From positions 14,633 to 78,632 of IMG/VR virus record IMGVR_UViG_3300029561_000002: a stretch of 64,000 bases of DNA. One strand, given 5' to 3'. This stretch comes from a virus. This document shows, piece by piece, positions 1 to 64,000 of the stretch (positions within the stretch are counted from its first letter, which is position 1; each line of letters begins with the position of its first letter). The position numbers and the translations under genes are program-made. Under the pieces are notes generated by a model. That model made no database searches. It was not told the origin of the DNA and worked only from the letters and a program-made list of their open reading frames with translations.

Positions 1-1
1 G

Positions 2-241
2 CGGATGGGCGGATGGCATCAGGATATCGGTTTCGTGGCGGATGAACTGGAAGAAATCGACCCGAACTTGGCACTGGGCGGCGGATATGACGAAAACGGT
101 GAGATGGACATTAAGCAGATTAATAGCCAGTACTTGCTGAACTACGCCATTAAAGCCATACAGGAACTTAGTGCAAAGGTTGACGAGCAAGAAAAACGTA
201 TCAAGGAATTAGAAAGGAGATTACAAAATGGCAAAGTTTAA
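2..241 (+). CDS. tail fibre C-terminal fragment (self-cleaving chaperone-like end), 5' truncated by window
   Basis: Frame open to the window edge. GWHQDIGFVADELEEIDPNL plus a terminal coiled coil (KVDEQEKRIKELERRL) resembles tail-fibre intramolecular chaperone ends. Confidence 0.55.
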   Translation, partial: RMGGWHQDIGFVADELEEIDPNLALGGGYDENGEMDIKQINSQYLLNYAIKAIQELSAKVDEQEKRIKELERRLQNGKV

Positions 242-686
242 TGAGTACCCACAGAAAGCAACACCGGAAGATGCGGATACATTGATGATTTATGATACGG
301 TGACGAAGACAAACAAGCTTTCACCGTTCAGCGGAATCTGGAACTGGATTGTCAGGAAACTGACCAATGCAGTCATCAGCAACTTGCAGACGAGCAATCA
401 GACGGTACTGGGGGCGATTAATGAATTAAATAGTAAGCCCTTTCTGAGGTACGAAAAAGCATTTGGCGAATCGCTTACTATCAAAAATGTACGTGCTGCC
501 ACTCATGGATTAATCATAATCGAGAAAGCGATGGTTGTTTTCTACCTCGGAGGTTCTATCAATATTGGTTATACCGTGACCACATCAGCACTTCCGGACG
601 GTATCACTGTCAGCAATTCGGATAGGACCGTAACAATAAAATCGACAAAAACTCAGGTGATCACATGCTTTTATGCTTTTTTATAA
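228..686 (+). CDS. hypothetical protein after tail fibre (possible fibre accessory)
   Basis: 152-aa ORF whose start overlaps the upstream gene end; AGGAG upstream. Confidence 0.55.
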   Translation: MAKFNEYPQKATPEDADTLMIYDTVTKTNKLSPFSGIWNWIVRKLTNAVISNLQTSNQTVLGAINELNSKPFLRYEKAFGESLTIKNVRAATHGLIIIEKAMVVFYLGGSINIGYTVTTSALPDGITVSNSDRTVTIKSTKTQVITCFYAFL

Positions 687-749
687 TTTTCCTCTTCCCA
701 TTTAGTTGATTAAGAAACTTTGAAAATTTCATAAAAAGGAGTTGATGAA

Positions 750-2165
750 TTGGAAATTAAAGGAATTGACGTATCATCCAATCAAGGAAAACCAGACTGG
801 GCGAAAGTAGCTAAATCTGGTATTAAATTTGCGATTTTGAGAGTGCATCAGAAAGCCGGTATTGACGGCTCATTCGAGTACAACTACAAAGGTTCTAAGA
901 GCAACGGAATCCTTATCGGCGGGTACAAGTATTCATACGCTCTGACACCGGCACAGGCTATTGACGAAGCGGAGGATGTGATCGCCGCACTGAACGGACG
1001 TGGACTGGACTTTCCAGTATTCTACGACCTTGAGTGGTCTAATCAGCGGAAACTCGGCAAGCAGGCTATTGAGAACATTGCAGTTGCATTTCTGGTAAGG
1101 ATGAAAAAAGCCGGTTATAAGGTCGGTATATACTGCAATCTGGACTGGTACAACAACGTTCTGACTGATGCACTCAGAAAGTATGAGTGCTGGATTGCAC
1201 GTTATCCGGCCAGCGACAATGGTTCCGTACAAGAAAGGTTACGTCCGTCTGTCGGTGTAGGCTGGCAGTATTCAAGCAAAGGAAAAGTATCCGGCATCAG
1301 CGGAAATGTTGATATGGATGTATTCTACAAGGACTATAGAGGAACGACACAGAAAGGAGAAACAACAATGGTAAAAATCAGTAACTGTGGACATGACGAA
1401 AACGGAAGATATGCAGGTGGAAAAGCAGGAGATCAGACCGGTACAGAGTATCAGATCATGAACTGGTACAGCAGACCGTGGCTCTGTGTTCTAAGATTCA
1501 ATGACGCTAAAATCGCAGCCATGATCGCAGACATGGCGACAAAAGCGGCACGGAACAATCTCATAGGTTACGATCAGGGTACTGCCGGGAACAGCAATGA
1601 CCGGTATACGTTCTGGCAGCACCTGAAGGCAAGTAACTACGATCCGGCGCAGATCACGGTAGCTTGCGAATCTGATTGCAGCGCAAGTACAGCTGCTATC
1701 GTCAAGGGCGCTGGATATCGCCTGAATAACGCAAAGCTCAAAGCAGTCAGCATTTATCTGACGACACGAAACATGAGGGCCGCAATGAAGGCTGCTGGTG
1801 CGAAAGTCCTGACGGACAGCAAGTACCTGACATCCGGTGACTATCTGAAGGCGGGAGATATCCTCTTGAACGATAACCACCACGTAGCTATCGCTGTTAC
1901 CACCGGTGCAAAAGCAAGTACACCTTCAGCAACACTCACCGGCACCTTCCAGACAAGGCTTCCGATTCTGAGAAAAGGCAGTTCCGGAACAGCTGTGGCA
2001 ATGCTTCAGGCGATGCTGGGAGTGGAAGTTGACGGACAGTTCGGGAATGACACATATAATTCCCTCAAAGTTTTCCAGAAAAATGTTGGTGTAAAGGCAA
2101 ATGGAACTTGCGGCATTGATACATGGAAGAGAGTGATTGAGCATATGAAAGCCAACACGAAATGA
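750..2165 (+). CDS. endolysin: N-terminal GH25 muramidase, central domain, C-terminal PG_binding_1
   Basis: IKGIDVSSNQG..FAILRV..DLEW GH25 signature. C-terminus LRKGSSGTAVAMLQAMLG..DGQFGNDT..LKVFQ is a peptidoglycan-binding repeat. TTG start 8 nt after AGGAG. Confidence 0.9.
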   Translation: MEIKGIDVSSNQGKPDWAKVAKSGIKFAILRVHQKAGIDGSFEYNYKGSKSNGILIGGYKYSYALTPAQAIDEAEDVIAALNGRGLDFPVFYDLEWSNQRKLGKQAIENIAVAFLVRMKKAGYKVGIYCNLDWYNNVLTDALRKYECWIARYPASDNGSVQERLRPSVGVGWQYSSKGKVSGISGNVDMDVFYKDYRGTTQKGETTMVKISNCGHDENGRYAGGKAGDQTGTEYQIMNWYSRPWLCVLRFNDAKIAAMIADMATKAARNNLIGYDQGTAGNSNDRYTFWQHLKASNYDPAQITVACESDCSASTAAIVKGAGYRLNNAKLKAVSIYLTTRNMRAAMKAAGAKVLTDSKYLTSGDYLKAGDILLNDNHHVAIAVTTGAKASTPSATLTGTFQTRLPILRKGSSGTAVAMLQAMLGVEVDGQFGNDTYNSLKVFQKNVGVKANGTCGIDTWKRVIEHMKANTK

Positions 2166-2356
2166 TGTTCTGATTGATTTATCATTCAAAACAGGTTATA
2201 CTACCAATAGTCGCACAGGGATTGAACTTATGATGTATAATATCCTGTGTGGCTACGCACAAGTGAAGAGTGCAGACTGATTCTGCCGTGCATGAACGGA
2301 AGAGCTGTATGTCCCCGATGGGGCTGTTAGCAGCGGCACGAGTGGACAGTCAAAGA

Positions 2357-2390
2357 AAGAGTTGGGCATAAAAACCCGACTCTTTTCTTA
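2357..2390. terminator. bidirectional intrinsic terminator between endolysin and LytTR gene
   Basis: AAGAGTTGGG-loop-CCCGACTCTT hairpin flanked by A/T runs on both strands. Confidence 0.7.
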
Positions 2391-3089
2391 CTCTTCGAGA
2401 TATTTTTGATATATCTGTTCTATTTCTCTTTTTCGGTTCTGTGATATTGAAACGATATCACCGGAAATCATCTTGATGTCAGATGCAATGTTTGCGATGT
2501 AATCCATGTTTACGATATAACTGCGGTGACACCGGACAAAACGCCGATCCAGAACTTTTTCTATCTCATGCAGACGCCGGTAAAAGCCGTACTGATGCCT
2601 GTCCGTGCAATGAATGATGCACATTTGACCACGGCTTTCTATATATTCGATGTTTCTGAAGAAAACCCTGTGGAAATCACCTTTGAATTTTACAGTAAGC
2701 ATCCGTTCTTTCAATCTTCCGAGCGTAGTATCAATTACGGAAAACACCCTTCCATTTTCATGCCCTTTGATAACATACTGCGCTGCCCGAACGTCAAAAG
2801 CATCACGCATATAACTGCCACTAACTGTCCAGAACATCAAACTGCCGGAGTAACCAGAGCCACGTAACTTATATGCTACATCAACACCATTTTCACCGTC
2901 TTTTAAAATGATATCCAACACGATTAAGTCAAACCATTCACCGTCTTTCACGTCATCCACAAGAGGGATGCCAGAGGTGTATTCTGAAATCTGATACGTC
3001 CGGTCACCCTTTTTCTTCAAAAATGACTCGGCCCTTGCTTTGAAATAATCAATGTCAAGCTGATTGTCGTCAAGTATTGCTATTCGCAT
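2388..3089 (-). CDS. orphan response regulator, receiver + LytTR DNA-binding domain (AgrA/ComE class)
   Basis: MRIAILDDN..LIVLDIILKDG receiver motifs and YVIKG. C-terminal IEYIESRGQMCIIH..RCHRSYIVNMDYI LytTR signature. No kinase in the window. Confidence 0.9.
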   Translation of the reverse strand: MRIAILDDNQLDIDYFKARAESFLKKKGDRTYQISEYTSGIPLVDDVKDGEWFDLIVLDIILKDGENGVDVAYKLRGSGYSGSLMFWTVSGSYMRDAFDVRAAQYVIKGHENGRVFSVIDTTLGRLKERMLTVKFKGDFHRVFFRNIEYIESRGQMCIIHCTDRHQYGFYRRLHEIEKVLDRRFVRCHRSYIVNMDYIANIASDIKMISGDIVSISQNRKREIEQIYQKYLEE

Positions 3090-3325
3090 TTATATCACAC
3101 CCTTTTTTTTTATTATGCGAAAACACACTATTTATTCAATTTACCAATTTTTATAGTGAAATGTTGTAGAATATATAATGTAGATGATGTTTATACAGAC
3201 ATTATACTACAGCAGTTTAATACTGTAAATGGGCTGAATTGCCGGAAATTTATCAAAGCTGCTCTCCTGTGATAAAAAAAGTGCTTAAATATCCGGCGGT
3301 CAGTCCATAAAAGATAGGTGATTTG

Positions 3326-3748
3326 ATGAAACAAAAAACGAAAATACTCTTAATATTGATACTCACAGCCGCATTGATAAACACTAGCGTTCGTTACATG
3401 CTTGTTGAGTTTCCAAACGTACAGGAAAGCGTGCATCTAGCGAACACCCAGAAACATGCTTCAGACGTGCGCAGAGCAGCCCATATTAGTGTGCCAGTAT
3501 ATCACACGCAAGGCATTGTTTGCAAAAGCATAATTTATTCTGCGATCACGAAGTTTATATTTGAGAATACAAAGATTCTGATCTATATCTGGCAATTCCC
3601 GAGAGCAAATATTTTTGTCACAGTCCGTACTATTGCATTGATGTGGGAGTATAGTGAAAACAGAACAAATGTTGGAACAATATTTCCCACTAACCGAACA
3701 TATATTATTGTACAAAGCTGGTCGGGAGGTATGGTTTATGGACTATAA
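3326..3748 (+). CDS. hypothetical protein with N-terminal signal-like hydrophobic segment
   Basis: MKQKTKILLILILTAALI start, divergent from the LytTR gene. Composition is only weakly coding-like. Confidence 0.3.
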   Translation: MKQKTKILLILILTAALINTSVRYMLVEFPNVQESVHLANTQKHASDVRRAAHISVPVYHTQGIVCKSIIYSAITKFIFENTKILIYIWQFPRANIFVTVRTIALMWEYSENRTNVGTIFPTNRTYIIVQSWSGGMVYGL

Positions 3749-3857
3749 GAAAGAAATTATTAGTATGATACAAAAGATAGAAAGTGTAAGATTCTTGGCG
3801 ATGATTTATAGCTTTACACATACTCTTTTTGAGAAAGAAAAGAAGCAGGGAGATTAA
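3738..3857 (+). CDS. small hypothetical protein (39 aa)
   Basis: GGGAGG RBS 7 nt before the ATG. The stop lies in the loop of a terminator hairpin. Confidence 0.4.
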   Translation: MDYKKEIISMIQKIESVRFLAMIYSFTHTLFEKEKKQGD

Positions 3858-3868
3858 TCCCTGCTTCT
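3841..3868. terminator. bidirectional terminator between convergent genes
   Basis: Perfect 11-bp stem AGAAGCAGGGA/TCCCTGCTTCT followed by a T-rich tail. Confidence 0.75.
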
Positions 3869-3870
3869 TT

Positions 3871-4230
3871 CTATTTGGCGAATCTTTCAATGAACTTCCA
3901 AAACAATTCTTTGTCTTCTGATGATAATTGATAGTATTTCATAATAGCTTCTTTTGCCTTGGAATCCTCAGTGCCTATTTCAGCACATATAGAAGAGAAA
4001 TCTTTGTCCAATTTTAGATCCTTGGGTAATTCTCCTTTATTGATCCAGTCTTCGTTAATCCCGAATGCTTGGCAAATATCTTTGATAACGCTTTTACTTG
4101 GATTAGCATTGTCGTCATTCAAAAGTTTCCAAACATACTGAGGAGTTTTTCTAATTGCTTTCCCTATCTCAGTTTGGGATTTTTGACTTTCCAAAAGTAC
4201 CTCTCGGACTCTAATGAGAACGTCCGTCAT
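3871..4230 (-). CDS. XRE-family HTH repressor (CI-like)
   Basis: SQTEIGKAIRKTPQYVWKLLN HTH. GGAGGTGAGG RBS before MTDVLIRV. Divergent from the early promoter. Confidence 0.85.
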   Translation of the reverse strand: MTDVLIRVREVLLESQKSQTEIGKAIRKTPQYVWKLLNDDNANPSKSVIKDICQAFGINEDWINKGELPKDLKLDKDFSSICAEIGTEDSKAKEAIMKYYQLSSEDKELFWKFIERFAK

Positions 4231-4284
4231 TTCCTCACCTCCCAATATCATAATACATCTTAGAGAAAGAAAAGTCAATAAAAA

Positions 4285-4337
4285 TTTAAACTGAGTTTAA
4301 AGTTATGCTTGACAGATAAACTGAGTTGTAGTAATAT
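4285..4337 (+). promoter_or_regulatory. early rightward promoter with operators (lysis-lysogeny switch)
   Basis: TTGACA (4309-4314), 17-nt spacer, TAATAT (4332-4337). Perfect palindrome TTTAAAC-TGA-GTTTAAA at 4285-4301, with half-site AAACTGAGTT repeated at 4317-4326. A leftward TTGACT-17-TATTAT lies on the other strand. Confidence 0.6.
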
Positions 4338-4397
4338 TAAACCAAGTTGAAAAACTGACGCAAAAAAAACAACTCACTAAACAGAAAGGAGAAAAAT

Positions 4398-4553
4398 ATG
4401 GAAGTATTAAAAAACAAAGATATTGAAGACGGAAAACGAATTGCCGATATTTTCGCAACATTATCAGAAGAAAACAAAAATATGGCAATCGTTTATTTGT
4501 CAGCCCTTAGAGATAAGGAAATTGCCGATTCCAGTAAAAAGGAGGTAAATTAG
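4398..4553 (+). CDS. small early protein (51 aa)
   Basis: AAAGGAG RBS; first ORF after the early promoter; TAG-ATG coupling to the next ORF. Confidence 0.5.
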   Translation: MEVLKNKDIEDGKRIADIFATLSEENKNMAIVYLSALRDKEIADSSKKEVN

Positions 4554-4637
4554 ATGAATTTATACGATGTAGCGCTTTTCTTTTCTATTGCAGCAATCAT
4601 TTTAAATATAATCACTTTTTTCTTAAATCGAAAGTAA
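4554..4637 (+). CDS. 27-aa hydrophobic peptide
   Basis: GGAGG RBS; single TM-like segment ALFFSIAAIILNIITFFL. Confidence 0.3.
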   Translation: MNLYDVALFFSIAAIILNIITFFLNRK

Positions 4638-5162
4638 ATCTTTGCTTTCTTTTGGTATTTGAAGAGTATATATTTTATTCTTCTTGTTTGTGATTATTTT
4701 TAATGTGATAAAATCTTTGCTCAATTTAATATTAGCAGGAATGTCAAACAGGACAATTTCAAATATTCCTTGTGATGGTTGCAAAGAGATTGGAAAATCC
4801 GCACTGAATATTCTTTCAGTGATGGGAATATCTGTTTCATTATACTTTGGATAATAACGTTCAGCAACCCACCTATGGGTTAGAACACATGAATACGAAG
4901 CGCGATGATTTAAAAGTAAAGAAACTCTGGTAATAATTATAGGAGAAGATGAATTGTTCTGAAAGATTAAACCTAGTTTGATAGACTTTTTGTTTTCTAC
5001 ATTTAAAGTGCACAGTGTTTCCAATGAAACAGAAATATTTGTTCGTTTACTCCAAAGTGAATGAATGAATTGAAATAGAGAAAGAACAAATCCTGCGATC
5101 GCAATAACGGTTGTAAGCAAAGACTTATTTTCTACAACAAATTTAACAATGGTACTCAGCAT
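4623..5162 (-). CDS. membrane-anchored hypothetical protein (candidate exclusion/moron)
   Basis: One N-terminal TM segment. It is a lone minus-strand gene among plus-strand early genes; GGAGG before the second Met. Confidence 0.55.
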   Translation of the reverse strand: MLSTIVKFVVENKSLLTTVIAIAGFVLSLFQFIHSLWSKRTNISVSLETLCTLNVENKKSIKLGLIFQNNSSSPIIITRVSLLLNHRASYSCVLTHRWVAERYYPKYNETDIPITERIFSADFPISLQPSQGIFEIVLFDIPANIKLSKDFITLKIITNKKNKIYTLQIPKESKDLLSI

Positions 5163-5212
5163 AATTAAAACCTCCATTTTTTTAATTAGAGTATACCACA
5201 GAAAGGAGAAAC

Positions 5213-5935
5213 ATGAATAACTTAACAGTAACAGAGTACAAGAATATTCGAGTGCTCACTACACAGCAGATTGCTGAAGCGTATGGAACTGATACAAAAG
5301 TTGTTTCATATAACTTCAACCACAACAAAGATAGATATGTTGATGGAAAACATTATATTTGCTTGACGGGAGATGAGCTTCGGGCGTTTCGTGAAAATCA
5401 CGATTTGCCAAGTAATCTCAATAAAATCTACCTCTGGACAGAAAAAGGAGCATTCCTCCATGCAAAGTCGCTGAACACCGACAAGGCGTGGGAAGTGTAT
5501 GACAGACTGGTGGATGAGTATTTCGATAAGCCCAAATTACCATCATGGACTATGGATGACAAAATTCAGATTCTTGCACAGGGAAACATCGAGCTTAAAG
5601 AAAAGATTGATGCTGTCAATGATGACTTGCAGGAGTTCAAAAGAGATATGCCATTGCTTGCATTGGAATGTCAGAAAATCACAAAGGCAAAGAACCAGAA
5701 AGTAGTTCCAATTTTAGGTGGAAAGAATGCACCAGCATATAAAGATAATTCATTGCGTCAGCTCGTGTACAGTGATATTGATGCACAGCTCCGCAGGGAA
5801 TTTGGTGTGAACACCTACAAGGCAATCAAGAGAAACCAGTGCGATATGGCAATAAAAATCATAAACGAATATGAGCTGCCGATGTATTTGAAAGATCGCA
5901 TTGATGATGCGAATGCTCAGAGTAGTTTCTTATGA
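5213..5935 (+). CDS. ORF6N/ORF6C-type antirepressor-like DNA-binding protein
   Basis: NIRVLTTQQIAEAYGTD..NFNHNKDRY..GKHY..LWTEKGAFLHAKSL matches the ORF6N (KilA-N-like) pattern. Confidence 0.75.
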   Translation: MNNLTVTEYKNIRVLTTQQIAEAYGTDTKVVSYNFNHNKDRYVDGKHYICLTGDELRAFRENHDLPSNLNKIYLWTEKGAFLHAKSLNTDKAWEVYDRLVDEYFDKPKLPSWTMDDKIQILAQGNIELKEKIDAVNDDLQEFKRDMPLLALECQKITKAKNQKVVPILGGKNAPAYKDNSLRQLVYSDIDAQLRREFGVNTYKAIKRNQCDMAIKIINEYELPMYLKDRIDDANAQSSFL

Positions 5936-5950
5936 GAAAGAGAGAAGATT

Positions 5951-6265
5951 ATGAAAAGTATTGAAAGTTATATGTTTTATGGCGATAACGCAGAAGTATT
6001 TCGGCCACTTATAGGATTTAAAATCGTAGACATTCAATTCACACACACAAATGAAGAAAACGATGATGTAGTTATTCTTAAATGTGTTAATGAACATAAC
6101 GTGGCAATAGATATTCTTTTTCAGGAATATGTAGTATCCGTTACCGAACCGTATGCAGTCAATGAAGATTTGAGCCCTATTGAATCTAAACAGGAGAAAG
6201 AGAAAGACATTGTCCCAGTGATTGAGCAGGAAAATGCCCAGACAAGAATACGGGAGGGTAAATAA
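5951..6265 (+). CDS. hypothetical protein
   Basis: 104-aa ORF, tightly packed in the early operon. Confidence 0.55.
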   Translation: MKSIESYMFYGDNAEVFRPLIGFKIVDIQFTHTNEENDDVVILKCVNEHNVAIDILFQEYVVSVTEPYAVNEDLSPIESKQEKEKDIVPVIEQENAQTRIREGK

Positions 6266-6493
6266 GTGATTAATGAATTAAAAAATATGACATTAGAGGA
6301 AAAGAAAAACAAGCTTATTGAAATGATTTGTGAGATTCCAGATGAATCCCCGATTCACAAAGAACTGTATGAAATTTTTAAAGAAGCAACGCACACGGGA
6401 AAACTTGGAGAGAAAACAATTTCCGAATGCGTTGCAAGTGGAATTAATTCTGCTGTTCAGAATTCCATTCGTGATATTGACGAAGAAGATTAA
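6266..6493 (+). CDS. hypothetical protein
   Basis: GTG start abutting the upstream stop. Confidence 0.5.
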   Translation: MINELKNMTLEEKKNKLIEMICEIPDESPIHKELYEIFKEATHTGKLGEKTISECVASGINSAVQNSIRDIDEED

Positions 6494-6620
6494 TTGTAAT
6501 TGAAGTAGATAATGCCGAAATAGCAGATATAGGATTATCTGAATTTTCAATTACATCAACAGTCGGAGACACTAATTTATTCATGTCGACTGTCTTTAAG
6601 AAATCGTCAAAATTTTTCAT
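6444..6620 (-). CDS. small hypothetical protein (58 aa)
   Basis: AGGAAGGAGGTGGG RBS before MKNFDDFLK on the minus strand. Confidence 0.45.
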   Translation of the reverse strand: MKNFDDFLKTVDMNKLVSPTVDVIENSDNPISAISALSTSITINLLRQYHEWNSEQQN

Positions 6621-6678
6621 GATACCCACCTCCTTCCTATAGGAGAGTATATCACAAAAAAGAGAGGGGAAAAAGAAA

Positions 6679-6855
6679 ATGATTAAATGCGAAAAAGGAA
6701 ACGTATCAATCAACGGTGCGGGAAACGAAGTTATCCATGATCTTTCGGAAATCATATCTCGTACCTACAGTTCCTTCTCCAAAGCGTTCGGAGAGGAAAA
6801 AACAAAACAGATGATTTTTAAGGCGGTAAACGCCGGGATGGGAGCGGACAAATGA
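6679..6855 (+). CDS. small hypothetical protein (58 aa)
   Basis: ATGA overlap with the next gene; not in the ORF track (<60 aa). Confidence 0.45.
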   Translation: MIKCEKGNVSINGAGNEVIHDLSEIISRTYSSFSKAFGEEKTKQMIFKAVNAGMGADK

Positions 6856-7154
6856 CAAAAGCAGAGAAATTTAACCTTTATGCTGATACCTTATATGGAA
6901 TGTGCCGGAAAGCACAGGACACAGTTCCAGAAGCGTGTGTGTCCTTTGAATGTAGGGGTTTCAATAGCGAAAAATTAGGAAAGTATCGTTCGATATACAT
7001 CGGTATCACAGAAACTGGTGGCAGCAGAGAATATTACTATGTGTGTGAAGCATTAAGTAATATGGAGAAAAAATTCACGCTTGTAAAAACCATGTTGAAC
7101 AATCTGTTACTTGAAGCCCCGTGTCCATACTGTGAAAAGGAGAAAGAAAATTGA
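6852..7154 (+). CDS. hypothetical Cys-containing protein
   Basis: 100-aa ORF, coupled at both ends. Confidence 0.55.
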   Translation: MTKAEKFNLYADTLYGMCRKAQDTVPEACVSFECRGFNSEKLGKYRSIYIGITETGGSREYYYVCEALSNMEKKFTLVKTMLNNLLLEAPCPYCEKEKEN

Positions 7155-7315
7155 TGGATGTAGAAAAAGAAAGCTCCGTGGATTTTATCCCGGAGACCGT
7201 TGAAGAAGAATATGCCCTGTTGGCAGGCAGATTGAAAGCTGTTGAAGCTTATCTTGATGCTTCAGATAGCGATTACGTAGACAAAAATGTTCTGGCTGCC
7301 ATGTTAGGCATTTAG
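7154..7315 (+). CDS. small acidic hypothetical protein (53 aa)
   Basis: The ATG overlaps the upstream TGA. Confidence 0.45.
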   Translation: MDVEKESSVDFIPETVEEEYALLAGRLKAVEAYLDASDSDYVDKNVLAAMLGI

Positions 7316-7449
7316 GTTGTAAGCAGCCCCGGTGGTGCAGGAACACCAACCGGAGCACGTATCTAACTTAGCTTGAGTAAGTTAAATACAAGATGATTAT
7401 ATCATACCTTCTTGTATTTGACAAATAAAAACACAGGAGGGCATTTTTA

Positions 7450-7596
7450 ATGTCTAAAATCACTAAGGAAAATGGCAAAACACTTGCTTCTGAGATTATC
7501 GAAGATCTTGAAAAAGAAGTAAGAAACAAAGATCTGGCAATCATTGCTCTGCTGACTACAGTGCTGGCAATGGGGTTGTTGGGGAAAGGAAAATAA
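7450..7596 (+). CDS. small membrane protein (48 aa)
   Basis: AGGAGGG RBS; C-terminal TM segment; TAATG coupling. Confidence 0.5.
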   Translation: MSKITKENGKTLASEIIEDLEKEVRNKDLAIIALLTTVLAMGLLGKGK

Positions 7597-7847
7597 TGAG
7601 AACTTACTTAGAGGGGCTTGCAGTGTTCGGAGTTTCCGGCCTGGCAATCGTGTTCTTTGCAGTATGCTGGGCTGTGACTGATTTGGACGCACTCACGATT
7701 CTGGCATTGGATTATATCTTAATGAGTACAGCCGGGCTGGCAGTAATGCTTAAAATCAATGACTTCGTACACGACATTAAAAGGAAGGAACAAGAAAACA
7801 AAAATGGGAGATTTAAACAGAGCGACATTAACCGGATTCGTAACTGA
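7596..7847 (+). CDS. membrane protein (83 aa)
   Basis: Several hydrophobic helices. Confidence 0.55.
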   Translation: MRTYLEGLAVFGVSGLAIVFFAVCWAVTDLDALTILALDYILMSTAGLAVMLKINDFVHDIKRKEQENKNGRFKQSDINRIRN

Positions 7848-8427
7848 TTCGGCGGAAGTCAAATTTAAGCCAAGAAAGGGAAAGAGCTTTTTAGTCGTCA
7901 GAAGTGACCGTTTCAGCGGAACACCGGACGATATCATTGTTGAGATCCCGAACAGACTCAAAGGTACGTTCCGGGAATGGAATTGGATAAAGGTTTCGGG
8001 AAGAATCCGTTCCAAATGGGTCAGAGCAGACCACCAAGAGAAAAAGTATATGTATCTGGAAGCATATGATGTCAGCACGGAAGGAACGCTTCTTGTAAAT
8101 ACAGTAGAAATGACTGCAAATATTTGCAAGAAGCCGGTGCTGAGAAAAACACCGTTAGGAAGGACACTTTGTGAAATTTGCGTGGCAATCAATGGATACA
8201 GACGGTCAGAATATATTTCTTGTATTTCATGGAGAGATCTGGCGGTGAAAGCTTCTGAATGGAAAGTAGGTACAAAAGTTAGATTAAAGGGACGTATGCA
8301 GAGCCGTGATTATTGGAAAAAACAGTCAGATGGTTCTTATGTTAGAAAAACGGCATACGAAGTTTCGGTAATAGAGATGGAGGAAATCAAAGATGAAAAA
8401 GGTGACTTTGAAAAAACTGAGCGTTGA
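7804..8427 (+). CDS. OB-fold ssDNA-binding-like protein (two OB-like halves)
   Basis: NRATLTGFV..AEV and VEMTANICKKP..GRMQSRDYW.. resemble SSB/PriB OB folds. The start is uncertain (7759 or 7804). Confidence 0.5.
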   Translation: MGDLNRATLTGFVTDSAEVKFKPRKGKSFLVVRSDRFSGTPDDIIVEIPNRLKGTFREWNWIKVSGRIRSKWVRADHQEKKYMYLEAYDVSTEGTLLVNTVEMTANICKKPVLRKTPLGRTLCEICVAINGYRRSEYISCISWRDLAVKASEWKVGTKVRLKGRMQSRDYWKKQSDGSYVRKTAYEVSVIEMEEIKDEKGDFEKTER

Positions 8428-10378
8428 AAATTATAAGAAATTTGAAGCAAGAGAATTTGATTTCGCCGGAAGAACAGAAGTTTCCGGAAGAAATAGACAG
8501 GGTAAAACTTCTCTGATGGATGCATATTTTGATGTTCTGACCGGAAAACTGGCAGACGGAACGCTTCCGAACAATATCCGCCGGAAGGTTGACGGTGAAG
8601 AAGTTGACGATCCGGTGGTGAGAGAACTGGTTATTGACGTTGACGGAATGGAATATGTTGTCCAGAAAAAGACCAAAAAGGGAAAATCATCAAATACGGT
8701 TGAATATTACGTCAACGGAATTAAGCGGAACAAAACCGAGTATATGGAGATTCTTAAAAGGATTGCCGATCCTGATACGATTGCCATGTGCAGCAACGCC
8801 AGAGTGTTTTTGAACGAGATCCAGAAAGCAACAGCAAAAGCAAGGGAAACACTGGGAGGAATAGCTGGATTCAGTGAATCACAGTTCAGAGCAGAGCATC
8901 CGGAATATGAATGGATAAAGAATGAAGGTGTGGAAGGAGATTCTATCGAAGAAATCTTAAAAGCCCGCAGAAGAGACCTGAGAAAAGCCAAGTCAGATGT
9001 TGATGATATTGCAAAGCAGATCAGAAAAGAGCAGAGCCGACAGGTTGAATGCGATGAAACACTTCCAGCGCAGAGGGACGATCTTCTTGACTTACTGAAA
9101 GAAAACGAGAAGCAGGAGAAAGTGCTCTGCGATGCTTCAAGAGAGTACGACCGGATATCTATCGAACTGGCAGGACTGAAGCGTTCAAGGGACGCACTGG
9201 TTGAGAAAGCCGAAAAATCAGCCAGGGAGAATCACGACAGAATAACTTCCTTATTATATACACTGAAATCCGATAAGAAAAATGCTGAGAACAAGTTACG
9301 ACTTGCCAGAATAGATCTGGAACACGCCAGCAAAGGGATTGAGCGACATAAGGCAGCACTGGCACAGGCCAAAAGCAAATATACAGAAGCATTAAAAGAG
9401 AAGTGGGGCGGAGATACCGAACTTACTGCAATCCGTGGAGAAGAATTTGATCAGGCATCAGCTGTTTGCCCGACTTGCGGACAGATGCTTCCAGAAGAGG
9501 CTGCAAAGCGAAAGTTTGAGTTTAATAAACAGACCAGAATCTCCAAAATGTTAGAAGAGAAAGAACAGTTTGAGAGAAACAAACGAGCCAAGTTGGAACA
9601 GATCACTGAGGACGGAAACGAAGCTTCAGAGGGATTAAAAACAGCGAATAAAGCAAAGAAAGAAGCTGAAGCAGCTATCGAAGCTGCCAAGAAAGAGATA
9701 ACATCTCTGGCGCTTGAAATTGCAGAAACAGAAAAGGAAACAGAGAAACCGATTCCAAAACCGGATATGTCTGGTGATGAAGAATACAAGGCTGTTTGCG
9801 ACAAAATTTCAGCACTGGAAGAAAGTATCAACGGAATCGGAAACGGCGAAAATGACAGGATTTTGTTAAGCAACAACCGTCACTCTCTGGAAGCGAAGCT
9901 CAGAGATGTTGAAGCCAAGATTAAAACTCAGACTGCAAGGCTTGAAGAAAAAGCCGACAGCCTTGAAGCACTACAGGAAGAGCAGAAGAAACTTTCACAG
10001 AAACAGGCGGATATTCAGCAGAAAGTAGATCAGCTGACTGACTATTCCATTGAGAAAAATAAGGCACTGGCAGCAGTGATTAATCCGCACTTCAAACACT
10101 TCCACTTCCAGTTCCTTGACTACACACAGGACGGAGAACCGATGGAAACTTGCCGGATGATCTGCAATGGCATTGATTACGCAAACGGTCTGAACCACAG
10201 TGATCGGATTCTTTGTGATATCGACCTTGCGATGGGGCTTCAGGAGATGAACGACTTACGGCTTCCGGTTTGGGTTGACGATACCGAAAGCATAAATTCG
10301 GACAGGATTCCAGAATTAGATACACAGATGATTTTGCTCAAGGTTTCTGAGGGTGAGTTGGAAGTAAAAGGAATTTAA
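8393..10378 (+). CDS. Rad50/SbcC-like SMC-family recombination ATPase
   Basis: N-terminal Walker A GRNRQGKTS, long coiled coil with a central CPTCGQ zinc-hook-like motif, C-terminal VWVDDTES Walker B. Confidence 0.8.
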   Translation: MKKVTLKKLSVENYKKFEAREFDFAGRTEVSGRNRQGKTSLMDAYFDVLTGKLADGTLPNNIRRKVDGEEVDDPVVRELVIDVDGMEYVVQKKTKKGKSSNTVEYYVNGIKRNKTEYMEILKRIADPDTIAMCSNARVFLNEIQKATAKARETLGGIAGFSESQFRAEHPEYEWIKNEGVEGDSIEEILKARRRDLRKAKSDVDDIAKQIRKEQSRQVECDETLPAQRDDLLDLLKENEKQEKVLCDASREYDRISIELAGLKRSRDALVEKAEKSARENHDRITSLLYTLKSDKKNAENKLRLARIDLEHASKGIERHKAALAQAKSKYTEALKEKWGGDTELTAIRGEEFDQASAVCPTCGQMLPEEAAKRKFEFNKQTRISKMLEEKEQFERNKRAKLEQITEDGNEASEGLKTANKAKKEAEAAIEAAKKEITSLALEIAETEKETEKPIPKPDMSGDEEYKAVCDKISALEESINGIGNGENDRILLSNNRHSLEAKLRDVEAKIKTQTARLEEKADSLEALQEEQKKLSQKQADIQQKVDQLTDYSIEKNKALAAVINPHFKHFHFQFLDYTQDGEPMETCRMICNGIDYANGLNHSDRILCDIDLAMGLQEMNDLRLPVWVDDTESINSDRIPELDTQMILLKVSEGELEVKGI

Positions 10379-10615
10379 ATAAAAGGGAACAGCTAGAAAC
10401 TTGTTTGGCGACAGCCTAGCTGTTCCGATACCGATATAAAAAGATATATCTGTTTAAGAATAGCAGAAAAAATTGACTTATTCAAGTCACAGGCGATTTC
10501 GCAACCGAAAAGTGAGGGGGATATCCCATCACTAAATACCGTGTTTGAGGTTTAAGAACCATGTGAAAGTACACGGTAACGAAAGAAACTAAAAATAATG
10601 AAAAGGAGAATTGTT

Positions 10616-11560
10616 ATGGCAAACAAAACACAATTAACAACAGCAGGAGAACAGCAGGCAGCAGTTGTAATTAACAACCAGTTTATTGACGGATTGACAA
10701 AACAGCTTGAAGAAAAATGTAAATATGGTCTTTCTTTTCCAAAGGACTACAATCTCAGCAATGCACTTATGGGAGCGTATCTGGTGCTCAAGGAAACGAA
10801 AGACAGGAATAACACACCAATTCTGGAATCTTGTAGCCAGATCAGCATCGCAAACAGTCTTATGAACATGGCGACCCTGGGGCTTTCGGTGCAGAAGAAG
10901 CAGGGATATTTCATCGCTTACAGCGGCCAGTGTCAGTTCCAGAGATCATATTTCGGAAACATGACGATTGCCAGAAGATACGGAATGAAAGACATTCACG
11001 CAGAGATTATCTACCAGGGAGATAAATTCAAATATCATATTGAAGATGGAAATAAGGTTCTGGATTCTCACGAACAGGATTTTATGAACATTGATAACGA
11101 AAAAATCCTTGGAGCATACGCAGTTGTGCTGATGGAAGATGGAACGAAACAACTGGAAGTAATGAATATCAAACAGATTAAACAATCTTGGTCACAGGGC
11201 TTCGGATACAAGGAAAATGGGAATGGCACACACCAAAAATTCACTGACCAGATGGCAAAGAAAACTGTTGTCAATCGTGCCTTAAAACAGATCATCAACA
11301 CTCATGGTGATGTTTTCGTGCAAGAAGCAGACGATGATACAGAAACAATTTCAAAAAATGACGCTTTTGCAGCTGATGTCGCATATGAAATCGAGCAGAA
11401 CGCCAACACTGAAGAATTTATCCCAGAACCAATGGCGATCGAGGAACAGTCGAAACAGCCAACGGTCGCAGAAACTGTCCAGACGGTAGAGAAAGAACCG
11501 GTCCCGGCAGCAGGCAAAGAACCAGAGATTCCAGATTTTATGAAGCAGGAGGAAATGTGA
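10616..11560 (+). CDS. recT: RecT-family single-strand annealing protein
   Basis: Length and motifs (LSVQKKQGYFIAY..QFQRSYFG, MAKKTVVNRALK) are typical of RecT. AAAAGGAG RBS before MANKTQL. Confidence 0.8.
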   Translation: MANKTQLTTAGEQQAAVVINNQFIDGLTKQLEEKCKYGLSFPKDYNLSNALMGAYLVLKETKDRNNTPILESCSQISIANSLMNMATLGLSVQKKQGYFIAYSGQCQFQRSYFGNMTIARRYGMKDIHAEIIYQGDKFKYHIEDGNKVLDSHEQDFMNIDNEKILGAYAVVLMEDGTKQLEVMNIKQIKQSWSQGFGYKENGNGTHQKFTDQMAKKTVVNRALKQIINTHGDVFVQEADDDTETISKNDAFAADVAYEIEQNANTEEFIPEPMAIEEQSKQPTVAETVQTVEKEPVPAAGKEPEIPDFMKQEEM

Positions 11561-11561
11561 T

Positions 11562-12170
11562 ATGAATAATAGTGAAATTTTAAAGAAAACAAAGGAACTG
11601 GTTGAGCTTCTGGAAAAGCAGGAAAAATCATGCAAGGTGAGATTATCGGAACTTAATTCGGGAGATATCTTCCAGACTACCGGAAAGCGAAAATACAAGG
11701 TCTTGGAACAGTACACAGAGCATACCAAGATCATTTCACTCGGATTCGTGAAAGAGAATGTGAAATTTGATGATGATACAACTGACTATAACAAATCATC
11801 CTTAAAGAAACTCTGTGATACTGAAATTCTGAAAGATTTTGAAAAAGAGTTTGGAGAAGAGAATATCGAAACTGACATAGTAGATTTGATCACCGTGGAT
11901 GGACAGAAAATCGGAGAAACGGAATGCAAAGTTAGACCACTGACGTTTGATGAAGCGCGTAAATACACAGAACTGACGCCAAATGATGAATTGGATGATT
12001 TCTATTGGACTTGCTCCACATGGAGCACAGTGGAAAGAGGATGGAAATATGCGCTAGCCGTTGTTTCGCTTTCCGGCAGCATCGGCTGCAATAGCTACTA
12101 CTGCAGCGGCGGTGTTCGCCCAGTTTGTATCTTAAAATCTAATATCTTTGTATCTAAAGCGGAGGAATGA
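11562..12170 (+). CDS. DGR variable protein 1 (carries VR1 at C-terminus)
   Basis: The C-terminus ..FYWTCS..AVVSLSGSIGCNSYYCSGGVRPVCI contains VR1. It is a paralogue of the next gene, has no signal peptide, and is coupled to the recT stop. Confidence 0.85.
   Translation: MNNSEILKKTKELVELLEKQEKSCKVRLSELNSGDIFQTTGKRKYKVLEQYTEHTKIISLGFVKENVKFDDDTTDYNKSSLKKLCDTEILKDFEKEFGEENIETDIVDLITVDGQKIGETECKVRPLTFDEARKYTELTPNDELDDFYWTCSTWSTVERGWKYALAVVSLSGSIGCNSYYCSGGVRPVCILKSNIFVSKAEE
12058..12122 (+). repeat. DGR variable repeat VR1
   Basis: 65-nt gapless match to the TR with 12 mismatches: 11 at TR adenines and 1 C>T. Confidence 0.9.
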
Positions 12171-12772
12171 AAATGAAGAAAAATCTGAAATATTTTGAAA
12201 ATGAATTAAACCGGATCTACAAAGAATTTGCTGAATATAAAAAGCAGCATATGGAAAAACCGGAAATTGGCAAAACGATGGAAATTGCCGGCATGGAATG
12301 GATGATTCTGGATAAGACAGAAAAAGGATATTTTGCCATTTTAAACAGCTTCGACGGGGAAAACAGAAAATTTGATTCAGATTCAAATAATTGGATTAAA
12401 AGTGATCTTAGAAAAGAATTAAACGATTCTTTTCTTAAGAAAATCACAGAAGAGTTGGGGGAAGATGCAGTTGTTGAATTTGATCGCGATTTACTTTCAT
12501 TGGACGGCCAGACAGAATACGGGCATTGTGAAGATAAGATTGCACTTTTGACCGTGGATGAATACCGGAAATATCGTAAATTACTTCCGAATACGAAGAA
12601 CTGGTGGTGGTTGATTACGCCATTGAGCACACCAGCAAATGGTTACAGCTCAACACTTTCCGTTGTTTCGCCTTCCGGCAGCATCGTCAACTATGACTGC
12701 TTCAACAGCAACGGTGTTCGCCCAGTTTGTATCTTTTCTTCTTCTATCTTTGAATCAAAGAACGATAAATGA
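12167..12772 (+). CDS. DGR variable protein 2 (carries VR2 at C-terminus)
   Basis: The C-terminus ..NWWWLITP..SVVSPSGSIVNYDCFNSNGVRPVCI contains VR2. ATGA overlaps at both ends. Confidence 0.85.
   Translation: MKMKKNLKYFENELNRIYKEFAEYKKQHMEKPEIGKTMEIAGMEWMILDKTEKGYFAILNSFDGENRKFDSDSNNWIKSDLRKELNDSFLKKITEELGEDAVVEFDRDLLSLDGQTEYGHCEDKIALLTVDEYRKYRKLLPNTKNWWWLITPLSTPANGYSSTLSVVSPSGSIVNYDCFNSNGVRPVCIFSSSIFESKNDK
12660..12724 (+). repeat. DGR variable repeat VR2
   Basis: 65-nt gapless match to the TR with 8 mismatches, all at TR adenines. Confidence 0.9.
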
Positions 12773-13143
12773 TGGAAAATGAAGATTTAAGAGTTATCAC
12801 AAAAGCGAAGCAATTAGCCAAACATACGTTAATTATGACCAGCAATGCGCGGAGATATCCAAAGAAGTTTAGATTTTCTCTTGTAGATAAAATGCAGAAT
12901 AAAGCTCTGGAAATATATGAAATGCTTTTTGAAGCCAACCGAACAGACATAAAAGACTATAAAAGAGAAAGATTGGAGTTGCAAACAAAAGCTATTACTC
13001 ATTGCGACGAGCTTATGTATTTTATAGAGCTTTCTTATGAATTGAATATCATAAATTCAGGAAGTATGGAAGCGTGGTCCAAAATAGTTATGGACGTAAA
13101 ACATATGGCGATTGCTTGGAGAACAAAAGACAAAAATAGGTAA
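12769..13143 (+). CDS. avd: Avd-like DGR accessory protein (four-helix bundle)
   Basis: 124-aa basic helical protein directly upstream of the TR, the canonical Avd position and size. Confidence 0.8.
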   Translation: MMENEDLRVITKAKQLAKHTLIMTSNARRYPKKFRFSLVDKMQNKALEIYEMLFEANRTDIKDYKRERLELQTKAITHCDELMYFIELSYELNIINSGSMEAWSKIVMDVKHMAIAWRTKDKNR

Positions 13144-13167
13144 GAATATAGGTTATGCGTTGCAATA

Positions 13168-13232
13168 CCGTTGTTTCGCCTTCCGGCAACATCAACAACA
13201 ATAACTACAACAACAGCAACGGTGTTCGCCCA
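13168..13232 (+). repeat. DGR template repeat (TR), transcribed as RNA
   Basis: AAC-rich (would read GNINNNNYNNSNGVRP). Lies between avd and the RT gene and is the donor of both VRs. Confidence 0.9.
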
Positions 13233-13336
13233 ACCTGGATCACAGGCAGACAGAGTAAGCACAAAGCTGAAATCAGTAAAGATACAAGTAAATGCATAGC
13301 CTTTCCAAAATGGATAAATAAAAAGGAACAAAAACA

Positions 13337-14356
13337 ATGGATAAAGAAATTGTTGCAAATTTTGAGAATTTATATCGTTCTTACAAGAAGGTTAAGAACG
13401 GTAAGAAATTTAATTCAGGTACTGCAAGGTTTTCTAATATGGCTCTCGAAGGAATTCAGATACTGAAAGAACAGCTAGAAAATCAAACATATAGCATAAG
13501 CCCATATAATAAATTTCAGATTCATGAACCGAAAGAGAGGACAATAGAATCATGTGCATTTAAGGATAAAGTAGTCCAAAGATGTTTTTCTGATTACATC
13601 CTGACACCGAAACTAGAAAATATTCTGATTAAATGGAACACCGCCGGGCAGCATGGAAAAGGACAACATATGGCGATGAATGGATTAAGAGATCAGATGT
13701 TGGATTTCTATAAAAGAAATGGAATGAATACCTGGATTGTAAAATGCGATATTCATAAATACTTTTACAGCATAGACCATGAAATTATGAAAGACATACT
13801 GGACTACTATTTTGATGATGATTTTACGACTTGGATGAATCATTTATTTATCGACAGTACAGATAACCCGGGACTGCCATTAGGAAATCAGGTAAATCAG
13901 AAATACGCTCTTTTGCTGTTACATTCATTGGACCAAATGATAACGATTGAATTTGGAAATCCATATTACGGACGATATAACGATGATTTTTATGTGTTGT
14001 GCAAAACAAAAGACATCGCTAGAGAAATTCTTAAAGCGATTCGAATGATGGTTAAAAGTCTCGGGTTGGAATTAAACCCAAAGTCACAAATTGTACCGTT
14101 CCGAATGGGACTGTGTTATCTTGGATTCCACCATTACGTGACTGATGAGGGGAAATATATCAGAAAATTACGTGGTGACAGAAAAAGAAATACTCAGAAA
14201 AAGGTTCGTAGATGGGTTCGTGCAGTAAACGAAGAAAAGATGCCGGTTGAGAAATTCAACGAAAAGTACGGAGCATGTAAGAACCATATGCTACACGGAA
14301 ACTGCATCAAATTATGCCACAGTATGGATTTGGAAATTGAAAGGAGAATGAAATGA
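13337..14356 (+). CDS. DGR reverse transcriptase
   Basis: RT motifs including GRYNDDFYVLC (YxDD) and LPLGNQVNQ, which resembles the DGR-type (I/L)GxxxSQ motif. Size 339 aa. Confidence 0.9.
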   Translation: MDKEIVANFENLYRSYKKVKNGKKFNSGTARFSNMALEGIQILKEQLENQTYSISPYNKFQIHEPKERTIESCAFKDKVVQRCFSDYILTPKLENILIKWNTAGQHGKGQHMAMNGLRDQMLDFYKRNGMNTWIVKCDIHKYFYSIDHEIMKDILDYYFDDDFTTWMNHLFIDSTDNPGLPLGNQVNQKYALLLLHSLDQMITIEFGNPYYGRYNDDFYVLCKTKDIAREILKAIRMMVKSLGLELNPKSQIVPFRMGLCYLGFHHYVTDEGKYIRKLRGDRKRNTQKKVRRWVRAVNEEKMPVEKFNEKYGACKNHMLHGNCIKLCHSMDLEIERRMK

Positions 14357-14742
14357 GATTAATTAGTCAGACGGGAGATATTGACATTCCTTACGAAAAT
14401 GCTTCATTAAGCAGAGCTGAAAATATCATAAGAGCATACATTCCAGAGACCGGTGAAAAAGGAACAATTATGGCTGCTTACTCAACAGAAGAACAGGCGA
14501 AAGAAGCAATGAGCATGGTTATATATGCATATATTTCAAACAAACCAATAGTCATTCTTCCAAAAGAAGGAAAAACAAAATTGGAATCGACTTTCTTGGG
14601 AAGATACGAATTAAGGCTTCTTAGAGAAAATCTTCCCAATGTAATGGATTTAAAAAACGAAAATGGAGACTACGTTCTTCCACTAAAAATAAGAGATAGT
14701 ATCAAAGAAATTGCCGCAGCTTTAAATGTAGCGGGATTATAA
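14353..14742 (+). CDS. hypothetical protein coupled to RT
   Basis: ATGA overlap with the RT stop; 129 aa. Confidence 0.55.
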   Translation: MRLISQTGDIDIPYENASLSRAENIIRAYIPETGEKGTIMAAYSTEEQAKEAMSMVIYAYISNKPIVILPKEGKTKLESTFLGRYELRLLRENLPNVMDLKNENGDYVLPLKIRDSIKEIAAALNVAGL

Positions 14743-14792
14743 AATAATCGGTATTAATTTTGCAGAAAGAAAAGGAGGTGATTCCAGTGTTC

Positions 14793-15542
14793 ATGCGAGT
14801 AATTTCAACAGGAAGTACGAAAGGAAACTGTTACGCTTTGCAGTCAAGGACAGGCGAGATTGTTCTTCTTGACTGCGGATGCAAGTACAAGAAAATCCTC
14901 AGAGGGATTGACTACCAGATAAACAATGTTTCCGGTGTGCTTCTTTCACATGAACATGGTTAAGGCGATCACACCGAAGCTATTCATGAAATCATAAGCG
15001 CCGGAATCACAGTTTATACCGGTCAAGAAACAATCAGTAATTTGGGTATAACAGACGGAACTATAAAAGCTGTCACTGAAAAGAAGTACTTCAAAATCGG
15101 TTCTTTCAGCGCAGTTCCGCTCAGACTACCACATACATCTGCAAATAAAGAACCGTGTCCGAACTTCGGGTATCTAGTGGAACATGAAGAAATGGGAAAA
15201 CTTCTTTACCTGACAGACTTTGAGCATTGCCGGTACAAATTCAAATCAATGGAACTTAATCACTTGGTTATTGGTTGTAATTACTGCGAGGAGCTGATAG
15301 ACAGAAACAACCCGAAGTGGAAACACCAGATCACCGGGCATTGTTCTTTGTCAACTTGTAAGCAATTCATTAAGGAAAACCTCACAGAATCGCTCAAAAC
15401 GATAACACTGGTACATTTGAGCGGTGATGTTTCAGATGCCGGGAAGATGCTTAAAGAAGTCAAAGAAGTTGTTGGGGATGATATTCTGGTTCAGATTGGA
15501 CGGTCTGGACTGGAAGTTGATTTGAAATTGTTTCCATTTTGA
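14793..15542 (+). pseudogene. MBL-fold metallo-hydrolase (recombination-module nuclease) interrupted by in-frame TAA
   Basis: The two ORFs 14760-14963 and 15042-15542 are in the same frame. The sequence reads LLSHEHG-TAA-GDHTEA, so the stop at 14961-14963 lies inside the HxHxDH motif. Confidence 0.7.
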
Positions 15543-15556
15543 AAGGAGAAAATCCA

Positions 15557-15655
15557 ATGGAAATGACAGATTGCGATAGTTGCAAATATCACGATGATTG
15601 TCCGTTTGCATGGGACTACGGACCACTTTACTGCAATGATTATGAGGAGGAATAA
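15557..15655 (+). CDS. 32-aa Cys-rich peptide
   Basis: AAAGGAGA RBS; CDSCKYHDDCP..YC motif. Confidence 0.35.
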   Translation: MEMTDCDSCKYHDDCPFAWDYGPLYCNDYEEE

Positions 15656-15657
15656 AA

Positions 15658-16044
15658 TTGAAAGAATGGACAGAAGAACTTTTACTGGCGGATGGATATA
15701 AACTTCAAAACGCTGAAATTACAAATGTATCATTAAATTTCAGAGATCACGGAGTATTGTCACTTGACCTTACGCTGAACGGTGGCGGATGGGGAGTCGT
15801 TTACGGCGGCTATGTTCTTGGACATGGATATTTGGGAGCCAAAGAATTTAAAGGTTCTGCTTCTGGAATGGAAGCAATCATGCGAATTATGGATGTAGTT
15901 GGCGTTGAAGACCTTGTGAATTTAAAAGGAAAGCATGTTCGGGTTGCAACAAAGGGATGGGGAAACTCAGTGAAAATCATCGGACATTTTATCAAAGACC
16001 AGTGGTTTGATTACTTGAGTTTTTACGAAGACAAAAAGGAGTGA
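15658..16044 (+). CDS. hypothetical protein
   Basis: 128-aa ORF with a TTG start after GAGGAGG. Confidence 0.55.
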   Translation: MKEWTEELLLADGYKLQNAEITNVSLNFRDHGVLSLDLTLNGGGWGVVYGGYVLGHGYLGAKEFKGSASGMEAIMRIMDVVGVEDLVNLKGKHVRVATKGWGNSVKIIGHFIKDQWFDYLSFYEDKKE

Positions 16045-16048
16045 CAGG

Positions 16049-16399
16049 ATGAAAATTTTAATTAATGTTCTGGACAAAATCAAAAAGGAAATCTCTTCAA
16101 CATCCGGTTTGTACGACAGAGGATGGAATGATGCACTGGAAAAGGCAAAGGAATGTTTCACATCCTATAATCCGGTGATTGAATGGATTCCGACAGAATT
16201 AATGTTACCGCCGGAGCCAGACGAAGATGTTGATATCGAGGAACTTCCGCAGTACACGGTAACAATCAAGGGTGCTGAATGGCCAACATCTCTGAGATAC
16301 ATTGGAAACGGAGAATGGGCGGATGTTGGAGTCGGAAGAGAGATAAAATACACGGTTTCGGCGTGGATGCCGATGCCTAAAGCTTATAAGGAGAAATAA
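16049..16399 (+). CDS. DUF551-like protein
   Basis: EWIPT..LPPE .. VSAWMPMPKAYKE terminal motif; paralogous ending to 21266-21604. Confidence 0.55.
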   Translation: MKILINVLDKIKKEISSTSGLYDRGWNDALEKAKECFTSYNPVIEWIPTELMLPPEPDEDVDIEELPQYTVTIKGAEWPTSLRYIGNGEWADVGVGREIKYTVSAWMPMPKAYKEK

Positions 16400-16400
16400 C

Positions 16401-16817
16401 ATGAACAAAGTAATTTTGATCGGCCAATTAGTGAAAGACCCGGACATACGGACCGGAACTAACAACATAACCATTGCCAGATACGCTCTTGCAGTAGAAA
16501 GACAGTATCGTAAAGACAACGAGCGGAAAGCAGATTTCATAAATTGTGTTGCACTTGGTAAAAATGGAGAGTTTTCCGAAAAATACCTGCATAAGGGAAT
16601 GAAAATTGCAGTCATCGGCAGCTGGCAGACTGGAAACTATACAGACACTGACGGAAAGAAAATTTACACAAATGATTGCCTAGTGGAAACACATGAGTTT
16701 GTGGAAAGCAAGGGTAGAAGCAACCAGTCCGAAAACATCGGCACAGTTCCGCCGCCAGCACCGGCAAGTGACACATTTGTCGAACCGGCTTATGATCCGG
16801 ATTTGCCATTTAGCTAA
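16401..16817 (+). CDS. ssb: single-stranded DNA-binding protein
   Basis: MNKVILIGQLVKDPDIR..ARYALAV OB fold and an acidic DLPF-type tail. Confidence 0.9.
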   Translation: MNKVILIGQLVKDPDIRTGTNNITIARYALAVERQYRKDNERKADFINCVALGKNGEFSEKYLHKGMKIAVIGSWQTGNYTDTDGKKIYTNDCLVETHEFVESKGRSNQSENIGTVPPPAPASDTFVEPAYDPDLPFS

Positions 16818-16830
16818 GGAGTAGCTTCGG

Positions 16831-17412
16831 GTGGATTACAAGAAATTCAGACAGGCGAAAGCCATTGAAGCAAGCAACAAGAAGAAACTTCTGAAAGTAA
16901 ATCCAAAACTGGATGAAGGAAGCGGCATATATATGCTCTGGCGTACCGAAACCCATGGATATATCGGGCAGTCAGTAAAACTTCTTACCAGACTGGCCCA
17001 ACACATGTCAGGATACGAACAACATATTGATCGTTCCATGAAAGCACATGGGCTGTATTCGGAAGAGAACAAGAACGGATACAAGATTGATTTCTTTCAC
17101 TGCCCGGCATCGCAGCTTGACGAAAAAGAACGAGAATACATCCAGAAAGCCATTGATGCCGGATGGATTGTGAAAAACAAGACTGGCGGCGGACAGGATG
17201 AAGGAAAAGAAAAGATTGCTGATTACCGACCGGCAAAAGGATATCGTGATGGTATCCAACAAGGCAAGAAAGCTCTGGCCCGTGATTTATCACATATCAT
17301 TGATACGCATTTGCAAATTACCCTGAAGCCGGAAAAGCAGAACAACAAAACTTCAATCAAAGCTTTCGAGAAATTTAAAGAAATGCTTGATGAAAGGAAC
17401 TACGAGAAATGA
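16831..17412 (+). CDS. GIY-YIG domain nuclease-like protein
   Basis: GSGIYMLWR..GYIGQS..LLTRLAQH pattern. Confidence 0.6.
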   Translation: MDYKKFRQAKAIEASNKKKLLKVNPKLDEGSGIYMLWRTETHGYIGQSVKLLTRLAQHMSGYEQHIDRSMKAHGLYSEENKNGYKIDFFHCPASQLDEKEREYIQKAIDAGWIVKNKTGGGQDEGKEKIADYRPAKGYRDGIQQGKKALARDLSHIIDTHLQITLKPEKQNNKTSIKAFEKFKEMLDERNYEK

Positions 17413-17663
17413 CTATACGTGAAATAAAGAACAGAAAGCATAAGGAATACGAGCAGAATCGTAAAGATATTTATTATTTTATCGTAAAATACGAAAAACG
17501 CAAAGGCGAAATGCCACAGATTAAAACGATAGCTGAGGAATTGGATTTAAGCCCTAGTGCAATCCAGAGGCATTTGCGCCAGTTTGCGGATGATGGACTG
17601 ATTGAATTTTCGGGGAGCAATTCTCACAGAAAATACCGGTTGGTAAGAAAGAACAAAAGATGA
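17409..17663 (+). CDS. winged-helix DNA-binding protein
   Basis: IKTIAEELDLSPSAIQRHLRQFADDGLIEF. Confidence 0.55.
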   Translation: MTIREIKNRKHKEYEQNRKDIYYFIVKYEKRKGEMPQIKTIAEELDLSPSAIQRHLRQFADDGLIEFSGSNSHRKYRLVRKNKR

Positions 17664-17920
17664 AGCTTTACGATCTGTACACCTTAGATGGAACATTTGT
17701 AGATACTCTTACCCGGAAAGAAGCCGTTGAAAGGTTCAACCTTTCCGGGTGGGACTTTAAATCAAAAATAGACTACAGAGATTCTATCAATGGCGAATAT
17801 TACCTGGATGATTCAGAAGATGATATCACTGTCAGAAAACATAAAGACAAGGAAATGCTTATACAGTTTGACTTACTCACATCGAAGTTGAGAAAAATAT
17901 TAAAAGTGGAGGGAAAATAA
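17660..17920 (+). CDS. hypothetical protein
   Basis: ATGA-coupled 86-aa ORF. Confidence 0.55.
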   Translation: MKLYDLYTLDGTFVDTLTRKEAVERFNLSGWDFKSKIDYRDSINGEYYLDDSEDDITVRKHKDKEMLIQFDLLTSKLRKILKVEGK

Positions 17921-18264
17921 TGGCAGAGAATTGTAATGAATGTAGTATCGCATGGATACGTGGAAGTAATTATGCTGAGGTATCAGCGTACAACGGAAGC
18001 ACTTTAAAGAATCGAACACTTAAGCTGAAAGAAGAAAACCCGGAAGATGTGAAAGTTATCGCAATCAACAAAGATGGCTCAATTTTCGCTCATGTACCAA
18101 GAAAATACGTGCCGAATTTACGAGCTCCGAGAAAACTGACAGAAGAGCAGAGGGCAGAACTGATTGAGCGAGGAAAGAACATGTCGAAATGGAAAGTAAC
18201 TGATGTAGAAGAAACGCCAGATTTCGATTCTGACGATGAAGATGAGGAAATGTTCGATGTTTAA
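17920..18264 (+). CDS. hypothetical protein with acidic tail
   Basis: TAATG-coupled 114-aa ORF. Confidence 0.55.
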   Translation: MAENCNECSIAWIRGSNYAEVSAYNGSTLKNRTLKLKEENPEDVKVIAINKDGSIFAHVPRKYVPNLRAPRKLTEEQRAELIERGKNMSKWKVTDVEETPDFDSDDEDEEMFDV

Positions 18265-18499
18265 TGAAAGAATGGGAATTAATGTTGAAAATGGTAAAAG
18301 TAGGATTTGCCCTAAATGCGGGAATCGTTTTCATGTTTTCACAGATTATAACCGGCATTGTGGAGGAAATTTATATTGGTGCGAATGCACAGAATGTAAA
18401 ACCATTACAAAAATACATCACAGTAAGGAAGCTGCAATAGTGGCTTTTAAGGAAGGATTGGTACACAAAAATGAGCAAAGTGAACATATATGGGCTTAA
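18257..18499 (+). CDS. zinc-ribbon protein, possibly Lar-like
   Basis: CPKCGN..CECTEC pairs and SKEAAIVAFKEG resemble the Lar-type ending. The start is uncertain (18236 or 18257). Confidence 0.4.
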   Translation: MFNERMGINVENGKSRICPKCGNRFHVFTDYNRHCGGNLYWCECTECKTITKIHHSKEAAIVAFKEGLVHKNEQSEHIWA

Positions 18500-18698
18500 A
18501 GCATATATAAGTAAAACGTTTGATTTGCATGTTGGCAAAAGAATCAAATACGTAGAACGTGGTGGGGAAGAAAAAGAGCATATCTATGAGGTAAAACAGC
18601 TTTTTCCACATTGCGTTTTACTAGAAGATATTTTCGATCACACAAGAATTTGCCCTTGTTATAGCAAATTAAGCTTGATGTTAAGGGGAATTGAATAA
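18471..18698 (+). CDS. hypothetical protein
   Basis: 75-aa ORF overlapping the upstream gene end. Confidence 0.5.
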   Translation: MSKVNIYGLKAYISKTFDLHVGKRIKYVERGGEEKEHIYEVKQLFPHCVLLEDIFDHTRICPCYSKLSLMLRGIE

Positions 18699-18726
18699 GA
18701 ATCTGGTTAAGAAGATGGGAGTATAG

Positions 18727-20100
18727 ATGAGAGATTTAATCATAGATTGCTTTGCCGGCGGTGGTGGGGCGTCTGTAGGAATCGAAATGGCGCTCGGAAG
18801 GCCAGTAGACATAGCGATCAATCACGACCCCGACGCTATCCTGATGCACAAGACGAATCACCCTGGAACACTGCATCTGACAGAAGATATCTTCAAAGTA
18901 GACTTGCAGAAATATGTTGGAAATCAGCACGTAGCGTTGATGTGGGCTTCCCCGGACTGCACAAGCCATTCAAAAGCAAAAGGCGGTCAGCCCCGTAAAA
19001 AGGGGCTTCGCATTCTTCCATGGGCTGTATACAAGCACGCAAAGGCAATTCTTCCAGATGTGATAATCATGGAGAATGTAGAAGAAATACAACAATGGGG
19101 ACCATTGGACGAGAAAGGGCATCCAATCAAAGAAAGAGCCGGTGAAGATTATCGAAAATTCATTTCAGCAATGGAAAATATCGGTTATGAATTTGACAGC
19201 CGGGAACTGGTAGCTGCGAATTATGGAGCGCCGACTACAAGAAAACGTTGGTATGCGGTGTTTCGTAGGGATGGAAAGCAGATAGTGTGGCCAAAGCCTA
19301 CGCATAATCGTTTTGGGACAGACGGCCTGAAGCCATATGAGCAGTGTGGAGATTACATTGATTGGTCAGACTTAGGTAAAAGTATATTTGACCGTCCGAA
19401 ACCACTGGCAGAAGCAACACAGAAGCGCATTGCAAATGGAATCAAGAAATATATCGTTGATAATCCAGAGCCGTATATTGTACGGAATAAAGATGCGCTG
19501 GCATTTATCATTCAGTATCATGGAGAAACCAGACAAGGTGATTCCAGAGGGCAATTGCTGACTGAACCGATAAAAACCATTGACACCTCAAACAGATACG
19601 GACTTGTGACAGCTTTCATCACGAAATATTACAAAACCGGTATCGGTCAAGGATGCGACGAACCACTGCATACAATAACCACATCACCCGGACACTTCGG
19701 CGTGATATCTGCTTTTCTGGTTAAATATTATGGAACGGGATGCGGACAGGTACTCAACGAACCGCTCGGAACCATTACCACAAAAGACAGGTTCGGACTG
19801 GTAAATGTTCTGGTTGATATTCATGGAGAGAAATACATCATATCAGATATTTTTCTCAGAATGCTAAAGCCGGAAGAATTAAAGGTGATGCAGGGATTTC
19901 CAAAAGATTACATTATTGATCGGGATTACAAATGGAGAAATTACCCGATTGCAAAACAAGTAGCGAGAATTGGAAATAGTGTTGTGCCGGTTATGGCAGA
20001 AGTGCTTGTGAAAGCTAATTGCCCGTATCTGAAAGTCGGAGAGCGAAAAGCTGCACCGGTGATTTATATTCAGAATAATGGACAGGTATCATTTGGATAA
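18727..20100 (+). CDS. DNA (cytosine-5)-methyltransferase
   Basis: Motif I DCFAGGGGASVG, motif IV SPDCTSHS, motif VI IMENV, QGFP, and motif X RIGNSVVP. Confidence 0.9.
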   Translation: MRDLIIDCFAGGGGASVGIEMALGRPVDIAINHDPDAILMHKTNHPGTLHLTEDIFKVDLQKYVGNQHVALMWASPDCTSHSKAKGGQPRKKGLRILPWAVYKHAKAILPDVIIMENVEEIQQWGPLDEKGHPIKERAGEDYRKFISAMENIGYEFDSRELVAANYGAPTTRKRWYAVFRRDGKQIVWPKPTHNRFGTDGLKPYEQCGDYIDWSDLGKSIFDRPKPLAEATQKRIANGIKKYIVDNPEPYIVRNKDALAFIIQYHGETRQGDSRGQLLTEPIKTIDTSNRYGLVTAFITKYYKTGIGQGCDEPLHTITTSPGHFGVISAFLVKYYGTGCGQVLNEPLGTITTKDRFGLVNVLVDIHGEKYIISDIFLRMLKPEELKVMQGFPKDYIIDRDYKWRNYPIAKQVARIGNSVVPVMAEVLVKANCPYLKVGERKAAPVIYIQNNGQVSFG

Positions 20101-20156
20101 GAAATCATGGAGGACTGCACAATAGCGTGCCAGTTGTTTACATTGGGAAAACGAGG

Positions 20157-20405
20157 ATGGAAATGAAAAAAAATAATTACACTTCATTCTTCAAAACGAA
20201 GCCAAAGAAAGTAGAGAGATACATTCGTTGCAGAAAATGTGGTGGAAACATGGAATGGGTTGAATACTATCCGCCGGAAATCAAATGTCCGAAGTGTGGC
20301 TATACTGTATATCCAAAACCTTATGAGCCAGATTGTATTAAGCTGTTAGAAGCATCGGAAGAATATTTTGAATTATATGAGAAAATAAGGAGGAAAAATG
20401 GATAA
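20157..20405 (+). CDS. zinc-ribbon protein
   Basis: CRKCGG..CPKCGY pairs; start uncertain. Confidence 0.5.
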   Translation: MEMKKNNYTSFFKTKPKKVERYIRCRKCGGNMEWVEYYPPEIKCPKCGYTVYPKPYEPDCIKLLEASEEYFELYEKIRRKNG

Positions 20406-20592
20406 ATTAAAACCGTGTCCGTTTTGCGGAGGAAAAGCAGAAATGTTATTTAATGAATATGAAGATTCGAGAAAAGAATATCTTGCAGCTTGCACAGAAT
20501 GCGATGGAATGGTTGAACGCTGGAGAGAAACAGAGGAAGAAGCTGTAGAACAGTGGAATCGAAGAGTAAGCGACAAGGAGGGTGCGGAATGA
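20398..20592 (+). CDS. Lar-family restriction-alleviation-like zinc-ribbon protein
   Basis: LKPCPFCGGKAE..CTECDG..TEEEAVEQWNRR matches the Lar-family pattern. Confidence 0.65.
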   Translation: MDKLKPCPFCGGKAEMLFNEYEDSRKEYLAACTECDGMVERWRETEEEAVEQWNRRVSDKEGAE

Positions 20593-21017
20593 GAAAACAC
20601 ACAATAAATCTTCCAGGAGGACTGGAAGCGGATATTTTTAATTTACCAGAGGATTTCAAAGAACAGGTTGAAGAAACATTCAAAGAGTATACATCTGGAA
20701 CAGCAAAAGCGTATATGTACGCTGACAAGTTAGGATTCATTGACCGTTGCGTAGAATGCCTGAACGGTAATGAGGATTCAGATAAGGTTGTAAATTCACT
20801 GGTTGAAGAAGCGATGATTGCCGAATGGAGAAATAATGGTGAAATTATTAAGGAAGATGATATATACAGTTTTGAATTTATGGAAGATTGCTACAGGAAA
20901 GGCAAAGAAGATGCAAGGCTGAACTCTCATTTCGGAACTGACGATCATCACATTTACGACCAGATCCAGAAAGTTCTGGTGCAGGTAATTACAATTGTAA
21001 TGAATTATCAGGATTAA
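20589..21017 (+). CDS. hypothetical protein
   Basis: ATGA coupling; 142 aa. Confidence 0.55.
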   Translation: MRKHTINLPGGLEADIFNLPEDFKEQVEETFKEYTSGTAKAYMYADKLGFIDRCVECLNGNEDSDKVVNSLVEEAMIAEWRNNGEIIKEDDIYSFEFMEDCYRKGKEDARLNSHFGTDDHHIYDQIQKVLVQVITIVMNYQD

Positions 21018-21029
21018 GGAGGACACAAA

Positions 21030-21269
21030 ATGTTAATCAGAAGTCAGAATAAAACATTTTTATTAAACTTTAGCAATTTGACTATATCTTATATTGCGGA
21101 AGATGACGAGGATTTTGTTATTTCAAGCCTAGAGGACGAAAACAGATAGAGACTTGGTAAATACTCCTCAAAAGAAAAAGCCATGAAAGTACTGGATATG
21201 ATTCAGGAAGCCTATGTAAATGGACATATTGATTACCAGATGCCAGAGGACAGTGAGGTGGTTGTATGA
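21030..21269 (+). pseudogene. small phage protein interrupted by in-frame TAG (or readthrough)
   Basis: AAGGAGG RBS. MLIRSQNKTF..EDENR-TAG(21147-21149)-RLGKYSSKEKAMKVLDMIQEAY..MPEDSEVVV continues in frame and ends in an ATGA overlap with the next gene. Confidence 0.5.
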
Positions 21270-21604
21270 GCCATATCAAAGACAGATTGTCCAGTTATCA
21301 TGATTGGATGCAAGATATTGTAAATAGATACAAATTGGTTACTGCTAGAGATTTTTTAGAAATGATAGAACAGCTTCAAGAGGATCTGGAACAGGACGAG
21401 AAAGAAAATGGCTGGATTCCAGTCAGCGAGAGATTGCCGGAAGCAAGCGGTACGTATCAAGTGACTTGCATGGACGGAAGAATATATCGTTCAACCTACG
21501 CAAAATTCCAAAACAAATTGAAGCGCTGGGAATTAACTGGTGCTAGGTCGTATTGGAAAGTCACAGCGTGGATGCCGCTTCCAGAACCATATAAGGAGGA
21601 TTAA
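21266..21604 (+). CDS. DUF551-like protein
   Basis: GWIPVSERLPE .. VTAWMPLPEPYKED. Confidence 0.6.
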   Translation: MSHIKDRLSSYHDWMQDIVNRYKLVTARDFLEMIEQLQEDLEQDEKENGWIPVSERLPEASGTYQVTCMDGRIYRSTYAKFQNKLKRWELTGARSYWKVTAWMPLPEPYKED

Positions 21605-21757
21605 ATGGGATATTGTAAAATAGAATGTCCGGACGGTGAAACAGAGTGCTGCATCTGCTGCAAGAAGCAAGGCGGTTACGATAACCGGTGCGACATGATG
21701 GATAGCTACGAATACGCAGAAGATTGCGAAGATTATGTCAAGGAGGATGAAGTATGA
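21605..21757 (+). CDS. 50-aa Cys-rich acidic protein
   Basis: The start abuts the upstream stop; CKIECPDGETECCICC motif. Confidence 0.4.
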   Translation: MGYCKIECPDGETECCICCKKQGGYDNRCDMMDSYEYAEDCEDYVKEDEV

Positions 21758-21855
21758 TCACATTCTTATTAGGATTCACCCTTGGAACCATATTCGGAGC
21801 GACTGGTCTTGTATGCGTGGCGATCATGTACAACAAGCATCATCCAGACGAATAG
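21754..21855 (+). CDS. 33-aa single-TM peptide
   Basis: ATGA overlap; MITFLLGFTLGTIFGATGLVCVAIM. Confidence 0.3.
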   Translation: MITFLLGFTLGTIFGATGLVCVAIMYNKHHPDE

Positions 21856-21869
21856 AAAGGAGCAACGGT

Positions 21870-22184
21870 ATGCTGACAAGGAACAAAAAGCTGAAAGACT
21901 ACGGTATTCCGGCAGAGGACATTGAAAAGCTGAACATGATGCTGAAAGACTTCCCGGCAGAGTACGGCTACCTGCTTACCAGTGCTGCCTTGTCAGCTTG
22001 CCCGAAGAACACGGTGATAGCGGATATGGTTATTGAGAATATCCTACACCGGAAAAGCTACAGGAAAATCAGCAAAGAAAGATATATCCCGATGAATCCG
22101 AAAGACTTCTACGGATACAGACGCAAGACCGTCGCTGTACTATATGAGAGAATGCGGTTGTTGGGAGTGTGGGAGGAAAAATAA
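21870..22184 (+). CDS. hypothetical protein (possible sigma-like regulator)
   Basis: GAAAGGAG RBS before MLTRNKK; helical and basic C-terminus. Confidence 0.45.
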   Translation: MLTRNKKLKDYGIPAEDIEKLNMMLKDFPAEYGYLLTSAALSACPKNTVIADMVIENILHRKSYRKISKERYIPMNPKDFYGYRRKTVAVLYERMRLLGVWEEK

Positions 22185-22565
22185 ATGAAAGAATATAAAT
22201 GTCCAAAGTGCAATAGTAAAAACCTTTTTGTCAAGAAATTTGGGAATAATACGGGATTGTATTGCGGGGATTGCGGTGCATGGATTAAATGGGTCGGAAA
22301 AAATGAGCTGAGAATATTTGAATATTTAAACAGACAGAAATACGTAGACGATGCTAATAGTAAACAAGACGATATTGCAAACATCATTTATAGCACTCTC
22401 AATCATATGTATTGCGATAATTGCAGATTCAATAGCGAAATTAAAGAAAGTGATAGTGATGAATGGAACTGTGATGAATGCCACAGAAAATATAATGGAT
22501 GGGGAGTTTCCATGCAGGAAAGTAATAAAATTGCAAAAGAAATTTTAAAACAGTTAGGAGAATAG
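22185..22565 (+). CDS. multi zinc-ribbon protein
   Basis: CPKCNS..CGDCGA and CDNC..CDEC pairs. Confidence 0.55.
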   Translation: MKEYKCPKCNSKNLFVKKFGNNTGLYCGDCGAWIKWVGKNELRIFEYLNRQKYVDDANSKQDDIANIIYSTLNHMYCDNCRFNSEIKESDSDEWNCDECHRKYNGWGVSMQESNKIAKEILKQLGE

Positions 22566-22568
22566 GAT

Positions 22569-22799
22569 ATGAGCCGATTGATTGATGCAGACGAATTAAT
22601 TAAATATATCAAAATTTGGGAAATTGGCACAAGTATTAGCTCTGACCAGAAAGAGTTTATTGATTGTGTTAATGAACAGTGGACAGCTTTTGATGCGGAT
22701 AAGGTTGTTGAACAGTTGGAAGATTATTTATTTGAAAAATATTGCATAGAAGGGGATACAACAATTGATGAAATCGTGAAAGGCGGTGGAGTTGAATGA
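22569..22799 (+). CDS. hypothetical protein
   Basis: 76-aa ORF, coupled downstream. Confidence 0.5.
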   Translation: MSRLIDADELIKYIKIWEIGTSISSDQKEFIDCVNEQWTAFDADKVVEQLEDYLFEKYCIEGDTTIDEIVKGGGVE

Positions 22800-23269
22800 G
22801 AGAGTTTCTTTTCAAGGCAAAGCGGATTGATAACGGTGAATGGGTTGAGGGATATTACATAAGAGATCAATATCACATAGGTGGGAAGGACATTATTTTT
22901 TATCGGAAGGATTCAGATCGGTTTACAGTATATACCAATATAATTGATATAGAAACCCTCTGCCAGTTCACGGGACTTTGTGACAAGAACGGGAAGAAAA
23001 TTTGGGAGAATGACATTTTGATGTGCCATGGAAACCCAAAAGACCTTGCAAAAGTGCTATTTGGAGAATTTGGTGTAAGAAATATTGAAACCGGCTCCAT
23101 AGTAGACAAAGTTGTCGGATGGCATTATGAGGTTGTTCCGACAGATGCAATCAGCAGATGCGAACCATTCTGCTGGCCAATGCCATTGACAGAATATTAT
23201 ATCGACAGATGCGAAATGGAAGTAGTTGGAAACATTTTCGACAACCCAGAATTATTACAGGAGAAATGA
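22796..23269 (+). CDS. YopX-family protein
   Basis: MREFLFKAKRIDNGEWVEGYY..QFTGLCDKNGKKIWENDI..VVGNIFDNPELL. Confidence 0.8.
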   Translation: MREFLFKAKRIDNGEWVEGYYIRDQYHIGGKDIIFYRKDSDRFTVYTNIIDIETLCQFTGLCDKNGKKIWENDILMCHGNPKDLAKVLFGEFGVRNIETGSIVDKVVGWHYEVVPTDAISRCEPFCWPMPLTEYYIDRCEMEVVGNIFDNPELLQEK

Positions 23270-23270
23270 G

Positions 23271-23426
23271 ATGAGTAAAGGAAAAGACATTTCCACTATG
23301 TTCACAAGAGAAGAAAACAAAAAGAATGGAAGACTTGGATATTATAATGCTACCAGAGAGAAGAAAGATGTTATCAGTCCGGCACAGTATGGAGCATTCT
23401 TGCAGAAAAGAGGTAAGAAAAGATGA
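23271..23426 (+). CDS. small basic protein
   Basis: In-frame ATG right after the yopX-like stop. Confidence 0.45.
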   Translation: MSKGKDISTMFTREENKKNGRLGYYNATREKKDVISPAQYGAFLQKRGKKR

Positions 23427-23671
23427 GTAAATCAGTATTAGTGATTGATACACCAGATAAATGCATACATTGTCCATTATTAACTGGTGCAGATGAATGT
23501 ATGGTACAAGATGATGATGCAAATTTTAACGCTTCTGATTCTTGGGATGAGTTAATGAAGGGGTGTCCGCTGAAGCCATTGCCGGAGAAGAGCACTACCG
23601 AGAATGATATGACGGATTATCAGTGCGGGATGGTCGATGGTCGAAACCAGTGTATTAATGAGATTGTATGA
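23423..23671 (+). CDS. hypothetical protein
   Basis: ATGA-coupled 82-aa ORF. Confidence 0.5.
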   Translation: MSKSVLVIDTPDKCIHCPLLTGADECMVQDDDANFNASDSWDELMKGCPLKPLPEKSTTENDMTDYQCGMVDGRNQCINEIV

Positions 23672-23683
23672 GAGGTAGAGTAG

Positions 23684-24022
23684 ATGAGCAAGAAAGTAAA
23701 GTGTTGTGAATGCGATTCTTTTATGGGATGGGCTTTGCCAAGAGGGGTAGATAAAGACAATTACGAATATGCGAAAGAAGTTTTGAAGTTAGCATCTACT
23801 ACAGGAATATGTGAATATACCATGAAAACCAAGGCAAGGTCGCATGAGCAGTATTGCAGAAAATTTAAAAAAGACAAGTTTTTAGAACGACATAACGATT
23901 TTTTTAAAGATGAAATTTTAAAACTTGAAAACATGATCAAGGAATATGAAAAAGAAAATTTTGTGGAAGTAGACGAATCATGGAAAGCTCATTTTATGAG
24001 AAGATTTCAAGAGGTGAAGTAG
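23684..24022 (+). CDS. hypothetical protein
   Basis: 112-aa ORF. Confidence 0.5.
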   Translation: MSKKVKCCECDSFMGWALPRGVDKDNYEYAKEVLKLASTTGICEYTMKTKARSHEQYCRKFKKDKFLERHNDFFKDEILKLENMIKEYEKENFVEVDESWKAHFMRRFQEVK

Positions 24023-24448
24023 ATGGAGAGATTAACAGAATGGGAAAATGGTAGTGTCACATATAACGAAAAACGAGAGATTGAATGTGGTGAATATTGT
24101 GATAGCTGCTCACAGGGCGCAGGAAATTGCGAAACAATAAAGAATATGATTAAAAAACTTGCCGACTACGAGGACTTAGAAGAACAGGGCTTGCTTGTGA
24201 GATTGCCGTGTAAGATTGGAGACACGGTTTATAGAGTGAATGCCGGAGCCAAGCAACCGATTATTCCAATGACTGTTTCAGAAATTCATTTTCTCTGTTA
24301 CAAAAATGAACGTGCTGTAAGGTTTGACGCAATAGGTAAAGAAGATATGGGAGAAAGTTGCTACCGTTTAGAAGATATTGGAAGAATAGTATTCCTCACC
24401 CGTGAAGAAGCTGAGAAGAAGTTGGAGGAACTCAAAAATGAAATTTAA
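24023..24448 (+). CDS. hypothetical protein
   Basis: 141-aa ORF abutting the upstream stop. Confidence 0.5.
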   Translation: MERLTEWENGSVTYNEKREIECGEYCDSCSQGAGNCETIKNMIKKLADYEDLEEQGLLVRLPCKIGDTVYRVNAGAKQPIIPMTVSEIHFLCYKNERAVRFDAIGKEDMGESCYRLEDIGRIVFLTREEAEKKLEELKNEI

Positions 24449-24465
24449 TTTTAAGGAGGCGCAAA

Positions 24466-24675
24466 ATGGGAAGAAACATTTATTTTACGGATAGAGAATT
24501 AAGCATGGTAAGAGACTATGTGTTTGAAGCAACTGATATTTTAGGAAATGCTTCTGATACAGCAGAACAAGTGGACGAAGACATGGAGAATGGTCTTGGC
24601 TCTGCTTTGCGAAAATTATACAAAGGCTGTATTGGAGAATCAAAATACGCAAAGTATAAAACAAAACGAGGATAA
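24466..24675 (+). CDS. hypothetical protein
   Basis: AAGGAGG RBS; 69 aa. Confidence 0.5.
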   Translation: MGRNIYFTDRELSMVRDYVFEATDILGNASDTAEQVDEDMENGLGSALRKLYKGCIGESKYAKYKTKRG

Positions 24676-24719
24676 AAATATTTTTAATCCGATAGAGAAT
24701 AAGTTGGAGGAGATGCAGA

Positions 24720-24917
24720 ATGCCGAAAATGCCTAAGCCAATGAAATATGATAAGATTCCCGAAACGTGTGGAACGTGTATTTATCGCAAATGGGTTCAT
24801 GAGCTTCTGGATTATGCGTGCATGAATCCAGACCCAGAATTACATGGAATAGTAGTTGATTTCAATGATTATTGCGGAGAATGGGAGGATCAACATGAAA
24901 CCAGAAGAAGCAATTAA
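24720..24917 (+). CDS. hypothetical Cys-containing protein
   Basis: GGAGGAG RBS; 65 aa. Confidence 0.5.
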   Translation: MPKMPKPMKYDKIPETCGTCIYRKWVHELLDYACMNPDPELHGIVVDFNDYCGEWEDQHETRRSN

Positions 24918-25197
24918 AATCTTGCAGAATCGCATTGACTTAATTAATCAGGATTATTTGCATATGCCGGACCTTGTGGAATATCAGAAAGCATTGGAAC
25001 GTGCAACTAAGGCATTGAAAAAGCAGATCCCGAGGAAAGTGAACAACTTGAGCAAAATATATTTTGACTTCGGAGTAGGCAAAAAAATAAAAGTTGGTGC
25101 TTACGGTAACTGTCCAAATTGTAATTACAACATAGATATTGTTAGTAAATACTGTACTAGATGCGGACAGAAATTAGATTGGAAAGAAGAGGAATAG
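24895..25197 (+). CDS. zinc-ribbon protein
   Basis: GGAGGA RBS before MKPEEAIK; CPNCN..CTRCG. Confidence 0.5.
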   Translation: MKPEEAIKILQNRIDLINQDYLHMPDLVEYQKALERATKALKKQIPRKVNNLSKIYFDFGVGKKIKVGAYGNCPNCNYNIDIVSKYCTRCGQKLDWKEEE

Positions 25198-25201
25198 ATA
25201 A

Positions 25202-26095
25202 ATGGCTCAGAAGCGAATGTTTACAATGAAAATCGTTGACAGTGATGCATTCCTGGAGATGCCGTTGTCAACTCAGTGCTTATATTTTCATCTTAACATG
25301 AGAGCTGACGATGATGGATTCATTGGAAATACAAAAAGAATAATGAAAATCATAGGAGCAAGTGAAGATGATCTGCGATTATTGATTGCAAAAAGGTTTG
25401 TTCTTACATTTGAGGACGGCGTGATTGTAATTAAGCATTGGAGAATGCACAACACTTTATCAAGAGATCGGTATGCTGAAACATCATATACTGACGAAAA
25501 GAAAATGCTGCTTTTAAAGGACAATGGTAGTTACTCTTTGACGGGCGGAAATCCGATTGATGATACTCGGCTAATAGAACGATCAGGACGGCAGACGCAA
25601 CAAAGACGCAACAAAGACGCAACAAAGACGCTCTCAGATAAAGGTTTAGATATAGATATAGAATTAGATAAAGATAAAGATAATAATTTAATAGTATCTA
25701 AAGATACTATTCGTCAGACAGATGTCCGACGTGTTATCGAGGAATGGAACAAATTACAGGATGTTGGCATTGCTCCTATCAGGGATATCAAACCAGCATC
25801 AAAAAGATGCCAGATGCTCAAAGGACGAATAAGAGAGTATGGCATGAACGATCTCTTAAAAGCTATGGACAACATCCGCAACAGTGACTTCCTGAGAGGC
25901 GAAAACAAAAATGGCTGGATGATTACTTTTGACTGGTTTGTAAAACCAAATAACTTCTTAAAGGTTTTGGAGGGCAACTACAATGGGGACAGGAAACATG
26001 GATCTGGTTCAAAAACTCAAAGAAAAGTCGAACCACTTATCCCGTTCGGAACACTCGGTGATGATGGAGGATCAGACACATTGCCGTTTATGTGA
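25202..26095 (+). CDS. phage replisome organizer / DnaD-like replication protein
   Basis: The N-terminus MFTMKIVDSDAFLEMPLSTQCLYFHLNMRADDDGF is typical of the replisome-organizer N domain. Precedes the helicase loader. Confidence 0.7.
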   Translation: MAQKRMFTMKIVDSDAFLEMPLSTQCLYFHLNMRADDDGFIGNTKRIMKIIGASEDDLRLLIAKRFVLTFEDGVIVIKHWRMHNTLSRDRYAETSYTDEKKMLLLKDNGSYSLTGGNPIDDTRLIERSGRQTQQRRNKDATKTLSDKGLDIDIELDKDKDNNLIVSKDTIRQTDVRRVIEEWNKLQDVGIAPIRDIKPASKRCQMLKGRIREYGMNDLLKAMDNIRNSDFLRGENKNGWMITFDWFVKPNNFLKVLEGNYNGDRKHGSGSKTQRKVEPLIPFGTLGDDGGSDTLPFM

Positions 26096-26834
26096 TGATT
26101 CCGGATGGGTATGGAGCCGTGATCAATACGGAGTTCCGTACTGTCAGGAGTGCTCCTGCGGTATCCGCCGAAAAATGATTCATAGAAATCAGCTTAAGTT
26201 TGCAGAGATTCCAGACATCTACAAAGATGCAATGTTTAATAATTTTCGGTCGGCGGTATATCAGCTGCCGGAGAGCCAGGAAACAATAAGGCAGGCTGCG
26301 AAAGCTGTTCGCTACTGGATAGAAAATATCGGCGATATGCAAAAGCAGGGAATTGGGCTGTATTTTTACTCTAGCACGAAAGGTTCTGGAAAAACCCGAA
26401 TGGTATGCAGCCTGGCGAATGAACTGATTGAAAAACATCAGAAACAGGTAAAGTTTTCAACGTCTATGAGGATTCTTGACGAGATCAAGTCCACATGGGG
26501 AAAAAGATACAGCCCGGGCAAAACGGAAGAACAGTTGATTGATGAACTGTCCAGAGCAGATATTCTCATCATTGATGATTTCGGCACAGAAATTGAAAAA
26601 GACTGGGTAAATGAAAAATACTATGAAATTATCGACGGACGCTATACAAGCCGAAAAATCACGATTTTCACAAGTAATTACTGTATTTCTCGACTAAATT
26701 ATGATGAGCGTATCACCAACCGGATTCTGGAGCGGTCACTTGAGATCCCATTTCCGGAAGAATCTGTCCGGGAACACATAGCGGAAACAATGAAACAACA
26801 AATGATAGCAGGTATCATGGGAGGCGGAAAATGA
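25983..26834 (+). CDS. DnaC/IstB-like AAA+ helicase loader
   Basis: Walker A STKGSGKTRM, Walker B ILIIDDFG. GGAGGG RBS 8 nt before 25983. Long overlap with the upstream gene, so the start is uncertain. Confidence 0.8.
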   Translation: MGTGNMDLVQKLKEKSNHLSRSEHSVMMEDQTHCRLCDDSGWVWSRDQYGVPYCQECSCGIRRKMIHRNQLKFAEIPDIYKDAMFNNFRSAVYQLPESQETIRQAAKAVRYWIENIGDMQKQGIGLYFYSSTKGSGKTRMVCSLANELIEKHQKQVKFSTSMRILDEIKSTWGKRYSPGKTEEQLIDELSRADILIIDDFGTEIEKDWVNEKYYEIIDGRYTSRKITIFTSNYCISRLNYDERITNRILERSLEIPFPEESVREHIAETMKQQMIAGIMGGGK

Positions 26835-27361
26835 GCAGTGCGGTGTTAAAAAGAAAATTCACAGGGAAACCGGTAACTATGCCTTATTCAGCTGCAAAGA
26901 TTGAAAGAATGCAGCGGATGTTTGATGAATCCAGAGAAAAAGTTCTGGCAGTCAGAAATGAAGAGATTGAAAAAGCGTACCAGAAAGGCAAGGAAGACGG
27001 GATCAGTAGAACCGTGAGCGCATTGAACGGAGTTGTGGAAAATGCAAGGGCGGAAGAACGCGAGAAAAGTTATAAAGACGGATGTGAAAAAGGTTTTGAA
27101 GATGGTCAAAACTGGGCTAACATCGAGAACAGCATAACTTTTCTTTTAGCATTACACGATACATATGAATTTGGTCCAGAAGAAATAATGACAGTTGTCA
27201 GAAAAGGAAATGAATATATTCACCAGGCTAACAAAGGAAATCCGACTATTGGTCAATTGGCACGCAGGCTTAATGAACAATGCAAAATACAATTAGATAA
27301 AGACGACGTGGAACTTTTGAGAAAATTCAGCGTATTTGAAGAAGGTGATCCGTATGATTAA
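26831..27361 (+). CDS. hypothetical protein
   Basis: ATGA-coupled 176-aa ORF. Confidence 0.55.
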   Translation: MSSAVLKRKFTGKPVTMPYSAAKIERMQRMFDESREKVLAVRNEEIEKAYQKGKEDGISRTVSALNGVVENARAEEREKSYKDGCEKGFEDGQNWANIENSITFLLALHDTYEFGPEEIMTVVRKGNEYIHQANKGNPTIGQLARRLNEQCKIQLDKDDVELLRKFSVFEEGDPYD

Positions 27362-27569
27362 GATAAGCGCAATGTACAAAGATTCCGGCGGAACAAATCC
27401 GTATCACAGATGCAATGAATGTCTGCGGTACCGGTCCGGAAAACACCCTAGATGCCTAAATTACAATGGAGATGTGGACTGGAAACCAAACTACATTGCT
27501 TGCAAATTTTTCACAGATGAAAAGGAAGATGAAATCAAAGGACAGATAGATATATTTGATTTGTTGTAA
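27354..27569 (+). CDS. hypothetical Cys-containing protein
   Basis: AAGGTGA RBS; 71 aa. Confidence 0.5.
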   Translation: MIKISAMYKDSGGTNPYHRCNECLRYRSGKHPRCLNYNGDVDWKPNYIACKFFTDEKEDEIKGQIDIFDLL

Positions 27570-27690
27570 AACGAAGTAATTGATTGACCCAAAAACGCTA
27601 GAATCCATTTTATATAAGTTTGCATAGAAATATATGCCTAAAATGTTTTAAAAGGATTTCAGGCTTTTTCATCAAAGAAAGGAGTGCGAC

Positions 27691-27798
27691 ATGAACAAAG
27701 CGTTATTACTGGCATTGAACGAACACGTATACCTTCAGGGACTAATCAGTAAAGAAATGAAAGAAAAAATTGATATTGAAATTCTCTCTGAAAATTAA
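27691..27798 (+). CDS. 35-aa ORF upstream of serine recombinase
   Basis: AAAGGAG RBS; MNKALLLALNEHVYLQGLISKEMKEKI. Confidence 0.35.
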   Translation: MNKALLLALNEHVYLQGLISKEMKEKIDIEILSEN

Positions 27799-27809
27799 AC
27801 CAAACTATT

Positions 27810-27852
27810 GAGCGGAGATGAGATTGAAGGTATAATAATCTTATCTCTGCTC
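27810..27852. repeat. 43-bp imperfect inverted repeat (candidate attP core or integrase operator)
   Basis: GAGCGGAGATGAGATT-11 nt-AATCTTATCTCTGCTC, 25 nt upstream of the recombinase start. Confidence 0.35.
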
Positions 27853-27877
27853 TTCCGACCAGAAGGGAGAACGGGAC

Positions 27878-29602
27878 ATGAACGTTTATCGAACAAGAGA
27901 AGTGCTGAAAACTTGCAGCATTTTTGACTTGAAATTAAAAGTGGCTTTCTATGCAAGGGTAAGCACGGAATCAGAAGACCAACAAGTTTCTATACATCAC
28001 CAGGACGAATATTACAGAAACTTCATTGCTAAAAATAAAAACTGGGTATTTGTTGGCGCGTACATTGACAACGGAATATCGGGAATACGAACTGAGAAAA
28101 GGGACGAATTTCAACGCATGATGGCAGATGCAAAAACTGGGAAGATCGATATGATTGTAACGAAAGAAATTACCAGATTTGCGAGAAATACGTTAGATAG
28201 TATAAGATATACAAGGGAATTGCTAATGTATGGTGTATGCGTATGGTTTCAAAATGACAACATCAACACGATTGACGAAGATAGCGAATTAAGACTTACC
28301 ATAATGTCCGGAATTGCCCAAGATGAATCAAGAAAGCTCTCCAATCGAATAAAATTCGGACATGCACAGTCGATAAAAAATGGTGTAGTCCTCGGCGCTC
28401 GAATATACGGATACATCAAAAAAGACGGAAAACTTACAATTGATCCCAAAACAGCTCCAATGGTAAAAGAGATATTTGAAAAATATTCTACAGGAGAATG
28501 GTCTACATCCACTATTGAGAAATACCTGTACAAAAAAGGATATCGAAATTACAAAGGTGGAAAACTCAGCCGAGATAATATCAAAAAGATAATCAAGAAC
28601 CCGAAATACAAAGGTTATTATTGCGGCGGTAAAGTAAAAGTTGTCGATATGTTCACAAAAAAGCAAGAGTTTTTGCCAGAGGACGAATGGACAATGTACA
28701 AAGATGACGGTAACCATGTTCCACAGATTGTAGATGAATCTGTATGGGATAAAGCAAACGTTATTATGCAAACACGGAGCGATGCAATCAAATCCCACAG
28801 AACGTCTTTCAAACAAAACAATTTGTTTACCGGGTATATCTTTTGCGGTAACGATGGAGCGCCGTACTGGATGAAGCAGCACACTATAAGAGGGCGTGAA
28901 GATGCAAGATGGGTATGCAGCTATCGCATAAAAAACGGAGCGCAAAGCTGCAACTCTTTTGGTATACGTGAGAAAGAATTAAGGGCAATGCTTGCAGACC
29001 TTATCAATAAATCCGGGGATATCCAAATAGCTATTGAAAAATATATAAGTTTGGCTGAAAGGAACATAGACTTCAGCAACGATGGAGCTGAGATAAGCCG
29101 ACTTAAAAACATGGTTCTTCAGTTGGAGAAAAAGAAAGACAAACTTCTCGATCTTAATCTGGATGGAATCATAACAAACTCTGAATATCTTGAAAAAAAT
29201 GAAAAATTCAAGAATGAAATCCAAGACATAAGCAATAAACTTTCCGAACTGGAATCGAAAGAAGAAGCCAATAAAGATTCCCATTTGAAATTAAAAAAAA
29301 TCGGAAAGATATTAAATGATTTGCAAGGAGTTGGCCCAGAAGATATTACCAAAACGGTTCTGGGAGAATTTTTGGACAAAATAGTAATAAATCCAAAACG
29401 CCCGCAGGAGTGCGAAATTTTGTTCTTTTTAAAGACCGGAGATGTAAAAAAAAAGTCAATAATCGAGCAGGATAAACAAGGCTGTTCTGAATACTTTTTT
29501 TTAAATAAGTTCTCAGAACGACACGCCGTATTTTACAGGAAAATCAACTATGTGGATGGATGCGAAAAGGAATTTAACTACACTTACGCATTTGCAATCT
29601 AA
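27878..29602 (+). CDS. large serine recombinase (integrase)
   Basis: FYARVSTESEDQ catalytic Ser region, DNGISG, TKEITRFARN; recombinase and zinc-ribbon region (CGNDGAPY..WVCSY..C) and a coiled coil; 574 aa. Confidence 0.9.
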   Translation: MNVYRTREVLKTCSIFDLKLKVAFYARVSTESEDQQVSIHHQDEYYRNFIAKNKNWVFVGAYIDNGISGIRTEKRDEFQRMMADAKTGKIDMIVTKEITRFARNTLDSIRYTRELLMYGVCVWFQNDNINTIDEDSELRLTIMSGIAQDESRKLSNRIKFGHAQSIKNGVVLGARIYGYIKKDGKLTIDPKTAPMVKEIFEKYSTGEWSTSTIEKYLYKKGYRNYKGGKLSRDNIKKIIKNPKYKGYYCGGKVKVVDMFTKKQEFLPEDEWTMYKDDGNHVPQIVDESVWDKANVIMQTRSDAIKSHRTSFKQNNLFTGYIFCGNDGAPYWMKQHTIRGREDARWVCSYRIKNGAQSCNSFGIREKELRAMLADLINKSGDIQIAIEKYISLAERNIDFSNDGAEISRLKNMVLQLEKKKDKLLDLNLDGIITNSEYLEKNEKFKNEIQDISNKLSELESKEEANKDSHLKLKKIGKILNDLQGVGPEDITKTVLGEFLDKIVINPKRPQECEILFFLKTGDVKKKSIIEQDKQGCSEYFFLNKFSERHAVFYRKINYVDGCEKEFNYTYAFAI

Positions 29603-29749
29603 ATAATATACAAAAGATGAACGGAAGAGCAGAGATGTAATTTTTTGACATTTAAGTGAATATCTGATAGTATGAAAACATACTAATGACGACATCGGTT
29701 CCAATTCCCGGAACAGGATGTCTTTTTGTGTTTTTAAGGGGTGATAACC

Positions 29750-30418
29750 ATGAATCATACCGCATATGACGTAATGAGAGAATATATGATCGAGGGAGCA
29801 GAGCTGGACGGACCATACCAGTTCCCCATGATGCCACGGTATACTGGCAGACCTGGAACGGATACTGTCGACTTCAAAGACAGCTTTGACCGGCGGATAA
29901 AGAACCATAGGGACTTGACCGTCAATTTCTATATCCATGACAACGAATTTGAGAAAATCTGGAATTGTCCGGATAAATATATTGAGCATCTAAAATGCTT
30001 CAACAGTGTGATCGCACCGGATTTCAGCATGGCAGTCGGAGAAGGCGGTATGCCATTTGCAATGAACATCTGGCAGAAGTACCGCAACCATGCGATAGCA
30101 CATTATCTGCATATGAACGGAATCCGTATAATTCCAAACGTGAACATACCGCCGGAATACTGCTATGATTGGATTTTTGACGGAATACCGAAGAAAAGCA
30201 CAGTAGCTTGCTGTACCAATGGGCGAGTGAAGTCAAAAGCATCACGACTGGAATTTTGTAATGGGTTTCAAGAGATGGTCCGGAGATTGGAGCCACTAAG
30301 AGTAATCATCGTTGGGCGGATACCACAGGAACTGCAAACAGATATAGAAATTATCAATTTCAAAAGCAGAAACCAGAAGATTAAGGACAGGGAGGGAAAA
30401 TATGGGATTCTCAACTGA
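29750..30418 (+). CDS. DUF4417-like protein
   Basis: FYIHDNEFEKIW..PDFSM..MNIWQKYRNHAIAHYL..GIRIIPNV pattern recalled as DUF4417; not searchable here. Confidence 0.5.
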   Translation: MNHTAYDVMREYMIEGAELDGPYQFPMMPRYTGRPGTDTVDFKDSFDRRIKNHRDLTVNFYIHDNEFEKIWNCPDKYIEHLKCFNSVIAPDFSMAVGEGGMPFAMNIWQKYRNHAIAHYLHMNGIRIIPNVNIPPEYCYDWIFDGIPKKSTVACCTNGRVKSKASRLEFCNGFQEMVRRLEPLRVIIVGRIPQELQTDIEIINFKSRNQKIKDREGKYGILN

Positions 30419-30554
30419 ACGATCAGCACACAACAAAGTGCGTAGAAAAAAAGACAAGACAGAGCGAAAGGTGAAAGTCCGGAAACAACGGACCACATAC
30501 AAAACGAAGAATACGGCTAGGAGAAAATCCGAGGGATTAAATAAATTAAATTGA
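30402..30554 (+). CDS. 50-aa highly basic peptide
   Basis: GGGAGGG RBS; K/R-rich; overlaps the upstream gene end. Confidence 0.3.
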   Translation: MGFSTERSAHNKVRRKKDKTERKVKVRKQRTTYKTKNTARRKSEGLNKLN

Positions 30555-31308
30555 TTCGTGATTTTACACAGCCCCTCAGAAGATGCTATAGATTAATATA
30601 TGCAAGATAGACAAAATGGAAATCTAGGAAAAACGGTTATTTTTGAGTTACCCCTTTTTTTAGTCATTTTTCGGACTTTTTCTATGTCTGAATATTGCAA
30701 ATATTCAAGAGCCTCCAGAAATATCGTTCGTTTCACAACCGGTACGACCAATTTTATAAAAGCCTGTGGATCACCTGCGGACCGGTGCCGGGATTTTCTG
30801 GCGGTCAATAACTGATACTCTAATTTCGCCCACAACGCCCGCAAAACTGACAAGGCTAGACTTCTTCAACCGTAATCTAATCGGCCGTTAAAAAGCCGAA
30901 TAGGGCGGTTGTACAGTGGATCCAAAATAGAACATACTTTTGCCACTGTTCGGACGCTGCGCCCCGGATCGGTGCCAGCTGCACGCGAGAGCACGACAAA
31001 AAGAGCCAGAAACGGCTATATATAATCATAATATCACCATACCGGGATTCCGTCAACCGTGAGTATTGATTGATAAAAACGTGCAAAAACGGCTTGAAAA
31101 TCAGGCAATGATAAAAATATCAATGAACGTCAAAGAGACGAAAAACGGCGAAAAAAGCAAATCAACAACCGTATTTCCGGGCAAACAAAAGTTAAGTTGT
31201 CAAGGCACACGGCTTGTAGATAGATTTCACAAGCCTGATCCGCTCCCCAGGCCGTGAACCTGGCGCCGGACTGGATACCGGAAGAGCAGCAGAAAAAGAG
31301 CAGCGTTT

Positions 31309-31686
31309 TTACTGCTCTAAATAATTTATACATGCGACTTGTGGCAAGCCCCGGAAAAACTCAGAAAAACCGCCGTCAGTAATATTATATTGCCGATCAA
31401 AAACCGGGATAATCTGCCCGTTTTTAAGCTCCATGCAAGACAGCTGTAAAAATCCGTCTTTTTTCGTCGACCGGTGCAAGGCGTACCGCATGACGGACGC
31501 GTCACCAGATCGCGTTGTTACCGGTGGCAGATCATACCAGATCAGCGGGACAGTACCGGAAGAAACCGCATTAAACACTTGCGCAGCGTCCTTTTTTGCG
31601 GTTGAATTGATCTTGTCAACAACGGAAAAATCACCGCTTTTTATAGCGGTGATGGTTTGCTTTTGCGTGGCTTTTCTAATTTTCAT
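31309..31686 (-). CDS. hypothetical protein
   Basis: AAAAGGAGAA RBS before MKIRKATQ; a terminator hairpin follows at about 31287-31312. Confidence 0.55.
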   Translation of the reverse strand: MKIRKATQKQTITAIKSGDFSVVDKINSTAKKDAAQVFNAVSSGTVPLIWYDLPPVTTRSGDASVMRYALHRSTKKDGFLQLSCMELKNGQIIPVFDRQYNITDGGFSEFFRGLPQVACINYLEQ

Positions 31687-31840
31687 TATAATGTTCTCCT
31701 TTTGTTCTCTCCTGGTAAAATGCAATTAATGTTATTTCTATCGGTTCTTTACTGGAAAAGTAACGAAAATTTCTAAATTTATTGAAATCATGTTCTAAGT
31801 GGTTTTCTTCGATATAGTTTATTATTTGCATTAAGTTCAT
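31676..31840 (-). CDS. small hypothetical protein (54 aa)
   Basis: Overlaps the start of 31309-31686; not in the ORF track. Confidence 0.35.
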   Translation of the reverse strand: MNLMQIINYIEENHLEHDFNKFRNFRYFSSKEPIEITLIAFYQERTKGEHYNEN

Positions 31841-31900
31841 TTTTTTTCTTTCTTCCCTGTACCCATGGGAGCCGGGTTTTTATTAGATGCCGAAAAAGTA

Positions 31901-32008
31901 TTGACTATTTAAGGAAAAAATGATATATTGTGATAGCTGGATGCTATTCGAATTTTTCGAATGCATTTTCTGGAGCGGTCTAACGTGCGTTGTTAGATCG
32001 CTTTTTTA
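31901..32008 (+). ncRNA. candidate small RNA unit 0 (promoter + two hairpins + terminator)
   Basis: TTGACT (31901-31906), 17-nt spacer, TATATT (31924-31929). Contains an ATGCTATTCGAA/TTCGAATGCAT hairpin and an AGCGGTCTAAC/GTTAGATCGCT + T6 terminator. No ORF. Confidence 0.5.
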
Positions 32009-32026
32009 TCGGTCCATCAATTTAAC

Positions 32027-32209
32027 TTGACTTTTCCAGCTGCATGATGTATTATGATTGTATCAGCTAGCAACAGTTGCTGGTTCTTAACGTACCATGA
32101 TTCCGTTGAGAGTCGCCACAGTCTACGGTGTGGTGTTGAGTTGAAAAGCATGTTTATAAGGATATGAAAAAAGGCTATTATATTTTTTGTAATGGTCTTT
32201 TTTTTATTG
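32027..32209 (+). ncRNA. candidate structured small RNA unit 1
   Basis: TTGACT (32027-32032), 17-nt spacer, TATTAT. A 5' hairpin, then the conserved core GATTCCGTTG (32099-32108) ... GTTGAGTTGAAAA (32135-32147), then a GU-containing hairpin + T8. Confidence 0.55.
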
Positions 32210-32385
32210 ACTTTTTCCTGTAATCGTGCTATATTATTAATCAGTAACACATGTGTTACTTTTCAACGGGCCACGATTCCGTTGGAAGTCGTTCCGATCA
32301 ATGGCGAAACGTTGAGTTGAAAAATATTGTTATATATTTGCTAAAATGCAAAAAGCGGGAAGGCGTGACAGATGTCACGCCTTTT
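32207..32385 (+). ncRNA. candidate structured small RNA unit 2 (paralogue of unit 1)
   Basis: TTGACT (32207-32212), 17-nt spacer, TATATT. Palindromic 5' hairpin, the same core at 32275-32284 and 32311-32323 with identical 36-nt spacing, and a GGCGTGAC/GTCACGCC terminator. Confidence 0.55.
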
Positions 32386-32602
32386 CACTGTTTTCTATAA
32401 TCTCTCGGTACATTCTTGCGCCGCCGTCCCATTCACTCCTGCCGTTCAAATACTCTTCGGCGGTTTCTTCGCGAACTTCTCCGGAATTTGCGAAAAGTGC
32501 AATTTTCCCGGTGCTTTTCTGCACAACCTCGGTTGCTGATAGTGTGCAAAAAGGCTCACAGCTTTCGCGGAAATTCTCCGCGCGGTCCATCAGCTCTATC
32601 AT
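32375..32602 (-). CDS. hypothetical protein (75 aa)
   Basis: Starts at MIELMDRAENF through an ATGA overlap with the upstream small ORF. Confidence 0.5.
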   Translation of the reverse strand: MIELMDRAENFRESCEPFCTLSATEVVQKSTGKIALFANSGEVREETAEEYLNGRSEWDGGARMYREIIENSEKA

Positions 32603-32721
32603 TTTTTTAGCTGCGGGATTGAAAACGCTTTCAAATCCTCGTCGGTAAGTACGTTTTTCACGTACCACTGAATATTTTTTACCGCTTCTGATTTTTTTAA
32701 TAACAATTCCTCTTTTCTCAT
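32599..32721 (-). CDS. small hypothetical protein (40 aa)
   Basis: TGGAGGAAAAAAAC RBS before MRKEELLLKK. Confidence 0.4.
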   Translation of the reverse strand: MRKEELLLKKSEAVKNIQWYVKNVLTDEDLKAFSIPQLKK

Positions 32722-32817
32722 GTTTTTTTCCTCCATTTTTGATTTATTTTATTATACCATTTTTTTGGCTGGTATTAAAGGGCCGCCGGGGAAATGCTCC
32801 CCGGTACGCTTACTGGT

Positions 32818-33186
32818 CTAATTCCTTTTTGTGAACTCTATTTCCGTGTAATTTTCTCCGGTTACCTCATTTGCAAATGCCAGGATTCCGGCTATTGTAA
32901 AATCGAAGCGGGTAAAATCAAAACCTCTTTGCGAAAGTCTGTATTCGTAGGAACGCCCGCAACCTTCAACGTCGTAATATGTGCCGTCGACGTGTAAGGC
33001 GTTAGGCTGTACCACTGGACAACCTTTTTTGCTTGCGTCGCGTCTTTGGTAGCTTCCAAAATCCGCGATAACATGCAGACCGTCCAGCGTGTCAAATTCT
33101 GCGCGAACTCTGCAATTTGGAACGTCTGAGCCGTTTCTGTAGCCTGTTCCTGTGCATCCGTATTCTACTAATACTAATTTTCCCAT
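32818..33186 (-). CDS. hypothetical protein
   Basis: 122-aa ORF, GC-richer than the phage backbone. Confidence 0.55.
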   Translation of the reverse strand: MGKLVLVEYGCTGTGYRNGSDVPNCRVRAEFDTLDGLHVIADFGSYQRRDASKKGCPVVQPNALHVDGTYYDVEGCGRSYEYRLSQRGFDFTRFDFTIAGILAFANEVTGENYTEIEFTKRN

Positions 33187-33267
33187 AATTTCCCTTTCTG
33201 GTCTGCCATCATCAGCACCGGGAGACCGTCCCGCGGTGGACGCCCCTAAAATCTGAGGCGTTTCGGC

Positions 33268-33477
33268 TTATGCTTCTATTGTTCGCCCGCGGCCGTCCAT
33301 AAATACCTCCCCGGCGGGCCACTGGCAAAGCTTTGCCCGTCCCTCTTTTACAACACGCTCATTATAGCGCCCGGCGTGCTGAAGTGCTTTGTATGTGATT
33401 GTTTTAGCGGTTTTGTTCGTGATTTCGAATGTTAAACCGCTTTCATAGTATCTTTTTCCGATTTCAAATTTTTTCAT
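33268..33477 (-). CDS. hypothetical protein
   Basis: 69-aa ORF in the same leftward operon. Confidence 0.5.
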   Translation of the reverse strand: MKKFEIGKRYYESGLTFEITNKTAKTITYKALQHAGRYNERVVKEGRAKLCQWPAGEVFMDGRGRTIEA

Positions 33478-33553
33478 ATCCTTTTACCTCTTTTCATATT
33501 TTTTGAAATCCGGCGGTTGCGTTGGGGCTACGGCTTGACCGCCGCCGGAAAGG

Positions 33554-33793
33554 TTAGAACTTGCTCGGTTTTTCGTACCGGATAACCGGAACTACTTCAC
33601 CGGATTCCAAAATCTGCAAGCCATTGTACATTGGGCCGTTAAGCCCCCGGAGCTTCGGCTGCCATTGCAGTTCTTCCCGGGTCTCTGGGCTGTAATACGT
33701 CCCGTAAATCAAGGCCCGCATTTCTTCCAGCGTCTTGATCTCTTCGGGGAGATCGTAAACACATTTTCCGACTGTTGATGTTCCAATTATCAT
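33554..33793 (-). CDS. hypothetical protein
   Basis: 79-aa ORF; AAGGAGGAAAAC RBS. Confidence 0.55.
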   Translation of the reverse strand: MIIGTSTVGKCVYDLPEEIKTLEEMRALIYGTYYSPETREELQWQPKLRGLNGPMYNGLQILESGEVVPVIRYEKPSKF

Positions 33794-33954
33794 ACTGTTT
33801 TCCTCCTTATGACTACTGACATAGCAGCTAATAACATTTCGTGGACTTTGCTTTCCTCTCTGAATGTGTATTTATCTTTGCCTGTCGCTTTCATCCAGAT
33901 GATTGAATAAAAGCAATTGATACTTGATAAAGCTTTAAGGATAGTGTCTTTCAT
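33790..33954 (-). CDS. small hypothetical protein (54 aa)
   Basis: First gene of the leftward operon; ATGA overlap with the next gene. Confidence 0.4.
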   Translation of the reverse strand: MKDTILKALSSINCFYSIIWMKATGKDKYTFREESKVHEMLLAAMSVVIRRKTV

Positions 33955-34033
33955 TTTATTCCCTCTCTTTCTCCCGGATCAGCGTCCGGGGTGAATGTTT
34001 TTTGTTTTCCTTTGATGGTTATATAATACTATA

Positions 34034-34413
34034 ATTAAGCACTAATATCAATTGACAAAATGCACAAATTAAGCACTAATTATTTATGGCAAATTGTACA
34101 TTATGATTAAGCACTAAAATTATTGACAATTAAGCACACGCATATTATAATGAAGAAAAATAAAGGAGGAATAAACATGGCAGAATTAACAGCAGAAGAA
34201 AAAGCAATAAAGAATCGAGAAGCAGTAAAGAAATGTATGAAAAATAAGGACAGAATAAATGTGATCTTACCACAGGGAACGCTTGACAGAATAAACGCAT
34301 ATGGATTAAAAACAAACGCGTTCGCGAGGGAATTAATTCTTGCAGAACTTGATAAAATGGATAGAATGAAAAAAATGTAAATTAAGCACAAATTACTATT
34401 GACAATTAAGCAC
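34034..34413. promoter_or_regulatory. six copies of ATTAAGCAC operator-like motif with two TTGACA promoters
   Basis: Motif at 34034, 34068, 34106, 34129, 34381 and 34405. TTGACA (34123) ATTAAGCAC..TATAAT (34146) and TTGACA (34399) ATTAAGCAC..TATACT (34422), both with 17-nt spacers. Confidence 0.6.
34177..34380 (+). CDS. ribbon-helix-helix (CopG/Arc-like) regulator
   Basis: AAAGGAGG RBS; RINVILPQGTLDRINAYGLKTNAFARELILAELDK strand-helix-helix pattern. Confidence 0.65.
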   Translation: MAELTAEEKAIKNREAVKKCMKNKDRINVILPQGTLDRINAYGLKTNAFARELILAELDKMDRMKKM

Positions 34414-34444
34414 TAATGGTATATACTGTAACCATAGAAAGGAA

Positions 34445-34951
34445 GTGGTTACAGTGGAAACAGAGCAATTTAGGATTAATGAAAATTCTGATTTCCCGGG
34501 TGTCTATATAATTGTAAATATGGACAATCAAAAAGTATATATTGGCTCAACCAGAAATATACGCAAAAGATTGAAAACACATTTATATAGTCTAAAAAAA
34601 GGGAAACATTCGTCAAGTACTTTTCAAAAAGATTTTGATAGTGGTAATTCATTTATTGCGTATCCTTTAACCCGGGTTGAGCTATTGCCAAAGTATTTAA
34701 AGGACCATAATTTAAGGTATTTTGAATATATGGCGATTAAAATGTTTGATTCTACGAATCCAGAAAAAGGATACAATAAAGTAAATCGCAAAGCAGAATC
34801 ATACGAATTAGGAAATATAAAGCAAGCGAATTCTTTATTTAACGAGTTCTTTGAAGTGAAAGAAAAATACAAAACGAGAACAGACTTGGAATATTATAAA
34901 GAATATTACAAAGAAGAATTAGAATTCTTTTTAAAACAAAGCATGAGTTAA
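34445..34951 (+). CDS. GIY-YIG nuclease (homing-endonuclease-like)
   Basis: FPGVYIIVNMDNQKVYIGSTRNIRKRLKTHLYSLKKGKH. Confidence 0.75.
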   Translation: MVTVETEQFRINENSDFPGVYIIVNMDNQKVYIGSTRNIRKRLKTHLYSLKKGKHSSSTFQKDFDSGNSFIAYPLTRVELLPKYLKDHNLRYFEYMAIKMFDSTNPEKGYNKVNRKAESYELGNIKQANSLFNEFFEVKEKYKTRTDLEYYKEYYKEELEFFLKQSMS

Positions 34952-34996
34952 AGCACATCAAATAGCCCCCCAGGCGGGGCGGATCAGGAGGGAAAA

Positions 34997-35416
34997 ATGC
35001 GAAAATATGATTTAGTAAAAAGAACAGCGAAATTTAACTACAAAAACAGAAGGAATATTGAAGAAGGATGCACAGCGTTAGATCCTTCCCCTGAATACAT
35101 AAAAACTTTTGCCAGTTTGGCAGAAGCGAAAAAAGAACTTGCAAAGCATAAGACAGCTATTAGCAAGTTTAAATCTGGGATGACGTTTTATGAGGTTACG
35201 GAATATGTAATCGAGGAAAACGAGTTTGAGTATGACGAGGATGAAAAAAAGCTCGTGCAGACGGACTTTATAGACACGTTAGAAATAACTCCAATGAAAA
35301 TTGAAGTTGTCGAGATTCCGAGTTATGAAACAATCGCGATTTGTTCCAGTCTGGAAGAAGCAGAAGAAGCCGCGGACAATTACGATGGCGAAGGCGAAAC
35401 TTATATTATGATTTAA
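34997..35416 (+). CDS. hypothetical acidic protein
   Basis: 139-aa ORF with a GGAGGG RBS. Confidence 0.55.
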   Translation: MRKYDLVKRTAKFNYKNRRNIEEGCTALDPSPEYIKTFASLAEAKKELAKHKTAISKFKSGMTFYEVTEYVIEENEFEYDEDEKKLVQTDFIDTLEITPMKIEVVEIPSYETIAICSSLEEAEEAADNYDGEGETYIMI

Positions 35417-35470
35417 TAATAAATAAAGCCCCTGAAAAATCTCCATGCAGGGGGCGGACAGGAGGGGAAA

Positions 35471-35716
35471 ATGAAGATTTATAAAATTGAAAGTGCAGCC
35501 ACCCACATAAACCGGGTGACCGGCAAAGTGGTACCGGATGAAATGGTAACATTCACACCAGCGCATAAACTCGTTGCACAAGATGGCAAATACATATATC
35601 TTGCGGACGGATTTACGTATTGCGATGGCGTCCCGGTTGCGGAACGTTACGCAAAAGAAGCTTATAGATTTTTTGATCCCAACAACAACGAGATCGAATT
35701 TGAAACTTGGAAATAA
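35471..35716 (+). CDS. hypothetical protein
   Basis: 81-aa ORF with a GGAGGGG RBS. Confidence 0.55.
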   Translation: MKIYKIESAATHINRVTGKVVPDEMVTFTPAHKLVAQDGKYIYLADGFTYCDGVPVAERYAKEAYRFFDPNNNEIEFETWK

Positions 35717-35731
35717 AAGGAGGAAAGAAGA

Positions 35732-36148
35732 ATGAGAAAATTGGCAGAAGCAGATTTGAATATCGTCGCAGCATACATGGACGATGACATCAGAGAACAA
35801 GTAGCCAGCGAACTTGCACCATGTGAGCCGGGAGAATTTCTGGCAAGGTACTGCGAACTGGTACCGGAATTTGAGGATTTGTTAGAAGATGAGTTCTCGA
35901 TTGAACTAGAAAATGGTGAATTTTTCAAAGTCAATGAAGACGAGGAAAATTTCACTGAAGAAGAGAGAGCTGATATAGAAAAACATCAGCTCGTAAAAAA
36001 ATCCGCTAAATGCGGAACTTTAACAGAAACATTTGCCCGGAATTATGCAAGGGTTCCGGAGAAATTAATAAAAAAGCTCACGCCGGAAGAACTCGGGGAG
36101 CTTGTGGACGCTTTCTACAAATGTTACGAGGACGGAAAGAGGGCATGA
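35732..36148 (+). CDS. hypothetical strongly acidic protein
   Basis: 138-aa ORF with an AAGGAGGAAAG RBS and D/E-rich stretches. Confidence 0.55.
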   Translation: MRKLAEADLNIVAAYMDDDIREQVASELAPCEPGEFLARYCELVPEFEDLLEDEFSIELENGEFFKVNEDEENFTEEERADIEKHQLVKKSAKCGTLTETFARNYARVPEKLIKKLTPEELGELVDAFYKCYEDGKRA

Positions 36149-36502
36149 AAAAAGGCCAGACCCGAAAGCCTAGCCTAATTTCTTTTAGTTATAACCAAAA
36201 CTATTATTTCAATCCGTGAGCCGGCGGTATCGCTACCGACTCCGCTGTAAAAGCATCCATTTACAGCGACTAATAAGAGTATAATATACTATTAACTAAA
36301 AAGCAAGAGAAAAATGGAAATTATGTAAAATATGCGATGACTGAATTTTAACAAAAAAGCCCTTGGATAATCTCCAGGGGCTTAAACTCTTTTTTTTGTG
36401 GCGGCTAACGAGGGGAGAACAGACCCGCCGCCAAAGCCTGTTAAATTATTCATAGCACACAAATGTTTGCTTTGTCAAGAAAAATATTTTTTTACTTTTG
36501 GC

Positions 36503-36630
36503 TTGACAGGTTTTTATAAAATGTGCTATCGTGTCACTAACGAGGAACTCAGGAGGGGCGAGCTAATCGAAAAATAATAAAAATCATTCAGCCAGGTAAC
36601 CGGATCAGACGCCGGAAGCCTGGTTTTTTT
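36503..36630 (+). ncRNA. candidate short transcript with SD-like AGGAGGGG and strong terminator
   Basis: TTGACA (36503) with a TGcTATCGT extended -10-like element. No start codon after AGGAGGGG. Nested CCAGG/CCGG hairpin + T7 at 36592-36630. Confidence 0.35.
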
Positions 36631-37084
36631 CTGTGCCAAAACGCCCCTATAATTATATTATATATATAATCCCCTATTAATTAACTCTATACAGTGCTGT
36701 ATTATAAAATCTTTTAAGCCCCTCCTAGATTCTGAGTTTATTAATATATGCCTAAATACACTATATTATAATATATATAGCTCTATAACGCTGTATATTG
36801 AGTTATAACGGATTATTTTATTAATAGGTCTTTTATTTATACCTTGAGCAATAAAAATAAATTTATGCTTGCATTAATGGCTTATATGTGCTATTGTAAT
36901 TGACAGATAAGCAAATACATTTATGATTTTTAAAACAAAGGACGATAAAAACTGAAAAGCATTTACGGGAACTTCCGGCGCTGGTTATAGCTGCTGGGCG
37001 TGTTTTTCGATTGCTGACCGGTTTGTTATCGTCCTTTTTATTTTACTAAATTAACAGATTAACGTTGTAAAGTGAGGTGATACA

Positions 37085-37678
37085 GTGAAAGATAATACTA
37101 TCAAAACGGAAAAGGAAACAGAAGTATATTTAAGCAATATTAATATATATGCTGATGAATATATTAATACAGTGTTATGTGTATCACCTGATAGTGAGAA
37201 TTACAGAAAAGAAGTAGCTGATAGTTTTGTTGATATGATATTTTATATTGCTGATCACATACAGAAACCTAGTAACGACGATATAGAATTATTAGATCAT
37301 ATGTTTAGTGTGTTTGTAAGATTATGCAGTAAGTATCATGTACTACCAACTCTGGAAGTATTTAGTTTTCTAGTAGGGATTAACCGCTCAACGTTTAGTG
37401 ACTGGATGCGTGGGGACTATAGAACCGCCACAGCGCATAGCAACACGGTGAAAAAATGGTTCGATATTTGCAAAAACTGCACGCTTAATAGATTGCATAA
37501 CCAGCCCGGAACAAATGCAAACCTGATCTTCGTTGCGAAAGCTGCATACGGCATGGCAGAGACAACACCAGTCCAGGCGGATCATGTGCAAGGTATCCCG
37601 CAGCAGTCGGCACAGCAGATTGCGGACAAGTACAAGGATGCGCTGGAGCTACCGGAGATGGAGCGGCCGAAACTGTGA
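37085..37678 (+). CDS. HTH protein, possibly terminase small subunit-like
   Basis: GTG start after AGTGAGGTGA. LVGINRSTFSDWMRG HTH and NLIFVAKAAYGM resemble TerS families. Weak assignment. Confidence 0.4.
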   Translation: MKDNTIKTEKETEVYLSNINIYADEYINTVLCVSPDSENYRKEVADSFVDMIFYIADHIQKPSNDDIELLDHMFSVFVRLCSKYHVLPTLEVFSFLVGINRSTFSDWMRGDYRTATAHSNTVKKWFDICKNCTLNRLHNQPGTNANLIFVAKAAYGMAETTPVQADHVQGIPQQSAQQIADKYKDALELPEMERPKL

Positions 37679-38107
37679 ACACGAAAGCAACCAAAACACA
37701 ATATATTGTATAAAACAAGATGTAAACACAATATATAGCTTGTCGCCATGTATAAATAGGGTGTACTTAAAATGTACAATGAACAATGCGAGAAAATTTG
37801 TGCAATATGACGAACGAAAAGCGGTGTTAACATCCTCTGACTACTGCCGAAGGCCGAACAATAACAGCGTGATCCGGTGCAGCGGGTCCCATGGGGCGGC
37901 GGGCTGACCGGATAGCGTACGGGGAAGACGGGGACCCCCTTGGAGGAAAAACTACCAGGAGCCGGGTGAGCCCCCAAAGCAAACAAAATAACAAAAAGGC
38001 CCTTTTCACATGGCAGAGATAGTGATTGCAACACGACAAGCCGTAAGCCTTAACGGTTTCTCTGCCAACACAAAATAAGGCAATACCAAGAAAGGCAGGT
38101 ATGAAGA

Positions 38108-38851
38108 ATGAATGAAATGATGATTTTTAGCAATCCAGAATTTGGAAACGTAAGAACAGTGACGATAGACGGAAATCCTTGGTTCGTTGGAAACGATGTA
38201 GCAAAAGCATTAGGATACGTAAAAGAACGAAACGCCATTGCTAATCATGTCGATAAAGAGGACGCCCTGAAATGCAGCCTCCCTTCAAACAGCGGAGTAC
38301 AGGAAACAATCGTGATAAATGAGAGCGGTTTGTTTTCACTTATACTATCAAGCAAACTCGATTCTGCAAAAAGATTTAAACATTGGGTAACTGCAGAAGT
38401 CCTTCCTTCTATCCGTAAAACCGGAAAGTATGAAGTTGGTCAGAAACAAGATTCTTACCAGATAGCTGATCCGATAGAGCGAGCTAAAAGATGGATTGAA
38501 GAACAGCAGGAAAAGCAGTTACTTGAACAGAAAGTGCAGGAGCAGAAGCCCAAAGCGGAGTACTTCGATTCTCTTGTAGACAATAGACTGCTCACAACAT
38601 TTCGGGACGCTGCGAAAGAATTTCACATGCCACCCAAGACGCTTACGAAATGGCTGGCAGATAACGGGTATATTTATCGAGACCGGCACAATATCATAAA
38701 ACCATACGAACAGCATCGAAAGTCAGGACTTTTCCAGATGAAAGATTTTTCAACGCCTTATGGGTATTCGAATGTTCAAACATATATCACTGTAAAAGGC
38801 AAGGAAACATTTCGACTGTTACTTCGGGGACAGGGACTGATTAGGGCATAA
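38108..38851 (+). CDS. Bro-N / KilAC antirepressor
   Basis: FSNPEFGNVRTVTIDGNPWFVGNDVAKALGY..RFKHWVTAEVLPSIRKTGKY Bro-N domain. The C-terminal AEYFDSLVDN..TFRDAAKEF part is KilAC-like. Confidence 0.85.
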   Translation: MNEMMIFSNPEFGNVRTVTIDGNPWFVGNDVAKALGYVKERNAIANHVDKEDALKCSLPSNSGVQETIVINESGLFSLILSSKLDSAKRFKHWVTAEVLPSIRKTGKYEVGQKQDSYQIADPIERAKRWIEEQQEKQLLEQKVQEQKPKAEYFDSLVDNRLLTTFRDAAKEFHMPPKTLTKWLADNGYIYRDRHNIIKPYEQHRKSGLFQMKDFSTPYGYSNVQTYITVKGKETFRLLLRGQGLIRA

Positions 38852-38864
38852 AAAAAGAGAACCA

Positions 38865-39098
38865 TTACGGTTCCCTTTTGAGATCATCAGTGGTCAGTTT
38901 GATTGACACATCTGGTTTTGGCTCAATTATCAATTGACATTCCAGAAAATCAAGAATCTGAATTAGTTCATCTGCGGATATGCTTCCCCTTGAAAATTTA
39001 TTTGCAAGTGATTGCGGGAGCATCCCAAGGTGCTGAGCTAATTGAACACTGGTTACTTTTTTCATCTTCATTATTTGCTTTATCTTATCAGAAACCAT
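38865..39098 (-). CDS. XRE-family HTH regulator
   Basis: AGGAGGT RBS before MVSDKIKQIMKMKKVTSVQLAQHLGMLPQSLANKFSRG. Confidence 0.75.
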   Translation of the reverse strand: MVSDKIKQIMKMKKVTSVQLAQHLGMLPQSLANKFSRGSISADELIQILDFLECQLIIEPKPDVSIKLTTDDLKREP

Positions 39099-39239
39099 AT
39101 AAATACCTCCTATTGACATTATCATAATCAAAAACGTTTCAATAGTCAATAAAAAATACTCATAAATGTGTACGAACTACTTGCAAACATAATCAATTAG
39201 ATGTATAATTAACTCATAAATAAACGGGAGGGATTATAT

Positions 39240-39824
39240 ATGAAGATAGGATATGCGAGAGTATCAACAGTAGAACAGAACGAAGCGAGACAGATGGAAG
39301 CATTGAGAGAAGAAGGCGTTGATAAAATTTATATGGACAAGAAGTCCGGAAAGGATTTCAACCGTCCTGAATATCAGAAGATGATCGCTTCCCTTCAAAA
39401 AGGTGACGTACTGGTGATCCATTCCATTGATCGACTTGGAAGGAATTACGAAGAAATTATAGCTGAGTGGAGAAAAATTACAAAAGAGATTGAAGCAGAT
39501 ATCGTTGTCCAGGACATGCCATTACTTAACACCACGCAAAACAAAGATTTAACCGGAACTCTGATTGCTGATATCGTATTGCAGCTTCTTTCATACGTAG
39601 CTCAGAGAGAGCGTGAAAATATTCGCCAGAGACAGAAAGAAGGAATTGCGATTGCGAAAGCTCAAGGGAAATATAAAGGACGAGCAAAAAAAGAGGTAGA
39701 CAAAGAACTCTTCGAGAAAACAAAGCAAAGATGGCAGGCTGGGGAAATTACCAAAGTTCAGTTTGCCGAAATTGTGGGAGTGTCAAGAGGAACACTATAT
39801 AAAATGTTGGGAGGGGAACAGTAA
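39240..39824 (+). CDS. small serine recombinase (resolvase/invertase family)
   Basis: MKIGYARVSTVEQNEARQ..SIDRLGRN plus a C-terminal HTH (VQFAEIVGVSRGTLYKM). Confidence 0.9.
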   Translation: MKIGYARVSTVEQNEARQMEALREEGVDKIYMDKKSGKDFNRPEYQKMIASLQKGDVLVIHSIDRLGRNYEEIIAEWRKITKEIEADIVVQDMPLLNTTQNKDLTGTLIADIVLQLLSYVAQRERENIRQRQKEGIAIAKAQGKYKGRAKKEVDKELFEKTKQRWQAGEITKVQFAEIVGVSRGTLYKMLGGEQ

Positions 39825-40291
39825 TGATAGACTTTACAAATAAGTGTGTTATCACAGAAAGCGATGTTGAATCAGCGAAGCTTCTTAAGATGGCAATTTC
39901 TCAAGGTTTTGCGCTTCCGAAAGGCGAAAAAGTAATGGAATCATGCAGATTTTTCCGCTTTATCGGAAGTCCGTATAAAAGCGTGATTGCGCTGTCAGCA
40001 GTAACACAGGAAATGTATGATCGAGCTATATTGTACTCACATTTATTCGGGAATGAGCTGGAAGAACTAATGAAAATTTCTGATCTGGCTGCCAGGTGGT
40101 GCCGTACATATGGATACAATCATCTCAGTGTATACGCTAATGAAGAAGCTGACATATACACTGGGCGCGGGATTGCCAAAAACAAAGATGGTGCGGTGCA
40201 AGATTTGAAAATCAAATTAAATAAGCCACGTAAAATAACGGTAGCTGAGCTTGAAGAAAAATTAGGCTATCCGGTAGAAATAGTAAGTTAA
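39824..40291 (+). CDS. hypothetical protein
   Basis: TAATG-coupled to the resolvase; 155 aa. Confidence 0.55.
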   Translation: MIDFTNKCVITESDVESAKLLKMAISQGFALPKGEKVMESCRFFRFIGSPYKSVIALSAVTQEMYDRAILYSHLFGNELEELMKISDLAARWCRTYGYNHLSVYANEEADIYTGRGIAKNKDGAVQDLKIKLNKPRKITVAELEEKLGYPVEIVS

Positions 40292-40302
40292 GGATACTGC
40301 TT

Positions 40303-40452
40303 ATGAAAAAGAGTAATATTCAAGGCGAATCCATTCGTATCCGGTTGCCGTACCAATTGGAGCAAAGGCTTATAGCCGAAAAGAACCGAACCAGCAAAAG
40401 CGTGTCACAGATCACCCGTGAAGCCTTGACACAGTATTTTCGGAAAAGGTAG
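40303..40452 (+). CDS. ribbon-helix-helix protein (49 aa)
   Basis: SIRIRLPYQLEQRLIAEKNRTSKSVSQITREALTQYF; not in the ORF track. Confidence 0.5.
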   Translation: MKKSNIQGESIRIRLPYQLEQRLIAEKNRTSKSVSQITREALTQYFRKR

Positions 40453-40459
40453 GTAAAAG

Positions 40460-40900
40460 ATGATGCTTGAAAAAAATTTTAAAAATAAAAAAGGGCTTTC
40501 TGGAAAACTGGAGACACATCCACTTGAAAAACCTTTACTGCACGACAAAGCGTATGAATATCATCACAAGAAAGCCGTTCTGGAAGATGGAAAACTGTAT
40601 GATACGGAATCGGCGAAAAAGGTTTTTACGGACGAAGCAAGTTTAGAATATATCGCACTCGGAAGAGTAACGCAAATAGTTTACTTCTTAACCCCGAACG
40701 GAAACTGGTTTTCGGCCAAAGAAAAAATCGAGACTGAAAGCGGAATCACTGATGTCGGCGAATATCGCATACAGGTCACAAAAATCATTTACACATACAG
40801 TGATCTTCGGATAGAGCAAAAATACAAGGTTAAATACCTGATTGGAAGAAATGACTATGAGTTATACAAAGAATATTTTGGAGAGGTAAAAGAGGCATGA
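40460..40900 (+). CDS. hypothetical protein
   Basis: 146-aa ORF with an AAGGTAGGT RBS. Confidence 0.55.
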   Translation: MMLEKNFKNKKGLSGKLETHPLEKPLLHDKAYEYHHKKAVLEDGKLYDTESAKKVFTDEASLEYIALGRVTQIVYFLTPNGNWFSAKEKIETESGITDVGEYRIQVTKIIYTYSDLRIEQKYKVKYLIGRNDYELYKEYFGEVKEA

Positions 40901-41160
40901 ATAAAGAAAAAGGAATATATGAACTGTTACCGTCAGAGCCAGTTGATGTAGCAGCTATGTTGATAAAAGCAACGATTGTTACGGACGCACCGGTATTCGC
41001 ACCACTATCTCCGATGCTTAAAGGTAAATTGGTTGCGATTCCAAAATACGACCCGGTTCAGCTTCAGGAAATCGCAGAGCATCTTCTGGTGTACTGCAAT
41101 GCACAGGAAAGGGGATACGAAAATGTCTGTTGTGAAGATTGTAAATCCGAATCCGTATGA
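40897..41160 (+). CDS. hypothetical protein
   Basis: ATGA-coupled 87-aa ORF. Confidence 0.5.
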   Translation: MNKEKGIYELLPSEPVDVAAMLIKATIVTDAPVFAPLSPMLKGKLVAIPKYDPVQLQEIAEHLLVYCNAQERGYENVCCEDCKSESV

Positions 41161-41506
41161 CTGGATGGGGACGCAGTGCTTTATTGACGGACATAAAGTA
41201 CCGAGAGTAAAATCAGTTGATTTTCATGTTTCGGTCGATGAAGTACCGACGTTTAACTTTGAAATGATGGGAGCACCGGATATTGAACTGGAGTGTCTAG
41301 CACAGATTAGTGTTAGTTCTCAATCAATTACTGATGCAATTTCGGTTTTAAGGCACGAACTACTTCAACATGGAGAAATATACCAAGGCTTCAAATCAAG
41401 CCTGAAATCGGCTCTGGAAATCTATTCTACATGTGGGCTTCCATTTGAGCCTGAAGAAGAGACAGCAGAAAAGATTCTTGATTTCATGATTGGAGAAGAA
41501 CGATGA
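41123..41506 (+). CDS. hypothetical protein
   Basis: GGAAAGGGGA RBS before MSVVKIVNPNPYDW. Confidence 0.5.
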   Translation: MSVVKIVNPNPYDWMGTQCFIDGHKVPRVKSVDFHVSVDEVPTFNFEMMGAPDIELECLAQISVSSQSITDAISVLRHELLQHGEIYQGFKSSLKSALEIYSTCGLPFEPEEETAEKILDFMIGEER

Positions 41507-41673
41507 GAACGATATTTACGATAATAGCACTTGCCATCAATGTTCTGATGTTTGTTTCGGCAAGTTCTGAGATCGTGACAAATAACAACAAAGACAAATG
41601 GGAATCTACCGCTTGTTCGATGATTCTTGTTGGAACCGGAATAAGCGTGATTTTATTTTTGACATCCCTGTGA
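41503..41673 (+). CDS. small two-TM membrane protein (56 aa)
   Basis: ATGA coupling; not in the ORF track. Confidence 0.4.
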   Translation: MRTIFTIIALAINVLMFVSASSEIVTNNNKDKWESTACSMILVGTGISVILFLTSL

Positions 41674-41988
41674 GGTGAAATAAATGTTACTGGCATTTCC
41701 GATGGTTTTACTTCCGCTGATATTGGTAGAGCGGATTAAAATAATAAAAACAAAGGTACAGCCCTCGCCGTGTGGACTTGGAGGAACGTTCATCACGGAC
41801 AGGACGAGGCATGAAATCCCTAGATAGCCTGTATCGGTACGGATTTATAATAATGAAATAGATATCCAAAACCAAATTTCCTCCAAATGAGTTACGACTG
41901 ATACAGGCGTTCCAGGAAAAACATAAATATAGCAATGGTGTTTTTGAAATATATCACGTGCGGCAGGGTTGAGCGACTGCCGCAACAT

Positions 41989-42060
41989 AGCGCATTGGCG
42001 AAGTGGCAACGCATCGGACTTTGACTCCGCTATTCGTGGGTTCGAATCCCACATGCGCCG
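41989..42060 (+). tRNA. tRNA-Gln (anticodon UUG), slightly non-canonical
   Basis: Manual cloverleaf: T arm GTGGG-TTCGAAT-CCCAC, anticodon loop CT-TTG-AC, 3-bp D stem, A1:C72 and one anticodon-stem mismatch. Confidence 0.65.
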
Positions 42061-42291
42061 CTCTGCATCGGATTTCGCCTTTCCTCTGATGCAGGTTGGA
42101 TTTTCTTTTTCCCTTTGCCACCTATCACAACGGTGATGATTAAAGGAACTGTCAAATGTTCCGGGTGGCTTTGCCTTAGTTGGCAAGATTAATTTCTTCT
42201 ATGGTTTACCTTTGTTGCAGCTGGCGGTCAAGAACTGCAACAGTAGTAAAAAGACAGATATCGCAGCGACCCTGTATCTTTTTGCTACTCA

Positions 42292-42365
42292 GGAAACTTA
42301 GCTCAGTTGGTTAGAGCAGCCGGCTCATAACCGGTCGGCCCTGGGTTCGAACCCCAGAGTTTCCA
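42292..42365 (+). tRNA. tRNA with CAU anticodon (elongator Met or Ile2)
   Basis: GGAAACT/AGTTTCC acceptor, GCTC-AGTTGGTTA-GAGC D arm, loop CT-CAT-AA, T arm CTGGG-TTCGAAC-CCCAG. Confidence 0.9.
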
Positions 42366-42664
42366 TTTCTCCCAAAGCTGTCCATCCGTTTTATGGATAG
42401 AAAAAACTGCCGAATGTGTGTATGTGGGTTGTTTTTCAGAAGGTACGTAACGGCGTAGCCGGAGTGAAAAGACAACTTCCCGTTCGGTTCTGTCTCTGAG
42501 TTGAATATGTCGCCAATGAGTGCACGCTGACGACAGGGAGTTTTCAAGAGGCATTTCAGAAATAATCCTCCGAAACAACTCCGTGGGACTGGCACGGATG
42601 AAAACAGTCTAGTGGAAAGCATAACACGATAAACCTATTGCTAACCCGGTACAATCCGGGTTAA

Positions 42665-42736
42665 GGCAGGATGGAGAAGTGGAATCTCACAAGGCTCATA
42701 TCCTTGAGAACGGCGGTTCAAATCCGTCTCCTGCAA
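42665..42736 (+). tRNA. second CAU-anticodon tRNA with initiator-like features
   Basis: D arm GAGA-AGTGGAA-TCTC (A11:U24), anticodon arm CAAGG-CTCATAT-CCTTG, T arm GGCGG-TTCAAAT-CCGTC, G1:A72 mismatch. Confidence 0.7.
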
Positions 42737-42919
42737 TTAATTCGTTCGTTCTATACTGTCAGTGCACAGGCGGTCTATGGTTCAAGCGGATTAAACCCAT
42801 GGGAAAAGGTTGATGTTTATCCTGGTAACTGCTGGACAGTACGAAAAACATTATCATATGTTGTGCAAATGGAAATCATCTCATTCATTTACCGAGGTGA
42901 TCAGCCGTGGTAAGCGGCA

Positions 42920-42990
42920 TGGAATGTAGCTCAGTGGTAGAGTACACTACAAAAGCGGTGAGGTCGCAGGTTCGATTCCTGCCATTCCGT
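42920..42990 (+). tRNA. tRNA-like element with aberrant 16-nt anticodon arm (pseudo-tRNA?)
   Basis: Good acceptor, D arm (GCTC-AGTGGTA-GAGT), AGGTC variable loop and T arm (GCAGG-TTCGATT-CCTGC). The anticodon arm CACTACAAAAGCGGTG has no U33 and no 5+7+5 fold. Confidence 0.4.
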
Positions 42991-43053
42991 TTCCGGTAAA
43001 TTGCCATTACCGGAAAGCATTTCCAAAATGCTCAAATTTACCTTCTGATTGGT

Positions 43054-43111
43054 TCCGGTGGTTCACGTTGGGTGACAATGCGTGGTTCAAGTCCACCCAC
43101 CGGATTTTTTT
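43054..43111 (+). other. acceptor-stem + T-arm mini tRNA-like hairpin followed by T-run (operon terminator or tRNA 3' remnant)
   Basis: TCCGGTG/CACCGGA 7-bp stem enclosing GTGG-TTCAAGT-CCAC and a short hairpin, then T7. Confidence 0.35.
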
Positions 43112-43167
43112 ATTTTATAGAAAAAGGTTACTTGGTGATAGCTTTGAATGTTGGGAGGGAGTAAAGA

Positions 43168-43443
43168 ATGAAAATTCATGAAATGATATGTTTGAGAAAT
43201 ACATACGGCGGAGAAACAACTCTTGATGAACTTGTAAACCGAATACAAGGAAATAAAATTCACAGATGCCCGAAGTGTGGTGGAAGTGGAACTATTGTCA
43301 AAAGAGTAAATCGTGCACAATACTGGGAGTGTTGCGATGATTACAAAGAAGTAGAAGTCACTTGCGACTTATGCAACGGTGAAGGATACACTGAGAAAAG
43401 ATATGAGCCTAGAATGGTGCAGGATGGATGGAAATGCGAATAG
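43168..43443 (+). CDS. DnaJ-type zinc-finger protein
   Basis: CPKCGGSG and CDLCNGEG (CxxCxGxG repeats). Confidence 0.6.
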   Translation: MKIHEMICLRNTYGGETTLDELVNRIQGNKIHRCPKCGGSGTIVKRVNRAQYWECCDDYKEVEVTCDLCNGEGYTEKRYEPRMVQDGWKCE

Positions 43444-43598
43444 CAGGTAAAGAAATCAAAGACGAATGTTCCCATTGCGGAAATATCCTTGAATGCGAAT
43501 TGTTCCGTCAGGGGCATGGAATAAAACAGGAACGTGAGAACATAGCAAAGATGATCAAGTGCCAGATGAAGCACAGGGAGGAAAGGCAGTATAATTGA
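43434..43598 (+). CDS. small Cys-containing protein (54 aa)
   Basis: Overlaps the upstream gene end; not in the ORF track. Confidence 0.4.
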   Translation: MRIAGKEIKDECSHCGNILECELFRQGHGIKQERENIAKMIKCQMKHREERQYN

Positions 43599-43612
43599 AG
43601 GGGGAGATTTCC

Positions 43613-43852
43613 ATGTTTAATAAATTTTTTAATCTATACATAAGATACAAGACCAAAAATCTCAAAGCAATTCCGTTGTTCGTAATGACATTTGACTGGA
43701 AGAAATTCCAGAAATACGGTGAAAAAGATAGTTGCACACTATACTCAATACATCCGGACATTGCAAAAGACCCAATCTTAAAAGAAAAACTCAGTGAATG
43801 TGTGGATCATATCCGCAACAATTACGATATGGAAATGTTTACCAAGATTTGA
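43613..43852 (+). CDS. hypothetical protein
   Basis: AAGGGGGAG RBS before MFNKFFNLY. Confidence 0.5.
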   Translation: MFNKFFNLYIRYKTKNLKAIPLFVMTFDWKKFQKYGEKDSCTLYSIHPDIAKDPILKEKLSECVDHIRNNYDMEMFTKI

Positions 43853-43864
43853 GGGAGGATTGCC

Positions 43865-44203
43865 ATGAGGATTGAAGATATGAAGAACTGGACGGTAGAT
43901 CAGCTGAAGAAGGAAGTTGTCCGACTGTCTGAAGAATGTGAGAAAAGACAGCATGAAATTTTGGATTTACAAGAACACCAGATTGAGCTGGAAAGAGATT
44001 GTGATGTGATGATGATGTATGGAGAACCTGAATTAATTAACGATGCGCAGCCAGATAAAAAGGAGACAGATTTTGCTGCAAGCTTAAAAATGTATGAAGA
44101 TCAGCACCAGTTCGATTGTATTACAATTAACCAGCTTCAGACCGCATTGGATGTAATGGTTGACCGATATGCAAATCTAAGAAAAATTCACGGGGTGAGT
44201 TGA
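43865..44203 (+). CDS. hypothetical coiled-coil protein
   Basis: GAGGGAGGA RBS; 112 aa. Confidence 0.55.
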   Translation: MRIEDMKNWTVDQLKKEVVRLSEECEKRQHEILDLQEHQIELERDCDVMMMYGEPELINDAQPDKKETDFAASLKMYEDQHQFDCITINQLQTALDVMVDRYANLRKIHGVS

Positions 44204-44204
44204 T

Positions 44205-44504
44205 ATGGAAGAGAAAGATGAAAAACAGTATTTTCTTAAAAAAACAGATGGCGAGTACTGTCCGTTTACCAGAATAGCAGACATTTCAAAAAGCATTGAG
44301 TCTGATCAGAATGATAATTTGCAGAATTTCAGCGAAGACAAATCATTCTCTATGAACTTTAAAATGAATTCAAATACTAAGAAGAGATTATTTTGGACAA
44401 TAGTTGCACCGAATAAAATAAATCGAAATAATTTCAGAAAAAATCATGGAATTCCGATGATACGCAGAGTTGCAGGACGAAGAGGAGTGAGGAAATATAG
44501 ATGA
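44205..44504 (+). CDS. hypothetical protein with basic tail
   Basis: 99-aa ORF abutting the upstream stop. Confidence 0.5.
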   Translation: MEEKDEKQYFLKKTDGEYCPFTRIADISKSIESDQNDNLQNFSEDKSFSMNFKMNSNTKKRLFWTIVAPNKINRNNFRKNHGIPMIRRVAGRRGVRKYR

Positions 44505-44734
44505 GCATTAAATCAGCATTTGAATCTGAGGGGATAGATTTCTCTCAGGTAATGAACCCACCAGAGCCGTGGGACGGACGGACATTAATAAAGAACATCA
44601 ATGGCAAACTGTGGTATTGTTGCCCTTTTTGCGAGAAGAAAGCACTTCTCATTAGCCCAGAAACAAAAATTCAGCATCTTAAATTGAAATGCAAGGGTAG
44701 CAACTGCAAGAAAGAGTTTGAGGTCAATGTATGA
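44501..44734 (+). CDS. zinc-ribbon protein
   Basis: CCPFCEK..CKGSNC; ATGA coupling. Confidence 0.5.
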   Translation: MSIKSAFESEGIDFSQVMNPPEPWDGRTLIKNINGKLWYCCPFCEKKALLISPETKIQHLKLKCKGSNCKKEFEVNV

Positions 44735-44904
44735 ACATAAAACGAATTAAATGTATTCTGACAGGCGGATGTAGATTCCGGGATTCAGCTATTTCAGAGT
44801 GCGACGATAAAGAAAAGACCTGTACCATTACGGAAACTTGCTGCAAGTGTGGGAAGAAGTATACAGCGGTATTTACTTACAAACAATTAGGGATTCCAGA
44901 CTGA
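44731..44904 (+). CDS. small Cys-rich protein (57 aa)
   Basis: ATGA coupling; not in the ORF track. Confidence 0.4.
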   Translation: MNIKRIKCILTGGCRFRDSAISECDDKEKTCTITETCCKCGKKYTAVFTYKQLGIPD

Positions 44905-44913
44905 GGTGAATAT

Positions 44914-45225
44914 ATGAAATATGGTGCAGTGAATTATCCCGTTAAGATTATTGATGAAGAAATCATTAATGCACTGGCAGACATTGAAATACATCATGAA
45001 GAAGATAAACGAATTGTTTTGGTAGAATGCGTCATGAATTACACTGAACTTCCAGAAGAATGCATTCTTGAAATTGGATATCTTAAAAGAAAATTCAAAC
45101 TCGTGCATATCGACTTAGCTACAACAGGATCTGGAATCTATAAACTTAAATTCATGTTTGAGCGAGTAGAAGATATAAATAAAAAAGACGAGTGGTGGGA
45201 TTCGTTTAGAAGCATTGTGAGGTGA
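44914..45225 (+). CDS. hypothetical protein
   Basis: GAGGTGA RBS; 103 aa. Confidence 0.55.
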   Translation: MKYGAVNYPVKIIDEEIINALADIEIHHEEDKRIVLVECVMNYTELPEECILEIGYLKRKFKLVHIDLATTGSGIYKLKFMFERVEDINKKDEWWDSFRSIVR

Positions 45226-45229
45226 GCAA

Positions 45230-45508
45230 ATGATATGGAATGAAGAAATATCCTTTGATGGATTTCAAAAGAAGATTGATGAGTGGTACAAGGATAAAGA
45301 CTTTGAACTGTGCGACCCACCTATCAGCGCTCAGTTTGCCTTAGACTTAATTTTCAAGACATTAGTAGATGATAGAGAAGATTATCCGTATCTCACAACT
45401 ATGTCAGAAAACACAGAACAAACAAATAGTATCATGCTTGATTTGATTCTTCGGAAATACAGTCGCAAATATAGAAAATACTTGAAATTAAAAAAGAAAA
45501 ATAAATAA
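45230..45508 (+). CDS. hypothetical protein with basic tail
   Basis: GAGGTGAG RBS; 92 aa. Confidence 0.55.
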   Translation: MIWNEEISFDGFQKKIDEWYKDKDFELCDPPISAQFALDLIFKTLVDDREDYPYLTTMSENTEQTNSIMLDLILRKYSRKYRKYLKLKKKNK

Positions 45509-45528
45509 ATTAGTCAGAGAGCCACGTG

Positions 45529-45573
45529 AGAGCCAGACTAAATCCTAAAAGAAAGGAGGCCTGGCTCTATTTT
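45529..45573 (+). promoter_or_regulatory. terminator-like hairpin whose loop holds the terL Shine-Dalgarno
   Basis: AGAGCCAG (45529-45536) pairs with CTGGCTCT (45561-45568), followed by ATTTTT then the ATG. GGAGG sits in the loop. The 5' arm is duplicated at 45516-45523. Confidence 0.45.
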
Positions 45574-45574
45574 T

Positions 45575-47320
45575 ATGTCCGGAAATATTACAGAAGGCTC
45601 GATTGAGTGGTACAGGGCAGTCTTAAATCGAATCATCAGCGGAGATATGTCTGTTTACCAGAATCAGAAAGACTGCCTTGATCTGTTGTTAAACATGAAC
45701 ATTGATTTGCCGTTTACGGAGAATTTAGAAGCACAGCAAATGGCAATAAAAGTAAGTAAGTATGCCCATAACGTAGCCGCAAGACAAGCTGCACTGACGG
45801 GAAGCGGTAATTTTGATGATATCTACTGGCAGTATTTGCTGTTGGAAGGACAGAACTATCAGGTTGACAGCGGACTCCTTTACCTTGAAAAGAACCGAAT
45901 CCCGAAAGAGCGATTCTACGAACCACGAAGAAATGTGTTCTTACAGCATAACATCATAGGGTCACTGCAAGACCTGATGGATGACAAATTAGATATATTT
46001 GCATTAAGCGTACCTCCGGGTTGTGGCAAGAGTACTCTGGAAGATTTCTTTTTATCATTGGTAGGCGGATGGTTCCCGAATGACTTTAACCTGTCTTCAG
46101 CACACAGTAGCATTTTGACACGTTCCCTTTATGATGGCGTTCTGGAAATTATCAATGATCCCGTGGAATACACGTGGCATGAAATGTTCCCGAACGTAGA
46201 AATTCAAGGAACAAACGCAAAGGAAACTACAGTCAATCTCGAAAGAAACGGACGATTTAAGACATGGACATTTCGTTCTATTGATGGTTCTTTGACTGGT
46301 GCCACTAGATGTAATAGATTTCTTACTGCCGATGACCTTGTGTCTGGTATTGAAGAAGCTTTGAATAAGAACCGACTTGATACCTTATGGACAAAAGTGG
46401 TAAATGACTTGCGCTCCCGTAGACTTGAGGGATGCAAAGAGTTTTATATTGCCACCAGATGGTCAGTACATGACCCTATTGGAAAACTGCAACAACTGTA
46501 TGCCGGAAACCCACGGGCAAGGTTTATTGCAGTGCCAGCACTTGATGAAAATGGAAAGAGCAATTTTCTGTTTACGGTAAATGGATTCTCCGAAAAATAT
46601 TTCAATGATGCTAAGGAAGCCATGGATGAAATTTCTTACAACTGTCTTTATCAGCAACAACCGGTAGAACGTGAGGGATTATTATTACCACCGGATAAAT
46701 TAAAACGATTCTTTTTCAGTGAAGAAGACGTGCCGGATGGATGCGCGGATGAATACATCATCATTCCAGATAAAGATGCAGATGCAATATGGGCGGTATG
46801 CGATACAAAAGATAAAGGAACTGACTTCGAATCATTACCGATTGCATACCAATACGGAGATAAATTTTTCTTTCCTGATGTGGTGTTTGATGACACTACA
46901 GACTATGACATTTTGGATAGAAAGACAGCAGATATTTTGATAAGACATAACCCACATAAGATTCGTTTCGAATCAAATAATGTCGGAAACCGCGTGGCAC
47001 ACAATATTCAGAAAATGATTACTGGAAAGTGCAGAGCTGAAATTGAGACAAAACCAACGTCGGCAAATAAAGAAACAAAGATTCTCGTAAATTCGGACTA
47101 TATAGCAAAACATTTTTATTTTCTGCATCCAAGTCAGTACAAAGCAAAGTCTGATTACGGATTGTTTATGGCTAATGTAACTACGTACACCACTAGGGCA
47201 AAAGTACCACATGATGACGGAATCGATTCTTTGGCTATGATGGCTGAGTACACACAAAATCCATTAGGCGGTAAAGCGACAGCAATGCAGAATCCATTAT
47301 GGGGAGGGAGAATGAGATGA
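45575..47320 (+). CDS. terL: terminase large subunit
   Basis: Walker A VPPGCGKST, FLTADDLVSG, ATRWSVHDPIG, and C-terminal nuclease acidic residues (AVCDTKDKG..PHDDGIDSLAM). Confidence 0.85.
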   Translation: MSGNITEGSIEWYRAVLNRIISGDMSVYQNQKDCLDLLLNMNIDLPFTENLEAQQMAIKVSKYAHNVAARQAALTGSGNFDDIYWQYLLLEGQNYQVDSGLLYLEKNRIPKERFYEPRRNVFLQHNIIGSLQDLMDDKLDIFALSVPPGCGKSTLEDFFLSLVGGWFPNDFNLSSAHSSILTRSLYDGVLEIINDPVEYTWHEMFPNVEIQGTNAKETTVNLERNGRFKTWTFRSIDGSLTGATRCNRFLTADDLVSGIEEALNKNRLDTLWTKVVNDLRSRRLEGCKEFYIATRWSVHDPIGKLQQLYAGNPRARFIAVPALDENGKSNFLFTVNGFSEKYFNDAKEAMDEISYNCLYQQQPVEREGLLLPPDKLKRFFFSEEDVPDGCADEYIIIPDKDADAIWAVCDTKDKGTDFESLPIAYQYGDKFFFPDVVFDDTTDYDILDRKTADILIRHNPHKIRFESNNVGNRVAHNIQKMITGKCRAEIETKPTSANKETKILVNSDYIAKHFYFLHPSQYKAKSDYGLFMANVTTYTTRAKVPHDDGIDSLAMMAEYTQNPLGGKATAMQNPLWGGRMR

Positions 47321-47736
47321 ATACACGACAATATCTCGAACAAGTACAAGATTCTGAAAGAAGAATCCAGAATAAGATACAGGAAGAATACCGCTTAAGG
47401 CTTTTGGCAACCAGTATATCTTCTTTTTCAAATGGAGATAAAGTGCAGACTTCCGGTGGAAAAGACCGTGTTGGTGATGCTGTAACCAGGATTGTTGAGT
47501 TGCAGCAGGAAATAGCATCTGATGTCAAGGAACTGGCAGAATTGCAAATGAAAGTTTCCGGAGATATCAATGACATGGAAAACTCCATGTATTCATCCTT
47601 ACTCCATAAGAGATACATAGAATTTAAAAATCTGGTCACGGTCGCAGACGAGATGGGATATTCCGTACAGCATATCCGTTCCTGCCATGGAAAAGCCATT
47701 GAAGCTTTGCGGAAACAAAAGCATTTTGAAAGTTAA
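47317..47736 (+). CDS. sigma-70 region-4-like HTH protein (DUF1492-like)
   Basis: ATGA overlap with terL; LLHKRYIEFKNLVTVADEMGYSVQHIRSCHGKAIEAL. Confidence 0.6.
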   Translation: MNTRQYLEQVQDSERRIQNKIQEEYRLRLLATSISSFSNGDKVQTSGGKDRVGDAVTRIVELQQEIASDVKELAELQMKVSGDINDMENSMYSSLLHKRYIEFKNLVTVADEMGYSVQHIRSCHGKAIEALRKQKHFES

Positions 47737-47849
47737 TATGTTTTAATATGGAATCATATGTTCTATGTATAATATAATGTAACCTGTAAAACGAGCATCG
47801 GAGAATAATCCGGTGCTTTTTTAATGCCCAAAAATGGGAGGTGTAGGCA

Positions 47850-49343
47850 GTGGGCAGAAACAAAATGAATTTCATTGACTTATGCCGGGGCGAGTTTGGC
47901 CGCAAAATTGCCTATACCGGTGTAAGTCAGATTACAACAGCAAATGTTAGAAAAGTTGTTTCTGACACAATCGGTACTCATAACCGGAATAGGGTACTGA
48001 TTGACTACTTGTACCGGTACTACAAAGGAGATCAGCCGATTCTCTACAGAGAAAAAGTGGTGCGACCGGAAATCAACAATCGTGTATGCGAGAACCATGC
48101 ACTGGAAGTTGTCCGCTTCAAAGCATCACAGACATATGGCGAACCTATCCAGTATGTGTGCAAGAAGAAAAAAGCAACAAAAAAAGCAAACGAGCAGGTA
48201 GATCTGTTCAATGACTATCTGGACGAAGCAAACGCGGAAGCCAGAAATATCGAACTAGGGACTTATCAAAGCGCTGTAGGAACTGCATACAAAGCGATTC
48301 TGAAAGAAGATGACTGGATAAAGGACAGTGAGTTACCGCCGTTTCGGATTTTTATACCGTATCCGGGGGATTGTTACATTGTTTATTCCCGGAAGACCGG
48401 AAAAGCGATGCTCTCGGTTCAGATTCTTAAAGATGAGAATGAACAGCAGTATTATTTATGTTTTTCGGCAAAACAATATTTTGAGATTCAGAATGGACAG
48501 ATTACAAAAACCGGCATCAATGGTTTTGGTGGCATCCCGGTAGTTGAGTACCCGAATAACCACGATCGCCTTTCTGATATCGAAATTGCAATAACCATGT
48601 TCGATACTATGAACAACATGCAGTCAAACAGAATGGATGGCGTAGAGCAGTTCGTGCAAGCTCTTATGAAGTTTAAGAACTGCGAGATTGATGAAAGCGA
48701 ATTTCTGAAAATGATTAAGCTCGGCGCTATCTCTGTAAAGGATACTGGAAATGGTTGCCAGTCAGATGTTGACCTGATGACCGCCGAACTGAATCAGACA
48801 GAAAGCCAAGTCGCAAAGGACGATATCTACAGTAACATGCTGATTGTTGAAGGCATGCCAGATAGGCAGCAACAATCGTCTGGAGATACCGGTCAAGCCG
48901 TATACCTCAGAAACGGATGGGACTTTGCAGAGCGCAGAGCGAAACTGGATGAGCCATTTATCCGTGAGGCTGAGAAAGCAACTGCCAGAATCATTCTGAA
49001 CATCATTCGACAGACCACAAAGGATATTTCGATTTCAACAAGAGATTTTGATGTAAAGATAACCAGGAACCCAACAGATAACATGCTTGTCAAAGCACAG
49101 GCTCTTGACTATCTGTTTAAGAATAAAATTCATCCGCTGATTGCATTGATTACCTGCGGACTTTTCAGTGATCCGCAAAAGGTATACGAGATGAGTTTGC
49201 CTTACCTGGGAACTGTATATCCCGAACTGGCAGATCCGGACGCAGAAATGCAAAAAGCACAACTATTGATTGGTAAAAACGGTCAGAATCCGACCGGAAT
49301 CGATTCGACGGTAAATTCTTCGGATATCAATCAAAACTCGTAA
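47850..49343 (+). CDS. portal protein (SPP1 gp6-like)
   Basis: Size, position after terL, and YLYRYYKGDQPILYR..NNRVCENHA motif. Confidence 0.85.
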   Translation: MGRNKMNFIDLCRGEFGRKIAYTGVSQITTANVRKVVSDTIGTHNRNRVLIDYLYRYYKGDQPILYREKVVRPEINNRVCENHALEVVRFKASQTYGEPIQYVCKKKKATKKANEQVDLFNDYLDEANAEARNIELGTYQSAVGTAYKAILKEDDWIKDSELPPFRIFIPYPGDCYIVYSRKTGKAMLSVQILKDENEQQYYLCFSAKQYFEIQNGQITKTGINGFGGIPVVEYPNNHDRLSDIEIAITMFDTMNNMQSNRMDGVEQFVQALMKFKNCEIDESEFLKMIKLGAISVKDTGNGCQSDVDLMTAELNQTESQVAKDDIYSNMLIVEGMPDRQQQSSGDTGQAVYLRNGWDFAERRAKLDEPFIREAEKATARIILNIIRQTTKDISISTRDFDVKITRNPTDNMLVKAQALDYLFKNKIHPLIALITCGLFSDPQKVYEMSLPYLGTVYPELADPDAEMQKAQLLIGKNGQNPTGIDSTVNSSDINQNS

Positions 49344-49354
49344 ATTCAATTATC

Positions 49355-49391
49355 AAAGGAACCAAGGAATAACATCCAAGGTTCCTTTTTT
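49355..49391 (+). terminator. intrinsic terminator after portal gene
   Basis: AAAGGAACC ... GGTTCCTTT + T run. Confidence 0.7.
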
Positions 49392-49497
49392 AATACACAA
49401 AAATAATGCAACAGCCCGTGAGCGTAAATCGGGTACAGATCATGTGCGGAGCGAACCGTGTGAAAAAGTGTGATGGTCTGAAAGAAAGGAGATTTCT

Positions 49498-50157
49498 ATG
49501 ACAAGAGAACAGGCAAAACAGGTACTTATTGGCTTCGGAATCGAAGATCCGTCTGAAGAACAGGTGACTAAATATCTTGATTCTGTTGAAACAGAGACAA
49601 AAAAAGTGAAAGAAAAAAACACCTCTCTGAAAGAAAAAGCTGATAAAGCAGATGACCTTCAAAAGGAACTGGATGATTTGAAAGCCCAGAACATGTCGGA
49701 GACTGAAAGACAGGAAGCAGAGCGGCAGAAGGAGAAAGCAGAAAACGAAAAGAGGATTTCTGATCTGGAAAAAGCACTTGCCGAATCCAAGAGGAACGCG
49801 CTTTTCAGTGAGATCACATCTACTTTCGCTAATGCAGGCCTTTCCACAGAAACATATGCAAGTGCTATCAAAGCATTTTCGTCTATGCCAGCAGATAAGT
49901 CTGAAGATGTAATGAAGGAAGTCAAAACTTTTGTCGATGGAATTTCCGTAGCAAATAAAGCAGCTCTGGACAATGCAAAATCTGAATGGGAGAAATCAGC
50001 TCTTGACGCTACTCCGAATCCAGGTGGCGGAAGTTCAGACAAGGGACAGAAAAAAGATGATAACGATAGTCCAGCAGCTAAGTACGCAAAAGCTTACTCA
50101 GCACGCATGAACCCCAAAACAGAACCGGCGGATGATAATGCACCGGTTAATTTTTAA
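49498..50157 (+). CDS. scaffolding protein
   Basis: Coiled-coil, E/K-rich 219-aa protein between portal and capsid. Confidence 0.7.
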   Translation: MTREQAKQVLIGFGIEDPSEEQVTKYLDSVETETKKVKEKNTSLKEKADKADDLQKELDDLKAQNMSETERQEAERQKEKAENEKRISDLEKALAESKRNALFSEITSTFANAGLSTETYASAIKAFSSMPADKSEDVMKEVKTFVDGISVANKAALDNAKSEWEKSALDATPNPGGGSSDKGQKKDDNDSPAAKYAKAYSARMNPKTEPADDNAPVNF

Positions 50158-50179
50158 TCAAGTAAAGGAGATTTAGATT

Positions 50180-50524
50180 ATGGCTTTTATGAAAACAAAG
50201 CAGTATGAGTCCACTCCAAATATTCTCGAATCCGAAGTTGGACTTGTTCTTAAGACTTACACCGCGGATGCAACAAACGCAACAACAGTAAATGATAAAA
50301 AAATCATCAAGGCAGGTTCCGTGTATCCGACAAATGCGACTGGTGCAAAAGGAATCGTGTTTGAAGATGTTGATATGACAGATGATGCTAAAAGACCGAT
50401 TTCCGTGATCGTAGCAGGACGTGTTCTTGAGAAAAGACTGCCAGTTACAGTTGACGAAACTGCAAAAACAGAGCTTACCACGCAGGGAATTGTTTTTGTA
50501 ACCACAACAGACCCAGTATTTTAA
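50180..50524 (+). CDS. head decoration-like protein
   Basis: 114-aa ORF immediately before the capsid gene; assigned from position only. Confidence 0.45.
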   Translation: MAFMKTKQYESTPNILESEVGLVLKTYTADATNATTVNDKKIIKAGSVYPTNATGAKGIVFEDVDMTDDAKRPISVIVAGRVLEKRLPVTVDETAKTELTTQGIVFVTTTDPVF

Positions 50525-50539
50525 GGAGGTATAACCAAT

Positions 50540-51574
50540 ATGCCATACAATGTATTAGAAACTATCACAGCAGAAGAAAGATTAAATTTCGCTCAGAACT
50601 TTTCTGTAGCGAGACCAGGTATTCTTGATACTATTTTCCCGGATGTAAAAACACCATTCTGGAAAGCTGAGTATTACAGACTTATGGCTGGACAGCGACT
50701 GCCGGAGGTAGCATTTGTTCATGCACTCGATACTGAAGCAGAAATCGGTTCCAGACCAGGATTCGAGAAAGTTCTGACTGAAAAACTCTTTATTAAGAGA
50801 AAGATCAATCAATCCGAACGCCTCCAGGAAGCTATTGAAAATGGCGTCCCGGATAATGAAACTCTTACAAACTTTGTCTTTGACGATGCTACAAATCTGT
50901 TTGAGGGTGTTGTTGCCAGAGCAAATGTTATGAAAGGACAGTTTCTTGCTACTGGTACGGTAAAAATCAAAGAAAACAACGTTGATATGTCTATTGACTA
51001 TGGCGTGCCAAGTTCTGCAAAGGTTACTCTTACCGACTGGTCCAAGGTAGACGCTGATATCATGGGCGATATTCAGAAGATGGTAACCGTAGCCGAGGAT
51101 TCCGGATACGTAGTAACAAATGCAGTTACATCACTGAAGATGATTAACTACATGAGAAACAACACAGCTATGCAGACGGCCGTTCTGGGAGCTGCGAATA
51201 AACGCCTCCTTACCAGACAGGAGCTTGCAAATCTGCTTATGCAGGAGTACGGAATCACCGTTGGCCGTTGTGATGAGAAATTCCGTTACAGAAAAGCAGA
51301 CGGAACTCTGTCAACTGGAAGATACTTCAAAGAGGATGTATTTACTCTTTATGAAGCTGATGCAGGCGGATCTTTCGGTACTGGACTTTGGGGACCAACA
51401 CCGGAAGAGAATGAATACAGACAGTTCATTCAGGAAGAGAATCGCTCTTTCGTTACTCTTTCCATGTGGGCTACACAGGATCCAGTTGCCGTATGGACAA
51501 AAGCATCCGGTATGTTTATTCCGGTAGCACCAAAAGCCAACGGCGGTATCGTTATCGGTACGAAGGGGGAATAA
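50540..51574 (+). CDS. major capsid protein (protein E-like family)
   Basis: 344 aa, position after the scaffold, strong AAGGAGG RBS. Confidence 0.8.
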   Translation: MPYNVLETITAEERLNFAQNFSVARPGILDTIFPDVKTPFWKAEYYRLMAGQRLPEVAFVHALDTEAEIGSRPGFEKVLTEKLFIKRKINQSERLQEAIENGVPDNETLTNFVFDDATNLFEGVVARANVMKGQFLATGTVKIKENNVDMSIDYGVPSSAKVTLTDWSKVDADIMGDIQKMVTVAEDSGYVVTNAVTSLKMINYMRNNTAMQTAVLGAANKRLLTRQELANLLMQEYGITVGRCDEKFRYRKADGTLSTGRYFKEDVFTLYEADAGGSFGTGLWGPTPEENEYRQFIQEENRSFVTLSMWATQDPVAVWTKASGMFIPVAPKANGGIVIGTKGE

Positions 51575-51657
51575 GCGGGCATAGCCTTGACAAAAACAGC
51601 CAGTCACCGTCTGTAGCTAATGTTACACATAAGTATACAGAAAGCGAGCTGTCTAGT

Positions 51658-51762
51658 ATGACTGTGGTTCAGCTGAGACAGCTTGCAAGTGACAATGGTT
51701 ATGCCCTGACTTCCACAAACAAGGCTGGTATCATATCAGAAATTATAACACAGCAAGGGTAG
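51658..51762 (+). CDS. HeH/Rho-N-like (SAP-like) motif peptide; possibly C-terminal extension of capsid via -1 frameshift
   Basis: ELSSMTVVQLRQLASDNGYALTSTNKAGIISEII motif. The frame is open back into the capsid gene (ORF 51466-51762) with no in-frame start or RBS between the capsid stop and Met 51658. Confidence 0.4.
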   Translation: MTVVQLRQLASDNGYALTSTNKAGIISEIITQQG

Positions 51763-51772
51763 GTGAAATGGC

Positions 51773-52096
51773 ATGGACGAACAGCTTATAAGCGATCTGT
51801 CAATGTATCTGGAAGGTGACGAGCAGACTGCAAGGATGATTCCTTTAGCGGTCAAAAGAGCTATTCGTTCATTCCAGAAAAAACGCAATTATCCTGAGAG
51901 TTATACGGAAGAAAATATCAATAAAGATATGAACAAATGTTATGATTGCATTTTCGATTTGGCTCTTTATTTTCTCGTGAAACAAGGAGTTGAGTTTGAA
52001 ACATCTCATTCGGAAAATTCTGTAAATGCAGGATGGAACTCTGAAACAGAGATATTTGTCAATCATGGCGTTTTTCCTTTTGCCAGAGGAATCTGA
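51773..52096 (+). CDS. head-tail connector (gp6-like/DNA-packaging) protein
   Basis: About 107 aa, positioned after the capsid, helical N-terminus typical of the family. Confidence 0.65.
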   Translation: MDEQLISDLSMYLEGDEQTARMIPLAVKRAIRSFQKKRNYPESYTEENINKDMNKCYDCIFDLALYFLVKQGVEFETSHSENSVNAGWNSETEIFVNHGVFPFARGI

Positions 52097-52210
52097 CAGA
52101 AAAAAAGTAGGTTGAGAACGTGACGCATTTCCTCCCAGGCGTTGCTGGGGTACTTCATTATGAGGTGGGAAGAAGTACAAAAAATGTAATGGGAGTGAAG
52201 GAGAGTAGCG

Positions 52211-52522
52211 ATGGGATGTGAACAGAATTGCTTTAACGAACACCGCTTAGAAGAATTGGAAAAAGTTGTTCACGAAATAAAAGAGAAGCAGTCTAAACGT
52301 GACGGTATTTTTTTTGAACGTATCAATGCGCTTGAAACCAAAATTGTTCTTTACAACAATGATCTCGGGCACATAAAAGATACGGTGGATGAAATGAATG
52401 ATAATTTAAAATCCCTCATGGAAGCCCCGGGAAAACGCTACGATACGATTGTTGTTTGCGTTATCACGGCCGTGATCGGGGCTATTGTAGGGTTTGTATT
52501 AAGCGGTATCTTTCCGGCATAA
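52211..52522 (+). CDS. XhlA-like coiled-coil protein with C-terminal TM anchor
   Basis: HRLEELEKVVHEIKEK coiled coil and terminal IVVCVITAVIGAIVGFVLSGIF. Confidence 0.5.
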   Translation: MGCEQNCFNEHRLEELEKVVHEIKEKQSKRDGIFFERINALETKIVLYNNDLGHIKDTVDEMNDNLKSLMEAPGKRYDTIVVCVITAVIGAIVGFVLSGIFPA

Positions 52523-52557
52523 TAAGCAATTCCACTTGTAAGGGAGGCGGTGGGATT

Positions 52558-52812
52558 ATGAATTATACAGACTTTTCAGAAGATGAAAGAAAGTTTTATC
52601 TAAGCGAATCCGGGTTTGATTCCCGAGAAAAAGAATTTTTTCGATTGAGAGTTTATGAGGAAAAGACGTTGTTTGAAACATCAGAGATTATGGGGTATAG
52701 TCCAAGAACCATTGACCGCATAAACCGAAAAGTAAAAAAGAAGATTGTTAAAGTTGCCCCGATGTATTATCGGGGCTTTTCTTTGTATCATGGCGAAAAT
52801 ATGGCGAAATAG
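52558..52812 (+). CDS. sigma-70 region-4-like HTH regulator
   Basis: AAGGGAGG RBS; REKEFFRLRVYEEKTLFETSEIMGYSPRTIDRINRKV. Confidence 0.55.
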   Translation: MNYTDFSEDERKFYLSESGFDSREKEFFRLRVYEEKTLFETSEIMGYSPRTIDRINRKVKKKIVKVAPMYYRGFSLYHGENMAK

Positions 52813-52888
52813 TGTCGTTCAAATACTTAGGTTTCTCTCATATAATGTAAGCATAGAGAAAAGCTTACAGAGATGGGAGGAACACACT

Positions 52889-53392
52889 ATGGCATTTTAT
52901 CCATATTATCCGCAACCATTGAATCCATACCCACAAACACCGGTACAACCGTATCAAGATAGATTGACACAGTTGCAGAACAACTACCAACAGACAATAC
53001 CTTATGGGCAGGCACAAATGCAACAACCGGTACAGCAGATGCCACAGATTTCCGGACTTCCGGGACAGATGGTTGACGGAATCGACACTGTAAAAGCAAA
53101 GGATGTGGATATGACCGGAAATCCTGTCTATTATCCAAAAACAGACGGCACAGAAATATACAAAAAGCAACTACAGGCAGACGGAAGAAGCAGAATTTTT
53201 GTTTACCGGATTATGGATCCAGACGAACAGCAGCAACCAAAGCCCGAAGAAAAACCGATTGACATAGAAGCTATGTTTAATCAGCTTCGGAACGATGTTT
53301 GTTCTGAGATTTCTGGAATAAAAGATTTGCTACCGGCACAAATGTCGGTAACACCGGAAGCCAAGCAGCAGAACGGAGGAAAACAGAGATGA
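52889..53392 (+). CDS. Q/P/Y-rich low-complexity protein
   Basis: GGGAGGAA RBS before MAFYPYYPQPLNPYPQTPVQPYQ. A TATAAT-type promoter lies upstream at about 52830-52850. Confidence 0.6.
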   Translation: MAFYPYYPQPLNPYPQTPVQPYQDRLTQLQNNYQQTIPYGQAQMQQPVQQMPQISGLPGQMVDGIDTVKAKDVDMTGNPVYYPKTDGTEIYKKQLQADGRSRIFVYRIMDPDEQQQPKPEEKPIDIEAMFNQLRNDVCSEISGIKDLLPAQMSVTPEAKQQNGGKQR

Positions 53393-53634
53393 ATTTCAAT
53401 CCAAATGCTATGATGCAAAAACAAGTTGAAAGAATGATTTCTCAGAGGTTCGGAAGCGTTGATAACATGATGAACGATATGAGTAAATTTGCAGGAAACA
53501 ACCCAACATTGAAAAATGCTTTGGATCTGTACAAAAAAGGTGATACAGACCAGTTGCATCAGATTCAGCAAAATGTATTTAATGAAAAACACTTATCTCC
53601 AGATGGAATTATCCAAAAATTCCTTGGATTATAA
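53389..53634 (+). CDS. hypothetical protein
   Basis: ATGA-coupled 81-aa ORF. Confidence 0.55.
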   Translation: MNFNPNAMMQKQVERMISQRFGSVDNMMNDMSKFAGNNPTLKNALDLYKKGDTDQLHQIQQNVFNEKHLSPDGIIQKFLGL

Positions 53635-53730
53635 CACTTCCCCATAATTGGGTGATTTGAAATCGCTACAATTTGGGAGATCAGCCGCGGATGTCTCCTA
53701 TTGTAAATAATATTTAAGGAGACTAAAAAC

Positions 53731-54534
53731 ATGATGAATGGTTCTAATTACAGTCTTAGCGACATTGCAGCTGCTACAGGCTCTAATAACCGTGCCAATG
53801 ATATGTGGGGCGGCGATGGTTTTTCACTTATTTGGCTCGTACTGATCTTCGCAATCTTTGGATGGGGAGGTTTCGGCGGCTGGGGCGGTGGCTTCGGCGG
53901 TAATGGTGCGAACGGTTCCGGCTTCCAAGGATGGGCTACACGTGCCGATATCAACGAGGGCTTCGCTCTTAACGATATCCAGAACGGTATCAGAGGTATT
54001 CAGCAGGGTATCTGTGACAGCACATATGCACTCAACAATACCATGCAGAGTGGTTTCAACGGCATGAACGTTGGAATGCTTCAGGGCTTCAATGGCGTTC
54101 AGCAGGCGATCAATGCTGATACTGTAGCCGGTATGCAGAATACCAATGCATTACAGTCTCAGTTAGCAAACTGCTGTTGTGAAACAAGGGAAGCTATCCA
54201 GGGTATCAACTACAACCTGGCAACCAACACTTGTGCTCTTCAGAACACAATGAACAACAACACCAGAGACCTTCTGGACAATCAGAACAGCAACACAAGA
54301 GCAATTCTTGATTTCTTGACGAATGATAAGCTTGCAACATTACAGGCAGAGAACTCTGATCTGAAACGTGCTGCATCTCAGGATCGCCAGAGCGCACTTC
54401 TTACAACTGCAATGGCATCTCAGACACAGCAGTTAATTAATGCAATCAATCCGGCGGCTGTTCCGGCATACGTTGTTCCAAATCCAAACACCTACTACGG
54501 TGGGTGCAACGGATACAGCAACGGTTGCTGCTAA
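53731..54534 (+). CDS. G/N/Q-rich membrane-anchored low-complexity protein ending in Cys cluster
   Basis: AAGGAG RBS; LIWLVLIFAIFGWGGFGGWGGGFGGNG; N/Q-rich repeats; ANCCCE; terminal GGCNGYSNGCC. Confidence 0.6.
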   Translation: MMNGSNYSLSDIAAATGSNNRANDMWGGDGFSLIWLVLIFAIFGWGGFGGWGGGFGGNGANGSGFQGWATRADINEGFALNDIQNGIRGIQQGICDSTYALNNTMQSGFNGMNVGMLQGFNGVQQAINADTVAGMQNTNALQSQLANCCCETREAIQGINYNLATNTCALQNTMNNNTRDLLDNQNSNTRAILDFLTNDKLATLQAENSDLKRAASQDRQSALLTTAMASQTQQLINAINPAAVPAYVVPNPNTYYGGCNGYSNGCC

Positions 54535-54611
54535 GTAACTCACCCTTAGAGGTTGACTAATTCTAAGAGGTGGGTTGCGGCTCACCTCTTATCTGATTGA
54601 GAGGTAGAAGT

Positions 54612-55037
54612 ATGAGTTGTAAAAACGTTTGTAAACTCTGCAATCGTCTTGTGATAAGCCAAGCTGTTGCGTTTACTGGTGGTAATCTTGTGATTACACT
54701 TCCGGCAGGTAGTTATAACAACGGTGAAAAATATTGCATTGTGATTGCACAGAGCATACCAGAAACCACTACGATTAACGCTCCGGTGGTGATTCAGATA
54801 GGAACGGGAACAACCCTGTATCCATTACAGAATCGTTGCTGTGCACAGGTTACGGCTTGTGGCGTAAGAACCAGAACGAAGTACGCAACCAGAGTAGCCA
54901 CAAATGCAACCGGCGGAGTATTCAAGATGTTAGGGAATCCGGCTTGTAGTCCGAGTAATAATTTGACAGCAATTAATGGTACAGCCCCAACAGCAGATAC
55001 ACCTGTTACACAGGCTGTTAGAAAGGGGGCACTGTAA
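54612..55037 (+). CDS. Cys-rich hypothetical protein
   Basis: GAGAGGTAG RBS before MSCKNVCKLCN; several further Cys. Confidence 0.55.
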   Translation: MSCKNVCKLCNRLVISQAVAFTGGNLVITLPAGSYNNGEKYCIVIAQSIPETTTINAPVVIQIGTGTTLYPLQNRCCAQVTACGVRTRTKYATRVATNATGGVFKMLGNPACSPSNNLTAINGTAPTADTPVTQAVRKGAL

Positions 55038-55663
55038 TGCATAAAGTTGCAATGGAAATGGGAAAATGGGCTATGGAAAAAGCCAAGACACATGGCTTCG
55101 ATAATCTCAGTGCTCAAGACTGGGACGATCTGAAGGACTGCATGGAATCTGTGAAATGTGCGATTTGTGCAGATAAAGATTACAGAATCGTAGAAGCTAT
55201 GGACGAATGCGAACAGGAAGAAAAGTATCTTGGGCGCATGGGATATGACAGATATCGCTATTCCAATGGCAGATTTGCCCCAAAGGGCAGAGGAAGCCGC
55301 ATGGGATACAAGCCATATCTGTACATGGAAGATGATGACTGGATGGACGAGTATCTGAACAATCCAGAGTTTGAGCAGAAAATGTACCGCATGGGATATC
55401 ATCCGGACCGTAGTGATATGAGAATGGATGGAATGAACCATAAGCAGTCCAGATATGGTGAGGCCTATGATAGATACAGCGAGAATCGCAGACATTACCA
55501 TGATTCCAAAGATGCAGATTCAAAACAGAAGATGGACAGTTCGATGAAGGAGTACACGCAGGATGTTATTCGTACCATGTCTGAGATGTGGTCGGATGCA
55601 GACACAACCCTTAGACAGCAGATGAAAACTGATTTGACTAAGTTACTTCAACAGATGAACTAA
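55037..55663 (+). CDS. hypothetical protein with RMGY repeats
   Basis: TAATG coupling; GRMGYDRY, SRMGYKPY and YRMGYHPD repeats; Cys cluster CMESVKCAIC. Confidence 0.6.
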   Translation: MHKVAMEMGKWAMEKAKTHGFDNLSAQDWDDLKDCMESVKCAICADKDYRIVEAMDECEQEEKYLGRMGYDRYRYSNGRFAPKGRGSRMGYKPYLYMEDDDWMDEYLNNPEFEQKMYRMGYHPDRSDMRMDGMNHKQSRYGEAYDRYSENRRHYHDSKDADSKQKMDSSMKEYTQDVIRTMSEMWSDADTTLRQQMKTDLTKLLQQMN

Positions 55664-55678
55664 AAGCAAGATAAGATT

Positions 55679-55713
55679 AAGCCCTTGTTACAGAAGTGTA
55701 GCAGGGGCTTTTT
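55679..55713 (+). terminator. intrinsic terminator
   Basis: AAGCCCTTG ... CAGGGGCTT + TTT. Confidence 0.65.
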
Positions 55714-55733
55714 GGTTTAAAGGCGGTGGTTTT

Positions 55734-56117
55734 ATGCTAAGACAATTTTACATGAATGGTGAAAGATGGAAAGTCCGGTTTACTCACCCGCAGAATCCGG
55801 TGCTGATTGACCGTACCGGTACTATGACCTGCGCTGTGACGGACGGAAACACAAGAACTGTTTGGATTTCTGATGCTATTTCGGGTGAATTTCTCACAAG
55901 GGTAGTTTTACATGAGTTAAGCCATGCAATGATGTTTTCGAGTGGATTTCTTAAAGAACTACATAGACTTGTGCCCCGTGAGAATTGGGTAGAAGTAGAA
56001 GAGTTGATTGCCAATCTGATTGCTGACAAAGCAAGGCAGATTTTTGAAATTGCATATGAGATTGTAGGGGATGAAGCAATACATTTTGTTCCGTATTTAT
56101 TGGAAAAAGTGGCGTAA
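55734..56117 (+). CDS. small HExxH zinc-metallopeptidase-like protein
   Basis: VVLHELSHAMMF motif; 127 aa. Confidence 0.6.
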   Translation: MLRQFYMNGERWKVRFTHPQNPVLIDRTGTMTCAVTDGNTRTVWISDAISGEFLTRVVLHELSHAMMFSSGFLKELHRLVPRENWVEVEELIANLIADKARQIFEIAYEIVGDEAIHFVPYLLEKVA

Positions 56118-56209
56118 GATAGACCATTTCTTATTGTGGTGACCAGAGATATTTTAGGAAATCAATTTATATATGCGCCCCCCCCTGTCAGACCAGAAAG
56201 GATATTTGT

Positions 56210-56527
56210 ATGAGAATTTTAAAATTTAAAGTTGAAAACCAAAAAATATACCAAGACCCAAGTTGCGATTTTACTGGACTTGTAAAAGGAACTTCTGGAT
56301 ATTTAAAAGCGTTCTTTTCTTTTTCACCTGAATGGAATGGATGCAAGATAGCAGCTTCTTTTTGGCGGATGGACAAAGAATATCCGATATTGGTGCAAAA
56401 TGGACAATGTGAAATTCCATCTAAAGCTCTTGCGTGGGATTATTTTGGGGTTTCGGTCACAGGTATAAAAGACAACGGTAAATTTATCATAACATCAGAT
56501 AAAATAACGATTCCACAACGGGGGTAG
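56210..56527 (+). CDS. tail-fibre-associated protein (BppU-N-like fold suspected)
   Basis: 105 aa, directly upstream of the fibre gene. Assignment by resemblance only. Confidence 0.45.
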   Translation: MRILKFKVENQKIYQDPSCDFTGLVKGTSGYLKAFFSFSPEWNGCKIAASFWRMDKEYPILVQNGQCEIPSKALAWDYFGVSVTGIKDNGKFIITSDKITIPQRG

Positions 56528-56531
56528 AAAA

Positions 56532-58784
56532 ATGACATCAGCACTTGATTTACTTATGGATTCAGATTCGACAGCAGAAACAACTACATTATTAGAAAGC
56601 AACGGAATATGCACAATCGACTCCAGAACACGAACTATTTTTGTGCCTCCAGAAATCATAGTTGGGGCGGTGCAATCTGACAAAAATGCAGAACGAATTA
56701 AATTCTCTTGCCCGAAGATAGTGGGAGATAATCTTGATTTATCAAAATTTTCAATTCGAATCAACTTTGAAAATGTAAGTAGCGTAGACCCAGACATTTC
56801 CATAAAAGACCAATACATTTGTGAAGATGCTTCTATAAACGGAGATAACATAACATTTTCATGGGTTATTGGAAAAAACGCCGCGCGATACATGGGAACA
56901 ATAAGATTCATTGTCTGCGCTGTTAAGACAGATTCTGATTCAAATATCAGTATTGAATGGAACACTACCGTAGCGCAAATTCCTGTTTTAGAAGGAATCC
57001 AAGTTGACCAGCCATCTCTTGATGAAAACAACAAAGATATAATTAATCAACTTCTAGCTATTACCAAAACTGCATCTGACGAGGCGGTGAAAAATGTAAA
57101 TTCTGCAAAAGAGCAAGCCATTACGGACATTCAGAATGTTTCACAGCCAGATAAAACTCTTACCGTTGAAGGCGGTATTGCCGATGCAAAAGCCACAGGA
57201 AATGCGATTAGTTCATTAAGGGAAGATAAAGTTGATAAACCTTCTGCCGCTGACGATGGCAAAATACCAAGAGCAAAGGAGGGAGCGGTGGAGTGGGTGG
57301 AGGTAGGACAACCGACAGACGAACAGACAAATAGCGCAGTATCAAGTTGGTTGAATGAACATCCAGAAGCAACAACTACGGTGCAAGATGGCAGTCTGAA
57401 TGAAAAAAAAATACAGGCCTCATTTAGAAAAAAAATAAAAAGAACATACCGTACTTTTCAAGATGTATTAAACGACAATTTTTTGGAAACAGGTACTTAC
57501 ATAGAAACAACTGGTTTTTATAGCACTGATGATGGTGGCGGTGGTTTATATTTAGTGTCAACTTATGCTCCATCGGATGGGAACCCTTGCTATTTTTCGT
57601 ATTTTGACAAATATATTGTTTATATTGCAAAAGAAAATGTTTGTAATGCACTTGCACTTGGTATAAAGAAAGACGGCTCACTCGATTGTTCCGACATAGT
57701 CAATAAATTTTTTGCGAGTAAACAAGTAGAATCAAAACGATATTATTCACTGTATTTCCCAGCAGGAGTATATCTTTTCACAAATCCCATTAAGATTGAA
57801 AATACTGTGGCATACGCTAATATTTCGGGTTGCGCATCATCACGAGGAACATACGCTTATGTACACAATGACAATTTTTATCCCAAATATTCTGCCACTG
57901 TATTTGCTTTTGACATTCCTAAAAACACAACAGCAATGACTGTAGACATAGAAACAGATGGTTCATTTAACATGAATGGGATAACTTTTGTTTCAAATTC
58001 TTCTTTATTCAAATCGGAGGAATTTGAAACAAGACCAACAGTACCTTATAATGTCTTTTCGATTGAAAAAAAAGTCGAAAATGTTAATGGGTTAAATATA
58101 GAAAATTGTCGAAGAACAAGTGTTGAGAATTGCAGCTTTATAGGTTTTAGCGGATATGGATTACGCTCTTATTCGCATAATATCTTAAACTGTTTTTTCT
58201 CTGATTGTTCTGTAGGAGTTGAAAATAACAAATCAGATTTAATGCTTTTTAACTGTTATATATCAAGATGCGAAAACGGCATTAAGGCGGGGTGTGGTGG
58301 CGTAATATGGGTATCAAATACATTTATTGACCAATGTGTTATGCACGGAATTTTATCTGAAAACCAGCCACAGACAACGCTTGTAGTAAATGGATGTGTG
58401 ATCGACCATATTGGTTATTCGGGTATTTGTGTGGAATATGCGTTGGATGCGAACATTGATGCTCGTATGGGAAGATGTGGCATGTATTACGCAGGCAAAA
58501 CTAATGGATTTTCGGATATGCTAAAAGATGAAAAAAAGAAAGCAACGACAATATATTATGGACAGCTTCTTCATGGAAATTTTAGACTAAATATATATAA
58601 AAGAAGCATTACAGATGATTCTACAAACCTAGATTATGTTTTACCAAATGTCGTTTTCGGTGGCACATATAAAAATGTTGTTGTAACTGGACTGCATTAC
58701 AAAGATTATCTATTGTTTTGCAATGAAGAAAATGTTCACAACACGACGATATATGCTGATGATGGCATTCACACATACTCATAA
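56532..58784 (+). CDS. tail fibre/spike with BppU-like N-terminus and right-handed beta-helix (depolymerase-like) C-terminal half
   Basis: N-terminal ..IKFSCPKIVGDNLDLSKF..ITFSWVIGKNAARYMGTIRF pattern. C-terminal repeated NCxF/NCYISRCENGI..VSNTFIDQC parallel-beta-helix-like repeats. Confidence 0.65.
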   Translation: MTSALDLLMDSDSTAETTTLLESNGICTIDSRTRTIFVPPEIIVGAVQSDKNAERIKFSCPKIVGDNLDLSKFSIRINFENVSSVDPDISIKDQYICEDASINGDNITFSWVIGKNAARYMGTIRFIVCAVKTDSDSNISIEWNTTVAQIPVLEGIQVDQPSLDENNKDIINQLLAITKTASDEAVKNVNSAKEQAITDIQNVSQPDKTLTVEGGIADAKATGNAISSLREDKVDKPSAADDGKIPRAKEGAVEWVEVGQPTDEQTNSAVSSWLNEHPEATTTVQDGSLNEKKIQASFRKKIKRTYRTFQDVLNDNFLETGTYIETTGFYSTDDGGGGLYLVSTYAPSDGNPCYFSYFDKYIVYIAKENVCNALALGIKKDGSLDCSDIVNKFFASKQVESKRYYSLYFPAGVYLFTNPIKIENTVAYANISGCASSRGTYAYVHNDNFYPKYSATVFAFDIPKNTTAMTVDIETDGSFNMNGITFVSNSSLFKSEEFETRPTVPYNVFSIEKKVENVNGLNIENCRRTSVENCSFIGFSGYGLRSYSHNILNCFFSDCSVGVENNKSDLMLFNCYISRCENGIKAGCGGVIWVSNTFIDQCVMHGILSENQPQTTLVVNGCVIDHIGYSGICVEYALDANIDARMGRCGMYYAGKTNGFSDMLKDEKKKATTIYYGQLLHGNFRLNIYKRSITDDSTNLDYVLPNVVFGGTYKNVVVTGLHYKDYLLFCNEENVHNTTIYADDGIHTYS

Positions 58785-58944
58785 TTAACAAAAGAGGGCT
58801 TTAATTAATTTATTTTAAATCAAAAAAGTCCCCAGAACTGAGGAACTGGGGACTGGAAGATTATGAAATCTGGGGATACGCCGTTCCCTGATTTCTTTAT
58901 GAGAATAATATAAAAAAGCATTTTTGTCAATGGAGGGTGCATAT

Positions 58945-59337
58945 ATGAGAGGCAGACTTCGCCAAAAACAGTCCATATGGATTTCAACAGTAAAAGAAAA
59001 AAACAATGGAATGGATAAACTTCTTGTCTATTCAAACCCACAAAAGAAGAACATTTCAGTATCGGCAACAGCCGGTACGCCGGAAGAATTGTCTGCCGGA
59101 ATCGTTCCTGACTATGACCGGTACATTACGGTTTTTGACCGAACATTTCAACCAAAAGAAGGCAACGTCTTGTGGATTGATGTCGTGCCGGAAGTCGGGG
59201 AAGATGGGTCATTAATTCTCGATGAAGATAATAGCCCGACTGTTCTCCCAGACTACAGGCTCAAGAGAATCCTTGACACTCAAAAAGGACAAGTTGCCAG
59301 ATACGGAATAGCGAATATTGGTGGCAACAATGAGTAG
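58945..59337 (+). CDS. head closure / head-tail adaptor protein
   Basis: GGAGGG RBS before MRGRLRQKQSIWIS; size and position. Confidence 0.55.
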   Translation: MRGRLRQKQSIWISTVKEKNNGMDKLLVYSNPQKKNISVSATAGTPEELSAGIVPDYDRYITVFDRTFQPKEGNVLWIDVVPEVGEDGSLILDEDNSPTVLPDYRLKRILDTQKGQVARYGIANIGGNNE

Positions 59338-59842
59338 GAAAACAATCCAGTGTAGTTTGAACCATAATTCTTTGCGGTCTGCAATTCAGCAGTTAGAAGC
59401 ATATCAGAAAGATATTCAAAGGAAGAACCAGATTTTCATTGACAAACTGGCTCAAGAGGGAATACAGGTTATCCAGACCACGATGGAATCTGTTCCGACC
59501 GAAGAAAAAGGTTCTTACTACACGGAAGTTATCAATAACGGACATGGCGATATTGTTGGTGCAGCAGTCCGACTTTCCGGGGATAAGGTTCTTTTTATTG
59601 AGTTTAGTGCCGGTATTTCTTATGGAACGGATAGCTATCCTTTGCCATCTGGTGCTGATTACGGTGTTGGTACTTACCCAGACCAAAAACACGCCTACGA
59701 CCCAAACGGATGGTGGTATGTGGATGAAAGCGGACAAAAGCATCATTCTTATGGTAACAGGGCGTACATGCCGATGTACCACGCGGAAGAAGCTATTATT
59801 ATGCAGATACGACATATCGCAAAGGAAGTGTTTGGAAGATAG
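59330..59842 (+). CDS. tail-component protein (HK97 gp10-like position)
   Basis: Overlapping start; 170 aa. Confidence 0.5.
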   Translation: MSRKTIQCSLNHNSLRSAIQQLEAYQKDIQRKNQIFIDKLAQEGIQVIQTTMESVPTEEKGSYYTEVINNGHGDIVGAAVRLSGDKVLFIEFSAGISYGTDSYPLPSGADYGVGTYPDQKHAYDPNGWWYVDESGQKHHSYGNRAYMPMYHAEEAIIMQIRHIAKEVFGR

Positions 59843-60057
59843 AATAAAGCCCGGAGTGATCTGGGCTTCTATTTTTTTTACCTTAAAACAGATAAAAATA
59901 GTCCAGTATATTATACGATTTGCCTATGTAAAAATATGGAATCATATGCCACGTTTTTTGTACAATTAAGATGCGAAGCATCTACCGGAAAGGTAGGTGC
60001 TTTTTTTATGCCAAAAAAATAAATCATAAAAGATAATTGAACAGGCAGGGTGATTAA

Positions 60058-60465
60058 ATGCCGAAAATATTAAAAAACCCAATATCCGAGATATACGAGC
60101 GCTGGAATAAATCTGTCGAACCTGTAGTTGGTAAAGGAAATTTTTCCATGGATAGAAGTCAAACTCTTGCGCCTGGAAAGAAAACCTACGCAAGACTTTA
60201 TATGTTGGGAAACATCCTAACAGAAGGAGACCTTGAAGGTGACGAATGCGCCACGGTTCCGACTGTCCAGATTGAGTGCTTTGCCACAGGCACAGATCCG
60301 CTTGCAAAAGTATATCAGATTGACGAAAAAAGTCATCAGTCTATGGTTGGCATGGGCTTTCGTAGAACCTACGGACCCGAACTCATGGGAAACGCTGATG
60401 ATAGTATCAAACGGCTTGTTAGCCGATACACAAGAATTTATACCGGGCAGTTGCTTGGCGAATGA
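60058..60465 (+). CDS. tail completion/terminator-like protein
   Basis: 135 aa, upstream of the major tail gene. Confidence 0.5.
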   Translation: MPKILKNPISEIYERWNKSVEPVVGKGNFSMDRSQTLAPGKKTYARLYMLGNILTEGDLEGDECATVPTVQIECFATGTDPLAKVYQIDEKSHQSMVGMGFRRTYGPELMGNADDSIKRLVSRYTRIYTGQLLGE

Positions 60466-60480
60466 AAGGGGTGAGATAGA

Positions 60481-60774
60481 ATGGATCAGATCATGAACTA
60501 TGTGAAACCAGAACTTCTGGTTGTAGCTGTAGTCCTGTATTTTGTAGGAGTATTCCTCAAACAGGCTGAAACCGTAGCTGACAAATACATTCCTGGAATC
60601 CTCGGACTTCTGGGCGTAGTTGTCTGCGGAATCTATGTTTTCGCTACATCTACAGTCACAGGCGGTCAGGAAATTGCAATGGCAGTTTTTACCGCAATCA
60701 CACAAGGTATTCTTGTCGCAGGACTGAGTACTTATGTGAATCAGGTCATTAAACAAGTAGGCAAAGAAGAGTAG
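60481..60774 (+). CDS. holin (multi-TM, phiLC3/LL-H-like)
   Basis: Hydrophobic helices, KYIPGILGLLGVVVCGIY and QGILVAGLSTYVNQVIKQ, charged C-terminus. Confidence 0.6.
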   Translation: MDQIMNYVKPELLVVAVVLYFVGVFLKQAETVADKYIPGILGLLGVVVCGIYVFATSTVTGGQEIAMAVFTAITQGILVAGLSTYVNQVIKQVGKEE

Positions 60775-60881
60775 AAGGGCGGTGATCCTTTTATCTCCCA
60801 GGCACAGGGTTACGTGTCAGAGCCATTAAGGCTCTTTTTTTATTGAAATAATTTATAGCCGAAAGGCGGAAAGGAGCCACT

Positions 60882-61370
60882 ATGGCATCAGGAAACATCG
60901 CAGGAATTAGTACCGTTGGTGCTCTTACCGGTTATGCAGTAGAGACAGTAGCGGGAACAAAACCAACAAAATTCACTATGCTTCACAGAATAAATGCTTC
61001 TGATGAAATCGCTATCGACGTTGAGACTATTGACGCATCTGCGCTCGAAGATGAAATTGAGAGAACTATCGCAGGTCGTGGTTCAACCGGTGGTACGTTC
61101 AATGTAACTGTAAACGTTACGGACGAAACAATCAAAGAGTGGGAAGATCTTATCACCGCTTACAAAACAGCTCATGCAAGTGGTCTGTCTATGTGGTACG
61201 AGGAATATTATCCGGCTCTTCAGAAAGCGTTTTTCACTAAGATCGAGCCGCCGACTATCATCCCTAAACCGGCAAGAGACCAGAACGGTCTTCTTACTGT
61301 TGACATGTCCCTGACTATCAATGAGTACGTCGGCCCGGACACAGCGGTTAAGCCAACCGAAGGCGAATAA
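60882..61370 (+). CDS. major tail protein
   Basis: 162 aa, strong RBS, immediately upstream of the chaperone pair. Confidence 0.65.
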   Translation: MASGNIAGISTVGALTGYAVETVAGTKPTKFTMLHRINASDEIAIDVETIDASALEDEIERTIAGRGSTGGTFNVTVNVTDETIKEWEDLITAYKTAHASGLSMWYEEYYPALQKAFFTKIEPPTIIPKPARDQNGLLTVDMSLTINEYVGPDTAVKPTEGE

Positions 61371-61401
61371 CAAACATATCTAACTGGGAGGAAACGATAT
61401 T

Positions 61402-61878
61402 ATGTATAAACTTTTAAAGATTGGTAACAAAGAGTATAAACTGGAATACAGCATCGAAGCATCTCTTTATGATGATTGCGTTAAAAGTGTAATGAATACA
61501 CTTCTGGCAACAAGCGGTGGTGTGGATAAAACGCCGGAAGAAATGATTTCCGGCATGGCAAATATTCCGAACACAGCATTAACCGTGTTTTATGCAGGAC
61601 TTCTTCAATATCATGGGGACAGCCCGGATGCAGACGGTTCTGTTCCGAATCTTGCAACTGCGAAGAAACTTGCAGCACAATTTATTCAGGAACATAAGGA
61701 CGATGAGCAGGGTAACTTTTACGGTATCTTTGCCATGTGTCTTGAACAGATGGAGGAAGATGGTTTTTTCAAACTGACCGGTCTGGAGACGTTCATGGAC
61801 GATCTGAACGTAGCAGCCAAACCGAAGAAAACTCCGAAGAAACCGACAGATCACCAGAAAAAAGTTACAGCGAAATAA
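61402..61878 (+). CDS. tail assembly chaperone (gpG-like)
   Basis: Position and size. The following ORF is open in the -1 frame across this gene's stop codon. Confidence 0.65.
   Translation: MYKLLKIGNKEYKLEYSIEASLYDDCVKSVMNTLLATSGGVDKTPEEMISGMANIPNTALTVFYAGLLQYHGDSPDADGSVPNLATAKKLAAQFIQEHKDDEQGNFYGIFAMCLEQMEEDGFFKLTGLETFMDDLNVAAKPKKTPKKPTDHQKKVTAK
61858..61863 (+). promoter_or_regulatory. A6 slippery run, candidate programmed -1 frameshift site (gpG/gpGT)
   Basis: CAG AAA AAA GTT. The -1 frame is open from here through 62276, and the ATG at 61917 has no RBS. Confidence 0.5.
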
Positions 61879-61916
61879 TCTGGACAGAGTTATATCCGGC
61901 GGCAGTTCGCATCGGA

Positions 61917-62276
61917 ATGAGCCGGAAAGAATTTCTCAGAAGTACCATACGTGACCTTCAAGTAAGGATACGTGAGTACGAGAAAGGTAAACGTGATGAG
62001 ATAGAAACTCAGGTAAAACTGATTGAATATCAGTCATGGCTTTCCGGCTTATATGTGAAATCTGCGGTATCAAGTGCGCTTTCTGGCAAAGCAAAATATC
62101 CAGATAAACCAATCACAGAAAAAACAAAGAAACCACAGCTTGAAGAAAAAACAGATGTTCCGAAACGGTCTGAAGCTGAATTGAAGCAGGAAGAACGTTA
62201 CTACGAACTTCTGATAAAAAAGGCAAATGCGAATATCGCTGAGATAGGAAGTGAAGAGGGCAGACAGGATGAATAA
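61917..62276 (+). CDS. gpT-like extension ORF of tail chaperone (expressed by frameshift)
   Basis: -1 frame relative to 61402-61878, no SD; this is conserved siphovirus architecture. Confidence 0.55.
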   Translation: MSRKEFLRSTIRDLQVRIREYEKGKRDEIETQVKLIEYQSWLSGLYVKSAVSSALSGKAKYPDKPITEKTKKPQLEEKTDVPKRSEAELKQEERYYELLIKKANANIAEIGSEEGRQDE

Positions 62277-62303
62277 AAAGTCTTGTCTGCCCTTATTTTT
62301 TTT
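62258..62303 (+). terminator. intrinsic terminator
   Basis: GGGCAGACAGGA ... TCTTGTCTGCCC + T8. Confidence 0.75.
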
Positions 62304-62402
62304 GATTAAAAGGAGGCAAATAACAGTTAAAGAAAACTTATAATAAATTATAAATAAGTGTTGACTTTTATAATTTTCATAATTAAAGAAAGAACCAGAT
62401 TA

Positions 62403-62558
62403 TTACTGGTTCTTCATATACTCTTTGAGAATATTGATTACTAGATTATTAAATGAACGCCCTTCCTTTTTTGCGATTTCTTCTAGTTGAGATTTTAATT
62501 CTTTTTCAATAGTTATATTAGTACGAGTTTTGTTTGGTGCTACTTGACCTGCTGGCAT
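62403..62558 (-). CDS. ribbon-helix-helix (CopG-like) protein, 51 aa
   Basis: AAGGAGGTGAAAT RBS; TNITIEKELKSQLEEIAKKEGRSFNNLVINILKEYM. The terminator AGAACCAG/CTGGTTCT overlaps the stop codon. Not in the ORF track. Confidence 0.6.
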   Translation of the reverse strand: MPAGQVAPNKTRTNITIEKELKSQLEEIAKKEGRSFNNLVINILKEYMKNQ

Positions 62559-62580
62559 ATTATTTCACCTCCTTGATAAC

Positions 62581-62656
62581 AATATATCACTTAAAATAAT
62601 TGTTGTCAAGTTGGTATCGATTAGTTGTTGACAAGTTGATACCAACTTGGTATAAT
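62581..62656. promoter_or_regulatory. back-to-back divergent promoters with 12-bp inverted repeat operator
   Basis: Plus strand: TTGACA (62628-62633), 17-nt spacer, TATAAT (62651-62656). Minus strand: TTGACA (complement of 62604-62609), 17-nt spacer, TATATT (complement of 62581-62586). Inverted repeat CAAGTTGGTATC (62608-62619) / GATACCAACTTG (62638-62649). Confidence 0.65.
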
Positions 62657-62681
62657 ATAATTAGAAAGGAAGGTGAAAAAG

Positions 62682-63845
62682 ATGATAAAAACAATTCGAG
62701 TAATGCTGATTCCAAATAATAAGCAAAAGACAAAACTCTTTCGATATGCCAATACTGCCAGATTTGCTTATAACTGGGCTTTGGCTAGGGAAATAGAAAA
62801 CTATGAAAATGGTGGTAAGTTCCTATCTGATAGTGATTTGAGAAAAGAATTTACACAATTAAAGAAAGCAGAGGAATATTCTTGGTTAAATAAAATTTCA
62901 AATAATGTAACCAAACAGGCTATTAAAGATGCTTGTAATGCATATAAGAGATTCTTCAAAGGATATTCGAAGTTTCCAAAATTCAAAAGTCGTAAATATT
63001 CTGTTCCATCTTTCTATCAAGACAATGTAAAGATTAAGTTTACAGAAACTCATGTAAAAGTTGAGGGATTTACAACCTCTAAAAGGAAAAATAAGCAGAA
63101 AATAAATTGGATTAGACTTGCAGAACACAATCGGATACCTACAGATTGTAAATACACGAGTCCTCGTATTAAGTATAATGGATTAAATTGGTGGATTACA
63201 GTAGGTGTTGAATATGAAGATTCTACTACTATTCCATCTAATGATGGAATTGGTATAGATCTAGGAATCAAAGATCTGGCTATTTGCTCTGATGGAGCTA
63301 AGTATAAGAACATCAATAAAAGTCAGAAAGTAAAGAAACTAGAAAAACAGAAACGCAGATTACAGCGTAGTATCTCTCGCTCTTACGAGAAAAATAAGAA
63401 AGGAGAAAGTTACTGCAAAACAAATAATGTAATCAAAAAGGAAAAACTTTTATTAAAACGAAATCACAGATTAACAAATATCCGTAAGAACTATTTGAAT
63501 CAGACTACATCTGAAATTGTAAATCGAAAACCAAGATTTATTTGTATTGAAGATTTGAATGTTAGTGGAATGATGAAAAATAGACATTTATCAAAAGCAG
63601 TTCAGAATCAGGGTTTTTTTGAGTTTAGAAAGCAGCTTGAACACAAGTGCAGCGATAAAGGAATTCAGCTTATTGTGGCTGATCGGTTTTATCCATCATC
63701 AAAGCTTTGCAGTTGCTGTGGAAACATTAAAAAAGACTTGAAATTATCTGACAGGATTTATAAATGTAATTGTGGAAATGTCATTGATAGAGATTTACAG
63801 GCATCTATAAATCTCAAGGCTTATGGAGAAAGATTTGCAAGCTAA
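62682..63845 (+). CDS. tnpB: TnpB (IS200/IS605-family OrfB RNA-guided nuclease), no TnpA nearby
   Basis: RuvC motifs GIDLGIKDLA, FICIEDLNVSGM and IDRDLQASINL are all intact. Zinc finger CSCCGN..CNCGN. AAGGAAGG RBS before MIKTIRV. Confidence 0.9.
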   Translation: MIKTIRVMLIPNNKQKTKLFRYANTARFAYNWALAREIENYENGGKFLSDSDLRKEFTQLKKAEEYSWLNKISNNVTKQAIKDACNAYKRFFKGYSKFPKFKSRKYSVPSFYQDNVKIKFTETHVKVEGFTTSKRKNKQKINWIRLAEHNRIPTDCKYTSPRIKYNGLNWWITVGVEYEDSTTIPSNDGIGIDLGIKDLAICSDGAKYKNINKSQKVKKLEKQKRRLQRSISRSYEKNKKGESYCKTNNVIKKEKLLLKRNHRLTNIRKNYLNQTTSEIVNRKPRFICIEDLNVSGMMKNRHLSKAVQNQGFFEFRKQLEHKCSDKGIQLIVADRFYPSSKLCSCCGNIKKDLKLSDRIYKCNCGNVIDRDLQASINLKAYGERFAS

Positions 63846-64000
63846 CACTAAAACGTTAGTGCAAATATGTACGGGTACGTTAATCCGGAATTTACGCCTA
63901 TGGAGAGTACAAGAACTTGTGAGTAGATAGATATTTATATCATCAAAAGCATACTCGTTGAAGTAGGAATGAAACATAGAAGTTTATAACTTTTTATAAG
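63700..64000 (+). ncRNA. expected omega (re)RNA region of the TnpB element
   Basis: Inferred only from established TnpB biology, where the guide RNA overlaps the tnpB 3' end and right end. Boundaries not determined. Confidence 0.3.

Follow-up and report, generated by a model that had tools for sequence, protein, structure and literature searches.

The stretch analysed here (the window) comprises 64,000 nt of IMG/VR record IMGVR_UViG_3300029561_000002, and the element that carries it is a roughly 80-kb temperate tailed gut phage, more distant relatives of which lie in Lachnospiraceae metagenome assemblies. Between recT and the MBL-nuclease and SSB genes of its recombination module sits a compact cassette (Table 1). 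As the original prediction had it, this cassette has the structure of a diversity-generating retroelement (DGR), with Avd, a template repeat (TR), a reverse transcriptase (RT) and two tandem paralogous targets with C-terminal variable repeats (VR1 and VR2), tightly coupled to recT, whose stop codon lies 1 nt before the start codon of T1. The ATGA overlaps given for T1/T2 and T2/avd were found again, and a further one joins the RT gene to orf129 at 14353. No promoter or terminator signal above chance was detected inside the cassette. The gene that follows it, orf129, occurs both in relatives that have the RT and in those that lack it. The MBL gene of the window carries a 6-nt insertion, GGTTAA, that puts a TAA inside the HxHxDH motif.

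Table 1. Features of the cassette and its neighbours (positions in the window)
Feature	Position	Strand	Matches and remarks
recT (ssDNA-annealing protein)	10598-11560	+	Pfam RecT 7e-39; phrog_148 4e-66
T1, 202 aa, DUF6273/C-type-lectin-like	11562-12170	+	phrog_9958 3.5e-22; Pfam DUF6273 22.3 bits
VR1, codes C-terminal tip of T1	12058-12122	+	12 mismatches to TR, 11 at TR adenines
Flank 3' of VR1, GTTTGTATCTTA...	12123-12150	+	Candidate IMH-like target-recognition sequence (inferred); differs from TR flank, invariant across relatives
T2, 201 aa, T1 paralog, DUF6273	12167-12772	+	Pfam DUF6273 33.4 bits; phrog_9958 3e-51
VR2, codes T2 residues 165-186	12660-12724	+	8 mismatches to TR, all at TR adenines
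Flank 3' of VR2, GTTTGTATCTTT...	12725-12752	+	Candidate IMH-like target-recognition sequence (inferred); differs from TR flank, invariant across relatives
avd (accessory variability determinant), 124 aa	12769-13143	+	phrog_3206 'Avd protein of DGR' 3.8e-23
5' arm of 12-bp closing duplex around TR and spacer	13150-13161	+	Pairs with 13291-13302
Template repeat (TR)	13168-13232	+	65 nt, 20 adenines, AAY-rich
Spacer hairpins of DGR RNA	13234-13246, 13253-13274	+	Covarying pairs CG/UA, AU/GC
3' arm of closing duplex (13291-13302), stem-loop (13304-13314), then A-rich tract	13291-13314	+	
DGR reverse transcriptase, 339 aa, YNDD and LGNQVNQ	13337-14356	+	Pfam RVT_1 2.5e-13; phrog_1423 2.4e-84
orf129	14353-14742	+	phrog_25456 (unknown function); ATGA start overlaps RT stop
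MBL-fold hydrolase, recombination module	14760-15542	+	phrog_392 5.6e-31
SSB, downstream in recombination module	16401-16817	+	Pfam SSB 1e-23

The coordinates predicted for the three repeats and their mismatch counts were all reproduced, with TR adenines accounting for 19 of the 20 differences (binomial P for at least 19 of 20 on A, 2.7e-9); the single exception is a C>T in VR1, at 13180 of the TR. A repeat search independently groups TR, VR1 and VR2 as one family, and the 12-mer GGTGTTCGCCCA occurs three times in the 64 kb, in these repeats only, against 0.11 expected. Beyond them, no further copy of the TR 3' end was found in the window. Translation of the TR in the frame of the targets gives VVSPSGNINNNNYNNSNGVRP, with 8 to about ten AAY-type codons, and 19 of the 20 TR adenines fall at codon position 1 or 2. 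The end of each VR lies 16 codons ahead of its target's stop codon, and the TR lies outside any target-like ORF. The sequences that follow the VRs (GTTTGTATC) differ from the one that follows the TR (ACCTGGATC); across 40 loci, column entropy is zero for about 30-45 nt 3' of both VRs, while the upstream flanks vary. In a search for a BPP-1-type hairpin 3' of the VRs, the predicted hairpins were weak and no better than shuffled sequence (z +1.2 and -0.8).

A conserved fold is predicted for the avd-RT intergenic RNA. Its closing duplex shows compensatory changes in 9 of 12 pairs (22 sequences), and over the whole fold 97.4% of cells are paired, with 15 pairs showing compensatory changes, compared with 21-39% paired in slid controls. 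A duplex, a stem-loop and adenosines have been described for DGR RNAs (bioRxiv 10.1101/2023.10.23.563531); the layout here matches, the 12-bp duplex being the equivalent of the 'cPRT Stop' duplex. For avd, the top NCBIfam match, NF033474 (DivGenRetAVD, 3e-9), falls under its cut-off, and the Pfam matches 23S_rRNA_IVP and bAvd are both sub-threshold. The best solved relative of the RT is 8ub7_A (3.8e-25), labelled only 'Reverse transcriptase', which we take from its motifs to be the Bordetella bRT. In the alignment, RYNDD and LGNQVNQ of the window RT stand opposite RYMDD and IGSLTSQ of 8ub7_A. The check on catalytic residues proposed with the original prediction finds YxDD intact (YNDD aligned to YMDD), and LGNQVNQ has N where the usual (I/L/V)GxxxSQ motif has S.

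Could the RT instead be that of a group II intron, a retron, a defence system or some other retroelement, with the three repeats reflecting ordinary similarity between paralogs? Its best NCBIfam model is indeed a group II intron RT/maturase, but the 100.9 bits lie far under the 300-bit cut-off, and retron and DRT models score lower still, far below their own cut-offs. Among solved structures, a group II intron RT, at 1.8e-12, stands behind the presumed bRT. The Avd gene, the adenine-restricted TR/VR differences, the covarying RNA fold and the position of the TR outside any target-like ORF also argue against such an origin, and an Rfam search of the region returned no intron or retron RNA. We therefore reject these identities, which are hardly conceivable in the face of this evidence. 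The cassette is almost certainly a complete canonical DGR.

The original prediction had named a population check on adenine-restricted variation, and across relatives the pattern holds. In 42 loci with full VR1, VR2 and TR (the window and 41 related phage contigs), the VRs mismatch at 821 of 1558 TR-adenine positions (53%) and at 71 of 3902 non-adenine positions (1.8%), so that 821 of 892 mismatches sit at TR adenines. These loci carry 16 distinct TRs, 40 distinct VR1s and 41 distinct VR2s. Where a lineage has its own non-A variant in the TR, the same base is found in VR1 in 242 of 248 cases and in VR2 in 232 of 248. Both VRs thus track their own TR, which indicates that homing into both targets was recent; by this sequence record the DGR appears to have been recently active, with mutagenic homing at the population level. 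In two of the 42 loci the TR itself is eroded: that of L025 equals its VR2 bar one base, and that of L024 retains only 9 A. In L040, there has been a crossover between TR and VR1. Avd and RT have been lost in about a quarter of relatives, in which both targets stay intact. The proteins therefore work without continuing diversification, an observation that favours neither a virion nor a non-structural role. Public metagenomes hold several thousand cluster representatives (90% identity) matching T1 or T2, and the phage family carrying the cassette is common in the gut.

T1 and T2 are both 23 kDa and about 35-40% identical. With a gathering cut-off of 23.5 bits for Pfam DUF6273 (PF19789), T2 scores above it and T1 just under; T1 is probably a member too, given its paralogy to T2 and its match to phrog_9958. 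An intact T1 ortholog occurs in all 77 relatives, out of 80, in which the region is covered. We found no signal peptide, transmembrane or other hydrophobic segment in either protein, in line with what had been predicted (maximum Kyte-Doolittle 19-residue means of 0.96 for T1 and 0.65 for T2), and T1 has an N-terminal helix. The AF2 model of T2 (pLDDT 77.7, pTM 0.71) consists of an N-terminal helix and one globular domain, with VR2 in a loop or hairpin between strands 164-167 and 186-191. Foldseek searches with this model matched viral DUF6273 proteins (2e-6) and the T. ramosa IgA peptidase 9qa6, which carries a DUF6273 domain (1.4e-4), with weak C-type-lectin and DUF1566 matches, and no PDB sequence match to a target was found. 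Together with Pfam and PHROG, these results show that the guess of a DUF6273-type domain was right, and DUF6273 is already known as a family of gut-phage DGR targets. Two more specific identities were rejected. An Mtd-type receptor-binding protein does not fit, as the model has no beta-prism or beta-sandwich domain and the gene is part of the replication module, with terL about 33 kb further downstream; nor does a tentaclin or Hoc-like target, as no Ig-like domain is found by Pfam or in the model. The match to phrog_10993, 'Hoc-like head decoration', spans the DUF6273 part only. Fused two-domain versions exist (355-411 aa), suggesting that T1 and T2 work together. In the tail-to-lysis stretches sampled at 57 loci of related phages, three of which tile contig 103659 from position 31526 to its end, there is no TR-like sequence or T1/T2-like ORF, nor is there a DUF6273 gene in the sampled late region of this phage family. 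As judged from these sequences, T1 and T2 are thus, with the same near certainty as the DGR identity, the only DGR targets found in the family.

The placement of the cassette is constant. In all 80 IMG/VR relatives the T1/T2 pair lies between SbcC or annealing-protein genes and the MBL/SSB genes, with another protein of 367 aa or extra small ORFs upstream of T1 in many of them. In relatives from MAGs that show flanking matches (RT 52-61% identical), the cassette is near SbcC, RecT, MBL, SSB or helicase genes. One of these distant relatives, L086, has contiguous genes for a RecT-like protein, MBL and SSB, which supports the earlier view that the three are normally adjacent, and its cassette follows a DnaB-like helicase gene. 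This arrangement ties the cassette to the replication/recombination module and not to recT itself. The kind of DGR is thus already known, and what is unusual is its placement and its choice of targets. New here are T1 and T2 as sole targets, the constant placement in the module, the loss of Avd and RT with the targets kept, and the small targets among early genes elsewhere.

The cassette has the same components as that of Bordetella phage BPP-1 (mtd, avd, TR, brt) in the same target-avd-TR-RT order, with adenine-specific mutagenesis, a VR at the 3' end of a target with the C-type-lectin fold, an RT that aligns to the presumed bRT (8ub7_A, 3.8e-25) with its YxDD motif, and an RNA with an upstream:spacer duplex, a stem-loop and an A tract. 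However, its TR is 65 nt long, compared with about 134 nt in BPP-1; its two tandem targets of about 200 aa lack the beta-prism and beta-sandwich domains of Mtd; there is no GC-rich hairpin after the VRs; the RT motif reads LGNQVNQ instead of IGSLTSQ; and it lies in a recombination operon, whereas that of BPP-1 is at the end of the tail genes.

DGR targets that are small, consist of DUF6273 only and are encoded away from the tail genes have been described in nd4/nd12, Lelie/CP11 and Toutatisvirus (PMC10743442, PMC11792537, bioRxiv 2024.10.15.618418), and we find such targets among early genes in four lineages besides that of the window: FP_Brigit, nd4-like phages, Toutatis (gp24) and Lelie (orf58). 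The nd12 RT is the closest to the window RT in the phage collection searched (38% identity), and tgt2 of nd4/nd12 is a small DUF6273-only protein with a C-terminal VR, 34% identical to T2 (PMC10743442). In nd4, its gene precedes RNase_T, Gam, ERF and SSB genes, but the RT and a large Ig-domain target (tentaclin) are about 10 kb away; the window has no large target, and its whole cassette sits with the two small ones. The early-gene proteins of FP_Toutatis/Lelie and FP_Brigit (PMC5883640, PMC11792537, bioRxiv 2024.10.15.618418) are about 31% identical to T2. FP_Brigit gp06, shown in this analysis to be a remote DGR target, lies after cI/cro-like genes and before exonuclease and RecT genes, so that an ssDNA-annealing protein gene adjoins the small target in both FP_Brigit and nd4-like phages; the Brigit TR, at about 73 nt, is also short. 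Some Toutatisvirus genomes without a DGR keep their targets, as do about a quarter of the window's relatives. In contrast to the window, these FP phages have one small target and no tandem pair, tens of kb from an RT (accompanied by an annotated avd in Brigit) near tail, lysis or Hoc-like genes. Similarly, ORF84 of Quimbyvirus, distal to the structural module, was proposed to be a non-structural DGR target serving phage-host conflict (PMC8008677). It differs in that the hosts are Bacteroides, the RT is frameshifted, a second target adjoins the tail fibre genes, and the neighbours of ORF84 are methyltransferase, nuclease and tRNA-ligase genes with no recombination module. The idea of a small or non-structural target is thus less unprecedented than the original prediction implied.

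We propose that avd, the RT gene and the stretch that separates them are transcribed and that the intergenic RNA folds, with the 12-bp duplex closing the TR and spacer. Avd and RT then copy the TR into cDNA, misincorporating opposite adenines, and this cDNA replaces the 65-nt VR at the 3' end of both T1 and T2, randomising 8 to about ten codons of the AAY type within a surface loop of DUF6273. The sequence shows these steps except for the enzymology, which follows from the established mechanism of Bordetella BPP-1. T1 and T2 themselves may be soluble binders of hypervariable sequence that the infecting genome expresses along with its early genes. Within the infected cell they would work jointly, for instance on host defence or takeover targets that vary, and their early expression would link each variant directly to its encoding genome. 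Overall, an active DGR with early intracellular binding proteins as targets is the best explanation, and one we consider somewhat more probable than all others combined. We counted against it the lack of a detectable hairpin of the BPP-1 type after the VRs and the score of T1 just below the Pfam cut-off.

Taken by itself, the claim that T1 and T2 are early, intracellular, non-virion proteins and not receptor-binding ones is one that we infer from sequence and whose chances we see as evenly poised. The absence of a signal peptide and of transmembrane, Ig-like and fibre domains points to it, as do the small targets among early genes of the four other lineages and the fused two-domain versions. 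Gene position, in turn, is no proof of timing, virion proteins are also expected to lack a signal peptide, and the N-terminal helix could dock T1 and T2 onto virions. Indeed, the two proteins might be virion-associated adhesins or receptor-binding modules, like Mtd or nd4 tgt2, encoded outside the structural module and docked by this helix, in which case the DGR would serve the switching of host range or mucus adherence, as in other gut phages. In favour of this role, Mtd and the tentaclins likewise display the VR on a surface loop of a C-type-lectin-like fold (PMC10743442), the DUF6273 part matches the Hoc-like family, and receptor binding is the role that was assumed when small DUF6273 targets were described (PMC10743442; bioRxiv 2024.10.15.618418). 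The helix and lectin-domain layout also weakly recalls trimeric collectins (CL-K1, SP-D, MBP; E 0.5-3.5), but these matches are not significant. To our knowledge, every experimentally characterised phage DGR target is virion-exposed. Against the adhesin role, T1 and T2 have no Ig-like, beta-prism, fibre or other anchoring domain, in at least five lineages that differ in their structural modules such genes are found in the early replication and recombination region, and the sampled late region of the T1/T2 phage family is without a DUF6273 gene. We regard this role as the less probable of the two, albeit a serious contender.

A further reading, compatible with either role of the targets, is that the placement reflects mechanism, with cDNA integration into the VRs using the RecT, SSB and nuclease machinery at replication forks. 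We know of no account of how DGR cDNA is integrated in nature. Refactored BPP-1 DGRs in E. coli depend on CspRecT for any mutagenesis, and their TR is subject to self-erosion (bioRxiv 2025.03.24.644984; 10.64898/2026.07.21.739853), and the window would be the natural counterpart of such synthetic, RecT-dependent DGRs. Like DGRec (bioRxiv 2025.03.24.644984), it has a DGR RT, Avd and TR RNA alongside a RecT-family annealing protein, and eroded TRs occur in both; DGRec, however, is engineered and IMH-independent, whereas the link to RecT in the window is one of genomic proximity alone. In favour of this reading, recT abuts the cassette, RecT or ERF genes lie beside the small targets of Brigit-like and nd4-like phages, and the relatives include the two loci with eroded TRs and the TR-VR1 crossover, although ordinary gene conversion could also cause such erosion. 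GC skew is positive on the + strand throughout, so that, at forks travelling in the direction of transcription, the lagging-strand template would be the strand to which an antisense cDNA anneals, an orientation that lends this reading weak support. On the other side, the neighbour is not always RecT (the 367-aa protein, extra small ORFs or, in L086, the DnaB-like helicase), the RT is far from recombination genes in Brigit, nd4 and Toutatis, and early operons commonly hold recombination genes anyway. Moreover, the difference between VR and TR flanks is of the kind seen in IMH/IMH* systems and the sequence after the VRs does not vary, which argues for canonical directional homing. We therefore consider the use of this machinery rather unlikely. 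The same low probability applies to the boldest combination, in which a DGR devoted wholly to a cytoplasmic pair of early lectin-fold proteins, a programmable intracellular binder, would also integrate its cDNA with recombinase assistance, via the annealing protein and SSB. Still, a cassette beside an annealing-protein gene in the window, with small targets beside such genes in two other lineages, is a testable lead on cDNA integration.

As far as we know, DGRs are the only natural machines for targeted protein hypermutation in prokaryotes, and phage DGRs are understood almost entirely as diversifiers of tail fibres or capsid decorations. Should T1 and T2 prove to be virion adhesins, this would be another gut-phage DGR with an odd gene position. 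If they are instead the early intracellular proteins that we favour, it would be the first phage DGR acting on non-virion proteins only. With two small proteins of the early recombination module as the only targets found, the T1/T2 family offers a clean system for asking whether phages hypermutate intracellular proteins too.

The element around the two tandem target genes (T1 and T2) is a genuine diversity-generating retroelement (DGR), showing the defining features for which it was tested. The repeat geometry of the original prediction was reproduced, as the 65-nt template repeat (TR) aligns without gaps to the variable repeats of T2 (VR2, 8 mismatches) and T1 (VR1, 12 mismatches). The adenine bias also held, with 19 of the 20 mismatches falling on TR adenines as changes from A to G or T (P = 2.7e-9, given 20 adenines among the 65 TR positions), while the one non-adenine mismatch is a C>T at 13180. 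An independent repeat search of the window grouped TR, VR1 and VR2 as one family, and their common 3' end, GGTGTTCGCCCA, has no further occurrence in the 64 kb. Read in the frame of the targets, the TR gives VVSPSGNINNNNYNNSNGVRP, with 19 of its 20 adenines at codon positions 1 or 2, which is the classic AAY design. The predicted ATGA overlaps between T1 and T2 and between T2 and avd are present in the ORF map, together with an additional overlap, at 14353, between the reverse transcriptase gene (RT) and the gene directly after it (orf129).

Coordinates of the DGR features in the window and of the FP_Brigit repeats
Feature	Position	Strand	Source
recT	10598-11560	+	ORF map
T1	11562-12170	+	ORF map
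VR1	12058-12122		
T2	12167-12772	+	ORF map
VR2	12660-12724		
avd	12769-13143	+	ORF map
TR	13168-13232		
RT	13337-14356	+	ORF map
FP_Brigit NC_047909.1 repeats	about 4021-4093 and 45411-45483		from L084 3948-4559 and L102 4412-4484 (fetched loci)

The accessory variability determinant (Avd) matches phrog_3206, 'Avd protein of DGR' (3.8e-23), and its top NCBIfam model is DivGenRetAVD, with a score under the model's cut-off; a search of Avd against PDB sequences gave no match. For the RT, the nearest solved relative is chain 8ub7_A (3.8e-25), labelled only 'Reverse transcriptase', which we take from its motifs to be the Bordetella bRT; RYNDD aligns with its RYMDD and LGNQVNQ with its IGSLTSQ. Assignment of the RT to group II introns, retrons or defence RTs (DRT) was rejected, with all of these models far under their cut-offs. 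The nearest RTs in the phage collection belong to nd12 (38%), FP_Brigit, nd4 and FP_Toutatis, all of them gut Firmicutes phages with DUF6273-type targets.

The avd-to-RT intergenic region was also aligned across 22 phages with RTs 52-98% identical to that of the window. A 12-bp duplex pairs 13150-13161, just upstream of the TR, with 13291-13302 in the spacer, with compensatory changes at 9 of its 12 pairs, and covarying hairpins were also found at 13234-13246, 13253-13274 and 13304-13314. Pairing is kept in 97.4% of the cells of this alignment, with double changes at 15 pairs, versus 21-39% in slid-partner controls. Because this covarying fold is the layout of upstream:spacer 'cPRT Stop' duplex, stem-loop and adenosines described for the Bordetella phage BPP-1 and predicted for a further 207 DGRs (bioRxiv 10.1101/2023.10.23.563531), the element is canonical in its RNA too. 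If the element follows the mechanism established for BPP-1, cDNA synthesis that is mutagenic at adenines would be primed within the spacer, and the cDNA would then replace the VR. The DNA hairpins predicted 3' of VR1 and VR2 were no better than those of shuffled sequence.

Using T2 as query, we retrieved 80 IMG/VR loci, mostly on contigs of about 75-85 kb. The repeat statistics cover the 42 loci (the window and 41 of these relatives) from which VR1, VR2 and TR could all be extracted, and which contain 16 distinct TR sequences, 40 of VR1 and 41 of VR2. The VRs are changed at 821 of 1558 TR-adenine positions (437 to G, 331 to T and 53 to C) and at 71 of 3902 non-adenine positions, the majority of the 71 coming from four anomalous loci. 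Had variation not been restricted to adenines, the original prediction of a DGR would have failed; between genomes, it is so restricted. Furthermore, lineage-specific non-adenine variants of the TR are matched by VR1 in 242 of 248 cases and by VR2 in 232 of 248. Since the VRs carry the TR variants of their own lineage, both targets have been re-homed since the TR lineages split. Judged from these genomes, this is a DGR with intact RNA, Avd and RT whose two VRs have recently been rewritten.

The machinery has been lost repeatedly. Avd and RT are full-length in 54 of the 80 relatives, the RT is truncated in 4, and 22 have no RT match, two of which are uninformative for its loss, as one locus ends at a contig edge (L006) and the other has no downstream matches (L048). 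At least five deletion patterns account for the loss in the other 20, every one of which keeps T1 and T2 intact, similar to the pattern reported for Toutatisvirus, some genomes of which have the targets but not the DGR. In some relatives the TR itself has changed: that of L025 (7450-7514) has 10 adenines and is identical to its own VR2 but for one base, that of L024 (9002-9066) has 9 adenines, and in L040 (557-2243) a TR x VR1 crossover has duplicated the T2-avd segment. This decay and recombination resembles the TR self-mutagenesis of synthetic RecT-driven DGR systems.

In the window, the endolysin gene (750-2165) is followed by lysogeny and regulation genes and then by a plus-strand block comprising an SSB-like gene, an SbcC-like ATPase gene, recT, T1, T2, avd, TR, RT, orf129, and the MBL hydrolase and SSB genes; a methyltransferase, a serine integrase, tRNA genes, terL (45575), portal and capsid come after it. 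T1-T2 lie between SbcC/annealing-protein genes and MBL/SSB genes in 80 of 80 relatives. When the cassette was searched by megablast against 50,697 phage records, nothing beyond one 221-nt fragment came back, and therefore no close relative is deposited among these records. T2 alone as query against genome contigs gave no match; an alignment-based scan of genome contigs yielded 17 loci from MAG and uncultured-bacterium assemblies, the majority of which carry names of Lachnospiraceae genera. Names among the MAG relatives are Dorea, Mediterraneibacter, Roseburia, Faecalimonas and Agathobacter. In those MAG relatives with flanking matches, the T1-T2-Avd-RT unit is still near replication/recombination genes, but its position differs; the unit of L086 comes after a gene for a DnaB-like helicase, with RecT-like, MBL and SSB genes contiguous upstream. 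The gene upstream of T1 varies in close relatives as well, being a full RecT, a 367-aa protein or extra small ORFs. As both the upstream neighbour and the position vary, the conserved link is with the module and not with recT as such. The 367-aa type replaces RecT in many relatives (for example, L003 6116-7219 and L058 5823-6929), has no Pfam match and has only its C-terminal ~66 residues in common with the window RecT; it may be an alternative annealing protein with a common C-terminal tail, perhaps SSB-binding. For consensus promoters and terminators, the counts over 6.5-18.5 kb did not exceed the shuffled expectation, so that the scan points neither to a transcription unit of the cassette's own nor to a particular time of expression. 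The lack of such signals, the placement and the overlapping or abutting genes weakly suggest that the cassette is co-transcribed with the early recombination genes.

The window contains no third VR. Because the stretch of about 15 kb that separates its last genes from the endolysin gene is missing, late stretches were obtained from relatives by way of the endolysin and of the ORF at 61402-61878; on contig 103659, three loci tile position 31526 to the end, which is all of the stretch missing from the window and not the whole contig. The 57 late-region loci of relatives contain no TR-like sequence and no T1/T2-like ORF, and their sole 12-mer matches were discarded as chance similarity within a conserved gene (23/65 identity to the TR). 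With none in the window or the late-region loci, the DGR of this phage family serves T1 and T2 only. The late region of one relative (L311 4980-6023, minus strand) also has another RT-like ORF, which is unrelated to the DGR RT (25% identity) and possibly represents a group II intron or a different retroelement.

Other features of the window were recorded along the way. The MBL-fold hydrolase gene (14760-15542) has a 6-nt insertion, GGTTAA, that puts a TAA in its metal-binding HxHxDH motif (SHEHG*GDH); the relatives L001 and L002 read SHEHGDH, without GGTTAA, and the window gene is either a pseudogene or an assembly error. A LytTR-type response regulator gene (2388-3089, minus strand; LytTR 1.7e-17, receiver domain under cut-off) adjoins the lysis/lysogeny region. 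A type II hammerhead ribozyme (33197-33268, minus strand; Rfam 58.8 bits versus a gathering score of 37) lies in surroundings with few long ORFs (about 30.4-34.4 kb), and four tRNA genes (41989-42991; Gln-TTG, two Met-CAT and a fourth that ARAGORN leaves unassigned and whose anticodon loop is odd) lie just upstream of the packaging genes. Stop-codon reassignment in the ORF-poor 30-36 kb and 40-44 kb was rejected, since no single recoding restores long ORFs and the latter stretch holds tRNA genes. In the late region, the stretch 62673-63969 holds a 390-aa transposase ORF (phrog_506, 5.7e-106) with a RAGATH-18 RNA directly after it (63897-63969, 75 bits), presumably a TnpB-like gene of the IS200/IS605 type and the RNA that goes with it.

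As for the targets, T2 is a DUF6273 protein above the Pfam threshold (33.4 bits versus 23.5), T1 is slightly short of it (22.3 bits), and both match phrog_9958. An initial AF2 run on T2, with a shallow alignment of close homologs, gave a pLDDT of 48 and was discarded; the retained run, with homologs added via a Toutatis/nd4/Brigit profile, reached a pLDDT of 77.7 and a pTM of 0.71. In this model, an N-terminal helix (residues 3-27) precedes a single alpha/beta globular domain, in which the VR (residues 165-186) is predicted to form a loop between the last strands. By Foldseek, the model matches the Thomasclavelia ramosa IgA peptidase (9qa6, E 1.4e-4), whose N-terminal domain is annotated DUF6273 (PMC12402451), viral DUF6273 proteins (E down to 2e-6) and, weakly, C-type lectins and DUF1566. 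The predicted fold agrees with the published view of DUF6273 as a C-type-lectin-like DGR target domain (PMC10743442; bioRxiv 2024.10.15.618418). Pfam and hydropathy revealed no hydrophobic segment, Ig-like domain or fibre domain in T1 or T2, and a T1/T2 profile found nothing significant among PDB sequences. Among 1.84 billion cluster representatives, a profile search found 4491 related clusters, the best 150 of which are mostly proteins of about 170-260 aa, with several two-domain fusions of 355-411 aa. In P0362, P0365, P0367, P0374 and P0426 (cluster representatives), two small DUF6273 domains are fused in one chain, in most cases with a VR-like motif (xVRPxCI or similar) closing each domain, making them the counterpart of a fused T1-T2. 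These fusions hint that T1 and T2 may act together.

Small DUF6273-only DGR targets have been published for nd4/nd12 (tgt2), Lelie/CP11 and Toutatisvirus (PMC10743442, PMC11792537, bioRxiv 2024.10.15.618418). In the annotated genomes, FP_Toutatis gp24 and Lelie orf58 are surrounded by methyltransferase, regulator and replication-initiation genes, RNase_T exonuclease, Gam, ERF and SSB genes come just downstream of nd4 tgt2, and FP_Brigit gp06 directly follows cI/cro-like genes and precedes two exonuclease genes and RecT. Thus, the small DUF6273 targets of these phages are all among early genes. The 3' end of gp06 matches the Brigit TR, located ~41 kb away, over 73 nt with 7 differences, all at TR adenines. 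This repeat comparison shows gp06, a small DUF6273 protein of the early operon, to be a second and remote target of that DGR, whose original description named the Hoc-like protein alone as target. In FP_Toutatis/Lelie, nd4 and FP_Brigit, the RT and a large Ig-domain target are near tail and lysis genes. In contrast, the window's phage family has no large target, and the whole cassette is joined to the small ones. A non-structural phage DGR target has already been proposed, namely Quimbyvirus ORF84 (PMC8008677).

The most likely single reading, which we hold to have an even chance of being right, is that T1 and T2 are non-virion, early, probably intracellular binding proteins. We favor it because the early-gene position recurs in five lineages with different virion modules, because neither protein has an anchoring domain and because early expression from the infecting genome would couple genotype to phenotype directly. 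It is also favored by the cytoplasmic DGR-diversified lectin-fold sensors described in bacteria (PMC10907252). The main rival, to which we assign about a third of the probability, is that T1 and T2 form an adhesin that docks on the virion and has its genes outside the structural module, the role that earlier authors assumed; the recurrent early position and the missing anchor weigh on the other side.

Either function of the targets would be compatible with an annealing protein that helps the DGR cDNA to integrate, and to our knowledge the natural cDNA-integration step of DGRs is not established in the field. Refactored BPP-1 DGRs in E. coli need supplied RecT and then erode their own TR (bioRxiv 2025.03.24.644984, 10.64898/2026.07.21.739853). 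Such assistance would fit a cassette that abuts recT in the window, the small targets of two other lineages beside RecT or ERF genes, the occasional TR erosion in natural relatives, and a positive coding-strand GC skew, by which the antisense cDNA would serve as a lagging-strand oligonucleotide. However, the neighbour of the cassette is not conserved, the RTs of the other lineages are far away, and the VR flanks resemble a conventional IMH (the sequence 3' of the VR taken to direct homing), and we regard recombinase-assisted homing as unlikely.

Published work already covers the element, its target domain and small targets at remote sites, and has put forward non-structural DGR targets in phages. 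What appears to be new is a prevalent family of phages in which the DGR serves nothing but two small DUF6273 proteins, encoded in tandem in a replication/recombination operon. It also seems unreported that, as a general rule, small DUF6273 targets lie among early genes, beside annealing-protein genes in three of the lineages examined. We consider this DGR a case of moderate interest, in which the functions proposed for T1 and T2 would be directly testable.

Follow-up and report, generated by a model that had tools for sequence, protein, structure and literature searches.

Tandem copies of a previously uncatalogued phage small RNA family and their possible relation to RNA anti-CRISPRs of type I-C

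RNA anti-CRISPRs and the locus described here

The described systems closest to the RNAs considered here are the Racrs, RNA anti-CRISPRs in the form of promoter-driven solitary CRISPR repeats, of which RacrIC1 is an example (Camara-Wilpert et al. 2023, PMC10651486). RacrIC1 is located 11 nt downstream of an AcrIC5 homologue, and Racrs are defined by an identity of about 90% or more to a known repeat (PMC10651486). Among the traits of a Racr are inhibition of the cognate CRISPR-Cas system, binding to Cas proteins and co-localisation with acr genes. Also comparable are the Cracrs, viral crRNA-like regulatory RNAs in which one repeat-like element is followed by a spacer-like segment and then by a terminator or a second degenerate repeat (10.1101/2024.10.29.618823); what defines them is that this segment agrees with a host cas or toxin promoter over 9-10 or more PAM-proximal nucleotides. 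Type I-C repeats, the substrate of Cas5c, have been described as an overhang of 2 nt, a stem of 7 bp with a 5-nt loop, and a second overhang of 11 nt.

The locus lies in what we refer to as the window, the whole stretch of 64,000 nucleotides of viral DNA that was analysed, and it consists of three consecutive units on the plus strand (Table 1). Units 2 and 3 are tandem paralogues of a previously uncatalogued phage small RNA family. An earlier note on this DNA, made from the letters alone, had claimed that two of the three units are paralogous structured RNAs, and family membership and covariation bear this out for units 2 and 3. Like Racrs, these two units are virus-encoded and solitary, each has its own strong promoter, they contain a hairpin and handle of I-C repeat geometry, and an AcrIC5-type gene is present in the same phage; moreover, the family copies are solitary, sit on mobile elements and have a promoter within 250 bp upstream, as Racrs do. 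Unlike in Racrs, however, the likeness to a repeat is one of architecture, with low model scores in the family (2.9-16.1 bits), a search for a cognate array gave none, and a conserved 5' domain of ~50 nt (P1 and P2) is predicted to kiss the loop of the repeat-like hairpin. The accessible part of the table of Racr solitary repeats (SRU) does not contain the family sequence. The 3' half of the family RNA recalls a Cracr in having a repeat-like element, a segment of mostly 31-36 nt, a rho-independent terminator and its own promoter, and tandem units 2 and 3 recall Cracr arrays in that each has a different downstream segment, whereas the extra structured 5' domain has no counterpart in Cracrs and the segment contains a small conserved hairpin.

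By analogy with these systems, we tentatively propose that units 2 and 3 encode Racr- or Cracr-like decoys or pseudo-crRNAs directed against type I-C systems, with an extra structured domain, a reading that we consider the likeliest of those weighed here, though possible rather than probable.

Table 1. Coordinates of the three RNA units and their parts, of the AcrIC5-like region and of the single-copy chimeras of units 2 and 3 (window positions except for the chimeras, which are numbered within their own loci).
Feature	Position	Strand	Basis or details
Unit 1 promoter, TTGACT-17-TATATT, TG-extended	31901..31929	+	promoter scan
Unit 1 RNA, ~75 nt	31936..32010	+	hairpin 31939-31968, terminator hairpin 31972-32004, U run
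Unit 2 promoter, TTGACT-17-TATTAT	32027..32055	+	promoter scan; kept across subfamilies
Unit 2 RNA	32062..32205	+	model R1 match 32065-32151, 94.3 bits; fold; covariation
Unit 2 P1	32066-32084		
Unit 2 P2	32085-32111		11-nt loop UACCAUGAUUC
Unit 2 GU	32112-32113		
Unit 2 P3	32114-32135		loop GUCUACGG
Unit 2 tail	32136-32147		UUGAGUUGAAAA
Unit 2 P4	32149-32166		small hairpin
Unit 2 terminator	32167-32203		
Unit 3 promoter, TTGACT-17-TATATT, TG-extended	32207..32235	+	promoter scan; kept across subfamilies
Unit 3 RNA	32241..32398	+	model R1 match 32239-32327, 86.2 bits; terminator; fold
Unit 3 P1	32243-32260		
Unit 3 P2	32261-32287		loop GGCCACGAUUC
Unit 3 GU	32288-32289		
Unit 3 P3	32290-32311		loop AUCAAUGG, one C-A stem mismatch
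Unit 3 tail	32312-32323		UUGAGUUGAAAA
Unit 3 P4	32337-32352		
Unit 3 terminator	32357-32386		bidirectional
AcrIC5-like gene, 138 aa	35732..36148	+	Pfam PF22147, residues 7-42, 36.4 bits (cut-off 27), E 5.7e-9
Second small RNA	36153..36270	-	convergent on acrIC5-like gene; two hairpins, handle ACGGAUUGAAAU, ~29 nt, terminator 36176-36153
Chimera L012	1708-1809		crossover within shared core or tail
Chimera L007	1931-2032		crossover within shared core or tail
Chimera L019	1873-1974		crossover within shared core or tail

Membership, fold and covariation of the family

The suggestion of the earlier note that the RNAs belong to no known family held up, as there were 0 Rfam 15 matches at the gathering score on the plus strand at 32060-32330. 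At E <= 10 on 1.7 kb, Rfam 15 (ribozymes, riboswitches, sRNAs and CRISPR-DR repeats included) gave none on units 2 and 3, the isolated 48-nt element of P3 and tail also had 0 matches, and blastn against INPHARED phages and PLSDB plasmids found no similar DNA. The family is present in 76 IMG/VR contigs, and a covariance-model search of related loci, the check that had been recommended, found homologues with conserved structure in viral contigs. Pattern scans of IMG/VR turned up near-identical phages first and then, stepwise, more divergent ones. When the pattern was reduced to GTCG, the tail and the positions of the P3 loop, 66 loci were retrieved; they comprise 34 distinct sequences, among which the P2 loop CCAYGAUU, left unconstrained, is nearly invariant. 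The covariance model R1, built from 32 sequences, found 75 copies in 68 sources with scores of 61-107 bits, including divergent second copies in two loci (L083 and L086) that were missed by every pattern. A scan with no constraint on the tail gave nine further contigs, all of one subgroup and all carrying GUUGAGUUAAAA, in which UUAAAA takes the place of UUGAAA. One family copy lacking P1 (L101:7685-7763), with a rearranged upstream region and no good promoter, may be a decaying copy.

Within the 64 kb of the window, the shared core GATTCCGTTGRRAGTCG occurs exactly twice, at 32099 in unit 2 and 32275 in unit 3, and GTTGAGTTGAAAA matches exactly at 32135 and 32311 only, 36 nt from the core in both units, just as had been noticed from the letters. 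The core of the RNA is 87 nt in length and forms three hairpins, P1, P2 and P3, followed by a nearly invariant and apparently single-stranded 12-nt tail, UUGAGUUGAAAW, for which no consistent intramolecular partner was found across the family. All three hairpins are predicted by RNAalifold, with compensatory changes in 12 of the 19 pairs. In a model-based alignment of 36 distinct sequences, representing 932 pair cells, 95.5% of the cells are paired, compared to 85.3% in shuffles and at most 55% with partners slid, and the covariation score of 0.452 (0.248 in shuffles) was reached by none of 500 shuffles. Covariation is strong for P2 and P3: changes on both sides were seen in all seven P2 pairs and in five of the seven P3 pairs, and our overall count of pairs changed on both sides is 14. 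The 19-nt hairpin that keeps its pairing between the units, CCACA/TGTGG versus TTCCG/CGAAA, agrees with the original description, down to its one C-A mismatch in the window, and relatives carry CGGAA in that hairpin, which pairs perfectly with TTCCG.

The element TTCAACG had been thought to pair either with CGTTG inside the core or with the terminal GTTGAAAA, and to indicate alternative folds or a pseudoknot. The first of these pairings is a real helix, P2, but the second is restricted to the two window copies, and we reject it as an alternative because the P2 5' strand varies across the family while the tail stays constant. A pseudoknot does appear to exist, although the actual one is formed by the P2 loop kissing the P3 loop. 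The P2 loop, WWCCAYGAUUY, is complementary to the P3 loop, RUCWAYGG, by way of CC-GG and GAU-RUC, and this kissing helix is 93.7% paired across the family. In the two divergent copies (L083:11502-11589 and L086:612-699) the kissing pair A40-U62 is replaced by G-C, a compensatory change, and in L134 a U.G kissing pair becomes C-G. The predicted contact is therefore supported, though by few independent events. A full 7-bp kissing helix, in which A37-Y66 and Y38-A65 would covary, is partly supported, with 12/36 and 4/36 cells unpaired at these positions.

A compact pseudoknotted fold with invariant unpaired nucleotides could also be that of a new small self-cleaving or self-processing ribozyme, and there is both a type II hammerhead 0.9 kb away and a RAGATH-18 RNA in the same phage, the kind of neighbourhood in which Weinberg et al. 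(2015) reportedly found new ribozyme classes. Nevertheless, we consider a ribozyme to be very improbable, as ribozyme models gave 0 matches at E <= 10, the RNA is a stand-alone gene rather than part of an operon transcript, and it has no recognisable cleavage-site signature.

Transcription units and their genomic setting

The three sigma-70-type promoters of the form TTGACT-17-TAT(A/T)(T/A)T that first drew attention to the locus are present, and those starting at 31901, 32027 and 32207 are the three best-scoring promoter-like sites between 31000 and 34000, with 10/12 matches each; this 3-kb interval contains 11 such sites compared to 5.1 +/- 2.3 in shuffles. Folding confirmed the hairpin and T run that close each unit, and the terminator of unit 3 was also found by a terminator scan. 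The units had been described as free of ORFs; mechanical ORFs of 36-49 aa do overlap them. These ORFs begin upstream of the predicted transcription starts or within the variable P1 hairpin, and the substitution pattern over them is stem-compensatory and not codon-like. Unit 1 is a separate small hairpin RNA (predicted fold -29.1 kcal/mol, z -6.07) unrelated to units 2 and 3. Its conservation, at 91-100%, is confined to 11 loci of the closest subgroup, in all of which the family RNA follows directly.

A distance of 176 nt separates the family copy of unit 2 from that of unit 3, and neither shares its promoter or terminator with the other. Single-copy chimeras, in which the 5' part of unit 2 is fused to the P3 or the 3' flank of unit 3, were found in three loci (Table 1), indicating that the tandem copies recombine by homologous recombination. 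In spite of the divergence between them, all full-length subfamilies have a promoter of the type TTGACT/TTGATT, 17 nt, TATNAT that precedes the core by 2-11 nt, and in every copy the tail is followed by a subfamily-specific segment of 20-45 nt (mostly 31-36 nt) that includes a small hairpin, and then by an intrinsic terminator. The conservation of promoters across diverged subfamilies, together with the terminators, bears out the view that these are independent small RNA genes, the transcripts being predicted ones. The layout is not that of a riboswitch or cis-regulatory leader, since the RNA is closed by a terminator and, in all subfamilies, meets minus-strand genes that converge on it, nor is it that of a ToxI-like type III toxin-antitoxin RNA, as the units are separate, have no same-strand downstream gene and have variable neighbours.

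Both neighbours are small minus-strand ORFs convergent on the RNA in all subfamilies, and this, together with the bidirectional terminator of unit 3, raises the question of whether there is a plus-strand RNA gene at all or whether the conserved element is instead a cis element of the flanking minus-strand genes or a site that acts as DNA, for example an operator, origin or att site. We regard this as extremely improbable. G.U occupies 110 of the 932 pair cells, which would read A.C on the minus strand, and hence it is the plus strand that corresponds to the RNA. At full length, units 2 and 3 have fold z scores of -4.5 and -4.2 against shuffles, while their reverse complements fold no better than shuffles (z 0.2 and -1.3), and it is on the plus strand that promoters are conserved. 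Furthermore, the stems keep pairing and not sequence, which argues against a DNA palindrome recognised by a protein.

The window phage is siphovirus-like and temperate, with a serine integrase, a CI-like repressor, RecT, an SPP1-type portal, a GH25 endolysin and a tRNA array. Its early region also contains, near RecT, a gene for a reverse transcriptase (RVT_1) at 13337-14356 (+). The RNA cassette is located in a hypervariable island of small genes without assigned function, and it is present in some and absent from other near-identical phages, including phages with an identical integrase, showing that it is an accessory module. The type II hammerhead ribozyme (33197-33268, minus strand, 58.8 bits) is situated between small minus-strand ORFs of the same accessory island, immediately upstream of a 122-aa ORF (33186-32818). 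At 62673-63969 (+) of the window, a TnpB/IS605 OrfB gene with a Cas12f1-like TNB domain ends 52 nt before the RAGATH-18 match (63897-63969), which suggests that RAGATH-18 in the window is part of a transposon guide (omega/re) RNA. Transfer RNA arrays are present in all 12 relatives scanned as well as in the window, and in two subfamilies a ROOL RNA is found inside such arrays a few kb from the family RNA (L059:4870-5457 and L109:10976-11556). RAGATH-18 and ROOL, which are represented in Rfam and occur in Firmicute phages, are likewise phage-borne structured orphan RNAs of the same genomes, but they have no likeness to the family in sequence or structure and no Rfam match links them to it; similarity to RAGATH-18 was checked and there is none.

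The genes that flank the RNA differ between subfamilies (fam0, fam5 and fam38), Pfam and PHROG gave no function for the flanking ORFs, and no known acr gene is beside the RNA in the other subfamilies. We therefore reject a conserved protein partner, as the neighbours change by subfamily and have no Pfam or PHROG function. This bears directly on another possible role, in which the RNA is a protein-binding decoy or an RNP scaffold for a non-Cas factor, be it a host RNase, a chaperone, a defence sensor or a phage protein, and the kissing-loop domain is the recognised shape. The conserved loops and junctions and the supported tertiary contact would fit such a role, as would the RNA-rich nature of these phages (tRNA arrays, ROOL, hammerhead and RAGATH-18) and the presence of small, partly very acidic proteins without assigned function in the island, as islands of this kind are typical of counter-defence regions. 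Given that the flanking genes vary by subfamily, with no conserved partner among them, and that nothing ties the RNA to a specific factor, we judge a non-Cas decoy or scaffold to be unlikely.

Likeness to type I-C repeats, its limits and what may follow from it

The proposal that units 2 and 3 act on type I-C systems concerns P3 and the tail. Three traits are common to these and to a type I-C repeat, namely GU as the 5' overhang, a stem of 7 bp whose opening pairs are C-G and G-C/U, and a 3' tail with UUGAAA(U/A) at its end; in the P3 stem of the family the two opening pairs are followed by five variable ones. Real I-C repeats read GTCGC..GCGTGGATTGAAAT or ..GCGTTAGATTGAAAT, further examples being GTCGCGCCCCGTGAGGGGTGCGTGGATTGAAAT and GTTGCAACCC....GGGTTGCGTTAGATTGAAAT. 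The P3 loop, however, has 8 nt, is conserved and is predicted to be in tertiary contact, whereas the loops of I-C repeats have 4-5 nt and are variable, and the family tail, UUGAgUUGAAA, when compared with the I-C sequence UGGAUUGAAAU, has a 1-nt insertion relative to GGAUUGAAA. The family also differs in having AU-richer stems, in not being arrayed and in having no cas genes nearby, and the UUAAAA tail of the nine-contig subgroup alters a position that is invariant in I-C repeats.

To quantify the likeness we derived a covariance model, R2, from 20 repeats of type I-C. It fails to detect the window copies, units 2 and 3, which it did not report at E <= 10 in a search of the full window. When forced onto unit 2, it aligns end to end with P3 and the tail in the predicted register at 6.6 bits, and when forced onto unit 3 it gives 2.9 bits. 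Over 609 kb of family loci, its sole match at E <= 5 is the P3 and tail of the divergent L083 copy (GUCGCCAU..AUGGCG UUGAgUUGAAAU), with 16.1 bits, and by our own estimate the chance of a random top match falling in one of the ~75 modules is about 0.2%. The resemblance to an I-C repeat is thus more than an impression, yet it is weak and below the level needed for membership, and with the best family member at 16.1 bits the units are not Racrs by repeat similarity. The top R2 match in the window is elsewhere (14.8 bits, E 0.32), where an exact UGGAUUGAAAU at 53393-53422 (-) is preceded, at a distance of 17 nt, by a GU; there is no hairpin at this site, overlapping ORFs cover it, and the match is probably due to chance.

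Searches of 185,579 GTDB representative genomes, with a pattern in which the 8-nt loop was obligatory, and of JGI metagenomes found no array whose repeat equals P3 and the tail. Nor are units 2 and 3 themselves a type I-C CRISPR array, there being no cas gene among the window ORFs scanned. The exact 12-mer GTTGAGTTGAAA is, however, the 3' end of the repeats in genuine repeat-spacer arrays of two loci, L155 and L159. These are orphan mini-arrays (L155:680-780 and L159, reverse complement, 5297-5640) with a 30-nt repeat (...GCAGCATGGTTGAGTTGAAAC) and 36-38-nt spacers, and the plasmid-like elements that carry them also encode ParA, ParB, Prim-Pol and a Shedu-like gene, with no cas genes within reach. 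A set of very large phage contigs (L225-L255, e.g., IMGVR_UViG_3300023499_000220, 346 kb, and 3300029615_000411, 241 kb) contain numerous mini-arrays, separate from one another and consisting of 2-4 type I-C-like repeats (GTTGCAACCCRCAYGGGTTGCGTTAGATTGAAAT); a common leader of ~60 nt precedes every array, and one recurrent spacer (GTAGGTTCGAATCCTACCCGGCGCACCA...) resembles the 3' half of a tRNA.

Since P3 and the tail are repeat-like, the 3' half of the transcript is laid out as a one-repeat crRNA-like RNA, with a repeat-like element, a spacer-length segment and a terminator. In the decoy or pseudo-crRNA mechanism that we propose, an abundant transcript would engage the type I-C machinery of the host. 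The base of P3 would be the binding site, and perhaps the cleavage site, of Cas5c, the 3' product that begins with the tail would be loaded with Cascade subunits, and the RNA would serve either as a Racr-like decoy or as a Cracr-like pseudo-guide that represses cas expression, in both cases complementing the AcrIC5-like protein of the phage. Through its clamp on the P3 loop, the conserved P1-P2 domain would serve to stabilise the repeat-like module or to present it. The conserved small hairpin in the spacer-like segment counts against this mechanism. A search of viral contigs for a protospacer matching the downstream segment of unit 3 gave chance AT-rich matches only.

The same conserved tail can be read without reference to CRISPR. 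If the RNA were a trans-acting riboregulator, the tail GUUGAGUUGAAA and the semi-conserved AYRU that follows it would be the seed for a host mRNA or, less likely, a phage mRNA, and the hairpins would keep the RNA stable and give a chaperone or RNase a surface to act on. Many Gram-positive sRNAs are built, like the family RNA, of several hairpins and an unpaired stretch that is conserved, and the family RNA has its own promoter and terminator and no ORF; in addition, the G-to-A tail variant of the nine contigs would be tolerable opposite U. Prediction of targets in the phage, as the earlier note had advised, was not successful, as complementary sites for the tail or the P2 loop in the 64-kb window are not above those of shuffled queries, and a loop-loop tertiary fold with conserved loops exceeds the needs of a simple seed carrier. 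On this evidence we rate a CRISPR-independent riboregulator as somewhat unlikely, although both riboregulation of this type and protein sequestration are serious rivals of the I-C mechanism.

In favour of the I-C mechanism is the predicted AcrIC5-like gene, 3.4 kb downstream of the RNA units, which suggests that the window phage faces type I-C CRISPR. The C-terminal two thirds of its product are unannotated and the protein had no match among PDB sequences; a homologue of the C-terminal part alone is encoded ~1.9 kb from the family RNA in L128. A general linkage of the RNA to AcrIC5 was rejected on the basis of 30 AcrIC5-homologue loci without the RNA.

A second small RNA, encoded on the minus strand at the 3' end of the AcrIC5-like gene, repeats the layout of handle, ~30 nt and terminator. 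It has the canonical type I-C handle GGAUUGAAAU, its first hairpin begins with GUCGC like an I-C repeat, and R2 matches it at 36206-36236(-) with 13.2 bits (E 0.78). Its predicted fold has a z score of -3.8, and it is 91% conserved beside the AcrIC5-like gene of L195. Going by these features, the second small RNA is a better RacrIC/Cracr candidate than units 2 and 3.

It is also conceivable, although we think it quite improbable, that units 2 and 3 represent a composite RNA anti-CRISPR of a mechanistically new class and not a plain repeat mimic. P1-P2, by kissing the P3 loop, would then present, lock or self-process the I-C repeat-like hairpin and handle, and the RNA would trap Cas5c or Cascade or yield a pseudo-crRNA without the normal processing by the host. 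If this composite reading is true, searches based on repeat similarity miss such RNAs.

Our analysis adds a well-supported, pseudoknotted structured RNA to the small catalogue of phage non-coding RNAs, one that is common in a group of tRNA- and ROOL-carrying gut phages. If the link to CRISPR is false, the family is still a clear-cut orphan motif whose fold can be tested and which includes an invariant element of 12 nt. If the link is real, it would mean that RNA anti-CRISPRs can diverge far from host repeats and gain accessory structured domains, that similarity-based surveys undercount them, and that gut Firmicute phages combine protein (AcrIC5-like) and RNA inhibitors of type I-C.
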